61,116 nucleotides of DNA from Ignavibacteriales bacterium (GTDB taxonomy: Bacteria > Bacteroidota > Ignavibacteria > UBA10030 > BY39): NCBI GenBank assembly GCA_037443685.1, contig JBBINX010000006.1:1-61116 (forward strand), given 5' to 3'. Position numbers and translations under genes: made by a program. The notes under the pieces were generated by a model. That model had not been told where the DNA came from, searched no databases, and worked only from the letters and a program-made list of their open reading frames with translations. This document shows positions 1 through 61,116 of this stretch, piece by piece. Position 1 is the stretch's first letter. Each line of letters begins with the position of its first letter.

Positions 1-2
1 AT

Positions 3-1196
3 GGAAATGAAAACCTCCCGAAGATTATCAACTCTTTGGTTACTCAGCCTTCGGGAAATTCGGCAAGAACCGTTCCCGAGCTCGATTACAGAATTTGTCG
101 CAGACGCGAAGGCATTGTACCGGCAACACTCCGCGCAGTTGTGGAAAAACGCTCTTACTACAAACATAAAAAACAACAGTTAAAACGTGATGACAACCCG
201 CTATGGCAGGTTTACGATAACCGCCAGTCGGCGTTAAAGTGGATGCTTGTAACTTGCTTCGGATATTTGGGTTATAAGAATGCCCGCTTCGGCAAAATTG
301 AAGCTCACGAGTCGGTGAATGCTTTTTCGCGCGATGCAATTTTACAGGCGAAGGAGATTGCCGAAAGCCACGGCTTCAAACTTCTGCACGCAATCATTGA
401 TTGTATGTGGCTAAAAAAAGCGGGAGCTACAGAAAACGATTACATAGATTTGTGTAAAGAGATAGAGTTAGAAGTTGGTATCGATATTTCGCTCGAAGGA
501 ATTTACAACTGGATACTTTTTCCCGCATCGAAGATGGATGCAAAACTTCCAACTGCTAACAGATATGTTGGATCTTACAAAAGCGGTGAAGTAAAAATTC
601 GTGGTATAGAAACTCGCAGAAAAGATACGCCCAAGTTTATTAAGAATATGCAAGCAGCAATGTTGGAAAAATTATCGTCGGCACAATCGGTTGCTGAAGT
701 CGCTGCCCTAGTCCCTGAAGTTTTAGAAGTTGCAAAAGAATTTGTTATGCGACTTCAACGCGGAACCGTTAACCCGATGGAGCTTGTAATACGCCGCAAC
801 ATTTCGCAGGAGGCGAGCGAGTATTCCAACAACAGCGTTAATGCGGTAGTTACGCGTATGATTGAAGAATCGGGAGTTCACCTTGCGGCGGGCGAGAGAA
901 TAGAGTATATATTGATTGACCAATCGGGTAAGCGCAAACCGGAAAAAGCCAAACCGCTTTCGCTGTATGCTTTCGAAGACGGTTATGATATAAAAAAATA
1001 CACAGAGCTTGCGCTTAAAGCTGCCGAAACACTCCTCCTTCCGTTTGGGTGGGATGTGGAAAGGTTGAAGGAGAAATTTGATGAAAAATATAAGTTTTGT
1101 GATAATAAAACTAAAAAAATAAAAAAAAAGATAGGAAAAGATAATGAGCCAGTTACTTCGGCGAATTTCCATAGATCCCAATATTTGTTTTGGTAA
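3..1196 (+). CDS. Family B DNA polymerase-like protein, C-terminal part (5' end outside window); canonical catalytic motifs substituted
   Basis: Frame 3 is open from nt 3, so the ORF-track Met at 36 is internal. PolB landmarks occur in canonical order: ENLPKII (where SLYPSII of motif A sits), GIVPATLRAVVEKR, RQSALKWMLVTCFGYLGY (motif B position), LLHAIIDCMWL (motif C / YGDTDS position), ANRYVG (KKRY position), RGIETRRKD. The last ~17 codons run through a DUF433 gene fragment in another frame. Confidence 0.75.
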   Translation, partial: GNENLPKIINSLVTQPSGNSARTVPELDYRICRRREGIVPATLRAVVEKRSYYKHKKQQLKRDDNPLWQVYDNRQSALKWMLVTCFGYLGYKNARFGKIEAHESVNAFSRDAILQAKEIAESHGFKLLHAIIDCMWLKKAGATENDYIDLCKEIELEVGIDISLEGIYNWILFPASKMDAKLPTANRYVGSYKSGEVKIRGIETRRKDTPKFIKNMQAAMLEKLSSAQSVAEVAALVPEVLEVAKEFVMRLQRGTVNPMELVIRRNISQEASEYSNNSVNAVVTRMIEESGVHLAAGERIEYILIDQSGKRKPEKAKPLSLYAFEDGYDIKKYTELALKAAETLLLPFGWDVERLKEKFDEKYKFCDNKTKKIKKKIGKDNEPVTSANFHRSQYLFW

Positions 1197-1218
1197 ACCC
1201 TTAATTGGGAATGCGTAA
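1144..1218 (+). pseudogene. DUF433-like gene fragment (N-terminal 24 codons only)
   Basis: ATG at 1144 gives MSQLLRRISIDPNICFGKPLIGNA then TAA. ISIDPNICFGKP matches the start of the DUF433 core as I remember it (I..DP.I..GKP.I.GTR). The rest of the domain is missing. Confidence 0.45.
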
Positions 1219-1550
1219 CCAAGAACTTTTTTGTGCTGCTGGATATGAAGTAAATACTGTTCAAGAGGGAGGTTTTCAGGGAAGCTCCGATTAAAAATTA
1301 TTTAAAGTTTGTTATAGTGCAAAATATTGTTTAGTTACACTGGAGAGTGATTTTTCGAATCCAATTCATTCCCTATTGGATTAATTAAGTGGAATTGTTG
1401 TTATACGTGTTTTCCCGAAATCCAAGTCTTGAACTTTTAAAAAATTTAATTGAGTCTTTTATCACGATGCTCCTTGATATTCGTTTGGGAAAACAATTTT
1501 TAATTCTGCGGCCTAGAAAAATAAAAATATATCAACCGGAAAAAAATTGA
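1211..1550 (+). pseudogene. DUF5615 (PIN-like, Mut7-C type) gene remnant with in-frame stops and a frameshift
   Basis: Frame 2 reads MRNQELFCAAGYEVNTVQEGGFQGSSD*KLFKVCYSAKYCLVTLESDFSNPIHSLLD*LSGIVVIRVFPKSKS*, with stops at 1292, 1382 and 1430. Frame 3 then continues LLKNLIESFITMLLDIRLGKQFLILRPRKIKIYQPEKN*. The order of blocks (aGyeV.tV.e.g..g.sD / LVT.D.DF / GiivIR / final R.kI) follows DUF5615 proteins, which normally sit directly after a DUF433 gene. Confidence 0.5.
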
Positions 1551-1660
1551 AACTACTTCTATTTTTCGGCTTATCGAATTTAAACTCAGTATTTTTATCA
1601 TGCTCCTGCTTTTAATCAAATAAATGATTATCTTAATAAGAATTTAAAATTATATTATTA

Positions 1661-2731
1661 ATGAATACATTAAATATTGGCAATTTGAGCATTCCTCTTC
1701 CACTTATACAGGGCGGAATGGGAGTGGGAATTTCCCTTTCTGGACTTGCAGCAGCCGTAGCTAACGAAGGCGGTATAGGTGTTATTTCAAGTGCTGGTTT
1801 GGGACTTTTATACAAAAAATTTTCTAACAATTTTTTAGAAGCAAGCATATTAGGACTAAAAGAAGAGCTACGAAAAGCCCGTGAAAAAACATCCGGTGTT
1901 ATTGGTGTAAATATTATGGTCGCGATGTCGAACTTTACCGATATGGTAAAAACAGCTATATCCGAAAAAGCAGATATTATTTTTGCCGGAGCTGGACTTC
2001 CGCTCGATTTACCAAGCTTCCTGAAGAAAGACAGCGTTACAAAATTAGCTCCGATTGTCTCGTCGGGACGGGCAGCAAAAATTATTTGTGAGAAATGGAA
2101 AAAAAATTATGACTACCTTCCCGATGCAATTGTGGTAGAGGGACCGAAAGCGGGCGGACATTTAGGATTTAAACTTGAACAGATAGACGATGAAAATTAT
2201 GCACTCGAAAAATTAATTCCTGAGGTAGTGAAAGAAGTTAAACAATTTGAAGAAATGTACAATCAGCAGATACCGGTAATAGCAGCAGGTGGAATTTATA
2301 CTGGCGAAGATATATACAACATTATGCAATTAGGTGCTTCAGGTGTTCAGATGGGAACACGTTTTGTAACTACCGAAGAATGCGATGCCTCGAAAGAGTT
2401 TAAGCAATCTTATATCGACGCTCGTCGCGAGGATATTGAAATCATTAATAGTCCTGTGGGAATGCCGGGGCGAGCTCTTGGCAGCAGTTTTCTTGAGAAA
2501 GTTAAAGAAGGAAAACGTATTCCTTTACACTGTCCGTTTCAATGTATTAAGACTTGTGAAGTATCGAGCAGTCCATATTGTATAATCACTGCTTTGATAA
2601 ATGCATTAAAAGGGAATTTCGAGAAAGGTTATGCCTTCTGCGGATCGAACGCCTTCAAGGCAAGACAAATTACTACAGTGAGGGAGCTTATACAAAATCT
2701 AATTGATGAGTTTAAAGCTCATGTGAAGTAA
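1661..2731 (+). CDS. Nitronate monooxygenase family (NMO / 2-nitropropane dioxygenase, FabK-like) flavin oxidoreductase
   Basis: 356 aa. N-terminal PLIQGGMGVGIS..LAAAVANEGGIGVISS and later VVEGPKAGGHLG, IAAGGI, VQMGTRF are typical of the NMO TIM-barrel family. Confidence 0.85.
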   Translation: MNTLNIGNLSIPLPLIQGGMGVGISLSGLAAAVANEGGIGVISSAGLGLLYKKFSNNFLEASILGLKEELRKAREKTSGVIGVNIMVAMSNFTDMVKTAISEKADIIFAGAGLPLDLPSFLKKDSVTKLAPIVSSGRAAKIICEKWKKNYDYLPDAIVVEGPKAGGHLGFKLEQIDDENYALEKLIPEVVKEVKQFEEMYNQQIPVIAAGGIYTGEDIYNIMQLGASGVQMGTRFVTTEECDASKEFKQSYIDARREDIEIINSPVGMPGRALGSSFLEKVKEGKRIPLHCPFQCIKTCEVSSSPYCIITALINALKGNFEKGYAFCGSNAFKARQITTVRELIQNLIDEFKAHVK

Positions 2732-2837
2732 ACTCTAAATTCCCCGGAAGGAATCTCATCCTATTCCCGAAGGGACTCTCGTCTCATCGGGACGCAGAAA
2801 AATCTGAATTCGCCAGAGGTAAATTAAACAAATTCAA

Positions 2838-2868
2838 ATTTTATAAAAAATCCAAAACGTTCGGATTT
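2838..2868 (-). terminator. Rho-independent terminator downstream of the PEBP-family gene
   Basis: Minus strand reads AAAUCCGAA-CGU-UUUGGAUUU (9 bp stem including one G-U pair) followed by UUUAUAAAAUUU. It starts 6 nt after the stop codon. Confidence 0.6.
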
Positions 2869-2873
2869 AGGAT

Positions 2874-3362
2874 TTACCTTTCAAATACGCCGATAATTTT
2901 GGCAGCTGCGATTACTTTCCCTTCAATCGCTTTCTGAAATGTTTTAAGCGATGTATGTTTATCGAGCTCGAGTTTTTCAATACTCAAAGCATATATACTA
3001 ACTTCGTATTTATGAGGTCCTGAACCTGTCGGTGGTTGTGGTCCACCATAACCGTTCCAACCGAATGTATTGTAAATTTCTTTTGAACCATGAGGCATTT
3101 TGTTAGTTAAAGATGCTCCTTCTTCAATCGTGTTTACCTGCCTAGGAATATTAATAACCATCCAGTGAACCCAGTTATTTGCAATCGGATGAAGGTCGAT
3201 TATTGTTAAAGCAAATGAATTTGTTCCGGTTGGTACATTTTCCCATGATAATGGAATGGATATATTTTTACCACCTATAACCCCGGTAGTTGCATATTTT
3301 GTAGGTATTACTTTACCATTTTCAAATGCTTTTGAATTAAGTTTGAATTTATTGATGTTCAT
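2874..3362 (-). CDS. YbhB/YbcL family Raf-kinase-inhibitor-like (PEBP) protein
   Basis: GGPQPPTGSGPHKYEVSIYAL and NNWVHW motifs of bacterial PEBP proteins. Start moved to the MNINKFKL Met (cat at 3360-3362) rather than the ORF-track Met at 3392. Confidence 0.85.
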   Translation of the reverse strand: MNINKFKLNSKAFENGKVIPTKYATTGVIGGKNISIPLSWENVPTGTNSFALTIIDLHPIANNWVHWMVINIPRQVNTIEEGASLTNKMPHGSKEIYNTFGWNGYGGPQPPTGSGPHKYEVSIYALSIEKLELDKHTSLKTFQKAIEGKVIAAAKIIGVFER

Positions 3363-3441
3363 ATTGAACCCTATAAATAAAAAAATGCACAAAAATTTTA
3401 CATAAAGTAAAATCTGAGTGCATAATTGAATGTATTAATAA

Positions 3442-3786
3442 TTATTTTTTTCTAAATGACGCTAATGACCGCTCAACCGTTTCGTGTGTATCGAATACTT
3501 TTATTAACTGCGTAATCACAAAAATAGATTTTACTTTTTTCCCGATTCGAGCAAGTTTCAAATCTCCTTTAGCATTGCGTAAAGATGTTAGCACTGATAT
3601 CAAGCATCCCAATCCTGCGCTGTTCACATATGCGACATCGCCCAAATCAATGATAACCTTGTTGATGTCCTCAGCAATTAAGCTGTATATTTTATCTCTG
3701 ACTTTAGTAGTTTCAGGTTCTCCGATGAGATCCCCAGAAAACGTAAGGACAGCTACATCTTCGATAATTTTTTCTTTAATTCTCAT
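3442..3786 (-). CDS. STAS-domain anti-sigma factor antagonist (SpoIIAA-like)
   Basis: 114 aa. LTFSGDL....IIDLGDVAYVNSAGLGCLISV.....GDLKLA pattern of SpoIIAA/RsbV-type STAS proteins. Confidence 0.8.
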   Translation of the reverse strand: MRIKEKIIEDVAVLTFSGDLIGEPETTKVRDKIYSLIAEDINKVIIDLGDVAYVNSAGLGCLISVLTSLRNAKGDLKLARIGKKVKSIFVITQLIKVFDTHETVERSLASFRKK

Positions 3787-4015
3787 TTTTACCCTTCTTG
3801 GATGTTTATTTTCGGTTAATCTTAAGTAAATATTTAGATAAAATCAAGTTAGTGCATTATAAAACAGCTATTTTTGATTTTCTTGCACAATTAATTAGGC
3901 ATTGGTTAAATATTAATCCGTGTAACTTATTTAAATAAATAGAGTTAGTATTTATATATTTTGTTTTCTCAGATAGCATTGTTAAATTATAACAATAAAA
4001 CTAAGAAGAATTAAA

Positions 4016-5191
4016 ATGATTAAAGAAAAAATAACTCAAGCTATTGAAATATTAAAAGAAAAAAACATCGATATGTGGTTGACATTTGTGCGAGAAAGCT
4101 CTACAATTCCAGACCCAGCTATCGAGGTTGTAGTCGGAACGAACTGTACTTGGCAAACAGCTTATATTATTACAGCAACTGGTGAAACTATTGCTATTGC
4201 TGGAAGTTTGGATGTAGCAAATCTAAAATCAAAAGGATACTATCGAGAGATTATCGGTTACGTGCAGTCTATCGAAGAACCACTCTTAGAATTATTGAAA
4301 CGGATTAATCCGAAAACCATTGCAATAAATTATTCTACCGACACAGTTATCGCCGACGGTTTGACACACGGGATGTGGTTGCAGTTGATGAGTTATTTTG
4401 AAGGAACACCTTTTAAAGAAAGGATTGTTTCAGCCGAACCGATAATATCTGCACTAAGAGGAAGAAAATCCTTAACCGAATTAAAATTAATTAAAGTTGC
4501 TATAAAGGAAACATTGAAAATTTTCGATAAAGTTACAAAATTTATAAAGCCGGGAAAGACCGAGATAGATGTTGCCAACTTTATTTTGAAAGAAGTAAAA
4601 TATTTAGGCGTTGAAACTGCATGGGATAAAGAGTATTGTCCTTCGGTTTTTACTGGGCCGGAATCAGCTGGCGCGCATGCAGGACCAACAAAAAGAAAAA
4701 TTGAAGGCGGACATATCTTGAATATCGATTTTGGTATAAAATGGCGAGGGTACTGTTCCGATTTACAACGCACTTGGTATATAAAAAGAAAAGGTGAAAA
4801 AACTCATCCGAAGGAAGTTGCCCAGGGATTTAATACAATAATAGAAGCTATACAGCTTGCTGCAAATAAACTAAAACCAGGCGTTCAAGGATGTGAGGTT
4901 GACGGTGCTGCACGCAGTCATATTATATCCAAAGGTTATGCTGAATATCCTCACGGACTCGGTCATCAGATTGGGCGTGTTGCTCACGATGGAGGAGGTG
5001 GACTTTTCCCGCGGTGGGACCGCTATGGAACCCTTCCTTTTAAACAGGTCGAGGAGGGACAGGTATATACACTCGAACCGCGACTGACCGTAGAGGGACA
5101 CGGTATAGCAACAGTCGAAGAAATGGTTGTAGTAACCAATGATGGGTGTGAATTTTTATCGAAACCGCAGAAAAAAATATATATTGTATAG
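4016..5191 (+). CDS. M24 family metallopeptidase (Xaa-Pro aminopeptidase-like)
   Basis: 391 aa. Creatinase-like N-domain followed by the pita-bread fold. Metal-ligand blocks IDFG..W.GYCSDLQRT, HGLGHQIG..HD, YTLEP. Confidence 0.85.
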   Translation: MIKEKITQAIEILKEKNIDMWLTFVRESSTIPDPAIEVVVGTNCTWQTAYIITATGETIAIAGSLDVANLKSKGYYREIIGYVQSIEEPLLELLKRINPKTIAINYSTDTVIADGLTHGMWLQLMSYFEGTPFKERIVSAEPIISALRGRKSLTELKLIKVAIKETLKIFDKVTKFIKPGKTEIDVANFILKEVKYLGVETAWDKEYCPSVFTGPESAGAHAGPTKRKIEGGHILNIDFGIKWRGYCSDLQRTWYIKRKGEKTHPKEVAQGFNTIIEAIQLAANKLKPGVQGCEVDGAARSHIISKGYAEYPHGLGHQIGRVAHDGGGGLFPRWDRYGTLPFKQVEEGQVYTLEPRLTVEGHGIATVEEMVVVTNDGCEFLSKPQKKIYIV

Positions 5192-5251
5192 TAGTCTTGA
5201 TTCTAACTATCATTTTATTTATCTTTTAGTGGTTAAATTTTAGGAAAATCA

Positions 5252-5923
5252 ATGTTATCACTCATCTATGTTATATTTTTAAGTTATTTGGTAGGTTCTA
5301 TACCAACGAGCATAATTGTTGCAAAGATCGTGAAAGGGATAGATATTCGTCAACACGGGAGTGGTAATGCTGGTGGTACGAACGTAATAAGAGTTTTAGG
5401 GTTAAAAGAAGGAATCTTTGTAATACTTTTCGATATCTTCAAGGGTTTTTTAGCGACCGTCTTTATCGCCAAACTAATGTATTCGCCGTTCCCATTTAGA
5501 AACCTAACTCCATTGGAAGATTTTACTATCGTCCAGATTTTAGCTGGAATTGCTGCGATTATCGGACATATATGGACTGTATTCGGAGGTTTCAAAGGAG
5601 GCAAAGGTATAGCGACTACAGCGGGTATGTTAATTGGTCTCGCTCCCATAGATATATTGATAACCATTGGAGTTTTTACTTTAGTATTCATAATCTCTCG
5701 ATACGTTTCCTTAGGTTCGATAAGCGCCGCAGTTGCATTTCCATTTACATTGTTCTTCAGAGAAAATATTTTAAAAGCAGAAGTTGAAGGATATGGCACC
5801 TTGATCTTTTTCTCGATTGGAATTGCACTACTTTTGATTTTTACTCATCGTGCAAACATTAAACGCCTCATCGAAGGTAGGGAACATAAGATTACAAGTT
5901 TAAAATTATTTAAAAGGAAATGA
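5252..5923 (+). CDS. plsY: Glycerol-3-phosphate acyltransferase PlsY
   Basis: 223 aa multi-pass membrane protein with GSGNAGGTNV and FKGGKGIAT motifs. Its stop overlaps the gpsA start (ATGA at 5920). Confidence 0.92.
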   Translation: MLSLIYVIFLSYLVGSIPTSIIVAKIVKGIDIRQHGSGNAGGTNVIRVLGLKEGIFVILFDIFKGFLATVFIAKLMYSPFPFRNLTPLEDFTIVQILAGIAAIIGHIWTVFGGFKGGKGIATTAGMLIGLAPIDILITIGVFTLVFIISRYVSLGSISAAVAFPFTLFFRENILKAEVEGYGTLIFFSIGIALLLIFTHRANIKRLIEGREHKITSLKLFKRK

Positions 5924-6918
5924 AAGTTACAGTCATTGGCGCTGGAAGCTGGGGCACGACTCTCGCTCTACTTTTATTTTCGAACCGGCACGATGTTATA
6001 TTATGGTCGTATAGGAAAGAAGACCTTGATAATATAATAAATAAAAGGGAGAACACTGTTTTTCTACCGGGTATAAAGATACCCGACAAATTAACCGTAA
6101 CAAGTGATTTAGAAGAGGCTACTCACAATGCCGATATAATTGTAACAGCCGTTCCCTCGCAGCATTTGCGTTCAGTACTGAAACAAATATCACATCTTAA
6201 CACGCAAAAAGTTATCGTAGTCAACGTTGCCAAAGGAATCGAGAACGATACTTTAATGACGATGTCGGAAGTAATTGCTGAAGTTTTTAGGAGTCATCCC
6301 CCCGTAAAGAGTGTGATACTTTCGGGACCGAGTTTCGCAGAAGAAGTCAGCCAAAAAATACCAACGGCAGTTGTAGTTGCTTCTAACGATATAGAAACGG
6401 CAAAATTCATTCAAAGAATTTTTCTTACTCCTTACTTCAGAGTATATGTATCGGGTGACGTGCGTGGGGTTGAATTAGGTGGTTCGTTAAAAAATGTAAT
6501 TGCAATCGGAGCTGGTTTATGTGACGGCGCCGGTTATGGTGATAACACAAAAGCAGCAATAATGACTCGCGGTATCGTTGAAATTGCACGTCTCGGAACA
6601 GAGATGAATGCAAACCCGAAAACCTTTTCCGGACTTTCGGGAATCGGTGATTTGATCGCAACGTGCATGAGCAAGCATAGTCGTAATCGATATGTCGGTG
6701 AAGAAATTGGTAAAGGTCATAAACTTTCTGATGTTTTAAGTAAAATGGTGATGGTTGCTGAGGGCATTCAAACCACTATATCAGCTTGGCATCTTGCAAA
6801 AAAACTCAACGTCGAGGTTCCAATTATCAATGAAGTTTACAATGTACTTTTCAATGGTAAAGACCCGCACGATGCAACTATGGATTTGATGACGCGCGAC
6901 CCCAAAGGTGAGTTGTAA
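5920..6918 (+). CDS. gpsA: NAD(P)H-dependent glycerol-3-phosphate dehydrogenase
   Basis: MKVTVIGAGSWGTTLA Rossmann start, NVAKGIE, SGPSFAEEV, GSLKNVIAIGAG. Classical plsY-gpsA pairing. Confidence 0.92.
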   Translation: MKVTVIGAGSWGTTLALLLFSNRHDVILWSYRKEDLDNIINKRENTVFLPGIKIPDKLTVTSDLEEATHNADIIVTAVPSQHLRSVLKQISHLNTQKVIVVNVAKGIENDTLMTMSEVIAEVFRSHPPVKSVILSGPSFAEEVSQKIPTAVVVASNDIETAKFIQRIFLTPYFRVYVSGDVRGVELGGSLKNVIAIGAGLCDGAGYGDNTKAAIMTRGIVEIARLGTEMNANPKTFSGLSGIGDLIATCMSKHSRNRYVGEEIGKGHKLSDVLSKMVMVAEGIQTTISAWHLAKKLNVEVPIINEVYNVLFNGKDPHDATMDLMTRDPKGEL

Positions 6919-6956
6919 TTTTATTTATCCAATACTCAAACTCCGGCTAACGGTAA

Positions 6957-9194
6957 ATGGTAAAATTATCACACGTAGCAACTGATATCAATACACCTGT
7001 TCAATTTATTAAAGGAATCGGACCTCGGCGCGCTGAAATTTTTGCTCGACACGGTATCAAAACAGTTCGCGATATTCTTTATTATTTCCCATTCGATTAT
7101 CTAAATCTAACTGAAATATCATCAATAGGTTCCCTCCGCAGATTAGCAGATACGAATAAATTAGTATCTGTGATAGGAAAAGTGAAAGCGATTGATATCG
7201 TAGGAAGACCACCTCGAAGACGATGTGTTATTATTATCGGCGACAAATCGGGCACACTACCATTAGTATTTTTTCAAAATATTAATTACTTCAAATCGGC
7301 TTTTCAGTTAGAGGAAACTATTGCAGTCTCTGGCAAAATAAACAACTATATGAATCGTGTTCAGATTGTGCATCCACGAATTGACCGTGTAGATGTCAAC
7401 GAAGGAAACGATATAACGGGTTTCTTACACACAAAAGGTTTGATACCTAAATATTCATCTAATGAAGACTTCAGATTAGCGAGAATTACTGATACGGTTT
7501 TTCGTAAGATTATGAAGAACGTTGTTGAACAATATGCACAGTCAGTTGAAGAGATACTCCCAGAGAAAATTTTAGTTAACAATAATTTAGTTACATTAGC
7601 AAAAGCATTGCACGATGTTCATTTCCCTTTATCTGACACCGAAAAAGATACTGCTCGTCAAAGGTTAAAGTTTGACGAATGGTTCTTTTTTCAACTTTTA
7701 CAGGCATACAGAAAGAAAAAAAATAAAGTTGACCTCCCTGGTATTCCATTTAAAATAGAGAGCAAGTTAGCTCGCCGTTTGGTTGATTCGCTGCCATTTA
7801 AATTGACTAAAGCTCAAATTCGTGTAATCAAAGAAATTACGACCGATATGCATCAACCCAAACCAATGAACCGGCTGCTTCAAGGCGACGTTGGTAGTGG
7901 AAAAACTATCGTTGCCATCATCGCTATGCTCATTGCGATCGAAAACAATTATCAGGTAGCGTTCATGGCTCCTACAGAAATTTTAGCCGAGCAGCATCAC
8001 AAAACACTCATTAAATTCTTAGGAAACTTACCAGTAAACGTACGGTTACTCATCGGTGGACAGCGAAGAGCTTTACGTCAAGATATTTTGGAAGATATCA
8101 AACGAGGAACCGTAAATATCATAGTCGGTACACACGCACTGACCCAGGAAAAAGTTGAATTTGCAAACGTTGGATTGGTCATAATTGACGAACAGCACCG
8201 ATTTGGTGTTGCACAAAGAGCCGAATTGATGCGCAAAGGAAAAGAAAGCATTAAAGTAACGCCCGATGTAATAGTTATGACAGCTACACCTATCCCACGT
8301 ACATTATCACTCACTGTTTATGGAGACTTAGACATTTCAGTAATAGACGAGATGCCTAAAGACAGGAAGAGCATTCGAACTCTCATCATACCCGAATCGA
8401 GCCCAGACAAACTTCATAGGATGATGCGGGAACATATACAAAGAGGAGAGCAAGTATATATTATATATCCGATCATCGAAGAATCAGAAAAGGTTGACCT
8501 GAAAGCGGCAGTAGAAAATTTTGAGATACTCAAAAACAAGATCTTCCCCGATTTTCGAGTTGCGCTTATCCATGGCCGTCTGTCGTCCGAAGAGAAAGAT
8601 AAAGTAATGGACGACTTTAAAAATAAGCGGATAGATATACTAGTATCTACGACCGTTATCGAAGTTGGTATCGACATACCGAATGCAACGCTGATGGTAA
8701 TCGAACATGCTGAAAGATTCGGGCTTTCACAGTTGCATCAACTGCGCGGTCGTGTAGGCAGGGGAGCAGACCAATCTTTTTGTGTATTAATCGTGCCAGA
8801 CTGGCTCGCACAGATAGCAGGGAGGCGATCACACACACAAGGAATTTTATACGGCGATAATAGTCAATTTTCCACAAATTTTAGCGATTTTGACCAGCAA
8901 AATGCTCTGACCAGAATTCTAACAATGCTCGAAACGTTAGATGGATTTAAAATTGCCGAAGTCGATTTGAAACTTAGAGGTCCGGGAGATTTCTTCGGTA
9001 CACGCCAGAGCGGTTTACCCGAATTGCATATTGCCAATGTGCTTGAAGACAGAAAAATAATTTTAGCTGCACGTAAGGAAGCTTTCCGTCTTGTCGATAG
9101 CGATCCGCATCTCAGGATAAAAGAAAATCAATGCGTCAGAAAATATTTTTACGATACGCTCAAAGATTCTTTAAACTTTTTTCAGGTCGGTTGA
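6957..9194 (+). CDS. recG: ATP-dependent DNA helicase RecG
   Basis: 745 aa. Wedge/OB N-domain, [15 protein letters not shown] (Walker A), [31 protein letters not shown]. Confidence 0.93.
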
Positions 9195-9274
9195 ACCTGT
9201 CCAATCATCATTTATCGAACACTTCACTTCCCAAAAAATATTTTCACTTTTTTTTTAAAAAATGCATTTTTTTC

Positions 9275-9302
9275 TTGACTTAAATTATAAATATTTTATA
9301 TT
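9275..9302 (+). promoter_or_regulatory. Possible sigma-70-like promoter of the ATP-grasp/GNAT/KamA operon
   Basis: TTGACT (9275-9280), a 16 nt spacer, then TATATT (9297-9302), about 80 nt upstream of the ATG at 9380. Pattern match only. Confidence 0.3.
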
Positions 9303-9379
9303 ACATACTGAGAATCAGATGATAACAAGTATGTATAACAATAAATGAGGATCTGACGAGTTATTTGATAAGTCTTCCG

Positions 9380-10447
9380 ATGAATGTTGCGCTCGTTTAC
9401 AATCAAAAGAAGGAAGATACAAAACCAGAAAACGATCACGAGCCTCCTGATGAAAATCAAAATAAATTATCAGAACTGAATAGTGATCTGTCCGAAGATA
9501 CTTATGCTGAATGGGATACATTCGAGACTATAAATTCGGTGCGCGAAGCGCTATCAGAATTTCATAATGTCACACTCATAGAAGCGGATGAGTACGCCTA
9601 TCAAAAATTCCTCCATGTGAAACCCGATATTGTTTTCAACATTGCTGAAGGTTTTAACGGTGTTTCGCGCGAATCTCAAATTCCTGCTATTCTTGAGCTT
9701 CTTCAAATTCCTTATACAGGATCAGACCCACTTACCTTAGGTATTTGTCTCGATAAAGCAAGAACCAAAGAAATCCTATCATATTACGGCATTTCTACAC
9801 CTCGATTTAGCGTGATTAATTCGATTTCGGAGATGGTTAGTGCAAATATAGATTTTCCGAGTATCGTAAAACCTAAACATGAGGGTTCAAGCAAAGGCAT
9901 TTTTAATTCTTCTATCGTAAGGAATTGGGATGAGTTGATATCTCGAGTAACTTTTGTGATTGAGACATACCGACAACCGGCGCTAGTTGAAGAATTTTTA
10001 GATGGACGTGAATTTACTGTTGCGTTACTGGGTAATGGAAAAGATGTTAAAGTGCTTCCTATCGTCGAAATGAAATTCGATTCATTGCCTACTGAAGTTA
10101 ACCCTATATATTCTTATGAAGCTAAATGGATTTGGGATAATTCGGAATCACCACTGAATATTTTCGAATGTCCTGCGAACTTACCGGTTTCTCTAAAAAC
10201 TGAAATCGAGGATATTTGTTTGAATACATTTAATGTAATGAGATGCCGCGACTGGTGCCGCATCGATGTTCGCCTCGATTCGAAGGGTGTACCGAATATA
10301 CTTGAACTAAACCCTTTACCGGGAATCTTACCGAAGCCAGAAGATAATTCATGCTTCCCGAAAGCTGCACGGACAGCGGGAATGAATTACAAACAGCTTA
10401 TCCAAGAAGTATTAAATATAGCGGCAAAAAGATACGGGCTTTTATGA
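9380..10447 (+). CDS. D-Ala-D-Ala-ligase-like ATP-grasp enzyme, paralogue 1
   Basis: FPSIVKPKHEGSSKGI, LVEEFLDGREFTVALLGNG, CRIDVRLD..PNILELNPLPG. ATG at 9380 preferred over the TTG at 9365. An acidic insert (EDTKPENDHEPPDENQ) follows the first strand. Confidence 0.8.
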   Translation: MNVALVYNQKKEDTKPENDHEPPDENQNKLSELNSDLSEDTYAEWDTFETINSVREALSEFHNVTLIEADEYAYQKFLHVKPDIVFNIAEGFNGVSRESQIPAILELLQIPYTGSDPLTLGICLDKARTKEILSYYGISTPRFSVINSISEMVSANIDFPSIVKPKHEGSSKGIFNSSIVRNWDELISRVTFVIETYRQPALVEEFLDGREFTVALLGNGKDVKVLPIVEMKFDSLPTEVNPIYSYEAKWIWDNSESPLNIFECPANLPVSLKTEIEDICLNTFNVMRCRDWCRIDVRLDSKGVPNILELNPLPGILPKPEDNSCFPKAARTAGMNYKQLIQEVLNIAAKRYGLL

Positions 10448-11517
10448 AAAAAAAAATACACGTAGCTGTTGTTTATAACGAGCCAACTATTAGCACAAGT
10501 TCGGGCAGAAAATTTATCTCCGAATCAGGAATCCTTTATGAAGAGGGACAACCTATTACGGACGTTAGTCTTGATATGTCTGAAGCCGGTGTCCTCGCTG
10601 AGATGGAAGACATCAAACGGGCATTAATTGTGAACGGCTATAAAACTACACTTTTTAACGTTAATAGCGATATTTTGAGGCTGATTGATTTTTTAAGGGA
10701 AGAACAACCGGACGTTATTTTTAATATATGCGAAAGTATCGGAAAAGAATCATGCCACGAAATGCACGTAGCTGGTATTTATGAACTTTTGGGAATTCCC
10801 TACACTGGTGCAAGTGCATTGACCTTGGGATTAGCACAGAGTAAAGTTCGTGTAAAAGAGATTTTGGGCTATCATGGGTTGCCAACCCCAAAATTTCAAG
10901 TAATGAAAAACCCTGCGCGGATAGTGATTGAAGAAAATCTCGATTTTCCTTTATTTGTTAAACCCGTTCGCGAAGATGCAAGCGTAGGAATCTCATCAGA
11001 TTCAGTAGTATATAATCTCACCAACCTTCGCAAACAAGTTAGATATATTATAGAACAATTCAATCAGCCCGCACTTGTAGAAGAATATATTGACGGACGC
11101 GAACTCAATGTAGCAATTCTAGGTAATTCAAAACCTGTTGCGCTTCCGATTTCCGAGATAGATATGACTACCTTACCCGACAAATACCACAAAATTATTA
11201 CATACAACGCTAAGTGGATGAAAGGCACAGAAGAGTACGAACACACAAAGGGTTATTGTCCTGCCGATTTACCAGCAACATTGGAACAACAATTAAAAGA
11301 GATGGCATTGAAAGCTTACGCAATTATCGGAGGAAGAGATTATGCAAGAGTTGATTTCCGTTTAACTAAGGACAACAAGCCTTACATATTAGAGTTTAAT
11401 CCAAACCCCGATATCGCAAACGATGCCGGATTCGCTCGTTCTGTAAAAGCTTCAGGTCTGACGTTTGATGAGATGGTAAAACGTATTGTCGAATTAGCAT
11501 TCGAGAGGTTACCTTGA
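10444..11517 (+). CDS. D-Ala-D-Ala-ligase-like ATP-grasp enzyme, paralogue 2
   Basis: Start at MKKKIHVAVVYNEP, where ATG 10444 overlaps the upstream TGA as ATGA. Motifs FPLFVKPVREDASVGI, LVEEYIDGRELNVAILGN, ARVDFRL..PYILEFNPNPD. Same architecture as paralogue 1. Confidence 0.8.
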   Translation: MKKKIHVAVVYNEPTISTSSGRKFISESGILYEEGQPITDVSLDMSEAGVLAEMEDIKRALIVNGYKTTLFNVNSDILRLIDFLREEQPDVIFNICESIGKESCHEMHVAGIYELLGIPYTGASALTLGLAQSKVRVKEILGYHGLPTPKFQVMKNPARIVIEENLDFPLFVKPVREDASVGISSDSVVYNLTNLRKQVRYIIEQFNQPALVEEYIDGRELNVAILGNSKPVALPISEIDMTTLPDKYHKIITYNAKWMKGTEEYEHTKGYCPADLPATLEQQLKEMALKAYAIIGGRDYARVDFRLTKDNKPYILEFNPNPDIANDAGFARSVKASGLTFDEMVKRIVELAFERLP

Positions 11518-12023
11518 ATATTCGGCATCTACGTAAAGACGACAGAGAGCAAATACATCGTTTAATTATCGAAACCAATGTTTTTTCTGATGAAGAAGTA
11601 AATGTAGCGATGGAACTAATCGACATTTTTTTAAATAATCCTGTCCAAAAGGATTACAATATCTATTCTGCGATAGATAACGGTGAAGTCTTAGGTTATA
11701 TCTGTATCGGACCTACACCAATTACCGACGGGACATACGACCTTTATTGGATAGTCGTAAAAGCATCTGTCCACGGAAAAGGAGTTGGTAGAAAATTGAT
11801 TGAATTTGCAGAAAATAGTGTTAGAAAAAATAACGGACGACTGCTGGTAGCTGAAACATCGTCCCAAGAAAAATATCGTAACACTCGCGAGTTTTATTTG
11901 CGTGTCGGATATTCTGAGCTTGCGAAAATAAATGACTATTATAAAGTTGGCGACGACTTGATAATATATGGTAAGTATCTTCATTCAATATTCAATAATA
12001 ATTTTGGAGGACAAAAGGTATAA
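11514..12023 (+). CDS. GNAT family N-acetyltransferase (small, 169 aa)
   Basis: The TTG start overlaps the upstream TGA (TTGA). Acetyl-CoA binding block VVKASVHGKGVGRKLIEFAE and ...REFYLRVGY of the GNAT fold. Confidence 0.8.
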   Translation: MNIRHLRKDDREQIHRLIIETNVFSDEEVNVAMELIDIFLNNPVQKDYNIYSAIDNGEVLGYICIGPTPITDGTYDLYWIVVKASVHGKGVGRKLIEFAENSVRKNNGRLLVAETSSQEKYRNTREFYLRVGYSELAKINDYYKVGDDLIIYGKYLHSIFNNNFGGQKV

Positions 12024-13163
12024 ATGGAAATCTGGCAAGAAATGCTGAGAAAAAGTATTGACAGCGGAAAAGATTTAGTCGACCGCTTCGGTTTTGACAC
12101 AGCGATGGCAGAACGCCTTAATAAAATTTTCCATATTAGAATCAATCCATATTACTTAAGTTTGATTCGATATCCGGGAGACCCGATATGGCTTCAGTGC
12201 ATTCCTGACAACAAAGAGCTTGAAGTCGACGCATCACCGGAAGACCCGCTCGAAGAAGATTCGCATAGCCCGGTACCGAGTATTGTGCATCGGTATCCGG
12301 ATAGAGTGTTATTCCTTAGTACGAGTCAGTGCTCAATGTATTGTCGTTTCTGTACGCGAAAGAGAAAAGTAGGCGATTCCTCTAAAATTAATATGAAATA
12401 TATTCAGGATGGTATCAATTATATTGCAAAACATACTGAAATACGTGACGTTATCTTGTCTGGTGGCGACCCGCTTATGCTTACCGACTTCATGTTGGAA
12501 AAAATATTAAAAGGACTCCGGGACATACCACACATCGAAATAATTCGTCTCGGTACTAAAATGCCCTGCGTGCTTCCCCAACGCATCACCCCAAAATTAA
12601 CAAAGATGCTTCGAAAATACCATCCTATCTACATTAATACACATTTTAATCATCCTTGGGAAATCACACCCGAAGCAAAAAAAGCTTGCGAGATGTTAGC
12701 TGATGCCGGTATTCCTCTCGGAAATCAATCAGTTTTGATGAAGGGTGTCAACGATGACCCGGATGTGATGTTAGAGTTGATGCGTAAACTGCTCGCAATA
12801 CGTGTGAAGCCATACTACATGTACCAAGCCGATATTACAAAAGGGACCAACCATTTCCGCACATCGGTAAGTAAAGGTATGGAGATAATGGATAAACTTC
12901 GCGGTCACACTTCTGGTCTTGCAATCCCATACTACGTTATAGATGCACCCGGTGGTGGTGGTAAGATTCCACTTCTACCACAGTACGTTATTGGCAGAGC
13001 CGGCAATCAGCTAATAATGCGAAATTATAAATACGATATTTTCACATACCCCGACGTTGAAGAAGAACCGACTCCTACATCCCAAGTCGAACAACCTTAT
13101 ATGCGTAGGCGTAAAAATGGAAAGAAACATCAAGAACCCGAAAAGGTTTTGGTACAAGTTTAA
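12024..13163 (+). CDS. kamA: Lysine 2,3-aminomutase (KamA family radical SAM / PLP enzyme)
   Basis: CSMYCRFCTRK radical-SAM cluster motif, SGGDPL, NQSVLMKGVNDD, YYMYQADITKGTNHFRT, VIDAPGGGGKIPL. The ATG abuts the GNAT stop. Confidence 0.88.
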   Translation: MEIWQEMLRKSIDSGKDLVDRFGFDTAMAERLNKIFHIRINPYYLSLIRYPGDPIWLQCIPDNKELEVDASPEDPLEEDSHSPVPSIVHRYPDRVLFLSTSQCSMYCRFCTRKRKVGDSSKINMKYIQDGINYIAKHTEIRDVILSGGDPLMLTDFMLEKILKGLRDIPHIEIIRLGTKMPCVLPQRITPKLTKMLRKYHPIYINTHFNHPWEITPEAKKACEMLADAGIPLGNQSVLMKGVNDDPDVMLELMRKLLAIRVKPYYMYQADITKGTNHFRTSVSKGMEIMDKLRGHTSGLAIPYYVIDAPGGGGKIPLLPQYVIGRAGNQLIMRNYKYDIFTYPDVEEEPTPTSQVEQPYMRRRKNGKKHQEPEKVLVQV

Positions 13164-13361
13164 ACGAGCAAAGTCTGACTTAACTTTGAGGTCTTTGACG
13201 CTAGAATAATTTGGGTGCGATTAACAAATTATAAAACCATTTGGAGTTTGGAGGAGTAAAATTCAATCCTAAATTACAGTCGCGTGCCGCCAATGCACAT
13301 CCCCTATTCAGGGAGTTTGTGAAAGCGGCGGTGGGATATGGAAAATATAATAAAAAAAACC

Positions 13362-14705
13362 TTATGTGAATTTTGCTCCTTTCCACTCATGTACTCCGTT
13401 TTCATCTATTAGTGCGTGTACGAGGGTGGGGAGTGGTTTTTGTTTATCTGTAATCTGAAAACTGTTCAGCAATCTTTGTGCGGCATTACCGAGCGAATGT
13501 TTATCCTCTCCGTAAATTATAGCTAACACATCACCTTTTTCTATTGGGTCACAAACTTTTTTGTGAAAAATAATACCTGCTTTAGGGTCTATAACATCAT
13601 CCACCTTCATTCTTCCTGCGCCAACCATAATGCCCACAAATCCGACTTCAAGTGCATCGATGTTTTCTATGTATCCTGCAGAATTACTTTTTACTTCTAC
13701 AGAAAATTTACTCAGCGGATATTTTTTTAAATCCTCAATGAATGATTTATCGCCGCCTTGCCGTTCAACCATTTGCAGGAATTTTTTATAAGCCGCGCCT
13801 GATTTGACTGTGTCCATACATTTTGCAATACCTTCTTCAATTGTAATTGCTTTACCGCCTAACATAACCATCGCACCGCTTAGGAGATAAGTTACTTCCA
13901 TCAAGTCGGGGACATCTTTACCACGCATACACTCAACACACTCAACAACTTCAAGCCAGTTGCCGACAGCGTAACCGAGCGGCTGAGACATATCTGTTAG
14001 AAATCCGATTGTCTTCTTCCCGAAATTATTTCCAATTGCAATTAAAGTTTCTGCCAACTCTATTGCGCTCTCTTTGGATTGCATGAAAGCTCCGCGTCCG
14101 GTTTTTATGTCGAGTACGAGAGCATCAATTCCTTCGGCTAATTTTTTACTCATGATGCTTCCGGCAATGAGAGGGATGCATTCAACAGTTCCGGTTACAT
14201 CGCGGAGTGCGTACATTTTTTTATCGGCGGGCGCAATCTCTTTTGTCTGACCGATCATTACAAGTCCGATATCGGCGATAACTGATTTGTATTCTTCGAG
14301 TGAAAGGTTTGTGCGAAATCCGGGGATGGATTCTAACTTGTCTAACGTTCCGCCCGTGTGTCCAAGTCCGCGACCGGAAATCATCGGTACCGGAACACCG
14401 CAAGCCGCCACCATTGGCGCAAGGATTAGAGAGACTTTGTCACCAACGCCGCCCGTTGAATGTTTATCAACTTTTATTCCGGGGACGGAAGATAGGTCGA
14501 CGACTATGCCGGAGTTCAGCATGATATCTGTGAAGACGGCAGTCTCGTCGAAATCCATTTTGTTAAAATATACCGCCATCAAGAATGACGACATCTGGTA
14601 GTCAGGAATTTTTCCTTCAACATATCCTTTAATTATAAATTCCATTTCCTGACGCGAGAGTTTTTGTCCGTCTCGTTTTTTTCTGATTATTTCTACTGCA
14701 CTCAT
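13362..14705 (-). CDS. deoA: Thymidine / pyrimidine-nucleoside phosphorylase
   Basis: 447 aa. IIRKKRDGQKLS..E..FII.GY..G.IPDYQMS.FLMAV, DKHSTGGVGDK, SGRGLGHTGGTLDKLE. Confidence 0.92.
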   Translation of the reverse strand: MSAVEIIRKKRDGQKLSRQEMEFIIKGYVEGKIPDYQMSSFLMAVYFNKMDFDETAVFTDIMLNSGIVVDLSSVPGIKVDKHSTGGVGDKVSLILAPMVAACGVPVPMISGRGLGHTGGTLDKLESIPGFRTNLSLEEYKSVIADIGLVMIGQTKEIAPADKKMYALRDVTGTVECIPLIAGSIMSKKLAEGIDALVLDIKTGRGAFMQSKESAIELAETLIAIGNNFGKKTIGFLTDMSQPLGYAVGNWLEVVECVECMRGKDVPDLMEVTYLLSGAMVMLGGKAITIEEGIAKCMDTVKSGAAYKKFLQMVERQGGDKSFIEDLKKYPLSKFSVEVKSNSAGYIENIDALEVGFVGIMVGAGRMKVDDVIDPKAGIIFHKKVCDPIEKGDVLAIIYGEDKHSLGNAAQRLLNSFQITDKQKPLPTLVHALIDENGVHEWKGAKFT

Positions 14706-14741
14706 TATGTCTTTCTAACTTGTTTAATTATTCCAATCTTT

Positions 14742-15299
14742 TCAATCTTTACAATCATTTAAATTTTTTAATTTCAGCATTCCAATCATTATTCCACAAA
14801 TTGTTTTTCCATCAACAATTTCCTGATTCTCAATCAGTTCGACAATTTTTTGGAGCGGAAGAATTTCAACGGTCATCGTAAGTTCGCCTTCTTCTAAATT
14901 CCTACCGTTCTTTGCGGGAAATAAATCTTGAGCCATAAATATGTGAAGCTGCTCTGTGCAAAAACCGGGAGATGTATAAATTGCTGTGAGTTTTTTCCAA
15001 TCGTTAGCTAGGTATCCTGTTTCCTCTTCTAATTCGCGTTTTGCGCAATCCAGCGGGTCTTCATTAGTGTTTAGTTTTCCCGCAGGTAATTCATAAATAA
15101 ATTTATCTATCGGATAACGATGTTGCTTTATAAGAATAACTTTATCGTCCGGAAAGATTGCAAAAATTACGGCACCTCCTGGATGTTCTGCCACTTCCCG
15201 AATCGAACGATTTCCCGATTCATACTCAACATTATCAACAATTGTGTTGAATACTTTTCCGCTGTAAACTATTTTTCGTTTAAGAAGTTTTAACTTCAT
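14742..15299 (-). CDS. NUDIX hydrolase (ADP-ribose pyrophosphatase-like)
   Basis: Nudix box GKLNTNEDPLDCAKRELEEETGY. 185 aa. Confidence 0.85.
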   Translation of the reverse strand: MKLKLLKRKIVYSGKVFNTIVDNVEYESGNRSIREVAEHPGGAVIFAIFPDDKVILIKQHRYPIDKFIYELPAGKLNTNEDPLDCAKRELEEETGYLANDWKKLTAIYTSPGFCTEQLHIFMAQDLFPAKNGRNLEEGELTMTVEILPLQKIVELIENQEIVDGKTICGIMIGMLKLKNLNDCKD

Positions 15300-16359
15300 C
15301 TCTGTTTACCAGATGTACAACTTGTTGAGGAAGTGGAATTATTATACCAGCATCTGCAAATGCTTTATAAATTTGTTCGCGGATTGATGTTTCGACGAGC
15401 CACTTTTTCTTGAAGTCGTCCGTACGCATATTTAAACGAAGCATAGCAGCCGATTGAGCGAAATCTATTAGAAACACCTCGGGTATCGGGTTTTTCATGA
15501 CATCAGGATGGTTGTTCGCAAGGTCAAGGAGTATTTTCCGTGCTTCTGCTATATCGGTTCCATATTTTACGCCTACATCTACCAATGCCCGGATTTCCTG
15601 TTGAGGATATGAATAATTTATTAGACGAGATTTTATTATTTCAGCGTTAGGTATGACAACATGATTATTGTCGAAGTTTAAAATGTGTGTACTTCTTAAA
15701 CCGATTTGTGTAACATCGCCGATTTCTCCGGACGGGAGTTGTATTCTATCTCCGACACGAAATGGCCTGTCGATCATAATTACAAATCCAGCGATCATAT
15801 TAGCGAGTGTATCTTGTGCCGCAAGAGCAATCGCTAAAGAACCCACACCTAACGATACGAGCAAACTTCCGATGCTAACTCCGAAGTGCTCTAATATAAT
15901 CATTAATCCTGTAAGAAATATTACAATGCTTATAATTTTTTTTGTAAGCGGGGCAATCGTCGCAGTTAGGTTGCTTTGTGTCTTGCGTGAGACCTCGTCC
16001 ATATACCATCCAAATATTGCTTCAATGAGCCGACTTATTAAGCGTGCAACTGCAAGAACAATTATAATAAAAATTGCAATTTGTAAATAGTATAGAATTT
16101 GATTCAGTGTAATATCGTCTGGTGTTGAAATTTTATTTAAATATTTGATACCTACGTATATGCCGATGATAACACAAATTAGTGTTGCATTACCACGCAG
16201 AACCTCTATGATTCGGTCATCAAGTGTAGTTTTTGTTTTCGTAAGTATCTGCTTCCCGAAGATGTTCAGTAAAATCTTTATTCCTTTACCGATTATCCAT
16301 GAGCCAACAATAATTGCTAAGGTTATTAACAGATGTTTTAAAAGAATATTTTCAAACAT
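15280..16359 (-). CDS. Mechanosensitive ion channel (MscS family)
   Basis: N-terminal TM helices then LANMIAGFVIMIDRPFRVGDRIQL..GEIGDVTQIGLRST, characteristic of the MscS beta-domain. Overlaps the Nudix gene by 20 nt. Confidence 0.88.
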   Translation of the reverse strand: MFENILLKHLLITLAIIVGSWIIGKGIKILLNIFGKQILTKTKTTLDDRIIEVLRGNATLICVIIGIYVGIKYLNKISTPDDITLNQILYYLQIAIFIIIVLAVARLISRLIEAIFGWYMDEVSRKTQSNLTATIAPLTKKIISIVIFLTGLMIILEHFGVSIGSLLVSLGVGSLAIALAAQDTLANMIAGFVIMIDRPFRVGDRIQLPSGEIGDVTQIGLRSTHILNFDNNHVVIPNAEIIKSRLINYSYPQQEIRALVDVGVKYGTDIAEARKILLDLANNHPDVMKNPIPEVFLIDFAQSAAMLRLNMRTDDFKKKWLVETSIREQIYKAFADAGIIIPLPQQVVHLVNRDEVKTS

Positions 16360-16367
16360 AATTTGCC

Positions 16368-16952
16368 CTATTTATTAATTCGGCTTCCTGGTTTAATGAT
16401 TGGAATATTTTGTTTGCACAACAGACAATCTTCCGCTTTATAAGTAACAACCTCAAGTTTTAATACTGAGTATTGATATGAAATATCAAATTTTACCTTA
16501 CCTCCGCTGCGGTCGACGATCGCTGCGGTTCCTATTACGTTTCCGCCATTCTCTCGAACGATGTCGATAACTTCTTGTGTTGAGCCGCCTGTTGTTACAA
16601 CATCTTCACAGACGAGTACGAATTCACCTGGTTTAATTTCGAAACCACGGCGAAGCTGCATTACTCCATCTTGGCGTTCCGTGAAAATCGTTCTTGCTTT
16701 TAGTAATCTACCGACTTCTTGTCCGACGACTACTCCACCTAAAGCAGGTGAGATGGTTACATTAATATTTTTGTCCTGATAGTAATTGGCAATCTGAGAA
16801 CATAGTACTTCACAGTATTGAGGGTATTGCAACACCTTAGCACACTGAAAATATTGTGGGCTGTGCAGTCCCGATGTTAGTAGGAAATGTCCTTCGAGCA
16901 GAGCTTCGGTGGATTTAAACATTGATAGTATTTTTTCGGATTGCAAATTCAT
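16368..16952 (-). CDS. pyrE: Orotate phosphoribosyltransferase
   Basis: 194 aa. EGHFLLTSGLHSPQYFQ, PRPP loop VLVCEDVVTTGGST. Confidence 0.9.
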   Translation of the reverse strand: MNLQSEKILSMFKSTEALLEGHFLLTSGLHSPQYFQCAKVLQYPQYCEVLCSQIANYYQDKNINVTISPALGGVVVGQEVGRLLKARTIFTERQDGVMQLRRGFEIKPGEFVLVCEDVVTTGGSTQEVIDIVRENGGNVIGTAAIVDRSGGKVKFDISYQYSVLKLEVVTYKAEDCLLCKQNIPIIKPGSRINK

Positions 16953-17026
16953 AGCTATTATTAATGTCTAAAATATACAAAAAAAAAGTTGGATGACAAA
17001 GTAGAAATAATTTCAAACGAATGACG

Positions 17027-17056
17027 AATTTTAAATTTTAAATTTAAAATTTAAAA
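17027..17056. repeat. AT-only 7-8 nt microsatellite (ATTTTAA/ATTTAAA, 4-5 units)
   Basis: Reads aattttaaattttaaatttaaaatttaaaat between the pyrE start and the murI stop. Bracketed by gaatga ... tcattc. Confidence 0.5.
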
Positions 17057-17063
17057 TCCTAAA

Positions 17064-17864
17064 TCATTCTATATGCACCTTCTTGACTACTCCCATTTTT
17101 TGCCCCAGAAACAATTCGCCAATTTCAAGAAATTTATGAGGTAAGTCGCTAACGAAAAATTGTACATTAGCTTTTAATTTACTTGGGTTGCGTAAACCTG
17201 TTTCGTTAAGGATTTGGTCAACTGCCGCGGCTGTGCACTTTCCCGAATCGACGAGTTGAACTGTTTCGCCCACTGCTTTCTGGATAACATCCCCGAGAAT
17301 CGGATAATGTGTGCAGCCCAAAATAAGTGTATCAATTTTGTGAAGTTTAAGAGGGAAAAGATATTCTTTTGCAATCAATGCAGTGGCAGGATGTTTTGTC
17401 CAACCTTCTTCAGCGAGAGGAACAAATAATGGACATGGCTGTGAAAACACTTCGAAAGATGTATCGATTTGGTGGATTGCATTTGTGTAAGCGTTACTTA
17501 AAACTGTTGTGAGTGTTCCGATAACACCGATGCGTTTCTTTTTACTCGATTGAATGGCACTCTCGGCTCCCGGCATGATAACTCCAATAACCGGTATTTT
17601 GGAGCGTTTTTGTACAACATCTATAGCTACAGATGAAACCGTGTTGCACGCGACGATAATCATCTTCACATTTTTTGAGAGCAGAAAGTCTGTATCCTGT
17701 GCTGCGTACTCCCGCACGACTTGCGATGATTTGGGCCCGTAGGGAACCCTCGCAGTGTCGCCGAAGTAAACAATATTTTCGTTAGGAAGTCTGTGTATTA
17801 AAGCCCGAACAACAGTAAGCCCGCCGATGCCCGAGTCGAATATACCTATTGGTTTGGTATTCAT
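17064..17864 (-). CDS. murI: Glutamate racemase
   Basis: IGIFDSGIGGLTV, catalytic-Cys blocks IVACNT and LGCTHYP. Confidence 0.92.
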   Translation of the reverse strand: MNTKPIGIFDSGIGGLTVVRALIHRLPNENIVYFGDTARVPYGPKSSQVVREYAAQDTDFLLSKNVKMIIVACNTVSSVAIDVVQKRSKIPVIGVIMPGAESAIQSSKKKRIGVIGTLTTVLSNAYTNAIHQIDTSFEVFSQPCPLFVPLAEEGWTKHPATALIAKEYLFPLKLHKIDTLILGCTHYPILGDVIQKAVGETVQLVDSGKCTAAAVDQILNETGLRNPSKLKANVQFFVSDLPHKFLEIGELFLGQKMGVVKKVHIE

Positions 17865-17988
17865 AGTAGTTAAATATAGAGAAAGCAGGGAGCAAATTCA
17901 AATAGATAGTGAAGGATTGATAATGAAAATTGACATTAAAAAATGATTAATGAATATCGGATCGCAAAAGTTGAATTTTGGATGATTT

Positions 17989-18030
17989 GAAAAATAAAAG
18001 CCCCGAATCAATATTAACAGAATCAGGGCT
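17989..18030 (-). terminator. Rho-independent terminator of the LTD-PLD-T9SS gene
   Basis: Minus strand reads AGCCCUGAUUC-(10 nt loop)-GAUUCGGGGCU (one G-U pair, one mismatch) followed by UUUAUUUUUC, 30 nt after the stop. Confidence 0.65.
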
Positions 18031-18059
18031 TAATAAATCTTAACTGATTAACATTTCAA

Positions 18060-21000
18060 CTATTTTAAAAGTGTAAACTTCTTCACAGAATTAAATGAAC
18101 CGGCCGTAAGTTGATAGAAATAAACACCGCTTGCCAAACCATTTGCGTTAAAATTCACGCGGTAATTACCGGCTTTCATTTCCTCATTGACCAAGGAAGT
18201 AACTTCCTGTCCGAGCAGGTTATAAATTTTCAGAGTAACCAATCCGCTTTTTGGTATGGTGAAATCGATAGTAGTCGCCGGGTTAAACGGATTTGGATAA
18301 TTTTGACTTAATGAATAAACATCAGGAAATCCAGACCCGACCTCATTCACACTTACTCTGATCGAGTCAGCTCCGCCAGCTTCGTAATAACGCGCTGCAA
18401 ATTCCTGCAAGAATAAATTTGCGACCCGGTTGTCTTTTACTATCACAGTGTTTTCATCATTTCTGTTTTCTGCTGCGTTTGACCAGTTATGCGAACCGGT
18501 AATTAAATACGAGGTTAATCCAAACGGTTCAGCATCAACAATTGCGTATTTGTGATGTAAGAATCCTGTCCCTGCTTTTAAACGAACATCTACACCATTC
18601 GTCTGCAAGTAACTGAATTGATTTCCGTCATCAGTATTGTTGCTCATAATTACGCGTGTTTTTCTTAGTCTATTTTTTTGAGCAATTATAGAATCAGCCA
18701 GTTCTTTTCTCGTGAATGAAAGAATTGCAACAGCGATTGAGCCTTGTGCTCTTCCTAAAGTTTTGCCTATATATGATGTTGTTCTGTCGGTTGGACTGAA
18801 ATAGCATTCAACAGGCACTCCACCGATAACGAATTTATGTGGTGTATTGTTAATCTTTCTAGCGCCGAATCTTGAATTTGCTGAGTTAGGTGAATCAGTA
18901 TTGCTTCCCCACATTTCTTCAAACTCACGTGTGTATGCCCCAGCTAATGCGACATCTTGGAATTCTATTACATTCTGTCTGTCATCATATGTTCCGGGGT
19001 CGGTTGGATTCCAGGAGCCAGTCCAAACCCAAACACTATCGGGAGCGCCGTTTCGATAGTCAAACACAAAAAACTTGTTGTGGTGTAAACCTGTCCCGTC
19101 ATTCGCACCATAGAAATCATTAATTACGGGAATTCCATTTGTGCTTAATGTTGACCAAGGGACAGTAGTTCTAGTATCATACTCACCAATAACGCGAACT
19201 TTCACACCCCTATTTTTAGCATTCACTAATGCACTGGCGATGGTTGCGCCAGGTGTACCGCTTAAACTGTAGAGTGCAACATCAATAGAGCGCCGAGCGT
19301 TATTAATTCTTTCAACAATTTTTGATGTATAATCAAAATTACTCAATGCAATTTCGCCAGTAGAAACCGAGGTGTTTACAGTTTTATTAAAATAAACATT
19401 TATCATTCCGGTTGTAGGAGATTTTGATGTAGTGCTGGCAATTAAATTTCCCGCAAAGCTTGTGTCTGTTCCCGAAACAGAAAATGCCTGGATGTTATAA
19501 ATTGTAGCTGAAGTCAAACCTGTTATTGTAACTGAATGAGATGTTCTTAAATCATTGTCTGGTGCGATAACGCCCAATTCATAATTTGCCGTAACACCAT
19601 ATCGCACGCGTGAAGTTCCATTGTTGATGGTTTTCCAAACAATTGTCAGTGAGGAAGAATCGATATTTGATTCTTCAGGAGATACTAAAAATAACGGTCC
19701 TGTAGAGATGATGTCTGTTGTAAATCGAGGCATAATTTGATAACCACCGATTAAAGGTGAGGTAGTTTTATACTGGCTAACCACACCAATCACATCGAAA
19801 GCTCCGGCTGGGGCAACAGTTCCAACTATATTGACACTTTCATCAATCCTTATCTGTACTGTGTCTGTCGGCGAAACTCCTCTCAGGCGATAATTTTTTC
19901 CGGATGTAGCGCCACTCCATGTCGTAACAGGACTTCCGTTTATTTCAGTTACAGTTACTCCGTTTAACCGAACTAATAAACCCTCATAATTTTCGATTCC
20001 ACCAATTCCATCGTTGTTGACCTGAGTTGGTGTTAATAACAATGGGTCAACTGTATTTCCTGTACTTATAATTGAATGTAGAGTAGGATTTTCGATTTGA
20101 TTTAATCCCCCGAACTGCGTAACATTACCGCTTACTAACACTTCGTCGCCGATATTTACTGATGCCGAGAATGGCACACTATAAATAGACATGCCACCAG
20201 AATTATCTTGAATATAGGATGGACTTGGAAATTGATTTGAAACTGTAATAATTCCACGCACCGTTACAAGATCGCCGATTCTTGTAGAAGCTCCGTTAGC
20301 ATCGTTCACTTTAACTTCGCTGATCGGAATTGCTGCACCATAAACAGTAATTACCGGGATAGGAGCAACATCACCATAACTTCCGTTTGCACCCGATTGA
20401 GTTTTAAATTTATACTTACCCGTAAAAATTGCTGATGTTATCGGAGAAATTGTAATCTCTGTTGAATCTATGTTGAACGAGATATCCGTAAAATAAATTG
20501 TATCCCCGATTACATTAGCAGTTGCAGTCATGTTTGTATAGTTGACATTGCTAATATTCTTTGACCATGAAAATTCGGGTGGAACGATTATTCTTAAATT
20601 GTTAACCGCAAAAGCTGGGTCTTTTCGATATGTAATTTTAATTGTTGTATCTACACTTCCAGTTAATAGTGTGGGTGCTATAGAAACCGAGCCAGATCCT
20701 TCTGGGCGAGCTCGTAACAAACTTATCCATGCTGAATTAGCCGTAGTGTTACCTGAGCCACGTGTGATAGTTGAAGAATTTTGTGACCAATTTGTGACAG
20801 TTGTAAGTTGATTAACATTATCACCATTAAAAAAAGTAGTAGTATTCGACGTTGAAGCTGTTGTAAAGTGAACTTTTGGCGAAGGAATGCTATTTACATT
20901 GGCAGCTCCCCAAGAAACGCCGAAAATATGGGTTTGTACAGTATTACGGATTTGCACCGCGTCGCTGGTTCCAGCAATTGAAAAAACCGTGCCCGTAAAG

Positions 21001-21338
21001 TAGGTGGAATTATTTGATTTGACTGTTAATGTATAATCGCTTGCATCTAAATCTTCTGCAAATGTATTCTCAGGTCGGGCAACAATTATTATAGTACCTG
21101 ACCGTAAATTATTCCACAAGGCATTTGTGGTAAAAACTAATGGGGCGATGGGACTACCTGCACTACTAAAGTCTCTTATATCCCAACCTCTCATATCTAA
21201 ACCGTCTTGAACGACAAGCAATTCAATCCATTCATCGTTGGCGCTTGAATTATAAAGTTCATTAATAATAACCGATTGTGAAAAAATAGCAGACGTCGTA
21301 AATATTATTAATGTAAAAATAAATGCAAATTTATTCAT
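18060..21338 (-). CDS. Secreted multidomain protein: lamin-tail domain, OB-like domain, FN3, two-HKD phospholipase-D-like domain, T9SS C-terminal sorting domain
   Basis: Signal peptide MNKFAFIFTLIIFTTSAIFSQ. LTD start VIINELYNSSANDEWIELLV. ExeM/NucH-type OB-like block GDLVTVRGIIT...GDEVLVSGNVTQFGGLNQI. FN3-like LTIVWKT...RVRYG...YNIQA. HKD motifs LHHNKFFVFD and LHHKYAIVD...GSHNWSNAAENRNDEN. CTD NYPNPFNPATTIDF...GVYFYQL...KKFTLLK. Confidence 0.85.
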   Translation of the reverse strand: MNKFAFIFTLIIFTTSAIFSQSVIINELYNSSANDEWIELLVVQDGLDMRGWDIRDFSSAGSPIAPLVFTTNALWNNLRSGTIIIVARPENTFAEDLDASDYTLTVKSNNSTYFTGTVFSIAGTSDAVQIRNTVQTHIFGVSWGAANVNSIPSPKVHFTTASTSNTTTFFNGDNVNQLTTVTNWSQNSSTITRGSGNTTANSAWISLLRARPEGSGSVSIAPTLLTGSVDTTIKITYRKDPAFAVNNLRIIVPPEFSWSKNISNVNYTNMTATANVIGDTIYFTDISFNIDSTEITISPITSAIFTGKYKFKTQSGANGSYGDVAPIPVITVYGAAIPISEVKVNDANGASTRIGDLVTVRGIITVSNQFPSPSYIQDNSGGMSIYSVPFSASVNIGDEVLVSGNVTQFGGLNQIENPTLHSIISTGNTVDPLLLTPTQVNNDGIGGIENYEGLLVRLNGVTVTEINGSPVTTWSGATSGKNYRLRGVSPTDTVQIRIDESVNIVGTVAPAGAFDVIGVVSQYKTTSPLIGGYQIMPRFTTDIISTGPLFLVSPEESNIDSSSLTIVWKTINNGTSRVRYGVTANYELGVIAPDNDLRTSHSVTITGLTSATIYNIQAFSVSGTDTSFAGNLIASTTSKSPTTGMINVYFNKTVNTSVSTGEIALSNFDYTSKIVERINNARRSIDVALYSLSGTPGATIASALVNAKNRGVKVRVIGEYDTRTTVPWSTLSTNGIPVINDFYGANDGTGLHHNKFFVFDYRNGAPDSVWVWTGSWNPTDPGTYDDRQNVIEFQDVALAGAYTREFEEMWGSNTDSPNSANSRFGARKINNTPHKFVIGGVPVECYFSPTDRTTSYIGKTLGRAQGSIAVAILSFTRKELADSIIAQKNRLRKTRVIMSNNTDDGNQFSYLQTNGVDVRLKAGTGFLHHKYAIVDAEPFGLTSYLITGSHNWSNAAENRNDENTVIVKDNRVANLFLQEFAARYYEAGGADSIRVSVNEVGSGFPDVYSLSQNYPNPFNPATTIDFTIPKSGLVTLKIYNLLGQEVTSLVNEEMKAGNYRVNFNANGLASGVYFYQLTAGSFNSVKKFTLLK

Positions 21339-21361
21339 AAAAATACCCTGATAAAATGATT

Positions 21362-21388
21362 AAAAATAAGAGGCAAAAGCCCCTTTTT
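21362..21388. terminator. Terminator-like GC hairpin with U/A runs on both sides, 30 nt upstream of the PLD gene start
   Basis: agaggc-aaaa-gcccct (21369-21384), flanked by aaaaa upstream and ttttt downstream. Reads as hairpin plus U-run on either strand. Confidence 0.4.
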
Positions 21389-21831
21389 GATTTAAAAAAC
21401 TGTATAAGACTGTGAAAATCTAATAAAATTTAGTGAGAAATCAAAGGATAATCACTAATTTCTAAATAATTTGAAAAGCTTGTGGCTGAAAAATCATTGC
21501 GATCGAGACTGACCCAAAAGTATAGAATAATACTGTCCGCATTAGGCGTATTATTTCTTCATCTATTCCTAGTAAGCAGATTTAGAGGGATTAGATTCTG
21601 ATCCCGACAAAAGTCGGGACGGAATGACTCCTTTTCTTACTTAATGTCAACCACTTGAAGTAATCTCACTTTCGAAATCAACAAAACAATATAAGATTGC
21701 TCCGTCTCACGCTCTTTGAGCGGGATCCTAGCAAAGACATTTTTATCTTGGTAATATTCCCTTCAAATATCAGAAATCAAAAACCGCAGCTATTATTATA
21801 ATCTCCGATCTAAAATCTACAGTTTAAAATT

Positions 21832-22485
21832 TTATAGATTCTTTATCACTTTCACTACTTTCCAAATAAACGAAACGTCTCGTCTTTTCACTGAAACCGG
21901 CTCAAATTCAAGATTTAGCGGTATTAAATGGATATGTGTATCATCGAATTTTATTTTTTTGAGGACATCCTCATCATTTACCCGAACCACACATATATCG
22001 CCATTTCTCGTTTCATGTTTTGGGCTGACTACTACAATATCGCCATCTTCAATCCGTGGCGACATACTAGCTCCTTTTACAACTAAGGCAAAAGCATTCG
22101 GGTCGTTAATATTGTCGATGGTTACATAACTCTCTACATAATCAGGATGGAACATGGGTGCAGTTCTTCCAGCTGGAACTGAAGATAGAAGCGGAACTTC
22201 TACTAAAGGAATTCTTTTCAGTGCATTTGGTTTTTGAAACGGAAGAATTTTTCCTGGTGCTGTTGGTAATGGATACATCTCATTTTCACCGGTTAAAAGC
22301 CATTCGGGACGGACGCCTAAATGTTTAGCGAGTCGCATCAAAAAGTTGCTGTCGGGAACTTGCTCTCCTTTTTCCCAGCGCTGGAGCGTACGTACTGCAA
22401 CATCAACTTTTGTTGCAAGTGTATGTTGGTCAAGCTCTTTATTTTCGCGAGCTTCACGGATTCGGATTCCTATTGTTGTTTTCAT
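21832..22485 (-). CDS. XRE-family HTH / S24 peptidase repressor (LexA- or phage CI-like)
   Basis: N-terminal Cro/CI HTH (LDQHTLATKVDVAVRTLQRWEKGEQVP). C-terminal S24 fold with the Ser block VKGASMSPRIEDGDIVVV and the Lys block DEDVLKKI. Confidence 0.85.
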   Translation of the reverse strand: MKTTIGIRIREARENKELDQHTLATKVDVAVRTLQRWEKGEQVPDSNFLMRLAKHLGVRPEWLLTGENEMYPLPTAPGKILPFQKPNALKRIPLVEVPLLSSVPAGRTAPMFHPDYVESYVTIDNINDPNAFALVVKGASMSPRIEDGDIVVVSPKHETRNGDICVVRVNDEDVLKKIKFDDTHIHLIPLNLEFEPVSVKRRDVSFIWKVVKVIKNL

Positions 22486-22617
22486 ATTTTAATCCTTATG
22501 AAATTAAAATAAAGTACATTGAACCACAAAATGTGCGAAGGTGTCGAGACGAACGCACAGAGTTTATACACATGGTTTTTTATGTATCTACACCACCTAT
22601 TGTGGCTTTTATAAGTC

Positions 22618-22633
22618 TTGACATATTTGTCAA
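22618..22633. promoter_or_regulatory. 16-bp palindrome TTGACA-tatt-TGTCAA (candidate operator)
   Basis: Perfect 6-bp inverted arms. 133 bp upstream of the XRE-S24 start, in the divergent region shared with the DUF47-PiT operon. Confidence 0.4.
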
Positions 22634-22650
22634 TATTATTATTGAGCATA

Positions 22651-22662
22651 GACAATTTTGTC
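22651..22662. promoter_or_regulatory. Second GACA-N4-TGTC palindrome (GACAA-tt-TTGTC)
   Basis: Shares the GACA-N4-TGTC core with 22618-22633. An extra TGTCAA half-site lies at 22693-22698. Confidence 0.35.
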
Positions 22663-22965
22663 GTATGTAAAGATAATGCTTTTTTGTACAGATGTCAAGT
22701 TTTGAAATCTTTCAGTTTGAATATTTCATCGCTGTCTAAAGGAGTCTCGCAAAGGGATTCTGTTGGAACTTTGGAACGGTGAGGAGGTTCATTTCGAATT
22801 TGAACTTTATAACAGATTGTATTTTTATACTACAATTGGTATATTATTACAGTTTTAAGGCAAATTTGAAGAACTCCTAAATCAGCCAAATGAACGAATA
22901 TAAAATTAGGCACAAACAACTCAAACTTGGCATCCTAACTATCAACCATCAACAAAGAGTAGGTT

Positions 22966-23613
22966 ATGAACATAAATAAATATATCCAAAAACTAATTCC
23001 TCGCCACGATAATTTCTTCAACTTATTTGAAGAAGACGTTAAAAATTTAGCTTATGGTATCAGAACTCTGTATGAGGCTTTCAAGTTTCCGTTGACTGAT
23101 GAAAATAGGGCTAAGCTCAAACTTATTGAGGATATTGAACACAAGGGCGATTTGATAACACACAAGATATTTAACGAAATGGGATCTTCATTCGTAACTC
23201 CTTTTGATAGAGAAGATATACAACTTTTAGCTGCATCAATAGACGATGTGCTCGACCATATTAACGGAGTTTCAAAACGTGTGATATTGTATGAAATAAA
23301 TCATTTTCCGATTGAAGGAATTCAAATAATAGAAACTTTAAAAGATTCCATATGCGAATTAGAAAAAGTGATTCCAATGCTGAGAGATATGGATAACAAG
23401 AATGGGATCCTCGAAGCGTGTGTTCATATGAACAGTTATGAAAATAAAGCAGACGACCTCTTCGAGCTTGGTGTTGCAGATCTTTTCAAAACGTGTAAGG
23501 ATCCTGTTGAGTTGATAAAAATAAAAGAAATCCTCGTAGGATTAGAAGGTGCCACAGATAAATGCGAAGATGCTGCAAATGCTGTTGAAAGTATAATCAT
23601 AAAGAACACTTAA
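22966..23613 (+). CDS. DUF47 / PhoU-like phosphate transport regulator (TIGR00153-type)
   Basis: 215 aa helical protein. F.LFE......A..L......L..IE.KGD.ITH.IF..L...FVTPFDREDI pattern. Immediately precedes a PiT transporter, as is usual for this family. Confidence 0.8.
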   Translation: MNINKYIQKLIPRHDNFFNLFEEDVKNLAYGIRTLYEAFKFPLTDENRAKLKLIEDIEHKGDLITHKIFNEMGSSFVTPFDREDIQLLAASIDDVLDHINGVSKRVILYEINHFPIEGIQIIETLKDSICELEKVIPMLRDMDNKNGILEACVHMNSYENKADDLFELGVADLFKTCKDPVELIKIKEILVGLEGATDKCEDAANAVESIIIKNT

Positions 23614-23625
23614 TAAAGAAAAACT

Positions 23626-24660
23626 ATGCTTGAATTTACAATATTTATTATACTTATTGCACTCGTTTTTGATTTTTTGAACGGCATGAACGATGCGGCG
23701 AATTCGATTGCCACAATCGTTTCGACGCGTGTCTTGTCTCCGAGACTTGCTGTTTTATGGGCTGCATTTTTTAATTTCGCCGCTGCATTCGGTTTCGGCG
23801 TTCATGTAGCTACAACAATAGGGAAGGGTATCGTAAATCCGGCTATTGTTGACCATGAATTAATTTTGTCGGCTTTGATTGGTGCAATCATTTGGACACA
23901 TGTATGCACGCATTATGGGCTACCGATAAGTGTTTCTCATTCACTAATCGGTGGATTGGCTGGGTCTGCGGTAGCAAAAGTCGGCTTTGATGCTTTGGTA
24001 GCCAGCGGTTTAATTAAAGTAGGTATTTTTATTTTTCTCTCGCCTCTGATTGGTTTGTTCCTAGGATTTATTTTTATGGTGATAGTCATGTGGATTGTTC
24101 GAAAAAAAACACAATCGAAAGTCGATAAAATTTTTAGAGTAGGTCAGTTGATTTCTTCTGCAGCTTTTAGTTTAGGGCACGGTACAAACGATGCACAAAA
24201 GACTATGGGTATTATTGCAATTCTTCTTTATAGTGCACGTGATAGTTTGCAGAATGTAGGGTTACCCGATTGGATTTACATTAGTGGTGAATTCTATGTC
24301 CCTTTTTGGGTAGTGATAATCGCACACTTGACAATTGCCGCAGGCACGATGTACGGCGGATGGAAAGTAGTTAAAACGATGGGAATGCGTTTAACACATC
24401 TTCAACCGATAGGCGGTTTTTGTGCAGAAACCGCAGGTGCATTTGTACTTTTAGGAACTGCTGTTGCTGGAATACCAGTTAGTACTACTCATACTGTTGC
24501 TGGAGGAATCATGGGTGTAGGAGCTACAAGAAGACTTTCTGCTGTTCGGTGGAGTCTAGCCGGTAAAATTGTGTGGGCTTGGGTCCTGACTATACCAATT
24601 TCAGGGTTGGTTGGTTATGGAACTTTCATGATAATCGATTCGGTATATCAATTATTTTAA
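23626..24660 (+). CDS. pit: Inorganic phosphate transporter, PiT family
   Basis: GMNDAANSIAT and GHGTNDAQKTMGII signature repeats of the PHO4/PiT family. 344 aa polytopic. Confidence 0.9.
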   Translation: MLEFTIFIILIALVFDFLNGMNDAANSIATIVSTRVLSPRLAVLWAAFFNFAAAFGFGVHVATTIGKGIVNPAIVDHELILSALIGAIIWTHVCTHYGLPISVSHSLIGGLAGSAVAKVGFDALVASGLIKVGIFIFLSPLIGLFLGFIFMVIVMWIVRKKTQSKVDKIFRVGQLISSAAFSLGHGTNDAQKTMGIIAILLYSARDSLQNVGLPDWIYISGEFYVPFWVVIIAHLTIAAGTMYGGWKVVKTMGMRLTHLQPIGGFCAETAGAFVLLGTAVAGIPVSTTHTVAGGIMGVGATRRLSAVRWSLAGKIVWAWVLTIPISGLVGYGTFMIIDSVYQLF

Positions 24661-24680
24661 ACATTGTTGGGAAACCGAAT

Positions 24681-25751
24681 TTGGATATTTCGTTCGCTAA
24701 CACATTGAAGAAGCATACTAAGGAAGGTTCGCTATATACAAAAATAGATAGCGATTTAGTAGAGTGCTATGCCTGCGGACACCGGTGTAGAATAAAACCT
24801 GGGAGAGATGGAATTTGCAAAGTTCGATTCAATCAAGACAGTAAATTGTATGTGCCATGGGGATATATTAATTGTGTTGCGGTCGATCCAATAGAAAAAA
24901 AACCATTCTTTCACGTGCTTCCAGGTTCAGGGGCAGTAAGTTTTGGTATGGTTGGATGCGATTATCACTGTAGCTTTTGCCAGAATTGGATTTCGTCGCA
25001 AATTTTACGCGACCAGCAGTCTTTAACTCGCATTGAGCCGATTGACCCTGAGGATATTGTAAAGTTAACTCACGATTACAAAGCTCAAATAATTACCAGC
25101 ACCTACAATGAACCATTGATTACGAGCGAGTGGGCTGTTGATATATTTAAAATAGCCAAAAGATATAGACTTGTAACCGGGTATGTTTCGAATGGGAACG
25201 GAACTCCCGAAGTCTTAAATTACCTCCGACCTTATCTCGACCTTTTCAAAATTGATTTGAAAGGATTTAATGATAAAAGATACCGTGAACTTGGCGGAGT
25301 TTTACAAAACGTTTTGGATACGATTAAGTTAGCTTATGAAAAAGATTTTTGGGTGGAGGTTGTAACATTAGTAATTCCCAACTTCAACGATTCCGACAGT
25401 GAGTTAAAACAAATTGCAGAATTCATTGTATCAGTTTCGCCCGATATCCCATGGCATATTACGGCATTCCACCCCGATTATAAGATGACTGACCGTTCAA
25501 GTACGTCCGTTAAAACACTATTACGCGCATCGCAGATTGGTAAAGCGGCAGGGCTAAATTATGTATATGCCGGTAACTTGCCAGGTAGGGTAGGAGGAGA
25601 AGAAAATACTTACTGTCCGGTGTGCAAAGAGCTTCTCGTTGAACGATACGGGTATAATATATTACAGAATAATATTGTTAATGGAGAATGCTTTAAGTGT
25701 AGAAAAAAAATCCCGGGCTTTTGGACTAAACCCGGGATTAAAATGAGTTAG
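24681..25751 (+). CDS. AmmeMemoRadiSam system radical SAM enzyme (AmrS-like)
   Basis: VECYACGHRCRIKPGRDGICKVR, DPIEKKPFFH, GCDYHCSFCQNW, C-terminal CPVC...CFKC ribbon. Start uncertain. The ORF-track ATG at 24573 would overlap pit by 88 nt. In-frame TTG codons at 24681 and 24705 give more typical N-termini. Confidence 0.8.
   Translation: MDISFANTLKKHTKEGSLYTKIDSDLVECYACGHRCRIKPGRDGICKVRFNQDSKLYVPWGYINCVAVDPIEKKPFFHVLPGSGAVSFGMVGCDYHCSFCQNWISSQILRDQQSLTRIEPIDPEDIVKLTHDYKAQIITSTYNEPLITSEWAVDIFKIAKRYRLVTGYVSNGNGTPEVLNYLRPYLDLFKIDLKGFNDKRYRELGGVLQNVLDTIKLAYEKDFWVEVVTLVIPNFNDSDSELKQIAEFIVSVSPDIPWHITAFHPDYKMTDRSSTSVKTLLRASQIGKAAGLNYVYAGNLPGRVGGEENTYCPVCKELLVERYGYNILQNNIVNGECFKCRKKIPGFWTKPGIKMS
25701..25739 (-). 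terminator. Rho-independent terminator of dnaB, embedded in the last codons of the convergent AmrS gene
   Basis: Minus strand reads AAUCCCGGG-(13 nt)-CCCGGGAUU (perfect 9 bp) followed by UUUUUUCU, 27 nt after the dnaB stop. Confidence 0.65.
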
Positions 25752-25765
25752 TTAAAAAATATCTA

Positions 25766-27250
25766 CTAAAAAGGCGGCTCCTCTATAGATGAGGTTGCAG
25801 GTAATAGAGCTTCTAACGAATCGAAAGCGCGGTTTTCGAATCCCGCGTGTTCCTTGATAAAAGTTAGACGTGCGATACCAGTAGGACCGTTACGCTGTTT
25901 ACCGATAATAATCTCAGCGAGACGTTCAGTCGGTATTAAATTGCCATTCTCATCTTTGACCGTTTCGATATTAAACATTTCGGGTCTGTGTACAAATAGA
26001 ACCACATCAGCATCTTGTTCAATCGCTCCCGACTCCCTCAGGTCAGCCAACACCGGTCGTTTATCACCTCCGCGAGTTTCTACAGCACGGTTCAACTGAG
26101 ATAATGCTATCACCGGTATGTTTAGTTCTTTTGCCAATGCTTTCAGTGAACGTGATATCATAGAAATTTCGCGTTCTCTGCTCTCTAAACTTCTTGGTGG
26201 ATGTACCAATTGGAGATAGTCGATAATCACCATTCCGATATCGTGTTCTGCTTTTAAGCGTCGCGCTTTTGCGCGGATTTCGAGTATCGATAGAGACGGT
26301 GAATCGTCTATGAAAATTTTCGCTTCGGCTAAACGTCCGACAACCCTGCTTAATTTTTTCCACTGATCTTCGGGGAGTCTTCCTGTTCTGAGCGAATGCG
26401 CATTGACGCGTGCTTCAGATGAAAGCATACGCGTTACTAACTGCTGCTCAGACATTTCTATACTAAATATCCCAACTGCCGTTTTTTTTACAGGATGGAG
26501 GGCAGCATTCCTTGCGATCGAAAGTGCCAACGCGGTTTTTCCTTGACTTGGTCTTCCGGCAACAATAACTAAATCGGAATTTTGAAAACCGCCAGTCAAA
26601 TTATCCAAATCGGTAAATCCACTCGGCACACCTGTAATTCCTCCGTGCATACCGTGCAATTTTTCTAAACTCTCGAAAGCTTCAGTGAGAGCTTTTTTAA
26701 TCGGCGTTGTGCTTCTCTTTAATCGATGTTCGGATATCTGAAAAATTTTCGTCTCTGCTTCATCGAGTAAATCAATTGCATCTTCTGTTTCGTTATATGC
26801 ACGAGACGCGATTTCGGATGAAGTCACTATTAAACCACGCATTAATGCTTTTTCAAGTATAATGTGTGCATGGTATTCCACGTTAGCAGCAGTAGTTACT
26901 TTTACAGAAAGCTCAGAGAGATAAACCTGTCCGCCTATATCTTCTAAGGTTCCCCTTCTGCGTAGTTCTTCGGCAAGAGTTACGGTATCAACAGGTTCGT
27001 TTCGATTAAAAAGTGCAATTATTCCTTCAAAAATTTTTTTGTGAGCGATTTTATAAAATGTTTCGGGGTGTAAGATTTCTAACAATTTTGGAACTGCTTC
27101 TTTATCTATTAAAGCGGCACCTAGAACTTGCGATTCAACATCTACGGCTTGTGGAGGCACACGTCCTTGATGCATTGCGTCTATATCGATTTCTCCGCTG
27201 AATGAACTCGATTGTTCTTTTTTCTTGCTTTTCTTTTTACTCTCAGTCAT
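25766..27250 (-). CDS. dnaB: Replicative DNA helicase DnaB
   Basis: PPQAVDVESQVLGAAL, GRPSQGKTALAL (Walker A), IIDYLQL, ISRSLKALAKELNIPVIALSQLNR, RESGAIEQDADVV. Confidence 0.93.
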   Translation of the reverse strand: MTESKKKSKKKEQSSSFSGEIDIDAMHQGRVPPQAVDVESQVLGAALIDKEAVPKLLEILHPETFYKIAHKKIFEGIIALFNRNEPVDTVTLAEELRRRGTLEDIGGQVYLSELSVKVTTAANVEYHAHIILEKALMRGLIVTSSEIASRAYNETEDAIDLLDEAETKIFQISEHRLKRSTTPIKKALTEAFESLEKLHGMHGGITGVPSGFTDLDNLTGGFQNSDLVIVAGRPSQGKTALALSIARNAALHPVKKTAVGIFSIEMSEQQLVTRMLSSEARVNAHSLRTGRLPEDQWKKLSRVVGRLAEAKIFIDDSPSLSILEIRAKARRLKAEHDIGMVIIDYLQLVHPPRSLESREREISMISRSLKALAKELNIPVIALSQLNRAVETRGGDKRPVLADLRESGAIEQDADVVLFVHRPEMFNIETVKDENGNLIPTERLAEIIIGKQRNGPTGIARLTFIKEHAGFENRAFDSLEALLPATSSIEEPPF

Positions 27251-27253
27251 AGT

Positions 27254-27952
27254 TTAAATATTATCAATTTTATTTAACTCGTCGTATAACTTTCTAAACA
27301 TTTTCATATCTTCCCAAGCAGGCCGTTTCCAATTTGGGTTGCGCAATAATGCAGCCGGATGATAAGTTACTATTAATTTTGTGTTTCTGAATTCATGCAC
27401 TTGCTCACGTAGTTTCGTCAGTGTGTTGTTAGTTTGGAGCAGCCATTGTGCAGCAATCCTTCCTAAACAAATTATGAACTGCGGTTTTATTAATTCTATT
27501 TGTTTTTCCAAGTAAGGTGTGCAAGTTTCCATCTCGGTTGCTAACGGGTCACGGTTCTGTGGCGGACGGCATTTCAAGATGTTGCAAATATAAACTTCTT
27601 CGCGTTTTAGTCGGACAGCTTCTAATATCTTATTTAAAAGTTGACCCGCTCTACCTACGAATGGTTCACCCTGTGCATCTTCGTCGGCTCCTGGCGCTTC
27701 TCCGATAAACATTACTTTTGCATTTGGATTACCTACGCCAAAAACGAAATTCGTGCGTGTAAACCCCAATGGACATTTCATGCAAGAAGAGATTTCTGAA
27801 TTTAGTTCGTCTAAACTTCCGGGTTTTTGTGCATCATCGGTTTTTTTGTTTTCTGGCACGACTTCCGGTTTTTCTCGATATATCAAATCGCCAAAGAGTT
27901 CTTCTTGTTGCATAAAATATTTTTCGATATCATTGAAAAGATTATCAATCAT
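27254..27952 (-). CDS. Uracil-DNA glycosylase, family 4
   Basis: [46 protein letters not shown]. Confidence 0.88.
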
Positions 27953-29172
27953 TATTTTTGATAGAATTCTAAAACACAGTTTAGCAATTCATCGGCTATC
28001 GAATACTTGGTCATTTTTGGTAAGTTTTCTTCTCTACCACCTTTGTGAATAAACGTTACAATATTAGTATCGCTGCCGAAACCAGCTCCTTTTATTTTCG
28101 GATTATTTAGGACGATCAAATCAAGATTTTTATTTCTCAATTTAGTTCTTGCGTTCGATAAGCCATCATTAGTTTCGAGTGCAAAACCGATAAAAAATTG
28201 GTTCTTTTTCTTTTTTAATCCTACAGTTGCTAAAATATCTTTCGTCTTTTTAAGATTCAAAGTTAATAATTTATCGCTGTTCTCTTTTTTAATTTTATGC
28301 TCTGAATAATCTGTCGGTGTAAAGTCAGCGACTGCTGCTGCCATTATCAGCACATCGGCTTTACGAACATTCTTTACCGTTGCGTTATACATTTCTTCCG
28401 ATGTTTCGACGTTAATCCTTTTTACAAAATTTGGGGTCTGTAAATAAGAGTGTCCAGATATTAAAGTTACTTCAGCCCCGCGTATTGCCGCATTCTTTGC
28501 GATCGCAAAACCCATCTTGCCGGATGATCTGTTGCTAATATATCTGACGGGGTCAATTGGCTCGTGAGTCGGTCCCGCGGTAACAAGGATTTTTAACCCG
28601 GTCAGGTCTCGTTTCAAGTTTTGTAAAAAGACATCGACCGACTTAATTAGTTTGTCAATTTCAGGTAATCTTCCTTTTCCGGATAAACCGCTGGCAAGTT
28701 CACCGATTTCAGGATTGATTACAAAATACCCACGTTCTTGCAAATTATTAATGTTTTCTTGTGTAGCCGAATTTTCCCACATATATGTATCCATAGCAGG
28801 GGAGATGATAACGGGACACCTGATAGAAATGGCCATAATGGATACCGGGTTATCGGCTATACCATATGCTATTTTTGCGATTGTATTAGCCGTAGCAGGT
28901 GCAATGAGCATAATATCAGCCCACATACCGAGGTGAATGTGCCAAGTTTCAGCTTTGACTATTGGTGCTGACGAATCGGGAAAAGTATCGGTGACGACAT
29001 CGTTTTCGGAGAGAGTTGCCAACGTTACAGGGTTGATGAATTCAGTAGCCGATTTAGTCATAACTACACGCACTTCAGCGCCAGCCTTTTTGAATTCGCG
29101 CACCATCAGCGGTATTTTATAAGCAGCAATTCCGCCTGTAATTCCAATCAATATTTTTTTATTTCGCAGCAT
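27952..29172 (-). CDS. coaBC: Bifunctional phosphopantothenoylcysteine decarboxylase / phosphopantothenate-cysteine ligase
   Basis: [55 protein letters not shown]. Confidence 0.92.
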
Positions 29173-29196
29173 TGCCGATTGTTATCTTTTATGTAT

Positions 29197-29517
29197 TTAT
29201 GGGGTAACTTCGTCTTTGTAGCGAACTTGTAATTTATCGTTCAATAATTCATCTACAGCTATACTAGTCGGCTTTGGTCTTCTCTCGAAATCGCGAGCGA
29301 TTAATAATTGATCTGGATTCGGCTTAACCTCCATCGGTTCAGCTTCGTCTGGTTCGATAGTCGATAGCTTAGTAAGAATAGTTTCTAATTGCTGGTTGAA
29401 CTCAATTTTAAGTTCTTCATTTATTTGTTGTGCCCGCTTCGAGAGTACTACTATCGATTCATAGATGTTTTCCACTTTTGCTTCTAAATCTATTAGGTTT
29501 ACTGATTTGATTGGCAT
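29197..29517 (-). CDS. rpoZ: DNA-directed RNA polymerase subunit omega
   Basis: 106 aa with NIYESIVVLSKRAQQINEE, the omega core seen in FCB-group RpoZ. Sits in the conserved gmk-rpoZ-coaBC position. Confidence 0.75.
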   Translation of the reverse strand: MPIKSVNLIDLEAKVENIYESIVVLSKRAQQINEELKIEFNQQLETILTKLSTIEPDEAEPMEVKPNPDQLLIARDFERRPKPTSIAVDELLNDKLQVRYKDEVTP

Positions 29518-29536
29518 TTATACTCCTTCTATTTGA

Positions 29537-30100
29537 TTAATTAATTGATTTCTTTATGATTTTATGTACTTCTTCAACCGCTTTTTGCAAATTGTCATTA
29601 AGAATTACATAGTCAAAATTATTTTTTTTTGCAAATTCCATTTCAACTCTAGCGATCCTTTTTTTCATCGTCTCTTCATTTTCGGTTTTTCGATCCTTTA
29701 GTCTTTGTATCAACACATCTTGATTCGGAACATCTATAAATATAAGTATCGTTTCCTTGGGGAAATATTTTTTAATGGATAAAGCGCCTAAAACATCTAT
29801 GTCAAAAATTATTGAGCTTCCGGCATCTAACGATTTTTTTACTTCCTCTTTGAGAGTTCCGTAATAATGGTCATAAATTTTTTGCCATTCCACAAGTTTG
29901 TCTTCGGTTATGTTGCTTTCGAATTCTTCTTTTGTCGTAAAAAAATAATCCTTGCCGTGGATTTCAGTGCTCCGTCTCGGTCGCGTCGTAACAGAGACTG
30001 AAAAATCAATCTCAGGATGGATGCGTAGGATTTCTCGTGCGATAGTTGTTTTACCGCATCCACTAGGTGCTGAAATTACAAACAGTTTTGGTAAAGGCAT
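29537..30100 (-). CDS. gmk: Guanylate kinase
   Basis: ISAPSGCGKTT P-loop, SVTTRPRR..E..G.DYFF. Confidence 0.92.
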   Translation of the reverse strand: MPLPKLFVISAPSGCGKTTIAREILRIHPEIDFSVSVTTRPRRSTEIHGKDYFFTTKEEFESNITEDKLVEWQKIYDHYYGTLKEEVKKSLDAGSSIIFDIDVLGALSIKKYFPKETILIFIDVPNQDVLIQRLKDRKTENEETMKKRIARVEMEFAKKNNFDYVILNDNLQKAVEEVHKIIKKSIN

Positions 30101-30121
30101 AGTTTGCGTTTATTCTGATTC

Positions 30122-31003
30122 TCATTCAATATTTTGAATTTGTTCTCTGATTTTTTCCAACTCTTCTTTAATACCAATTGCTAAGTGTGCAATTGTAGAG
30201 TCGTTGGATTTTGTTCCGATTGTGTTTGCTTCACGGTTGATTTCTTGAATTAGAAAATTTAATTTTCTGCCGGAGGCTTCTGTTTCTTCCATCGCCTCAA
30301 GAAAAAATTTTGTATGACTTTGTAATCTCACACACTCTTCTGTAATATCCAATTTATCGGCGATGAAAATAATTTCTTGTTCGAGTCTTTTTTCATCAAT
30401 TCGGTTTTCGTTCTCTAAAAGTTTATTAACTCGTTTTCGTAACCTTTCGCGCTCGACGGGGATACGCTTTTTTGAAAGCTGAACAATTTTTTCGAGTTTA
30501 TTCTCAATGAGTTTTATTCTTTTTGTCAGATCTTTTTTAAGCTCTTGTCCTTCTTGCTTTCGCATCTTTATTAAGTTAGACAAAGATAATGTTATAGCTT
30601 TCTCACATAATTTCCATTCTATTTCGTCATCCAACGAATCTTGTTCGACTTGAATTATTTCTGAAAACTTTAATAAATGGTCGATTGTTATCTTTTCGTC
30701 CATCTTTAGCGATTTCTTTAAATTTGTAAGTATCTTGTAATAGTTGTGAGCGGCTTCCGCATTGATGGCTAACGATGTACGACCTTGCTCGTGTCCTTCA
30801 ACCGATATAGAAATACTAATTTTCCCACGGTCTAATTTATTCCGTAAAATATTTTTTACGTCATTTTCGCGATGTGATTGATTTTTGGGTAAACGAATTG
30901 ATAATTCTAAAAAGCGACTGTTAACGCTACGGGTTTCAGCAATAACAGTAGTATTTTTGTGTTTAAATTCACCGCGGCCGTAGCCGGTCATACTCATAAT
31001 CAT
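30122..31003 (-). CDS. yicC: YicC family stress-induced protein / endoribonuclease
   Basis: MTGYGRGE...SVNSRFLELSIRLP at the N-terminus and EINREANTIGTKS at the C-terminus. Confidence 0.88.
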   Translation of the reverse strand: MIMSMTGYGRGEFKHKNTTVIAETRSVNSRFLELSIRLPKNQSHRENDVKNILRNKLDRGKISISISVEGHEQGRTSLAINAEAAHNYYKILTNLKKSLKMDEKITIDHLLKFSEIIQVEQDSLDDEIEWKLCEKAITLSLSNLIKMRKQEGQELKKDLTKRIKLIENKLEKIVQLSKKRIPVERERLRKRVNKLLENENRIDEKRLEQEIIFIADKLDITEECVRLQSHTKFFLEAMEETEASGRKLNFLIQEINREANTIGTKSNDSTIAHLAIGIKEELEKIREQIQNIE

Positions 31004-31163
31004 TTATTATCCTGGAAAGTGGCTTATATTAATGGAAAACAAGAAATTTCTTTTTTAACTTATTTAAATTACGAAAAAATTATTACATCAGCAAGCTATG
31101 ATTGTTTGAGGAAAAACAAAAAATTTGCTATATTTATACGGGTAAATTTGCTATTATTAAAAA

Positions 31164-32855
31164 ATGTTAAATCATTTCATTACTCTCCAAAGTTTAGCAG
31201 AAGAGTTCTCGCAAGAATTAACATCGGGAACGATTCTGGAAATCTTTAGTCAACAAAAGAATGAACTTATTATTTCTGTGTGTACTCCAGGGACAATTAA
31301 ATCGCTTGTGGTTTCAATTAATCCGCAGATGAATTTTGTTTTCTTGCGCGAACAATCCCCACGGGCAAAGAGAAACTCGGTTTCTTTGTTCGGTGAAGTT
31401 ACGTCAGCACAGATTCAGCGTTGCAGCGGATATTATTATGAAAGATCGATAAAAATATCTTTATCCGATGGAGGGAGTCTTTATCTGAATTTATACGGAA
31501 CAGCTTCTAGTAACGTATTCCTTACTGATGAGAACGATATTATCATAAACAGTTTCAAGAATAATAAAGATTTTATTGGAAAGAAATATAACGAGGGTAC
31601 AAAATCATCGGATAAAGATAGCTTAAATTTGACACCTGACTATAATAGTTTCGAAAGTAAATTATTATCGGATAAAAGTAAAACTACATTCAAATCCTTT
31701 AAATCAATTTTTCCATTTTTAGGTTCTACTATAACGAGGGAGACACTTCATAGATCTGGAGTTGAAGATAAAGTGCACATATCCGAATTAACGACTGAAG
31801 ATTGCAAGAATATAATTAAAACGTTGAAAGAAATATTTATCGAATTAAGCAAACCGGAATTCACAATTTATAGCACGGGGGGTACTCCGAGAGTTTTATC
31901 TGTCATTAGACTACAACATCTGAGCGGGGCAACAGCAGAAAGCTATAAAAGCATGAATGATGCGGTAAAAAATTTTGTAATGAAATCGTTCAAGACTCAG
32001 AATATTGACAGCGAAAAGAAAGAACTTCTTCTGAAAATCAGGAATGAACTTGACAAAGCCAGAAGAACTGAAAAAGCTCTACAATCTGAAGTATTGGAAT
32101 CCGACCGTGCTAAGAATTATGAACACATTGCGAAAGTTATATTAGCTAACTTACAACACCTTACAAAAGGAACACGAGAGATCGATATCGAAGATATATT
32201 CAACAACGACAAATTAATGAGAATAACGCTCGATCCAAAGCTCACACCGGCACAGAATGCTGAAAAATTTTTTAACAAAGCGCGCAAAGCGAAAGTAGCT
32301 TACGTAGAGTCGTTACAACAACTTGAAGTTGTGAAAGAAGAAACAGCATTGCTTGAGAAACTACTCTTACATTTAGATAACTGTCATAACAAGGAACAGA
32401 TAAACGAATTCAAAGAAGAATACGAAGACGATTTAAAAGCGATGCGTCTCATTACTTCGAAAGAAAGAGCCGATTTACCGCCGTTCAGAATTTTTAATGT
32501 TGCAGGCGGGTTTGAAGTTTGGGTAGGTAAAAGTTCGGCGAATAATGAGCTGCTAACAATGAAATATGCAAAACCAAATGATTTATGGTTCCACACACGT
32601 GGAGCGAGTGGTTCACACACTATTTTGCGTGTCGGGAGCAGTAAAACCCAGCCAGGCAAGGAAGCTGTTCGTCAGGCAGCAAGTATTGCCGCATACTACA
32701 GCAAAATGAGAAACGCCTCGAACGTTCCTGTCGGTTACTGTGAGAAAAAATATGTGCGTAAACCTAAGGACGCACCCGCCGGAACCGTTATAATGGAAAG
32801 AGAAAAAGTTATATTTGTAGAGCCGGGTTTACCAGATGATAGAAGTCAATCCTAA
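31164..32855 (+). CDS. NFACT-family (FbpA/RqcH-like) ribosome quality control protein
   Basis: 563 aa. Central coiled coil, then the DUF814/NFACT-R block FEVWVGKSSANNELLTMKYAKPNDLWFHTRGASGSHTIL. Confidence 0.8.
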   Translation: MLNHFITLQSLAEEFSQELTSGTILEIFSQQKNELIISVCTPGTIKSLVVSINPQMNFVFLREQSPRAKRNSVSLFGEVTSAQIQRCSGYYYERSIKISLSDGGSLYLNLYGTASSNVFLTDENDIIINSFKNNKDFIGKKYNEGTKSSDKDSLNLTPDYNSFESKLLSDKSKTTFKSFKSIFPFLGSTITRETLHRSGVEDKVHISELTTEDCKNIIKTLKEIFIELSKPEFTIYSTGGTPRVLSVIRLQHLSGATAESYKSMNDAVKNFVMKSFKTQNIDSEKKELLLKIRNELDKARRTEKALQSEVLESDRAKNYEHIAKVILANLQHLTKGTREIDIEDIFNNDKLMRITLDPKLTPAQNAEKFFNKARKAKVAYVESLQQLEVVKEETALLEKLLLHLDNCHNKEQINEFKEEYEDDLKAMRLITSKERADLPPFRIFNVAGGFEVWVGKSSANNELLTMKYAKPNDLWFHTRGASGSHTILRVGSSKTQPGKEAVRQAASIAAYYSKMRNASNVPVGYCEKKYVRKPKDAPAGTVIMEREKVIFVEPGLPDDRSQS

Positions 32856-35800
32856 CTACTACAGCTAAGACAAATGTCGTAGTTTCGATAACCACAAAAA
32901 TTGCAAATCCGTTTATTCCGTTCGAAATTCCCGCTTTTTATTTTACTTATCATAGATTTTACTAGGGCTTCGAATTCTTGAAAATTATTTTTATTATATA
33001 AGAAATGTTGAGGAGAATCAGGGTAGGATGTAAAAAGTATTGTGGCTAATACTTCGTCTTGAATAAATAAACGGCTTACTAATAATGCGTAGAAAATCAT
33101 TTGCGATCGAAATTCTTGTGCCTTCTGCTCAATAATATTTTTTGCAAATCTACCAGTTTTGTAATCTATGATACACCATTTGCCTTCTTCATTTTTGTAA
33201 AGTCTATCAATCGTTCCAGTTAAGAAATCCTCTCCGAAAACCGAATTTATAGTAAATTCAGTTTTGTATTCGGAATATGAAAATATTTTTTTTACATATT
33301 CCACTTCGTAAAATGATTTTATTGTGAATAAAATTTTTTCTGTTACTTCATAAGGATTAAAAAAATCTCCATACACTTCATTCAGTAAATAATCAATAAT
33401 AAATGATTTTATGTTTACCTCGTCGTATGTCTGGTGATGCTCCAATATATTATGGATAATAGAACCAATTAGCTCACCATGGATTAAATCATTGGCATCC
33501 TCTTCTTCGTTAAAATTCAATCGGTTAGTACCCACTTCTGGAATACCAAGCTGATGTTTCAAGAAATATTTTATCGGGCAATCCATATATGTTTGTACTT
33601 GGGTAGCAGAGAAAAAATCTCTGTGAACATGAGCACGCAATGGGTGGATTAATAACTTGCCGATTTTTATTCCCTCAGGATTGAGTTTTGGGATTGAGGT
33701 TTCTATCGAAATATCCTCTGGTGACTTATATACTTGAATTTCAAGATTATGCTTTATTGTTTTTGTAACATACTTGTTATCAACTAGCTCCAGAGTTTTT
33801 ACAAGAACCTCCGGAATTATTAAATTGCCGGTTTTTATCGTATCAAGCTCTATACCCAGACCTGTTAACACCCAGTCAAGGTACCCGGTTACAGAATTAC
33901 TACGACTCCCCGAAAGTACCAATATATCTTTTGCCCTTGTGCAAGCGACATAAAAAATTCTTTTTTCTTCTGCTTCGGTTTTTAAGCGTGAATGACATTT
34001 GAGGAGTGTATAATTTAACGGTTCAATTTTAGTAGCGTTGGTTTCTTCTAAAATCTTAAACCCGAAGCCTAATTTATCGTCTATAAATGGTGGGTTGTCA
34101 TACTTAAATATTTTGTTCAAAAAAGGTACGAAAACTACAGGAAACTCAAGACCTTTCGCCGAATGAATCGTAAGTATATGAACAGCATCTTCCCTGTCTT
34201 CAATGTCAGCCTGACCCTCCCGAGTCTCATCTGAGATTAAAAGTTTTAAACGTTCTACAAAATCAAAAAGAGTAGAAAAACCTTTGCCTTCAAATTCACG
34301 TGCGATACGAAGCAGTTTTTCTACATTGGACTTGCTCTGCTCGCCTCGGTCAATTCCAGAAATTGTACCAAGCCAACCGGTCTGCCTGAAAATTCGATGA
34401 ACAAGTATAGGTATAGGTAATCGGGTCGCATAATTAATATTATCATTCAGAATAATGGCAGCTCGCTTTGCATATTCAGATGCTAATTCGGTTTTTACAT
34501 AAGTGTTGAATTTACTCCAGAAACTGTTATCTCGTGATATGTTTGCGATTTCGTACAACTCTGAATCGGAAACTACGAAGAAAGGAGACCTTAGTAAGCC
34601 AACCAGCGCAACGTCGTCGTGGTTATTCAGCAAGAATATAAAATAGTTATAAAAATCATAGATCTCTTGAGTTTGATAAAAACCAATTCCACCAGAGATA
34701 AGATATGGTATCTTAAATTTATTAAAACATTCCTCTAATTGCTTCAGATGTGTGCGGCTGCGTAACAGTATTGCTGTGTCTTTAAATTGAAAATTATGGG
34801 AAATTTCTTTCCTGTCAAAAATTTGGTATTTGGTTTGATAAAGGTTTAAAATTCTCCGAGCTATCATTTTACATTCGCCAGCTATCAATTCGCTCTGTTT
34901 TATTTTTTTGGACTTGTTATCGGTTTCTCCGGGAATCGAAAGGATCAGTTCGATTTTGCCGTGAGCGGGATTTTTTCTGCCCTTTATCAATTCGTCGTAT
35001 GCAACTTCGTATTCTTGATTTGATTTCTTCATTATACTCGAAAATATTAAGTTAACGAAGCATACAATATTGGTTAATAATCGGAAACTTTCTGCTAAAA
35101 CTATATTGCTTTGTTTATCCGTTTGTGTCTGGACAGCATTTGCAATATCAGATTTTGTTCGCCCGAAAACTTCGACTTCAGCGTTCCTGAAACCAAATAT
35201 AGATTGTTTCGGGTCGCCCACGATGAATAAATTTCCTGTTTTTAATTTAGAAAGTAACGGTAGAAAAATTTCGTATTGAAGAAAATTAGTATCCTGATAT
35301 TCGTCGATCATAATATATTTATACCTGTCAGCTAACCTTTTTCTAATATCGTCATTTTCTAAAAGCTTACGTGTTATTAATTGTAAGTCGTCGTAATCTA
35401 AATAACTCATTTCACCTTTTTTATTATCGTAAATCTCGACCAGTATTTTATAAAGTGCAACGATGGTTCGACTGAGCCGTAATAACGTTTTTTGATTTGT
35501 TACGAAATTTACATCAATTACTTTTTCGATTAAATCTTTTACTCGGTACCAACAGTCTCTAAGAATTCGTGTGTAATCGGAAAAACCGGTAATATCTGTG
35601 TTCGTACCGATAACAATCCGATTCAGGTTACCTTCTTTGGTTAATAAATTTTTAAATATATTATTAAAAAGTGAATATCTCTCCAGTTTTGGTAAATCTA
35701 TTCTCCACCGAGCAATATCCGCTTTTATGTTCTCTGCTCTCTTTGTTGTTATAAGATCAAGAATTTCAGATGCCGCCTTTAACCAATCAGTATCGTTGAC

Positions 35801-36460
35801 TACAGAATCAATTATTTCTTCTACGTTATTTTGCCAAAGTTTTAATATGTTTACATCTGTATTCTCATCTGAGAATATTCCATCCGACACAATCATCTTT
35901 TCAACATATTCACGCTTTTTCAATAAAGTCAATAAAATATTTTGAACTTCATTTTTTCCGATATTTCTTAATGTAAAAATAAGTTCAGAATAGATGTCAG
36001 TGGAGCTGTCCTTTAAAATCGTCGCGATAGATTCGGCAACCGAGTCGTTAAGCAGAATGTCCCGGTCAACTCCTTCTAATATCGTAAATGCAAAGTCGAT
36101 GTTTGCTTCGACGGGAAATTGTCTGAGAAGTTGAGCGCAGAAAGCGTGAATAGTCGAAATGTTTGCCGAAGAAAGATGGCCATGAGCATATTCCAACTTA
36201 TTTAAGAGTTCGTTGTTTGTTTCGGATATTAATTTTTCAGAGATGGTTTCGGCAATTTTTCTTTTTAACTCGCTTGCCGCTTTTTCTGTGAATGTGATTG
36301 CCACGATTTCATCTATGCGGCAGTCAGTGTTGAGCAATACTTCGAGGAAGCGGTTTACTAATACGGTAGTTTTTCCCGATCCTGCATTTGCAGTAACAGA
36401 CATATGCTGTTTTAAGTCGAGAGTTTGTTTTTGACTTTCGGTGAAAATAGTTACTGACAT
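32852..36460 (-). CDS. UvrD/AddA-type superfamily-1 helicase fused to a PD-(D/E)XK nuclease with an AddB/Cas4-like four-Cys arrangement
   Basis: ANAGSGKTTVL (motif I), MIDEYQDTN (motif II), TIHSAKGLEFPVVF, YVACTRAKD. C-terminal nuclease GTIDRLY...IIDYKTG, bracketed by Cys in YMDCPIKYF and CNFCGYRNYDIC. Confidence 0.85.
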   Translation of the reverse strand: MSVTIFTESQKQTLDLKQHMSVTANAGSGKTTVLVNRFLEVLLNTDCRIDEIVAITFTEKAASELKRKIAETISEKLISETNNELLNKLEYAHGHLSSANISTIHAFCAQLLRQFPVEANIDFAFTILEGVDRDILLNDSVAESIATILKDSSTDIYSELIFTLRNIGKNEVQNILLTLLKKREYVEKMIVSDGIFSDENTDVNILKLWQNNVEEIIDSVVNDTDWLKAASEILDLITTKRAENIKADIARWRIDLPKLERYSLFNNIFKNLLTKEGNLNRIVIGTNTDITGFSDYTRILRDCWYRVKDLIEKVIDVNFVTNQKTLLRLSRTIVALYKILVEIYDNKKGEMSYLDYDDLQLITRKLLENDDIRKRLADRYKYIMIDEYQDTNFLQYEIFLPLLSKLKTGNLFIVGDPKQSIFGFRNAEVEVFGRTKSDIANAVQTQTDKQSNIVLAESFRLLTNIVCFVNLIFSSIMKKSNQEYEVAYDELIKGRKNPAHGKIELILSIPGETDNKSKKIKQSELIAGECKMIARRILNLYQTKYQIFDRKEISHNFQFKDTAILLRSRTHLKQLEECFNKFKIPYLISGGIGFYQTQEIYDFYNYFIFLLNNHDDVALVGLLRSPFFVVSDSELYEIANISRDNSFWSKFNTYVKTELASEYAKRAAIILNDNINYATRLPIPILVHRIFRQTGWLGTISGIDRGEQSKSNVEKLLRIAREFEGKGFSTLFDFVERLKLLISDETREGQADIEDREDAVHILTIHSAKGLEFPVVFVPFLNKIFKYDNPPFIDDKLGFGFKILEETNATKIEPLNYTLLKCHSRLKTEAEEKRIFYVACTRAKDILVLSGSRSNSVTGYLDWVLTGLGIELDTIKTGNLIIPEVLVKTLELVDNKYVTKTIKHNLEIQVYKSPEDISIETSIPKLNPEGIKIGKLLIHPLRAHVHRDFFSATQVQTYMDCPIKYFLKHQLGIPEVGTNRLNFNEEEDANDLIHGELIGSIIHNILEHHQTYDEVNIKSFIIDYLLNEVYGDFFNPYEVTEKILFTIKSFYEVEYVKKIFSYSEYKTEFTINSVFGEDFLTGTIDRLYKNEEGKWCIIDYKTGRFAKNIIEQKAQEFRSQMIFYALLVSRLFIQDEVLATILFTSYPDSPQHFLYNKNNFQEFEALVKSMISKIKSGNFERNKRICNFCGYRNYDICLSCSS

Positions 36461-36579
36461 AACGATTGGAATTTAAAATAATGAATTATCAATTCAAAAT
36501 AATCTGTTTTATTTATCCACCTCTTACGGAACGGTTTGTCTCAACTTGTACAGTATAATCGCTCTCTGATGACTAATTT

Positions 36580-36591
36580 GGGATTAATCCC
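36580..36591. promoter_or_regulatory. Perfect 12-bp palindrome GGGATTAATCCC upstream of the helicase-nuclease gene
   Basis: Read directly, 120 bp upstream of the start at 36460. Function unknown. Confidence 0.25.
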
Positions 36592-36620
36592 GTACGTAAA
36601 TAATATTTATAGTGATTGAA

Positions 36621-36657
36621 TAAAAAAAGCCGGTCTCAGTTTTATTAAGCCGGCTTT
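36621..36657 (-). terminator. Probable terminator of the FadL-like OMP gene
   Basis: Minus strand reads AAGCCGG-(16 nt loop)-CCGGCUU followed by UUUUUAUUC, 25 nt after the stop. Confidence 0.5.
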
Positions 36658-36680
36658 TGGTTAAAAAAATTAGGGATAAT

Positions 36681-38126
36681 TTAAAAACGATATGTGAGAG
36701 TCGCGATAATATTATGTGTTTTTACTTTTTCGTAAGTCCGTGAAGTTTTGTCGTAATTCGAGTGGAAAGTATCCCAGAAACCATAAGCGTAACCGAGATC
36801 GAACGCGATGGCATCCTGGAATATAAATCCGACACCCCCAGTAATATATTTTTGAGCGTAGGAGGTTGGATCTCCTTTATATGGTGAAGGTAAGTATGCG
36901 AATCCACCACGCAAGGTCGTGCCAATGGGTGAAAATTGATACTCAGCACCGAACCTCAAGTTGACAGTGGGTTGGAATATCTCTTTGATATCTGTGTTCA
37001 AATTAATTAGATAAGCTGGTGCATTAAGGAATTCCATTTGTGTCCAGTCTGTATATTCGACATCGCCTGATAAAAGAAGATCGTATATTATATGTGAAGC
37101 GCCTGCAGTAAATACGAACGGTGAAACAACTTCATATTCGGTTTTGTCTTTTGAAGGTCCATTGGGAGGATATTTAAAGTTCTCGCCGTTATCGAAATAG
37201 CTTTGTCCCTCCGAAGTGAATGTTTCCTTAATAGCTACCCACGAAGGTGTTTTTAATGTTAATCCGATTCTTGTAGATGGTGATAGACGATATAGTAAAC
37301 CGAATTTTGCGACGAAACCGTTGACATCAGCGGATACAGTTTGGTCTATGTATAAAGATTTAAAATCAAAAGGATAACGAGTGTTATTGTAAATTTCTGC
37401 TAAATCTTCTTCTATATAATTTCGTTGCCAGTAGTAAGAGCCGCTAATAATATTCAAAGAAAGGCCGACTAATAAATTTTTTGCCGGTTCGATTGCACCC
37501 CCGAAACTCCAATTATTCAAGCCACCGCTCTCCAAAATTTTTCCACTTTGAGTAACACTATCTTGAATTCGGCTGTCGAAAATGTATGTATTTGGTCCGA
37601 GCGAATCTACATTGGCAAGATAAAGCTCCCACGCTAAGTTACCGACGGGTCTTTTCTTTGTGCTCGACCCATGAGGTGCATAATGTTGGATTATTGAACT
37701 TAAAGGATTAAATCCTTTGAACGCTAAAGCAGTCGAAAAATCGTTCACACGATTGTAACCTGCTGCAAAAACCAAACTACCACGTGTCGTAGGAAAAGGA
37801 TAAGTAATCCCTAAATTATTGAGTTTAGTACTGCTGTTGGAGAATGATTTATAATTACCGTAGAAAGTACTGTTATTATTGAAAGATAAATTGGATAACC
37901 CGAAAGACAATTCGGACATTTCGATTTGACCTAAACCTGCGGGGTTCCAATAAATTGCCGAGTAATCATTAGCTATACCTGTATAAGCCAATCCTAATCC
38001 TAAAGCTCTTGCCCCAATTCCAAATCCTGTTGATGAATATCTTAGAGCATCTTCAGGAAATTGTGCGATACTGTTTATTTGGAAAATAAAAAATAATACC
38101 GTTAAAAAAATATTTATCTTTTTCAT
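36681..38126 (-). CDS. FadL/TodX/PorV-like outer membrane beta-barrel protein
   Basis: Signal peptide. NPAGLG motif near the N-terminus. Alternating beta-strand pattern. Terminal ...ATLTYRF with C-terminal Phe. Confidence 0.7.
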   Translation of the reverse strand: MKKINIFLTVLFFIFQINSIAQFPEDALRYSSTGFGIGARALGLGLAYTGIANDYSAIYWNPAGLGQIEMSELSFGLSNLSFNNNSTFYGNYKSFSNSSTKLNNLGITYPFPTTRGSLVFAAGYNRVNDFSTALAFKGFNPLSSIIQHYAPHGSSTKKRPVGNLAWELYLANVDSLGPNTYIFDSRIQDSVTQSGKILESGGLNNWSFGGAIEPAKNLLVGLSLNIISGSYYWQRNYIEEDLAEIYNNTRYPFDFKSLYIDQTVSADVNGFVAKFGLLYRLSPSTRIGLTLKTPSWVAIKETFTSEGQSYFDNGENFKYPPNGPSKDKTEYEVVSPFVFTAGASHIIYDLLLSGDVEYTDWTQMEFLNAPAYLINLNTDIKEIFQPTVNLRFGAEYQFSPIGTTLRGGFAYLPSPYKGDPTSYAQKYITGGVGFIFQDAIAFDLGYAYGFWDTFHSNYDKTSRTYEKVKTHNIIATLTYRF

Positions 38127-38155
38127 CTGTTTTTATCCTTGTGAGTGTTTATTGA

Positions 38156-39157
38156 CTATCTACCGCCGCGTTGACTACCACCACGAGATCCACTATCACC
38201 TGAATCATTGCCGCCTCTTGATGGTGGAGGTGAAGAGGGTGCAGGTGAAGATGGTGGTGGTGAAGAGGGTGCAGGTGAAGATGGTGGTGGTGTATATGTT
38301 CTTGTTTCGCCGCTGCGTGTTGACCCATCGTCTCGTCTGCCACTTCCTTCGTTTCTTCTTCCAGAGTCACGAGTTACTGGAGGTGTAGATTGACCGCGAT
38401 CTGGATTTTCGTAACGGTCTCGCCTTGAACCACTACGCGATTGACCACTTTCGCCTCGGGTTGAACCTGATCTATCAGTAGAACGTGGTGTTACTTCTCG
38501 TGAGGCGCCTTCACCGCGTGATGGTTTTTGAACATCAGGAGTTGAACCGGCTTGCGAACGTCCGCTGCCTCCGATAACTCCTACACCTGTCGGTAAATCT
38601 AGCCCACTTCTGCCGCTGACTCTATCTTGTCTATCATCATAAGTAGGAGCTTGTCTCCCTCCTTGGTCGCGTTGATTACCAAAATCCCGCCTTGTTCGCT
38701 CAATACTACCTGTAGTTGTTACGTAATATTGTGGAGTCCAATAGTATGGATAGTAACTTCCATAGTAATACGGATAATAATAATAATGTGGATAATGGAC
38801 ATACATTGTTCCACAAATCCAAGGATCATAACGCCAGTAGCGGTCATAAAACCAAGGATCGTTATACACATAACCAAATGCAACAGAGGGCCAATAATAG
38901 GATGGATAATAATAAGAAAATGCCCAATAAGGTCTAGGATACCAATAGTTTCCATCATAGTAATAATTATTTATAGTTGTACCGCCTTCATAATATGTGG
39001 TATCGCTATCGTAGTTGTAATTTGGACTCTGTTCGTATGAATAATATTCCTCGTTCACACTTTTATCAGACTTTAAAGTACCTAATTGAGTATAACAGCC
39101 CACAAAAAAGATTGCGATAACAATTACTGTTAGAGTTGTAATAAATATATTTTTCAT
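38156..39157 (-). CDS. Predicted lipoprotein with an extreme Tyr/Trp/Pro-rich domain and an Arg/Gly/Ser/Asp-rich disordered tail
   Basis: MKNIFITTLTVIVIAIFFVGC (signal plus Cys). 38 Tyr in a 108-residue stretch by my count (YYSYEQ...TPQYY). Tail of RDxG/SGRS-type repeats ending in PPPSSPAPSSPPPSSPAPSSPPPS. 29 nt upstream of the FadL-like gene. Confidence 0.65.
   Translation of the reverse strand: MKNIFITTLTVIVIAIFFVGCYTQLGTLKSDKSVNEEYYSYEQSPNYNYDSDTTYYEGGTTINNYYYDGNYWYPRPYWAFSYYYPSYYWPSVAFGYVYNDPWFYDRYWRYDPWICGTMYVHYPHYYYYPYYYGSYYPYYWTPQYYVTTTGSIERTRRDFGNQRDQGGRQAPTYDDRQDRVSGRSGLDLPTGVGVIGGSGRSQAGSTPDVQKPSRGEGASREVTPRSTDRSGSTRGESGQSRSGSRRDRYENPDRGQSTPPVTRDSGRRNEGSGRRDDGSTRSGETRTYTPPPSSPAPSSPPPSSPAPSSPPPSRGGNDSGDSGSRGGSQRGGR
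38220..38292. repeat. 30-bp tandem repeat, 2.4 copies, inside the lipoprotein gene
   Basis: gatggtgg(a/t)ggtgaagagggtgcaggtgaa twice (one mismatch) plus a 13-nt partial copy. Encodes the SPAPSSPPPS repeats on the minus strand. Confidence 0.9.
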
Positions 39158-39343
39158 TTCATCACCTTGTTAATTTAACTGCCAATATAAAAACAATATA
39201 AATGCCACGAAAATTCAATAATCTATATTTAATCTACTTAAAATTTTCTATATTGTCAATATTTTCAATGGGGAACAACTATTGGAGAAAGGAGTGTGTA
39301 TATCACTATACAAATGTTACAAATATGTTTAAAATTCAACACA

Positions 39344-40108
39344 TTAAAATGTGCCGATGTATTCTATCATGACGGTTCTATTTCCAATACTAACTTTATC
39401 TTGATTTTTGATAATATCTTTTAGATTTACGCCGATTGTAAAGCCCCTTCCTAGCGACCCCCTAAATCCTATATTAAGGTAACCTCTCCCTTTGCCGAGC
39501 GCTTTAGGGTCGCTATCATTTATTGCTGTATTATATTCAGCATTTAGGGAGATAAATGAACCGATGGATTTTTCGGCACCTAAATATAAATTTCCATCTT
39601 TATCACCATCAGCACGCTCAAGTGAATAGTTTACACCCGCATGGACACTTAAATATCCGGCAACTAAAAAGTTTTTACTAGCCACTATATAAAATCCGGG
39701 TGATTTTATTAAATAACGATTTAATGTATCAATATAATTTTCTTTTCCTTGGGTATCAATACCAATTGCAAATGCTGGAAAAATTTGCGATTCTTCAAAC
39801 GGTCTAATTTTTAAACTTATTCCCGGATATTTGTTCCAAGCAGGTTTTGAGGATCCTATTAAATTCGACCCGCCGTAGGATGCTGATAAATTAATTCTGT
39901 TCATCAATCCTATAGTAAAACCGAAAAGCACTCCGTCCGATTGGTAACAGTCGATATCGATTGCATACGAATAATGACCAATCAGTCCTGCAGTAGGCAT
40001 ATCGATAATGAAACGCGGTTCGAGATTGCTACTCGACCCCACAGAACCTTGTGCGAATAAGTTACCGATAAAAAATAAAGAAGTTAAAATTATAAGAGCG
40101 TGTTTCAT
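39344..40108 (-). CDS. Hypothetical outer membrane beta-barrel protein
   Basis: Start reset to MKHALIILTSLFFIGNLFAQ (signal peptide, cat at 40106-40108), 7 nt after the mpg stop. Amphipathic strand pattern. Ends ...MIEYIGTF. Confidence 0.6.
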   Translation of the reverse strand: MKHALIILTSLFFIGNLFAQGSVGSSSNLEPRFIIDMPTAGLIGHYSYAIDIDCYQSDGVLFGFTIGLMNRINLSASYGGSNLIGSSKPAWNKYPGISLKIRPFEESQIFPAFAIGIDTQGKENYIDTLNRYLIKSPGFYIVASKNFLVAGYLSVHAGVNYSLERADGDKDGNLYLGAEKSIGSFISLNAEYNTAINDSDPKALGKGRGYLNIGFRGSLGRGFTIGVNLKDIIKNQDKVSIGNRTVMIEYIGTF

Positions 40109-40115
40109 TGATGCC

Positions 40116-40781
40116 TCATTTTTTTGATACCCAAGGATTGTTCTTAAAATAAAACCTCCACTTATGTTCTGAACCGTTAGTAATCCCGATTCTGGAAGAT
40201 GAAATGATTTTGGATTTCGGATTCCCGCCTTCACCGAGATTTTGGCTGGCAGGTCGGATTTCAAATTTTCCAATCCATATTTTGTCTCCGCACAGGTCAG
40301 TACCATTTTCTTTTTTTTCGATTGCAAAAGCCTGACAAAGTTTTGCAGGACCGTTTGTGAGATTATAGATATTATGTGCGGTGTCGATTTTCCTGTGTTC
40401 TTTCATCAATTCGATATTTCCAATCGGTTCAACGGCGCGAATCAATACAGCACATCCTTTGTCTTCTTCTTCTGTTACAACATTACAGCAGAAGTGCATC
40501 CCATAGGTGAAATAAACATACAAATGCCCACCTTGTCGGAACATTACTTCGTTACGTTTTGTCTTACCACGAAATGAATGACTCGCAATATCGTTTTGTA
40601 AATAAGCTTCTGTCTCAACAATTTTTCCAACGAGTAACTTCCCTTTATATTTTCTTATTAAGTATTTACCTAACAAATCTTTTGCAACTATTATTGTATT
40701 TTGCAGATAAAATTCACGTGGTAATTTTTCGTAATCCGTGTTTATCCGTGTCATCCGTGCTCTATTTTTTTCCAAACTCAC
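40116..40781 (-). CDS. mpg: DNA-3-methyladenine glycosylase (Mpg/AAG family)
   Basis: LLGKYL, ETEAY, D.ASHSFRGKT.RN..MF..GGHLYVYFTYGMHFC.NVV. Confidence 0.88.
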   Translation of the reverse strand: MSLEKNRARMTRINTDYEKLPREFYLQNTIIVAKDLLGKYLIRKYKGKLLVGKIVETEAYLQNDIASHSFRGKTKRNEVMFRQGGHLYVYFTYGMHFCCNVVTEEEDKGCAVLIRAVEPIGNIELMKEHRKIDTAHNIYNLTNGPAKLCQAFAIEKKENGTDLCGDKIWIGKFEIRPASQNLGEGGNPKSKIISSSRIGITNGSEHKWRFYFKNNPWVSKK

Positions 40782-42381
40782 GAATTATTTTATCAACTTC
40801 TGCTTCCGAAATTCCGCTCCCTAAAATATCACCGCTTTTAGGTGATGTGGCTCGTTCTGTTTCTTTGGCTGGCTTGCCTAAACCTTTCTTCCAAATCGGA
40901 ATATTTCCAGCACCTTCACGTAAATGCTGTTCAATCTTTTCTATCCAGGATTCCGTCGGTTTAATTTCTGCAGCGGGTTTTATCACTTCTGGCTTAATAA
41001 ATTTCTGCTCACTAGATTGTGAAGGGTTGATGGGTCTTGTTTCAAATACAAGTCGCTTAATGTTAATCAGATGTTTAGCGGAAACATTTTCAGATATAAT
41101 CGAACCGCCGATTGTTCCCGGTCCGAGGGTGAGAGAGGGAAGAAGTTCATTCGTTCCGCCTACCGCACCAAATGCCGACTGTGTATTTACTAAAATTCTT
41201 GAAGCGGGTTTCTCTAATGCAAATTTCATGATGATATCTTCGTCGGATGAGTGAATAACCATAGTATGCCCTAACCCGCCGAATTCAATAAGTTCGATAC
41301 AGCGATGGCACGCGTCGCGCCAGTTAATTTCTGTGTAAAACGAAAGAATAGGCGATAGCTTCTCTCGAGAAAGTGGAATGTTCTTTCCGACTGAGTTTAA
41401 TTCAGCTATCAGTACTTTGGTTTCTGCCGGAACTTTGATTCCAGCTTTTTCAGCAATGAACAAAGCAGATTTTCCAACCATTGATGCGTTCAAGTGTCCT
41501 TCAGTATCAAACATCAGGCGCGAAAGTTTTTCTTTGTCTTCGCCTTCAACAAAGTAACCGCCAAGTCGTTTGCACTCGGTAACAACCTGTTCTTTTATCG
41601 ATGAGTCGCAAATTAGCGAGGACTCAGTCGAGCAAAGCACGCCATTATCGAATTGCTTTCCAGACAAAACATCGGCAACAGCTTTTTGTATATTTGCTGT
41701 TCTTTCGATAAATACCGGCACGTTTCCGGGACCAACTCCGTAAGCAGGTTTGCCGGAGCTGTATGCTGCTTTTACCATTGCTCCACTGCCGGTTGCAAGA
41801 ATGACACCCGTTAATTTATTTCGCATCAACTCATTTGTGCCTTCAAGCGTAGGTTGAGTCATACAATGAATTACCCCTTTAGGCGCGCCTGCTGATTCTG
41901 CAGTTTCGCGCATCAATTTAGTTGCTTCTAACGTGGAGTAAATTGCTTTTGGGTGGGGACTTGCGACTATCGCATTTCTTCCTTTTAAAGAAATAATCGC
42001 TTTGAACATCATCGTTGAAGTTGGGTTTGTAGATGGAATCAATGCGGCAACAACACCCATCGGCTCACCGATTTCTATAATTTTCTTATCGCGGTCTTCA
42101 CGAATGACGCCCGCAGTTCGTAAATCTTTTATTGATTCCCACACTCGTTTCGTAGCGAATTCGTTTTTCTTCTTCTTGTCTTCAGGTTTGCCGAAACCGG
42201 TCTCTTCACAAGCCATATTTCCTAAGCGTTCGGCAGCTTCGTAGCCAGCTTCAGCCATTGCTTTCACAATTTTATCGACACGCTGTTGATCGTATACTCG
42301 AAATTCCTGCACAGCTTCGTTCGCTTGTGCGATTAAATCTCGAACTTCTTGTATTGATGCTAAATCTTTGTATGATGACAT
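40762..42381 (-). CDS. CoA-acylating aldehyde dehydrogenase (EutE/PduP/AdhE-N type) with a ~90-aa C-terminal extension
   Basis: ALDH fold with IPSTNPTST and the catalytic-Cys block FDNGVLCSTESS. After ...INIKRLV the protein continues with a Pro/Lys/Glu-rich tail ending SGISEAEVDKIIREFGKK. Confidence 0.8.
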   Translation of the reverse strand: MSSYKDLASIQEVRDLIAQANEAVQEFRVYDQQRVDKIVKAMAEAGYEAAERLGNMACEETGFGKPEDKKKKNEFATKRVWESIKDLRTAGVIREDRDKKIIEIGEPMGVVAALIPSTNPTSTMMFKAIISLKGRNAIVASPHPKAIYSTLEATKLMRETAESAGAPKGVIHCMTQPTLEGTNELMRNKLTGVILATGSGAMVKAAYSSGKPAYGVGPGNVPVFIERTANIQKAVADVLSGKQFDNGVLCSTESSLICDSSIKEQVVTECKRLGGYFVEGEDKEKLSRLMFDTEGHLNASMVGKSALFIAEKAGIKVPAETKVLIAELNSVGKNIPLSREKLSPILSFYTEINWRDACHRCIELIEFGGLGHTMVIHSSDEDIIMKFALEKPASRILVNTQSAFGAVGGTNELLPSLTLGPGTIGGSIISENVSAKHLINIKRLVFETRPINPSQSSEQKFIKPEVIKPAAEIKPTESWIEKIEQHLREGAGNIPIWKKGLGKPAKETERATSPKSGDILGSGISEAEVDKIIREFGKK

Positions 42382-42390
42382 ATTGTCCCT

Positions 42391-42840
42391 TTAAATTAAT
42401 TCTTTATTTTTCCATAAAAATAATTCTTTGGTTGAATCTTTTTCTCGTACTAAATCTTCACCCGTATATTCATCGATGAAAACTTCGCAGGCAAATACTT
42501 GTGTGCCCGGCATCAGATGTCCGCCAAAAACTTTACCGTCCTTATTGCCGAATGTTATGTGCGCATGGACGAATGGTTTACCATCGCGAATACTCACATT
42601 TCCAATACAGTTCAGAATTTCATAGCCACCATCCAACTCAATTTTAATGTACTCTTTTTTGTTTTGGTCGAAATACCCGATAGCAGCATTCGTAACAGCA
42701 CCGATAGCTTTAATGTTGCCCGTACGAACATCTTCTTCGGTTACGATTTTTGTGAGTGACTCATATAAATCTGTACCCGACGAAATTGAACCGATAAATG
42801 TGCGTTTGTATTTATATTGTGGTCTAAACACGGTTTTCAA
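42391..42840 (-). CDS. PPC (DUF296) domain protein
   Basis: GTDLYESL....I.AIGAV..A.IGYFD....EY..I.L.G.YEILN.IGNVS..DGKPFVHAHITFG..DGKVFGGHL. Only a TTG start (42840) is available directly after an in-frame stop. Confidence 0.75.
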   Translation of the reverse strand: MKTVFRPQYKYKRTFIGSISSGTDLYESLTKIVTEEDVRTGNIKAIGAVTNAAIGYFDQNKKEYIKIELDGGYEILNCIGNVSIRDGKPFVHAHITFGNKDGKVFGGHLMPGTQVFACEVFIDEYTGEDLVREKDSTKELFLWKNKELI

Positions 42841-42923
42841 TTAACAATTATAAGAGTTTGATACATTTTTATGATACTTAGTGCGAATTCATATGATTTC
42901 TGTAGTAAAACATTCTCTTTCAT
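42837..42923 (-). pseudogene. N-terminal remnant (28 codons) of a four-helix-bundle protein gene (23S rRNA intervening-sequence protein family)
   Basis: AAGGAGG (42928-42934), 4 nt, then ATG gives MKENVLLQKSYEFALSIIKMYQTLIIVN*. MKEN....KS..FA..I...Y..L is the usual N-terminus of this ~120-aa family. The TGA stop overlaps the TTG start of the DUF296 gene. Confidence 0.5.
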
Positions 42924-42959
42924 CACCCCTCCTTGATAATTTGAAATTATAATTGTTAA
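42841..42959. repeat. Perfect 13-bp inverted repeat pair (ttaacaattataa / ttataattgttaa) bracketing the four-helix-bundle remnant
   Basis: Arms at 42841-42853 and 42947-42959. A third partial copy (aattgttaa) lies at 42972-42980. Confidence 0.85.
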
Positions 42960-42991
42960 CTGTTCATCGGTAATTGTTAATTGATCAATAT

Positions 42992-44041
42992 TCACTGTTG
43001 ATTAAAACCTAGAGTTGGCTGGTGGCTCGTTTTCCGATTAAGTTTAAAATGCTCATAAGCCAACTTAGTTGCTTCACGCCCGCGTGGTGTTCTTTGTATA
43101 AATCCTTCTTGCAAAAGATATGGCTCGTAGACTTCTTCGATAGTTCCTGGGTCTTCACTGACTGCAGATGCGAGTGTGCTTAAGCCGACTGGACCACCAG
43201 AAAATTTTTCTATAATTGTAGTAAGGATGCGCTTATCCATCTCATCCAAACCTAAACTATCAACCTCGAGGGCTTGAAGCGAGTATTCTGCAACTTCATT
43301 GTTGATTATACCTTTCTGTGATTTCAAGTTTTTATCTGCCTGTACAAAATCGCGGCAGCGACGCAGAAGCCGGTTGGCTATTCTTGGAGTGCCGCGTGAA
43401 CGTGTAGCGATTGTCGTTAATCCTTCGTCCGTCACTTCGACGTTTAGAATTGATGCCGACCGTGATATAATCTTAAATAATGTTGCTGAGTCGTAATAAT
43501 CTAATCGGTTTGTTACGCCGAATCGTGAACGCAATGGACCTGTTAATAATCCAGAACGAGTCGTCGCACCAACGAGTGTGAACTTCGGAAGTTTGAGTTG
43601 TATGTTTCGAGCATTCGGGCCAGAATCAATAACGATGTCGATTGAGAAATCTTCCATGGCAGGATAAAGGTATTCTTCGACAACCGGATTTAAGCGATGA
43701 ATTTCATCTATGAATAAAACATCTCCCGGAGATAAATTTGTTAAGATTCCAGCTAAATTATAAGGTTTATCGAGTGCTGGTCCTGATGTTACTTTAATGC
43801 TGCTGTTCATCTCATTGGCTATGATGTGAGCGAGCGTGGTTTTACCTAAGCCGGGAGGGCCAGTAAGCAGAACATGGTCAAGAGCTTCGTTCCGTTTTTT
43901 TGCAGCTTTGATAAATATTTTTAAGTTGTTTACAATTTTTTCTTGTCCTGCAAAATCGTTAAACTTAATAGGACGCAAGGTTTGGTCAAGTTCAACTTCA
44001 CCCTCGAATTTTTCTGGCGATGTAATGTCGGATTTACGCAT
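42992..44041 (-). CDS. ruvB: Holliday junction branch migration helicase RuvB
   Basis: Start reset to [10 protein letters not shown] (cat at 44039-44041). [39 protein letters not shown]. Confidence 0.93.
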
Positions 44042-44243
44042 AATTGTTTGTTGCAATTTAATCAGAAAAAGTATGAAATTCAATAATGGTAATTCTAAAT
44101 CAAGGTAAAACCCCGATCCAATTGCGGACATTGCAATCAAAATAATCAGACATGGTAAACTTTGCTTGTAACGAGAGTCATTAATTCATGTTATGCAAAA
44201 TAGTGTTGGTGTTAAAAAATTCTAATCCGCATGTGACTGACTA

Positions 44244-44290
44244 AATACCTGTCTATCCAAAGAATTGCTTCGCAGTGGCGGGCAGGTATT
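44244..44290. repeat. 8-bp inverted repeat (aatacctg / caggtatt) with a 31-nt GC-richer loop
   Basis: Read directly. Lies between the ruvB start and the stop of the 44348 OMP gene. Confidence 0.7.
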
Positions 44291-44347
44291 CGTATTTCGG
44301 ATTTTTTCAACAAATCATAACTCTGATTAGCATTAGTTATTTAATTT

Positions 44348-44941
44348 TTACCATGCGTAACCGATATCAAAACGAACTGCAGGAACTGTCCCGTCATAAT
44401 TTTTGAAATCATTATCACCGTTTGAGGTAGATCCGATATAATAATCAATTCCAATACCTAAGCCGATTGCAAAATCGTCTCCCGGAAACCACTGCCAACC
44501 GATTAAACCACCGAAAGAAAAAAGAGATGTCGAAACATCGCTATTGTCACTTGATAAATAATTGAAGGAGATATTTGGTGCAAAATAAAAACCTCTCAAA
44601 GTTTTACCAGACGGATGATAACGCAATTCAGCATTGGCTCCGAACCCATTTATACCCGACAATGTTGGTATTTGTATTCCTCCTCCCATTCCTATATTCG
44701 GTGAAACTTTTTGATAATAAGATAGATTGTAAAAGAGAAAAAATTTCAAAGGATTAACTACTATCATGTGATTACGGGGACTGATGTCTTCACTTTTTGA
44801 AATAATGACAGAACGGGTAAGCGTAGAGTCGCCTGTTTTTTCATCTATTGTCTTTCTTGTTTCTTCAGTACGAACTTGGGAAAATGATATTTGGTATAAT
44901 AATATACTCATTGCTAATGTTAAAAATATTTTTAATTTCAC
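44348..44941 (-). CDS. Hypothetical small outer membrane beta-barrel protein
   Basis: Signal peptide MKLKIFLTLAMSILLYQISFSQ. Gly/aromatic-rich alternating strands. Ends FDIGYAW. Confidence 0.6.
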   Translation of the reverse strand: MKLKIFLTLAMSILLYQISFSQVRTEETRKTIDEKTGDSTLTRSVIISKSEDISPRNHMIVVNPLKFFLFYNLSYYQKVSPNIGMGGGIQIPTLSGINGFGANAELRYHPSGKTLRGFYFAPNISFNYLSSDNSDVSTSLFSFGGLIGWQWFPGDDFAIGLGIGIDYYIGSTSNGDNDFKNYDGTVPAVRFDIGYAW

Positions 44942-45128
44942 GACTGCTCCTTATCGATTGTTTTCATTAGAATAAATTTAACATTTATTATTATAATGTG
45001 CAATCCTATATTACAACTGAAAATAGATTGTCGTTCTATAAAAAAAACTTTTCATATTAAGAGAATGGTTGATTATTTGTCACATTATTTTTGCTTATAA
45101 AATCGAAAAACGCTATATTTTTACCATT

Positions 45129-45875
45129 ATGAAGAAAGAATATCTCTCAAAATTATTAACTGATTTTAAAACCGGCAAACTCTCACAGGACGAACTTTTA
45201 AAAACATTATTAACTTTTGAATCGGAATCTCTGGGTTTTGCGACGATTGATCATCACCGAACAATCCGCAAAGGATTTCCGGAAGTTATACTTTGCCAAG
45301 GGAAAACTGCAGAACAAGTTGCCGTCATTGCATCAAAAATTATTCAACGGAATCAGCCACTGCTTGCAACCCGTGCAACACTTGAACAATTTAAAGCCGT
45401 GCGAAAAAAAACAAAAAAGGTACACTTCGACAAAGTTGCTCGTATCATTTATGCGAACAAACCAAGCAAACCTATGGCAAATAAAAAAAACGTTCTCGTT
45501 GTATCTGCTGGGACGATTGATATACCGGTTGCTGAAGAAGCTTGCTTAACTTTGGAAATGCTTGGAAATCCGATACAACGCCTTTACGATGTTGGTGTTG
45601 CCGGAATTCACCGCTTGTTTTCAAACTACGATAAAATAATGACTGCAAATGTTATCATTGTAGTTGCGGGGATGGAGGGTGCATTACCAAGTGTAGTTGG
45701 TGGACTTGTAGATGTTCCAGTAATTGCTGTTCCAACATCAGGTGGCTATGGGGTAAGCTTCGGTGGTGTCGCAGCTTTGCTTGGAATGCTCAATACGTGC
45801 GCTTCAGGAGTTACCGTTGTGAATATTGATAACGGTTTCGGTGCCGGATTTGCTGCCAGTATGATGAATAGATAA
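45129..45875 (+). CDS. larB: Nickel-pincer cofactor biosynthesis protein LarB (AIR-carboxylase-like)
   Basis: Start reset to MKKEYL (ATG 45129). GFATIDHHR..R.GFPEVI...GKT, VVSAGT.D.PVAEEA, VVAGMEGALPSVVGGL, VIAVPTS.GYG. Confidence 0.85.
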   Translation: MKKEYLSKLLTDFKTGKLSQDELLKTLLTFESESLGFATIDHHRTIRKGFPEVILCQGKTAEQVAVIASKIIQRNQPLLATRATLEQFKAVRKKTKKVHFDKVARIIYANKPSKPMANKKNVLVVSAGTIDIPVAEEACLTLEMLGNPIQRLYDVGVAGIHRLFSNYDKIMTANVIIVVAGMEGALPSVVGGLVDVPVIAVPTSGGYGVSFGGVAALLGMLNTCASGVTVVNIDNGFGAGFAASMMNR

Positions 45876-46063
45876 GGAATTTTTGATTTATAATTTTAGA
45901 CATATGAAATATTTTTTGAAGCATATTCCGAAACTGTAAAAACATTTTTACCATTGAACCGTTTCATTTATCCGACTCTGGCGGAACAGTTTTTAAATAA
46001 TTTTTCAGAAGATACAATTTGAAATTATTGATTTTTTCTGTTTTGATTTATAAACAATTGATA

Positions 46064-46088
46064 ACTAATGACTATTTACTAATGACTA
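46064..46088 (+). repeat. 11-bp direct repeat actaatgacta-ttt-actaatgacta just upstream of the CBS gene
   Basis: Read directly. Ends 16 nt before the ATG at 46105. Confidence 0.8.
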
Positions 46089-46104
46089 AAAACAACTACA
46101 AAAA

Positions 46105-47472
46105 ATGGATATAAAAGAAAATATTCTTAAAACAATTGGGAATACCCCTCTCGTAAAATTAAACAAAATAACGAAGGGATATAAACCGCAAATTTTAGTC
46201 AAAGTGGAATTTTTTAATCCAGGCAGCTCCGTAAAAGACCGCATAGGATTTGAAATTATCGAGGAGGCTGAGCGCGACGGACGCTTACGCTCTGGTGGAA
46301 CGATTGTAGAAGCTACTTCAGGGAATACTGGAGTTGCATTAGCTTTGGCAGCAGCTGTTAAAGGTTACAAATGTATTTTTACGATGCCCGATAAAATGAG
46401 TAATGAAAAAGTTATGTTGTTACGGGCTTTCGGTGCCGAAGTAATAATAACTCCTACTGCAGTTCCCCACGAATCACCCGAAAGTTATACTGAAGTTGCA
46501 AAAAGAATTGTTCGCGAAACCCCTAATTCGATATTAGCAAATCAATTCTTCAATCCCAAAAATCCGGAATCTCATTATAAAACTACAGGACCTGAAATAT
46601 GGGAACAAACGAACGGCAAGGTAAATTACTTCATAGATGGAGTTGGGACAGGAGGAACGATAACTGGAGTTGGAAAATTTTTAAAAGAGAAAAATCCTGA
46701 TATAAAAATTATTGTTGCAGATCCAAAGGGGTCGATTTTGAGAGAATTCCAACAAACAAAAAAAATTCCTGATACATTCAGTCCGTATAAAGTAGAAGGA
46801 ATCGGTTCCGATTGGATACCGGGAACACTCCACATTGAATATGTAGATGAGATAATTGAAGTTACCGACCGTGAATCATTTTTAATGGCACGCCGATTAA
46901 CACGTGAAGAAGGAATTTTTGCGGGGGGTTCGTCAGGCACTAACTTAGCCGCTGCTATTAAACTTGCTGCGAGGTTAACCGAGGAAGACGTTGTTATCGT
47001 ACTTCTTCCTGATACAGGCGAAAGGTATTTGAGCAAAATATATAACGATATATGGATGAGAGAAAACGGTTTTTTAATTCCTGAAAAAATTACTATGCGC
47101 GATGTACTTCAGGGAAAGGTGAAAACTCTTTCACAATTAATTTCGGTTGATCCGAGTGCTAAAGTTCAGTACGCGCTGGACATTTTTAAAAAATACGACG
47201 TATCTCAATTGCCGGTAATTGATAAAGGTAAACCAGTCGGCAGTGTTAACGATAACGAGCTGATGTCGGCTGTTCTCGAACACGCGTCACTTCTTGATAA
47301 ACCAGTTAGTCAAATCATGGAAGACACCTTCCCAATTATCGGTGCTGAAGCTCCTATCGAACATGCGGTAGAGCTATTAACAAAAAAACATTCAGCCATT
47401 CTTATTGAAGAAAAGAAAAAAATAATCGGCATAGTTACACGCTATGATGTGATTGAATATATGTCGAGATAA
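46105..47472 (+). CDS. Cystathionine beta-synthase (PLP-dependent CysK-like domain plus C-terminal CBS pair)
   Basis: GNTPLVKL, NPGSSVKDR, SGNTGVALA, GTGGTITG. C-terminal Bateman module (...LPVIDKGKPVGSVN.., IGIVTRYDV). Confidence 0.88.
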   Translation: MDIKENILKTIGNTPLVKLNKITKGYKPQILVKVEFFNPGSSVKDRIGFEIIEEAERDGRLRSGGTIVEATSGNTGVALALAAAVKGYKCIFTMPDKMSNEKVMLLRAFGAEVIITPTAVPHESPESYTEVAKRIVRETPNSILANQFFNPKNPESHYKTTGPEIWEQTNGKVNYFIDGVGTGGTITGVGKFLKEKNPDIKIIVADPKGSILREFQQTKKIPDTFSPYKVEGIGSDWIPGTLHIEYVDEIIEVTDRESFLMARRLTREEGIFAGGSSGTNLAAAIKLAARLTEEDVVIVLLPDTGERYLSKIYNDIWMRENGFLIPEKITMRDVLQGKVKTLSQLISVDPSAKVQYALDIFKKYDVSQLPVIDKGKPVGSVNDNELMSAVLEHASLLDKPVSQIMEDTFPIIGAEAPIEHAVELLTKKHSAILIEEKKKIIGIVTRYDVIEYMSR

Positions 47473-48575
47473 TGGACTTGTTCACACTCATATTATTTCT
47501 TTTAGGAATCGTTTTATTAATAATCGGGGCTGAATTATTAGTGAGAGGCGCTTCGAGAATTGCAATATTGGTTGGAGTCTCACCACTCGTTATCGGTTTA
47601 ACTGTTGTAGCGTACGGAACAAGCGCCCCCGAACTTGCTGTAGGTGTTCATTCAGCTTATATCAACCAACCTGATATTGCACTAGGCAGTGTAGTTGGTA
47701 GTAACATTTTTAATATATTTCTGATATTAGGCATTTCAGCGCTAATCACTCCGTTGATAGTTAAGCAACAATTGATAAAAATAGATGTCCCCCTAATGAT
47801 AGGAGTTTCCATCTTAGGTTGGATACTCGCTTTAGACGGCCAAATCAGCCGAATTGATGGTATCATTTTATTTTTCATCGTTATCGTTTACACGGTATTT
47901 TCTATTAGGCAAAGTCGAAAAGAAAGTAAAGCGATTAAAGAAGAGTATGAAAAGGAATTCGGCATTAAAAAAAATAAAAAGCAAGGCTCCATCACATTTC
48001 AGATAACATTAATCGTTTTAGGAGGTGCTTTGTTAGTTTTAGGTTCAAACTGGCTGGTTAAGGGCTCAGTAGAATTGGCAAAATATTTCGGTATTAGTGA
48101 ATTAGTAATCGGTTTAACGATAGTTGCAGCGGGCACTTCCTTGCCCGAAGTAGCTACATCTGTCGTAGCAGCAATCAAGGGTGAAAGAGATATCGCTGTA
48201 GGCAATGTTGTAGGCAGCAACATTTTCAACATTCTCTCAGTACTTGGGCTGACGAGTATAGTCGCACCGAATGGAATTTCAGTATCACCGGCAGCATTAA
48301 ATTTTGATATACCGATAATGACAGCAGTCGCCATTGCTTGTCTACCTATTTTTTTTACAGGCAATACTATTTCAAGATGGGAGGGTGCAGTATTTCTCGG
48401 ATATTATATTGCATATATATCATACTTAGTCTTCGAAGCAACCCAACACGATATACTGCCTACCTTCAGCAATGTAATGGTTCTTTTTATTATCCCAATC
48501 ACTGCCATCACACTCGTTATCGTGAGCTACAGAGAATTCAAACGGAGATTTAAAATTTCAATTAAAAAAAAATAA
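47472..48575 (+). CDS. CaCA family cation/Ca2+ antiporter (YrbG-like)
   Basis: Two alpha-repeats, GTSAPEL...GSNIFNI and GTSLPEV...GSNIFNI. The ATG overlaps the CBS stop (TAATG). Confidence 0.88.
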   Translation: MDLFTLILFLLGIVLLIIGAELLVRGASRIAILVGVSPLVIGLTVVAYGTSAPELAVGVHSAYINQPDIALGSVVGSNIFNIFLILGISALITPLIVKQQLIKIDVPLMIGVSILGWILALDGQISRIDGIILFFIVIVYTVFSIRQSRKESKAIKEEYEKEFGIKKNKKQGSITFQITLIVLGGALLVLGSNWLVKGSVELAKYFGISELVIGLTIVAAGTSLPEVATSVVAAIKGERDIAVGNVVGSNIFNILSVLGLTSIVAPNGISVSPAALNFDIPIMTAVAIACLPIFFTGNTISRWEGAVFLGYYIAYISYLVFEATQHDILPTFSNVMVLFIIPITAITLVIVSYREFKRRFKISIKKK

Positions 48576-48715
48576 CGACTTGCTAAGATTAAATTTAATA
48601 ATATGCCACTATATCACTAAGACATGATAACTCTTACCCGATAATAAATCGGGAGAACTCTTAATTAAAGATTTGTTTTAGTAGTAAAAAATAGAAACCG
48701 AATAGTTATAAAGGA

Positions 48716-49876
48716 ATGGGAAATATGAAAAAGAAAAACAAAGCAGGATTTTCAACAAAAGCAATTCACTCAGGACAAGAACCCGACCCCACGACTGGTG
48801 CAGTAATGACACCTGTTTATCTTACATCGACTTATGTGCAGGAAGAAATCGGCAAGCATAAGGGATATGAATATACCCGTGTGTCGAATCCCACTCGAAC
48901 AGCATTAGAAAAAAATATCGCCGCACTTGAAAACGGGAAAGAGGGATTAGCTTTTGGTTCTGGTATGGCAGCAATCGATTCGATATTCCGACTGTTAAAA
49001 ATGGGCGATCACGTTATTGTTTCACACAATGTTTACGGTGGCACATATCGCATCGCAAAAACAATCTGGGAAGATTGGCGGCTGGAGTTCGACTTCGTGG
49101 ATACTACTAACCTTGTTAATGTAAAAAAAGTTTTAAAGCAAAACACAAAAATGATTTTTATCGAAACTCCAACCAACCCGACGATGGAAATTACTAACAT
49201 CACTGCGATTGCGAAGTTAGCAAAAGCCGAAGGATTGATTTCAGTTGTGGATAATACGTTTGCGACACCGTATTTACAAAAACCACTTGAACACGGGATT
49301 GATATAGTAGTGCACTCGCTTACAAAATATCTAAACGGTCACAGCGATATGGTCGGTGGAATCATCGTTACGAGTGACCACAATATTATAGAGAGGTTGC
49401 GTTATTTCCAAAAAGCAATTGGTGCGATTTTGAGCCCATTTGATTCCTGGCTTACATTACGCGGTACGAAAACTCTTGCAGTTAGGATGAAGCATCACGG
49501 CGAAAGCGCTATGCAGGTAGCAAAATGGTTAACGAATCAGCGTGCGGTTAAAAAAGTATATTACCCAGGACTTACAACTCACCCTCAGCATAAACTTGCC
49601 AAAAAGCAAATGAAAAATTTCGGGGGTATGATTGCATTCGATTTAGGGAGTTTAGATGCAGCCAAGAAATTCTTAAAAGAAGTACGTCTTTGTGCACTTG
49701 CCGAAAGTTTAGGCGGAGTCGAAACTCTGATCTCCCACCCGGCAACGATGACACATGCTTCAATCCCGCCCGAACAACGCAAAAAAATTGGTGTTACGGA
49801 TGGTCTGGTTAGAATTTCAGTAGGACTTGAAGATGTGGATGATATAATAGCGGATTTGAAAAATGCTTTGAGTTAG
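48716..49876 (+). CDS. Cystathionine gamma-lyase / gamma-synthase family PLP enzyme
   Basis: Cys/Met-metabolism PLP family: TKAIH.G, YTRVSNPT, VVHSLTKYLNGHSD (PLP-Lys), SLGGVETLISHPA.MTHAS. Confidence 0.88.
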   Translation: MGNMKKKNKAGFSTKAIHSGQEPDPTTGAVMTPVYLTSTYVQEEIGKHKGYEYTRVSNPTRTALEKNIAALENGKEGLAFGSGMAAIDSIFRLLKMGDHVIVSHNVYGGTYRIAKTIWEDWRLEFDFVDTTNLVNVKKVLKQNTKMIFIETPTNPTMEITNITAIAKLAKAEGLISVVDNTFATPYLQKPLEHGIDIVVHSLTKYLNGHSDMVGGIIVTSDHNIIERLRYFQKAIGAILSPFDSWLTLRGTKTLAVRMKHHGESAMQVAKWLTNQRAVKKVYYPGLTTHPQHKLAKKQMKNFGGMIAFDLGSLDAAKKFLKEVRLCALAESLGGVETLISHPATMTHASIPPEQRKKIGVTDGLVRISVGLEDVDDIIADLKNALS

Positions 49877-49883
49877 ATTGTGA

Positions 49884-50261
49884 TTAACATCCCGAGCTTT
49901 TAATTTTTTTCAGTTCTTCTTTTGTGAATCTGATGAATTTATTTTTCTTATCCACTATAATAATCTTTGGCTTTATCGGTTTCTTCGAAAGCTGGAAAGT
50001 CATTATTATAATCTCATGCCCCTTTTTGATGAGATGAGCGGCGGCACCGTTCATACAAATTTTGCCAGAATCTTTAACCCCTTTGATAACATATGTTTCC
50101 AGTCTGTTGCCATTAATGTTGTCAACGACTAAAACTTTCTCGAACTCTTCAATCTCAGCTTTCTTCATCAGCGACTCATCGATAGTAATTGAGCCGACAT
50201 ATTTTAGGTTGGCTTCTGTAACGGTTGCGTTGTGAATTTTTGATTTTAGAAATATTCGCAT
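49884..50261 (-). CDS. panD: Aspartate 1-decarboxylase
   Basis: KSKIHNATVTEANLKYVGSITID (Gly-Ser self-processing site). 125 aa. Confidence 0.92.
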   Translation of the reverse strand: MRIFLKSKIHNATVTEANLKYVGSITIDESLMKKAEIEEFEKVLVVDNINGNRLETYVIKGVKDSGKICMNGAAAHLIKKGHEIIIMTFQLSKKPIKPKIIIVDKKNKFIRFTKEELKKIKSSGC

Positions 50262-50325
50262 ATTAAATTTGATATTCTTATTTTACTATAAACAATATAC
50301 AAAAAACGATATAGAAGAGCAATCA

Positions 50326-51366
50326 ATGTACAAAGGATTAATTTGTCCTAAAGGTTACAAACCCTTATTAGATATTCAGCAAACAGAGGTAGCTATTAAA
50401 TTGATTAAAGATAACTTTGAGATGATTCTTTCTGAAGAACTACGGCTCCGTCGCGTAACAGCGCCAATTTTCGTTTTAAGAGGAACCGGAATCAATGACG
50501 ATTTAACCGGTGTAGAAAGACCTGTTTCTTTTAAAATTAAACATTTGAATGACCAAGTGGCTGAAGTAGTGCATTCTTTAGCAAAGTGGAAAAGAATGAT
50601 GTTAGCCGATTATGGTATAGAAACAGGATACGGACTTTATACTGATATGAATGCCATTCGTGCCGATGAAGATTTAGATAACTTACATTCGCTATACGTT
50701 GACCAGTGGGACTGGGAGTTGAACATAAGGAAGAGCCAAAGGAATTTAGATTTTTTAAAAAGTGTTGTGAAAACAATTTATAAATCCATGAAGAGTCTGG
50801 AATTTATTGTTTACGAACATTATCCGAAAATAAAACCCACGCTGCCCGATGAAATAACTTTTATACACTCTGAAGAATTGTTAGATCGATATCCAAAGCT
50901 TACCCCTCCAAAACGAGAAATGGAAGCAGCTAAAAAGTATGGCGCGATTTTCGTTATTGGTATAGGCGGAAAACTTGCCGATGGAAAACCTCACGACGTA
51001 CGAGCCCCAGATTACGACGATTGGACAACCCCTTCTATAAAAGGTTATAAAGGTTTGAATGGTGATATTATTTTTTGGAATCCGGTATTAAAAAGTGCAT
51101 TTGAGATCTCCTCTATGGGAATTAGAGTCGATAGAAGTGCGCTTCTTAAACAATTGAAGCTTACAAATAGTGAGGAGAGGAAAAAACTTTTATTCCACAG
51201 ACGATTGTTAAACGGTGAATTACCTTTTTCAATTGGCGGAGGTATTGGTCAATCTCGGATGTGTATGTTCTTTTTAAAGAAAGCACATATAGGAGAAATT
51301 CAGGTAAGCATCTGGCCAGATGAGATGATTCAGGAATGCAAGAAGCATAATATTTTTATACTCTGA
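50326..51366 (+). CDS. asnA: Aspartate-ammonia ligase (asparagine synthetase A)
   Basis: Start reset to MYKGLICPKGY (ATG 50326). VVHSLAKWKR, LYVDQWDWE, GGGIGQSR. Confidence 0.9.
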   Translation: MYKGLICPKGYKPLLDIQQTEVAIKLIKDNFEMILSEELRLRRVTAPIFVLRGTGINDDLTGVERPVSFKIKHLNDQVAEVVHSLAKWKRMMLADYGIETGYGLYTDMNAIRADEDLDNLHSLYVDQWDWELNIRKSQRNLDFLKSVVKTIYKSMKSLEFIVYEHYPKIKPTLPDEITFIHSEELLDRYPKLTPPKREMEAAKKYGAIFVIGIGGKLADGKPHDVRAPDYDDWTTPSIKGYKGLNGDIIFWNPVLKSAFEISSMGIRVDRSALLKQLKLTNSEERKKLLFHRRLLNGELPFSIGGGIGQSRMCMFFLKKAHIGEIQVSIWPDEMIQECKKHNIFIL

Positions 51367-51635
51367 TTGGACCTAATCAACCTTGGAGAATTTAAGGTTC
51401 GTGGAGGGGAAAAAAGGAATAACGAGTAGGTTGAATTATTATTTTACTGCGAGCTTTGTGTTCACAGTTATACCTAGGTTCTTTGTGAGATGTGTCTGTC
51501 TCGTTCACAAGACAAGACATTGTCTGAAGCCGGGCGTGAAATAAACATTGCTACATTGTTCCAGTTCAGTATCGGACCTTATTCAGTTTTAGACGATTTA
51601 CAATCTTGTATCAAACTCAATTATACAAGTATAGA

Positions 51636-53060
51636 TCATCCCTTCATTACCGCAATAGGCAATAGTTTTGCAACCTTCTTTGCGATACCCGCATTATGAA
51701 CTACTTCGACGACCTCACTTACATTCTTATAAGCGTCGGGTTTTTCTTCAGTTAGCCCACTCTTTGATTGCGTGCGAACAAGAATACCTTTGTTTTTCAG
51801 TTCTTTTATTAATTCATCGGGACTTGTGTCTCGTTTCGCAGCGTGACGACTCATTGCCCTCCCGGCCCCGTGACAACACGAACCGAAAGTTTCTATCATT
51901 GCTTGTTCAGTTCCGACAAGGACATACGAGCAGGTTCCCATGCTACCGGGTATTAAAACAGGTTGTCCGTATTCTTGTAATACTTTTGGAAGAGCAGTAT
52001 GATTTTTAGGAAATGCGCGAGTTGCACCTTTACGATGAACAAGTACCCTTTTCTTTTTTCCTTCCACTTCGTGTTCCTCGAACTTTGCAATATTATGGCA
52101 AACATCGTAAACAATTTTTAAATCACCGTTTCCTAAAATTCTCTGAAATGCTTCTCGTGTCCAATGAGTTATCATCTGACGGTTGGCGAATGCAAAGTTT
52201 GCCGCCGCAGCCATTGCACTTAAATAATCTTGACCTTCTTTCGATTTTATCGGAACGCAAGCTAATTGGCGGTCGATCACACTGATACCATACTTCTTCA
52301 TTGCGTCTTGCATAGTATCGAGGTAGTCGGTGCAAACCTGATGTCCTAATCCGCGTGAACCGCTGTGAATTAGTACTGCAATCTGGTTTTTGTAAATGCC
52401 AAAATTGCGAGCGGTTTCTTCATCGTAAATTTCAGTAATAATCTGTACTTCGAGGAAATGATTGCCCGAGCCGAGTGTTCCAAGCTGATCGTGTCCACGT
52501 TCTTTTGCTCGTTTGCTGACACGCTGAGCATCGGCACCGGGAATTTTTCCGTACTCCTCAATATGGGTTAGGTCTTCGGGTTTACCGTAACCGTGTTCTA
52601 CCGCCCATGAGGCGCCGTTATTCAGTACATTTTCAAGTTCGGTTTTTGTAACTTCGAGCATACCGCTCTTACCAGTTCCGCAAGGAATGTCGCGAAAAAG
52701 TTGATTAAGAAGTTGTTCTAATTTAGATTTTACTTCACTTTCGACATAGGGTGTTGTAAGCAAGCGTACACCACAATTAATATCGAATCCCACGCCACCG
52801 GCAGAAACTATTCCCTCGTTAATGTCAGCTGCAGCAACACCGCCAATGCAAAAACCATAACCCTGATGTGCGTCCGGCATAGCAAGTGAACGGCCGACAA
52901 GACCGGGGAGCGTTGCAACATTAGCAACCTGGTCTTTAGTCTGATCTTTTTCAATGTGTTTTATCATCTCCTCATCAGCATAAACTAAACCTTCAATTCT
53001 CATACCCTGTTTATATGATTTCGGTATTAACCACCGATAGTTATCAATTTTTTGGAACAT
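51636..53060 (-). CDS. rtcB: RNA 3'-phosphate/5'-OH ligase RtcB
   Basis: MPDAHQGYG, GGVGFDINCG, GSGNHF.E, HSGSRGLGHQ, SCCHGAGR. Confidence 0.93.
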   Translation of the reverse strand: MFQKIDNYRWLIPKSYKQGMRIEGLVYADEEMIKHIEKDQTKDQVANVATLPGLVGRSLAMPDAHQGYGFCIGGVAAADINEGIVSAGGVGFDINCGVRLLTTPYVESEVKSKLEQLLNQLFRDIPCGTGKSGMLEVTKTELENVLNNGASWAVEHGYGKPEDLTHIEEYGKIPGADAQRVSKRAKERGHDQLGTLGSGNHFLEVQIITEIYDEETARNFGIYKNQIAVLIHSGSRGLGHQVCTDYLDTMQDAMKKYGISVIDRQLACVPIKSKEGQDYLSAMAAAANFAFANRQMITHWTREAFQRILGNGDLKIVYDVCHNIAKFEEHEVEGKKKRVLVHRKGATRAFPKNHTALPKVLQEYGQPVLIPGSMGTCSYVLVGTEQAMIETFGSCCHGAGRAMSRHAAKRDTSPDELIKELKNKGILVRTQSKSGLTEEKPDAYKNVSEVVEVVHNAGIAKKVAKLLPIAVMKG

Positions 53061-53086
53061 GATTCTTCTCCTTTATTAAATCATTT

Positions 53087-53506
53087 TTAAATATCTAAAT
53101 AAACTCTTATTAATCCACCGTGTTCATTTTCTTCTACAATTATTTGGTGGTAAGTAATTGCTTTTACATCCAACTTTGTCGGATGTTTACAATTGTTAAA
53201 TTTTTCTCCCTTGACTTTAGCTTTTAAATATTTCGATGTTAACTTTTCGATTTCAAAACTATTAGTTACGAAATTTTCACCATCATAAAGGAACAAAATT
53301 TCTGATAGCCATTTTACTAACAGTTGCTCATGGTCAGATGCAAAAATCTCTATAGATTTTAATTCTGTACTATCGATCTTAGAAGCATCAAGTATAAATG
53401 ATATTAAAGCGACAGCCGATTGTTCGAAAGCTTCTTTTAAATTCTTTCCATATGCTTCGATACCAATATCAGCAGGATGCTCAAGTATAATAAAACCTGT
53501 TTTCAT
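53087..53506 (-). CDS. Archease (RtcB activator)
   Basis: 139 aa. ILEHPADIGIEAYG..L.EAFE..A.AL, KAITYH. Directly upstream of rtcB on the same strand. Confidence 0.88.
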   Translation of the reverse strand: MKTGFIILEHPADIGIEAYGKNLKEAFEQSAVALISFILDASKIDSTELKSIEIFASDHEQLLVKWLSEILFLYDGENFVTNSFEIEKLTSKYLKAKVKGEKFNNCKHPTKLDVKAITYHQIIVEENEHGGLIRVYLDI

Positions 53507-53639
53507 ATAGAATTAAAATAAGAATAGAAACTGAAAATCCAAAATCTCAAATCCAGTTTCGATTTGCTTTTCCATCAGAAAATAGCGAAATTTCTAATGA
53601 AATTCAGAAAATATTAAACTAAATAGGAATTATTTTACT

Positions 53640-53978
53640 ATGAAACCGAATATTTGGATGATATTATTTTTCGCACTACTGATTGTGACGATTGTTGTCA
53701 TCGCTTATCAAGATTTAAAACGGGCCGAACAACCTTTAATCTATTATAAAGAGAAGTATGAAGCTCTTCAAAAAGGATACATTGATTTAGCAAAATCCCA
53801 TTCGTATATCCTCGAAACGATTATGAAGAATAATGTACCATTACAACAATATTTACCTGATTACAAAGATAGAATACCGGAGGAATTTTCTGAATATTTA
53901 CGCCGCAGAATTGTCGCGATGCAGTTAGAAATCGAACGGCTGAATTACGAATCACAAATAAAACACTCAAAAGAATAA
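53640..53978 (+). CDS. Hypothetical membrane-anchored protein (one N-terminal TM helix, helical C-terminal part)
   Basis: 112 aa. IWMILFFALLIVTIVVIAY hydrophobic segment. No family recognised. Confidence 0.5.
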   Translation: MKPNIWMILFFALLIVTIVVIAYQDLKRAEQPLIYYKEKYEALQKGYIDLAKSHSYILETIMKNNVPLQQYLPDYKDRIPEEFSEYLRRRIVAMQLEIERLNYESQIKHSKE

Positions 53979-54051
53979 ATCACAATAACACCAAACCAAA
54001 TATTTCTACGAGTCGAAAGATTCGTGGAGTTGTAGATATAGGAAAAAAGAT

Positions 54052-55035
54052 ATGATACCAAGTCAATTAATTACTTCAATTAAAGAGCAAGCAAAAAAAC
54101 TTAAAAAATCGATAGTACTTCCGGATGCGTTAGATGAACGTACTATAAAAGCCGCGCGGATTTTAACTGATGAAGGAATTGCAAATATAATTTTGATAGG
54201 AGACGAAAATCAAATACGCTCAAAAGCTGAAGGTGCCGATACGTTGTTATCGGGTGTTCGTGTCATTGATCCGAAAAAATCAGATAAGTTAAGCGATTTT
54301 TCGCACATCTTCTACAATCTTAGAAAAGAAAAAGGAATTACTTTCGAAGAAGCTCAGAATAAAATGACGGATTCTCTCTATTTCGGAGCGATGATGGTTC
54401 GTGAAGATATGGCCGCAGGAAGCGTTGCCGGTTCAATCTCTACAACCGGGGATGTACTCCGTGCAGCAATTCAAGTAATCGGGATGAAACCAGGTATCAG
54501 TATTGTTTCGAGCTTCTTCCTGATGGTGTTTCCGCACAAAGTATTTTCTTTCGCAGATTGCGCTGTGGTTCCTGACCCGACGGTTGAACAGCTTACCGAT
54601 ATTGCCATCTCGACTGCAGAGAATCATCAAAAACTTACGGGTGAAGAACCGCGTGTTGCAATGCTTTCGTTTTCTACGAAGGGTAGTGCAAATCATCCGT
54701 TAATAGAAAAAGTTCAACAAGCAACGACTGCGGTAAAACAAAAAGCACCGAGTCTTATTGTTGATGGTGAATTGCAACTCGATACAGCGATTGTTCCCAA
54801 AGTTGCACAATCGAAAGCACCCGGCAGTCCCGTTCAAGGAAATGCTAACGTTTTGATTTTTCCAGATTTAAACTCTGGGAATATAGGTTATAAGTTAGCT
54901 CAGCGTTTGGGTGGCGCTGAAGCAATTGGACCAATGGTGCAAGGACTAAAAAAACCCTGCTTCGATTTATCGCGCGGTTGCAGTATTAACGACATCGTAA
55001 GTACGGTGGCTATCAATTGTGTTCTTGGAGCTTGA
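54052..55035 (+). CDS. pta: Phosphate acetyltransferase (short form)
   Basis: [54 protein letters not shown]. Confidence 0.9.
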
Positions 55036-56195
55036 TGGTTAGCCCAACGACAATAGAGAAACCGAGATATCTATTTATTGATTTGTATCGAGGCATTGTA
55101 ATATTGGTTATGTTGCAGGGTCATACATTTAGGGCGCTTTTAGACAATAAAATTATAGAGACAGCGGTATTCCAATTTCACGATTTTTTCCACGGTGTGA
55201 GCGCCCCGGCTTTTCTTTTTGGTTCTGGTTTAACGTTTGTCCTTTCGACTCGGAAACGATGGGAAGATTATCACCATTGGGATCCTCCATTCGCTAGAAG
55301 GTTGGGAAGAATACTTTTAATATTGATACTTGGTTATGCTCTTCATTTGCCGTTTATGTCGGCTCGGAAATTAATATTAGAAGCTTCGACAACCGATTAT
55401 TTAAAATTTTTTCAAAGTGATGTTCTGCAATGCATCGGATTCGGTTTACTCGTGCTGCATGGTTTAATTTTCTTTTTTAAAACAGAGAGAAGATTTTACG
55501 GACTCGTACTTGCTGCGACGATCGCAATTCCCTTATTGACGCCTTTGATTTGGGATATTGATTTTCTAAAATATTATCCTCCTTTTATTGCACAACTACT
55601 GAACAACGCAAATGGTTCGATATTTCCTTTATTTCCGTTTGTAGGTTTTTTGTTTGCCGGTGTAATTGTTTCTTGGGAATTTATGCTAGCAGTAGAACAC
55701 AAACGCGAGAAAAGTTTTATGCGAAGATTTTTCTTTTTAGGTCCCGTTTTTATAATAGTCGGGTTATTATTAGATGCTGTCCCATTTCAACTTTATCCCA
55801 CATATAACTTCTGGTACACTAGCCCGAGTTATTTTACGATCCGAGTCGGTGCATTACTTCTGATAATTGGCATAATCTGGTTCATCGTCGATAAGAAAAA
55901 AATACCTCCTCGCTGGATTACAATTTTAGGAAAGGAATCTTTGCTTATATACGTGGTTCACCTTGTCTTACTCTACGGGTCGGTTATTAACCCACGTTTT
56001 AGTATTACATATTTATTCGGCTCAAATCTGAATATTTTTCAAACTGTTATAATATTCGTCGTTTTTTCATCAACTATGATAGGTTTAGCTTTCGGCTGGG
56101 ATTACTTAAAAAGAAAAAAATATAAAATTTACAGAATAATTCAACTCGCTAGTGCTGCAATTTTTTTAACAGTATTTTTTTCGTTAGAGTATTAG
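55035..56195 (+). CDS. DUF1624 (heparan-alpha-glucosaminide N-acetyltransferase-like) membrane acyltransferase
   Basis: Start at MVSPTT (ATG 55035, overlapping the pta TGA). IDLYRGIVILVMLQGH opening typical of DUF1624. About 10 TM segments. Confidence 0.7.
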   Translation: MVSPTTIEKPRYLFIDLYRGIVILVMLQGHTFRALLDNKIIETAVFQFHDFFHGVSAPAFLFGSGLTFVLSTRKRWEDYHHWDPPFARRLGRILLILILGYALHLPFMSARKLILEASTTDYLKFFQSDVLQCIGFGLLVLHGLIFFFKTERRFYGLVLAATIAIPLLTPLIWDIDFLKYYPPFIAQLLNNANGSIFPLFPFVGFLFAGVIVSWEFMLAVEHKREKSFMRRFFFLGPVFIIVGLLLDAVPFQLYPTYNFWYTSPSYFTIRVGALLLIIGIIWFIVDKKKIPPRWITILGKESLLIYVVHLVLLYGSVINPRFSITYLFGSNLNIFQTVIIFVVFSSTMIGLAFGWDYLKRKKYKIYRIIQLASAAIFLTVFFSLEY

Positions 56196-56266
56196 AATTG
56201 GAAATGATTAAGATATTTCTTATACTACTCCCGCTCAAGACGGTTTGACTATATTCCAATCCCTTT

Positions 56267-56325
56267 TATGAGTACTAATAATGGGAGAGAGTTTTAAAGC
56301 CATGATATACCATCTTGTACTCATA
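56267..56325 (+). promoter_or_regulatory. Leader hairpin (perfect 9-bp stem tatgagtac / gtactcata, 41-nt loop) upstream of the RRM gene
   Basis: Read directly. Ends 40 nt before the ATG at 56365. Confidence 0.35.
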
Positions 56326-56364
56326 TAATAAATAATTTTAAAAATTTTTTTAAAGGAATTAACA

Positions 56365-56685
56365 ATGAATATTTTTGTAGGGAATCTATCGCGTGAGGTT
56401 AGCGGGGATGATTTACGTCAAGCTTTCGAAGCATTTGGCAAAGTTACAGCAGCCAAGGTCATAAAAGATATGTTTAGCGGTGAATCAAAGGGATTCGGGT
56501 TTATCGAAATGCCTGTAACCGCAGAAGCCCAAGCAGCCATCTCAGGTATGAATGGAAAGGAAATGGGCGGTAAAGTATTGAATGTGAACGAAGCTCGCCC
56601 ACGCACCAGTGATGGTCGTTCCGGCGGCCGACGTAGTGGTGGTGGGCGTGGTCGCTCTGGTGGCGGTGGCCGAAACAGGTTTTAA
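56365..56685 (+). CDS. RRM-type RNA-binding protein with an Arg/Gly-rich tail
   Basis: NIFVGNL (RNP-2), KGFGFIEM (RNP-1). Tail GRSGGRRSGGGRGRSGGGGRNRF. Confidence 0.9.
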   Translation: MNIFVGNLSREVSGDDLRQAFEAFGKVTAAKVIKDMFSGESKGFGFIEMPVTAEAQAAISGMNGKEMGGKVLNVNEARPRTSDGRSGGRRSGGGRGRSGGGGRNRF

Positions 56686-56711
56686 AGTTTAGTAATTACT
56701 TGTTCGAATGA

Positions 56712-56749
56712 GCTGACTCGAAGAAAAAAAGAGTCAGCCATTCTTTTTA
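56712..56749 (+). terminator. Rho-independent terminator after the RRM gene
   Basis: gctgactc-(11 nt)-gagtcagc (perfect 8 bp) followed by cattcttttta. Confidence 0.7.
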
Positions 56750-56978
56750 TAAAGACTGTTTTAACCAGAAAAATGTATTTTCGGGGGTTACGAATTTTAA
56801 TTTTTCTTCAATAATACAGTATAATTCATTTATACGTTTGCTTGCTGCTTTTATTAAGTCAACCGCAACGATAACGACGGTCTCTTGATTGTCATGCAGC
56901 CGTGTAGTAATCTTTTCATTTGGCGTTGCGATCTCACTTATTCCGAGGAATGAAAAATTGTATCGTCCTCTAATTCAA

Positions 56979-58370
56979 TTACTTAAACTCTTCTATCTTC
57001 TTATACTTTTCAAAAAATGTTTTTGTGAGAGCGCCAACCGTTCCACTTAAAAATGCAAGTGCAATTAAATTAGGTAATGCCATAAACGCATTAGCTATAT
57101 CGCCGACAAAGAAGACTAATTCAATAGATGCAATTGATCCTACGAAAATCAGTATAATGTAAACTACCCTATATACGTAAGTTATTTGAATCCCGAATAA
57201 GAATTTTAAACATTGCTCACCATAGTAACACCAACCAATCAGAGTTGTGTAACCGAATAAAAAAGATGCTATTGCAACGACGTATCCACCCAAATAAGGT
57301 ATGCCCTCAGAGAATGAAGCCGCAGTCATAGCTGTGCCTGAAAGTCCGCTCTGCCACATTCCCGTGGATAGATTGATAATTGCAGTGAGTGTGCAAACGA
57401 CAATAGTATCGATAAAAACTTCCATCGAACCGATTAACCCTTGATGAATCGGTGACGGAGTTTGTGCGGCTGCGTGTGCTATCGGCGCACTTCCTAAGCC
57501 AGCTTCGTTAGAGAGTAGCCCCCGCCTGAAACCGAATTGAATAGCCTGACTGACTGAAGCTCCAAGGAAACCGCCCAATGCTGCAGAAGGATTGAATGCA
57601 CAACTAAAAATAAGTTTAAATACATTCGGTAATTCGGCGTAGTGCTCTATGATTACAGCGAACCCAAAAACAAAATAAATAATAATCATAGTCGGAACTA
57701 ATTTTTCAGCTACCATACCGATGCGTTTAATACCACCGATAATAACAAGTCCGACGAGGATTGTAATGACGATACCCGTTGCGAGATTAGAAATACCAAA
57801 CTGGCTGTTGATCGCAAGCGCCATTTGATTAGCTTGCATCATATTTCCCGTTCCGAATAGAGCGGCGAAAGCTCCACATACAGCGAAAGCGCTTGCGAGA
57901 TGTATAGCTACTCTTTTGTTTTTCAGCCCATTTTTAATATAATACATCGGTCCGCCAGCTATTGTACCGTCGGGGTGCTTTTCGCGGTAATAAACACCTA
58001 ACAAGGCTTCGGCATATTTTGTTGCCATACCGATGAAACCGCACACCCACATCCAGAAGATAGCTCCCGGTCCACCCCAAAATAGAGCTGTAGCAACACC
58101 GCCGATATTGCCGTTACCTACAGTTGAGGCAAGCGCTGTGGAGAGGGCAGCAAATGGCGACACATCGCCTTCACGATTTTTATCGACGCCTTTTCCCATA
58201 AATCCACGCATTACTAATTTTAATGAGTCGCTAAATCTTCTAAATTGAATAAAGCCCGTTTTATAAGTTAACCATGCGCCAACTATAAAAAGTACATAAA
58301 TCATATACGACCAAATCCAGCTTGCTGTCTGGTCAATCCACAGGACGAGATCAGAATAAAATTGTTCCAT
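56979..58370 (-). CDS. Alanine/glycine:cation symporter (AGCS family)
   Basis: 463 aa polytopic. SPFAALSTALASTVGNGNIGGVATA and GLLSNEAGLGSAPIAHAAA signatures. Confidence 0.9.
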   Translation of the reverse strand: MEQFYSDLVLWIDQTASWIWSYMIYVLFIVGAWLTYKTGFIQFRRFSDSLKLVMRGFMGKGVDKNREGDVSPFAALSTALASTVGNGNIGGVATALFWGGPGAIFWMWVCGFIGMATKYAEALLGVYYREKHPDGTIAGGPMYYIKNGLKNKRVAIHLASAFAVCGAFAALFGTGNMMQANQMALAINSQFGISNLATGIVITILVGLVIIGGIKRIGMVAEKLVPTMIIIYFVFGFAVIIEHYAELPNVFKLIFSCAFNPSAALGGFLGASVSQAIQFGFRRGLLSNEAGLGSAPIAHAAAQTPSPIHQGLIGSMEVFIDTIVVCTLTAIINLSTGMWQSGLSGTAMTAASFSEGIPYLGGYVVAIASFLFGYTTLIGWCYYGEQCLKFLFGIQITYVYRVVYIILIFVGSIASIELVFFVGDIANAFMALPNLIALAFLSGTVGALTKTFFEKYKKIEEFK

Positions 58371-58389
58371 TAGTTTCCTTTACAAATGA

Positions 58390-59733
58390 TTATAAGATTT
58401 CAAAAATATTCAGAAGAACGAAAAAGATAATAACAGGACAGACGAACCGTATCAAAAATTTCCAAATGTTCAGGATAATTGTTTTATTATCGAGCGAACC
58501 GAGAAGAATTTCATTGGCGGCTTCTTTAGCTCCCCATTTCCAACCGATAAAAATACAAAGCAGAAATCCACCGGAGGTTAATGCAAAAGAACCGAACAAA
58601 AAATCCACGATATCTAAAAATCCAGTTTTGCCGAGAAAGTGCAAACCAGAGAAGAAACTGCTGTAACCTTGAGACATTGCCGACGGGACACCGATTAAGA
58701 ACGCAGCTCCCGAACAAATTATAGTTGCTTTTTTACGTGCTATCTTTAATTCATCAACAGCCCAAGCTACACCGACCTCAAGAAGTGAGATGGAAGATGT
58801 GAGAGCCGCAATTGCGAGAAGAACAAAAAAGAAAACTCCAACCACAGTCCCGCCCGGCATCTGATTAAAAATCTGTGGTAGTACATTAAAAACGAGTCCA
58901 GGACCTTGTGCCGGTTGCATACCGACTGCAAAAAGCGCTGGAAATATTACTAAACCAGCCATCACTGCAATTAATGTGTCTGAAAGTGCGACTGCTGTTG
59001 CCGATGTAATAAGATTTGTTTTTTTTGAAATATAGCTTCCGTAAGTAATCATAGCCCCCATACCTAAACTAAGCGAGAAAAAAGCTTGACCTAAAGCGGC
59101 GAGAATTGTTTTACCTGTAATTTTGCTGAAGTCGGGATTGAGGTAAAACTTTATACCCGCTTCTGCACCTGGGAGTGAAATTGAGAAGAGTATTAATCCT
59201 AACAGGATAATAAAAAGTAGAGGCATCAAAATTTTAGACCAGCGCTCGATTCCTTTTTTAATACCGCCTAAAACGACTAACGTTGTCAAACTGAGAAAGA
59301 TAATAAAATAACCGAACTCGCTTTTGGGGTCGGCTATAAAATGTCCAAATGTCTCTGTTGAATGGGTGCAAGTTTTAACGATGTAGCCGATTGTCCAACC
59401 TGCGACAACAGAGTAGTATGAAAGTATAACTATACCTGTGAGAACTCCGAGATAACCTAACATTCTCCAGGTGCTCTTTGGGACAATTGCTTTGATAGCG
59501 CCCACAGGATTACGCTGGGTATATCGTCCGAGTGATAGTTCTGCGATTAGAACCGGAAGACCGATAACGATTACGCATATTAGATAAACAAGGACGAAAG
59601 CCGCTCCGCCGTTTTCACCTGTTGTGTAAGGAAATCGCCAAATGTTACCAAGTCCGATTGCCGAGCCAGTAGCGGCAAGAATAAATCCAATTCGTGAGCC
59701 CCATTGAGCCCGCGTTTGTTCAAGCATCTTCAA
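58390..59733 (-). CDS. Sodium-dependent transporter, NSS (SNF) family
   Basis: WGSRIGFILAATGSAIGLGNIWRFPY at the N-terminus. 12-TM layout. 19 nt upstream of the AGCS gene. Confidence 0.9.
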   Translation of the reverse strand: MKMLEQTRAQWGSRIGFILAATGSAIGLGNIWRFPYTTGENGGAAFVLVYLICVIVIGLPVLIAELSLGRYTQRNPVGAIKAIVPKSTWRMLGYLGVLTGIVILSYYSVVAGWTIGYIVKTCTHSTETFGHFIADPKSEFGYFIIFLSLTTLVVLGGIKKGIERWSKILMPLLFIILLGLILFSISLPGAEAGIKFYLNPDFSKITGKTILAALGQAFFSLSLGMGAMITYGSYISKKTNLITSATAVALSDTLIAVMAGLVIFPALFAVGMQPAQGPGLVFNVLPQIFNQMPGGTVVGVFFFVLLAIAALTSSISLLEVGVAWAVDELKIARKKATIICSGAAFLIGVPSAMSQGYSSFFSGLHFLGKTGFLDIVDFLFGSFALTSGGFLLCIFIGWKWGAKEAANEILLGSLDNKTIILNIWKFLIRFVCPVIIFFVLLNIFEIL

Positions 59734-59819
59734 TCTTTCAAATTTATTTTAGCAACAATGGGAATTATAATAAAATGAGTAAAGAGAAGCAAACTATACT
59801 AAACTAATATTTTAAGTTG

Positions 59820-59872
59820 TTTATGAACTCTTATTGTTTTGTGTTACACATAGAATCCTTTGAGTTCATAAA
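59820..59872 (-). promoter_or_regulatory. Perfect 11-bp inverted repeat (tttatgaactc / gagttcataaa, 31-nt spacer) in the leader of the NSS-AGCS operon
   Basis: Read directly. 87 nt upstream of the NSS start at 59733. No U-run follows on either strand. Confidence 0.35.
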
Positions 59873-60123
59873 TGGTTAACAATCCGAAACAATATCAAAA
59901 TTCAAATGTCAAAAACAGGAATGATTTATTAAGTTTGGAATATTCAAATTTTCGCCGTTGGGAATTATTGAGGGGCTCAATTTTCGGATTTAGGATTTAT
60001 TGTACAAAATTGATGTTCTCCGTAATATCCGTAATTTTTTAACACAGGTGTGAGTTGTGTTTTTAAAGATTTAATCGGATTATAAGTCAAATCGTTCAAC
60101 ATCGCAGTATAAGTATTGCAGTC

Positions 60124-60456
60124 TTAGGTCAAAATATTAATACTTATAAGTTTGATGATTTGTTTTTCGTTTATATCTTTTACAGATTTTATTTCAATAA
60201 CTTTCATGGTTTTCCCACTTCCCTGAAATAAAGCTATTTTATCCTTTGACATACCTTTTATTGAAAAACCTAAATTTACATGAGTTTTAAGGGTAACGAA
60301 ATAATATTTTCCATCAGCATAAGACGGAACGCCCCATTTCATTTCTTCTTTAATATCTGGAAATGTTTTGAAAATAATCTTCCTCAATTTATTACAAATC
60401 TCTTTTTGAGGAGATTTAAGTTTTTCTATGTATTCATCAACCTTTTTATCTTTCAT
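60124..60456 (-). CDS. DUF1801 (YdhG-like) domain protein
   Basis: 110 aa. VDEYI......K.I...LR.II...FP...E..KWG.PSY pattern. Confidence 0.75.
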   Translation of the reverse strand: MKDKKVDEYIEKLKSPQKEICNKLRKIIFKTFPDIKEEMKWGVPSYADGKYYFVTLKTHVNLGFSIKGMSKDKIALFQGSGKTMKVIEIKSVKDINEKQIIKLISINILT

Positions 60457-60624
60457 AATTATTAGTGCTCACAAATAAAAAATATAAATTATTCGTTTTC
60501 TGAAAGGGAGTGAAAGAAAACACAATTATCCCCCTAATAAATAAAGAAAAATCAAATTTAATCTCTTTTTAAAGCTTATCCTCATTTTACCTCAAAAAAA
60601 TTTTTTGAATTGCATATAACGTGT

Positions 60625-60708
60625 GCAACAAAAATGCTGTTGCGTAGCGAACTCTTATTGACGAATTTTCTGTGAGCGAAGCAATAGTTCATTTTACATT
60701 TTTGTTGC
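60625..60708. repeat. Perfect 12-bp inverted repeat (gcaacaaaaatg / catttttgttgc) enclosing a 60-nt partly self-complementary core
   Basis: Read directly. The core contains ttgcgtagcg ... gcgaagcaa. Lies 21 nt downstream of the stop of the partial T9SS-cargo gene. Confidence 0.75.
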
Positions 60709-60728
60709 TGTTAACTGCAGTTGCCATT

Positions 60729-61116
60729 TCATTTCAATAGAATGAATTTTTTCGTTGATATAAAATCACCAGCAAGTAACCTATAGAAGTATACGCCGCT
60801 GGGCAGAGAAGAAGCATCAAGTTGGATATCGTATCTTCCTGCAATCCTTCTCTCATCGATTACATTCATTATTTCCTGCCCGAGCACGTTATATATTCTT
60901 AATGTCACCTGTAATTCCTTCGGGATCTCGAAATGTATTACAGTGATCGGATTGAATGGATTGGGATAATTCTGCGTGAGTAAGTACATTGCAGGCAATA
61001 GTTCTTGGTTGTTCACGTTAACAATTGTTCCTCTAAAAAGTGTGTCAACAAGGAAACCACTGATAATTTGTGTATTAAATTGCTGAGTTGTACCTACAAA
61101 AACTTGTCCAGCCACT
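60729..61116 (-). CDS. T9SS C-terminal sorting domain protein (3' part only; N-terminus outside window)
   Basis: NYPNPFNPITVIHFEIP...GVYFYRLLAGDF..TKKFILLK. Clearly paralogous to the CTD of the 18060-21338 protein. Confidence 0.85.
   Translation of the reverse strand, partial: VAGQVFVGTTQQFNTQIISGFLVDTLFRGTIVNVNNQELLPAMYLLTQNYPNPFNPITVIHFEIPKELQVTLRIYNVLGQEIMNVIDERRIAGRYDIQLDASSLPSGVYFYRLLAGDFISTKKFILLK

Follow-up and report, generated by a model that had tools for sequence, protein, structure and literature searches.

A gapless operon of two ligases, an acetyltransferase and an aminomutase

The window, i.e. the whole 61-kb stretch of DNA analyzed here, contains four co-directional genes on the plus strand. 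AG1 (9380-10447) and AG2 (10444-11517) were identified from the ORF list and profile matches as encoding ATP-grasp ligases of the Ddl fold. They are followed by a gene for a small N-acetyltransferase of 169 aa (GNAT; 11514-12023, TTG start), assigned by Pfam matches, and by KamA (12024-13163), a radical-SAM/PLP enzyme of the lysine 2,3-aminomutase family according to profile matches and an alignment with 2A5H. A preceding sequence-only reading had described these genes as a set without gaps, and the ORFs confirmed this packing: AG1 and AG2 share an ATGA (10444-10447), AG2 and the GNAT gene share a TTGA (11514-11517), and the TAA at 12021-12023 abuts the KamA ATG at 12024. The longest ORF for AG1 begins with a TTG at 9365; the ATG at 9380 gives the N-terminus MNVALVYN, which is typical of the family.

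The operon is flanked by recG on one side and a pyrimidine-nucleoside phosphorylase gene on the other, i.e. it does not lie in a mur/fts cluster, and neither mur/fts genes nor a further Ddl-like ORF were found within the window. Between recG and the operon lies an AT-rich gap of 185 bp, which holds the top match to a sigma-70-like promoter (9275..9302, plus strand; TTGACT, 16 nt, TATATT; 10/12 consensus positions). As promoter-like matches in the region are no more common than in shuffled sequence, we treat this candidate as a lead only. No Rfam elements or riboswitches were detected in 8500-14000.

AG1 and AG2 are intact ligases that miss the Ddl cut-offs

Both ligases matched the Pfam family Dala_Dala_lig_C (E=8e-36 for AG1, 9e-40 for AG2), AG2 giving an additional weak match to RimK, and the two proteins are 39% identical to each other. 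The motifs initially read from their translations (VKPKHEGSSKGI / VKPVREDASVGI; EEFLDGRE / EEYIDGRE; ILELNPLPG / ILEFNPNPD) are all present, and the suggestion that neither ligase is a dead copy proved correct, with every catalytic residue retained in both. Indeed, equivalents of the ATP-grasp core residues Lys97, Lys144, Glu180, Glu187, Lys215, Arg255, Asp257, Glu270 and Asn272 occur in 100% of AG1 and AG2 orthologs.

The top curated matches of the two proteins were exclusively Ddl or Van ligases, and their homologs are labeled D-alanine--D-alanine ligase in public annotation. Scores against the corresponding models fell short of the curated cut-offs, both for the best NCBIfam Ddl model, NF002378 (188.9 bits for AG1 and 167.8 for AG2 vs. 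243), and for TIGR01205 (160.4 and 147.7 vs. 245.65). Likewise, neither ligase has the full Glu15-Ser150-Tyr216 triad together with the D-Ala2 site, Ser281/Leu282. At these positions AG1 has Ala, Ser, Trp and Ser/Cys, and AG2 has Ser, Ala, Trp and Ala/Gly, with Trp replacing Tyr216 in 100% of AG1/AG2 orthologs. This mapping rests on an alignment with DdlB, which is uncertain in the N-terminal region that places Glu15.

Judged from the aligned residues, AG1 is the more Ddl-like paralog, as it retains the equivalents of Ser150, Gly276 and Ser281. AG2 carries the motif NPNPD and two additional Asp residues in the substrate pocket region, Asp178 (DdlB Gly149) and Asp323 (DdlB Gly276), which are invariant among AG2-type proteins. 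Motifs particular to the ligase family comprise FNxxE, AKW and NPNPD. The solved folds nearest to an AlphaFold model of AG2 (pLDDT 91) were all Ddl enzymes (TM about 0.73, identity 20-25%), and the solved relatives of AG1 and AG2 act on small-molecule substrates in every case.

KamA ranks with AblA, and the GNAT lies outside the AblB family

KamA passed the family model TIGR00238 (303.8 bits vs. a cut-off of 199.2). Its highest-scoring curated model was that of AblA (474.7 bits), albeit below the cut-off of the TIGR03820 equivalog (525.4); the glutamate and arginine 2,3-aminomutase models scored 427 and 346, and EpmB (TIGR03821) was missed by a wide margin (238.5 vs. 369.3). On model scores, KamA ranks as AblA-type and not as EpmB, so that a clustering with EpmB, named beforehand as a refuting outcome, is not borne out. 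The KamA of delta-type cassettes scored just above the NCBI equivalog cut-off for lysine 2,3-aminomutase (527.8 vs. 525.4).

Alignment of KamA with Clostridium lysine 2,3-aminomutase (2A5H; E=1e-118) revealed conservation of the CxxxCxxC motif, Asp293, Asp330 and Lys337, an Asp in place of Cys268, and a short form in which the Clostridium C-terminal region is missing. The motifs CSMYCRFCTRK, QADIT and VIDAPGGGGK, as quoted beforehand, are found in the translation, and the residue roles assigned to them hold in this alignment: the Asp of QADIT corresponds to Asp293 and that of VIDAPGGGGK to Asp330, the two residues that bind the lysine epsilon-amine in the Clostridium structure, and the final Lys of the latter motif aligns with the PLP lysine, Lys337. 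The Fe-S motif, the PLP lysine and both lysine-specific Asp residues are conserved in 55/55 cassette KamAs.

The GNAT matched the Pfam families Acetyltransf_7/_1/_10, and its translation displays the acetyl-CoA loop HGKGVGRKL. The NCBIfam AblB model gave no match even at E<=1, and the best curated match, RimI, remained below its cut-off (40.2 vs. 86.4 bits). AblB proteins are about 270-290 aa long. With no model match and a length of 169 aa, the GNAT does not qualify as AblB, as the sequence-only reading had surmised. By the measure of these models, the parts of the cassette do not fit the known families: the ligases are not Ddl by cut-offs, the GNAT is not AblB and KamA is not EpmB.

The cassette is conserved across bacteria and archaea

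Linkage was assessed in 80 related loci whose AG2 gene is flanked by 3 kb or more on each side. KamA lay within 7 kb of AG2 in 59 of these 80 (74%), and the complete four-gene set was present in 37/80. In a count over genome loci, the order AG1-AG2-GNAT-KamA was found in about 45 of 80, with differing flanks. Cassette loci span Ignavibacteriota and relatives, Planctomycetota, Myxococcota, Deltaproteobacteria and Bathyarchaeia, with varying gene orders and flanks, and variants occur in Kapaibacteria and Kryptonia-type MAGs. The proposal of a distinct pathway had been staked on a gene order conserved in related genomes; conservation of order and content, with variants, indeed extends well past Ignavibacteria, to all of these groups. 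Bathyarchaeia possess all four genes in shuffled order, and AG1-type orthologs were found both there and on an archaeal-looking metagenome contig (L087). Deltaproteobacteria show a minimal (delta-type) arrangement in which KamA immediately precedes AG2, and no GNAT was found near such loci. Sigma-54 activators adjoin or lie within delta- and myxo-type cassettes.

GNAT orthologs were recovered from Ignavibacteriota-type loci, a Planctomycetota locus, L068, L070, L085 and L087-type fusions. At two further loci (L054 and L084) the orthologous GNAT is missing and non-orthologous GNATs occupy its place in the cluster. AG2-type genes occur alone, without KamA, in 18/80 well-flanked loci and there encode identical invariant pocket residues, and an AG2-GNAT fusion stands alone, without the cassette, in Wallbacteria. 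Either KamA resides elsewhere in these genomes or AG2 is not strictly dependent on beta-lysine.

Fused genes are known for each adjacent pair, i.e. KamA–AG1, AG1–AG2 and AG2–GNAT. The KamA–AG1 fusion occurs at two loci (L162, 698 aa; L136). In the AG1–AG2 fusions (L084 and L085; Myxococcota and a metagenome contig), an AG1-type half is N-terminal and an AG2 half C-terminal, and KamA and a GNAT flank each of them. The AG2–GNAT fusions, in which the ligase part is N-terminal, include one on L087 that adjoins AG1 and KamA, and P0132. Among the best 25 of 33-43 curated matches of these AG2–GNAT fusions, we found Ddl-type models and no Ngg model; within the same selection, P0147 also matched NF002563 (annotated as argininosuccinate lyase) and a pseudomurein ATP-grasp model.

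No additional gene was tied to the cassette across phyla, including any consistently linked hydrolase or asparagine-synthetase-like gene; cassette loci yielded neither a conserved small ORF nor a conserved intergenic element, and efp was absent from the window and from the 87 loci examined. The source habitats (groundwater, soils, sediments, hot springs and sludge) are not notably saline. Conserved on dozens of unrelated contigs and with its parts fused, the arrangement is far beyond chance.

A proposed route to an acetylated beta-lysine conjugate

What has been observed is that the four enzymes can be identified and are intact, that their genes are linked across phyla, and that they occur as fusions. 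From these observations we infer, with a confidence only somewhat better than even, that the four genes form a self-contained cassette producing a small cytoplasmic N-acetylated beta-lysine conjugate of di- or tripeptide-like nature. KamA would convert L-lysine to beta-lysine. AG1 and AG2, presumably anciently diverged ligases, would each use ATP to activate a carboxylate as an acyl-phosphate for coupling to an amine, and together they would form two amide bonds in succession, one or both of them on beta-lysine. The GNAT would then acetylate a leftover free amino group at the expense of acetyl-CoA. With no extra gene tied to the cassette across phyla, its co-substrates have to be common metabolites. 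The order of steps is unresolved, as the fusions join KamA to AG1 but Deltaproteobacteria place KamA beside AG2.

An acetylated beta-lysine conjugate had been inferred from the window alone. Of the four outcomes named in advance as refuting this idea, three were checked, by way of cassette conservation and the AblB and EpmB models, and all spoke in its favor; the chemistry of the product and an osmolyte function remain inference. Indeed, in the absence of chemical evidence it is by inference that we take beta-lysine as a ligase substrate, order the steps, regard the product as a small molecule and assign it a physiological role. A role as stress protectant or solute is our leading guess, with an osmolyte function only weakly founded given that the habitats are not notably saline. 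We found no published description of the cassette in the literature; it can be tested directly by experiment.

Alternative readings

The ligases might be D-Ala-D-Ala (or D-Ala-D-X) ligases that merely share a transcript with an AblA/AblB-like pathway to N-epsilon-acetyl-beta-lysine, made up of KamA and the GNAT. Their best curated matches and public annotation, the AblA model as best match of KamA, and the lack of another ddl within the 61-kb window would be compatible with such a mixed operon. Yet we judge it highly improbable, given bit scores of 189 (AG1) and 168 (AG2) against Ddl subfamily cut-offs of 243-246, the replacement of Tyr216 by Trp and, subject to the uncertain N-terminal alignment, of Glu15 by Ala/Ser, the fusion of ligases to KamA and GNAT, a GNAT without an AblB match, and a locus between recG and the phosphorylase gene instead of in mur/fts. 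Sub-cut-off scores, the missing Glu15 and Tyr216 and the occurrence of the pair in archaea argue against a cell-wall Ddl role altogether; Bathyarchaeia are not known to have murein, and the presence of the pair in this group disfavors a murein function of AG1 and AG2. Another possibility is that the ligases act on a substrate other than beta-lysine (e.g. alpha-lysine, ornithine or a polyamine), KamA feeding a side branch or providing no more than the acetyl acceptor. The 18 KamA-less loci, where AG2 keeps identical invariant acidic residues, and the stand-alone AG2-GNAT fusions of Wallbacteria leave room for this; KamA-AG1 fusion proteins, the proximity of KamA in 74% of well-flanked loci from very distant lineages, and its position directly upstream of AG2 in the minimal delta-type arrangement make it improbable.

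Beta-lysine could also end up on something larger. In one version, the acceptor is a carboxylate or amine on a protein or another polymer, to which the ATP-grasp enzymes would couple beta-lysine or a short beta-lysyl peptide, and this addition would then be acetylated. Such a system would parallel EF-P beta-lysylation without needing EpmA, or resemble RimK/RimI-type tagging. Protein modification is established for ATP-grasp enzymes from other clades, such as RimK and the tubulin-tyrosine-ligase-like enzymes; RimI is the best curated match of the GNAT, AG2 weakly matches RimK in Pfam, and conservation across domains without a transporter or regulator is what a housekeeping modification would look like. 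This version is unlikely in our view: the RimI match is far under its cut-off (40 vs. 86 bits), the ligases have the three-domain Ddl fold whose solved relatives are all small-molecule enzymes, no candidate target gene is linked, efp is absent from the window and the 87 loci, and no small ORF or intergenic element is conserved. A poly- or oligoamide containing beta-lysine appears more doubtful still; it would serve as a nitrogen reserve in the manner of cyanophycin or be a cationic polymer, with one ligase extending the chain, the other adding a branch and the GNAT capping or regulating. Cyanophycin synthetase has two ligase sites, which the paired activities resemble; moreover, sigma-54 activators accompany delta- and myxo-type cassettes, and a related AG1-type double ligase adjoins a gene for a Peptidase_S58 (DmpA/BapA-type aminopeptidase). 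That gene, however, was seen at one locus only, where KamA is missing; hydrolases are not consistently linked to the cassette, an acetyltransferase is unexpected for a storage polymer, and no primer or carrier gene is present. Overall, an ATP-grasp system common to bacteria and archaea that either attaches beta-lysine, subsequently acetylated, to a macromolecule or builds a polyamide containing it is a minority prospect that we do not dismiss; if real, it would amount to a novel type of modification or reserve polymer and not a free solute.

Comparison with known systems

Returning to the small acetylated conjugate that we favor, one close precedent is AblA/AblB, a lysine 2,3-aminomutase and an acetyltransferase encoded as an operon pair (2003, as reviewed in PMC1224877). 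The cassette likewise combines a KamA-family enzyme, for which AblA is the top model, with a GNAT, and its expected chemistry is likewise the acetylation of an amine on beta-lysine. It differs in its two integral ATP-grasp ligases, which are even fused to KamA and GNAT, in a GNAT of 169 aa that the AblB model does not match, and in the KamA of the window, which scores too low for the AblA model, has no equivalent of Cys268 and is missing the C-terminal region. EpmB/EpmA-dependent beta-lysylation of EF-P is similar in that a KamA-family enzyme feeds beta-lysine to an ATP-dependent ligase. EpmA is a LysRS paralog, whereas the cassette ligases are ATP-grasp enzymes; KamA is far from the EpmB cut-off (238.5 vs. 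369.3), and neither efp nor epmA is linked.

Compared with Ddl and VanA-type D-Ala-D-Lac/D-Ser ligases, AG1 and AG2 share the three-domain ATP-grasp fold (TM about 0.73) and the ATP/Mg and transition-state residues. They are set apart by 20-25% identity, by missing all curated cut-offs, by the Tyr216-to-Trp exchange, by motifs of their own, by a context outside the cell-wall cluster and by their presence in archaea.

Precedent for joining GNAT and peptide-bond-forming activities in one enzyme comes from Ngg of the Ngg/AsnO pathway, which yields the acetylated dipeptide osmolyte N-acetylglutaminylglutamine amide (NAGGN; Sagot et al. 2010, via PMC8070244). N-acetylation plus an ATP-dependent peptide bond gives a charge-masked solute there, and ligase-GNAT fusions exist in the cassette family, too. 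In contrast, NAGGN synthesis is not known to involve an aminomutase or beta-amino acid; the cassette has no AsnO-type amidotransferase, and its AG2-GNAT fusions carry the ligase N-terminally. The fusions do not qualify as Ngg (NAGGN synthetase), with no Ngg model among the best 25 of 33-43 matches and no asnO linkage. Finally, the negamycin neg cluster (bioRxiv 10.1101/2025.05.27.656397) illustrates that beta-lysine formation and an ATP-grasp ligase can be encoded in one cluster. This cluster serves antibiotic production in an actinomycete and includes enzymes for hydroxylation, N-N formation and methylation, whereas the cassette, without tailoring, export or resistance genes, is spread over uncultured anaerobes and archaea.

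Organization of the AG1-AG2-GNAT-KamA cassette

Two Ddl-fold (D-Ala-D-Ala-ligase-like) ATP-grasp ligases, AG1 and AG2, a 169-aa GNAT acetyltransferase and the lysine 2,3-aminomutase KamA are encoded in a co-directional run without intergenic space, as had been inferred from the sequence alone and is borne out by the ORFs at window positions 9380-13163. AG1 (9380-10447, +) can be extended to a TTG at 9365, ATG 9380 giving the family-typical N-terminus; the ATG of AG2 (10444-11517, +) overlaps the AG1 stop codon as ATGA (10444-10447), the TTG start of GNAT (11514-12023, +) overlaps the AG2 stop codon as TTGA (11514-11517), and the ATG of KamA at 12024 (12024-13163, +) is abutted by TAA at 12021-12023. 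All peptide motifs quoted in the sequence-only reading were recovered in the translations.

Upstream, recG (6957-9194) is separated from the operon by an AT-rich gap of 185 bp that contains the best sigma-70-like match of the region (9275-9302); promoter and terminator scans gave counts no higher than the shuffled expectation. A riboswitch or RNA leader for the operon was rejected, as Rfam returned no element within 8500-14000 at E<=1 and, at gathering score, none in the whole window, which is also devoid of tRNA genes. Downstream lie a pyrimidine-nucleoside phosphorylase gene on the opposite strand, a gene for an MscS-type mechanosensitive channel (15280-16359, -; ~2 kb from the operon) and an Asp/Glu racemase-family gene (17064-17864, -; within 2-4 kb), the latter two not being kept beside the cassette in other lineages. 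The window, with a G+C content of 38%, encodes proteins with T9SS sorting domains, among them one of 1092 aa that combines two PLD-like domains with a C-terminal sorting domain (18060-21338, -), as well as an S24/HTH CI- or LexA-like repressor (21832-22485) and, at its edge (36-1196, +), an ORF matching family-B DNA polymerases (Pfam DNA_pol_B, E=2e-26), unusual for a bacterial chromosome region. It contains neither mur/fts genes nor an additional Ddl-like ORF, and the nearest AG2 homologues belong to MAGs of Ignavibacteriota and Bacteroidota.

KamA retains the lysine-specific residues

KamA passed the KamA-family model TIGR00238 (303.8 bits, cut-off 199.2). Among the specific models, AblA ranked highest at 474.7 bits, under its cut-off of 525.4, followed by glutamate 2,3-aminomutase (427), arginine 2,3-aminomutase (346) and AblA_like_2 (318); EpmB came last of those listed (238.5), KamA thus ranking as AblA-type and not as EpmB. 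Alignment with the solved Clostridium enzyme (2A5H, E=1e-118) showed CxxxCxxC and the PLP lysine Lys337 to be kept, and confirmed that the equivalents of both lysine-specific residues, Asp293 and Asp330, are retained; this pair is present in 55/55 cassette KamAs. The zinc ligand Cys268 of 2A5H is replaced by Asp in the window protein, which also stops short of the C-terminal region of the Clostridium enzyme. Across 56 aligned cassette KamAs, this position is never Cys but most often Asp (35 copies), otherwise Asn (10), Lys (7), Ser (3) or Arg (1). Judged by sequence, cassette KamAs probably lack the subunit-bridging zinc site.

GNAT possesses the usual acetyl-CoA loop, with RimI as its best curated match, under cut-off. 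No AblB model matched even at E<=1, which speaks against an enzyme of the AblB type. In two related loci from other genomes (L054 and L084), no orthologous GNAT was detected and a different GNAT holds its place in the cluster. Streptothricin acetyltransferases (Sat2/3/4, STAT), which acetylate a beta-lysine moiety at its beta-amino group, gave weak sub-threshold matches to all three cassette GNAT types (window 11514-12023, L054:9321-9872 and L084:10494-11003), a similarity that probably reflects generic GNAT likeness.

AG1 and AG2 are distinct Ddl look-alikes

AG1 and AG2 share 39% identity and both match Pfam Dala_Dala_lig_C, while their scores against curated Ddl and Van models all remained far under the cut-offs. 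PDB sequence searches with the ligases revealed nothing nearer than Ddl structures, and the AlphaFold model of AG2 (pLDDT 91) matched Ddl structures only (TM about 0.73, 20-25% identity). We aligned 45 AG1 and 55 AG2 orthologues to E. coli DdlB, the alignment being uncertain in the N-terminal region. ATP/Mg and transition-state residues were 100% conserved in both groups; the D-Ala-specific residues of DdlB were not. Glu15 is replaced by Ala in AG1 and Ser in AG2, Tyr216 by Trp in all orthologues of both types and Gly276 by an invariant Asp in AG2, with Ser150 and Ser281 being retained in AG1 only. The family has invariant charged residues of its own (the Glu of FNxxE, Glu238 and Asp299), to which AG2 adds Asp178 and Asp323 at the region of the Ddl substrate pocket.

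A substrate with additional amino groups would suit these extra invariant Asp residues. However, they do not prove beta-lysine use, since lone AG2 genes, with no KamA nearby, carry the same residues. Pocket residues were accordingly rejected as a discriminator between users and non-users of beta-lysine, the acidic residues being invariant whether or not KamA is present. The split between AG1 and AG2 is ancient: copies from archaea, myxobacteria and planctomycetes fall cleanly into one type or the other. A representative-protein search recovered about 1,740 clusters of such Ddl look-alikes at 50% identity (E<1e-30); the ligases are publicly annotated as D-alanine--D-alanine ligase or ATP-grasp protein.

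The cassette is conserved across bacterial and archaeal lineages

The prediction that gene order would be conserved in relatives held. When one genome per species was scanned (80 loci, HMM-based annotation), about 45 loci showed the order AG1-AG2-GNAT-KamA, in Ignavibacteriota, Kapaibacteria, Kryptonia-type MAGs, one Planctomycetota MAG and others. A 413-kb contig with a 67%-identical AG2 homologue has the same four-gene order in wholly different flanks. In two contigs of Bathyarchaeia, AG2 adjoins AG1 and KamA on the opposite strand; one of these (L054), whose archaeal origin is confirmed by a nearby eRF1 gene, also has a GNAT. A metagenome scan centred on archaeal AG2 added 80 more loci with the same picture. 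Among 80 loci of the pooled scans with >=3 kb on both sides of AG2, KamA lies within 7 kb in 59, all four genes are present in 37 and AG2 stands alone in 18. Source habitats were not notably saline. One Ignavibacteria-like cassette with recG upstream is on a contig binned as Synechococcus sp. UW140 (L029, CALRIY020000025.1), probably through mis-binning.

Deltaproteobacteria have a variant in which KamA precedes AG2 (eight contigs), with an AG1-like gene about 5 kb upstream in 5/8. Pfam scanning of L074:3757-10960, the only locus of this type so scanned, identified a histidine kinase, a sigma-54 response regulator and a receiver domain between the AG1-like gene and KamA-AG2, and no GNAT. Neighbour clustering grouped matching ORFs from further loci resembling it (L069, L076, L080, L082, L100-L103, L110, L112, L115-L117, L119 and L129), suggesting this variant to be under signal-dependent control.

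Lone AG2 genes occur in Ignavibacteriaceae and Melioribacter MAGs (L044, L058, L064 and about 15 further loci, at ~10000-11070), with no KamA, AG1 or GNAT within 10 kb. They keep every invariant pocket residue of cassette AG2 and are oriented divergently to an isochorismatase gene and a conserved ORF of 278 aa that has no Pfam match. These neighbours, together with DUF6580 and a TonB receptor, were uninformative as functional clues.

Neighbour-ORF clustering of 94 cassette loci revealed no gene shared between the phyla, be it for a transporter, amidotransferase, racemase, peptidase or regulator. Synteny was lineage-specific only, namely recG in Ignavibacteriota, and the two-component/sigma-54 set, TatC, an RlmI-like methyltransferase and AspRS in Deltaproteobacteria. 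A link to EF-P was rejected, as efp is missing both from the window and from the 87 loci collected before the metagenome scan. Canonical ddl was likewise missing from the collected loci, which span only about 20 kb each, so that its absence there is uninformative for whole genomes.

Gene fusions connect all four proteins

The representative-protein search also returned longer proteins, which Pfam resolved into ligase-GNAT and ligase-ligase fusions. In a Myxococcota locus (L084) and a metagenome contig (L085), KamA is followed by an AG1-AG2 fusion and then GNAT; an archaeal-looking contig (L087) has AG1, KamA and an AG2-GNAT fusion, in that order. At L162:7939-10035 (+), an in-frame 698-aa ORF joins a complete KamA domain to an AG1-type ligase, as confirmed by NCBIfam, and a second, contig-truncated KamA-AG1 fusion is found on an independent metagenome contig (L136:38-1804, +). 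Thus, every adjacent pair in the chain KamA / AG1 / AG2 / GNAT occurs somewhere as a single polypeptide, which is strong evidence that the four proteins act in one pathway.

At L086:3181-6368, a 682-aa double ligase with two AG1-type halves is directly followed by a Peptidase_S58 (DmpA/BapA-type aminopeptidase) gene, and KamA is absent; the locus may represent a related system for synthesis and cleavage of another peptide.

A putative ligase-dependent beta-lysine pathway

The best-supported reading is that of a self-contained biosynthetic unit, in which KamA would make beta-lysine, the non-redundant ligases AG1 and AG2 would create two amide bonds, one or both involving beta-lysine, and GNAT would acetylate a free amine. 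Evidence on the order of steps conflicts, as fusions join KamA-AG1 and AG2-GNAT and Deltaproteobacteria have KamA beside AG2. An ordinary Ddl together with an AblA/AblB pair is contradicted by model scores, residues, archaeal occurrence and fusions. That the ligases use something other than beta-lysine is kept alive by the lone AG2 genes, yet weakened by the KamA-AG1 fusions.

As to the product, a small molecule is favoured by the position of the ligases in the Ddl branch of the ATP-grasp superfamily, by the lack of a linked target gene and, by analogy, by the nearest functional precedents, which are charge-masked acetylated solutes. Modification of a macromolecule is not excluded, having weak RimI and RimK similarities in its favour but no other positive support. 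A RiPP-like reading, with radical SAM enzyme, ATP-grasp ligase and GNAT acting on a precursor peptide, was rejected: neither a conserved small ORF nor conserved intergenic DNA was found beside the cassette, its radical-SAM member is a PLP aminomutase and its ligases belong to the Ddl type instead of the graspetide type. A cyanophycin-like polymer has only three hints in its favour, namely that there are two ligases, that sigma-54 regulators occur and that one related double ligase lies beside an S58 aminopeptidase gene. The physiological role, as a solute, as a nitrogen-rich metabolite or otherwise, is a guess.

Comparison with known beta-lysine systems

A full-text literature search found no description of the cassette, with the amidoligase survey literature incompletely covered, and AG1, AG2 and GNAT are all unclaimed by the curated NCBIfam models. 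The cassette delineates two large subfamilies of 'D-alanine--D-alanine ligase' look-alikes, many of them mis-annotated in public databases, and occurs widely among little-studied anaerobes, most of them uncultured (Ignavibacteriota, Deltaproteobacteria, Myxococcota, Planctomycetota and Bathyarchaeia). Being small, self-contained and domain-crossing, it is testable with four genes, and identification of its product would yield new ligases for beta-amino-acid peptides.

Beta-lysine has four recognised fates, namely the osmolyte N-epsilon-acetyl-beta-lysine, EF-P modification, lysine fermentation and specialised antibiotics, mainly of actinomycetes. If the proposed pathway is true, the cassette would represent a fifth, ligase-dependent route. 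Its enzymes are of known kinds; their combination is new, and the product is not identified. From the negamycin-type cluster it is evident only that one cluster can encode both beta-lysine formation and an ATP-grasp ligase.
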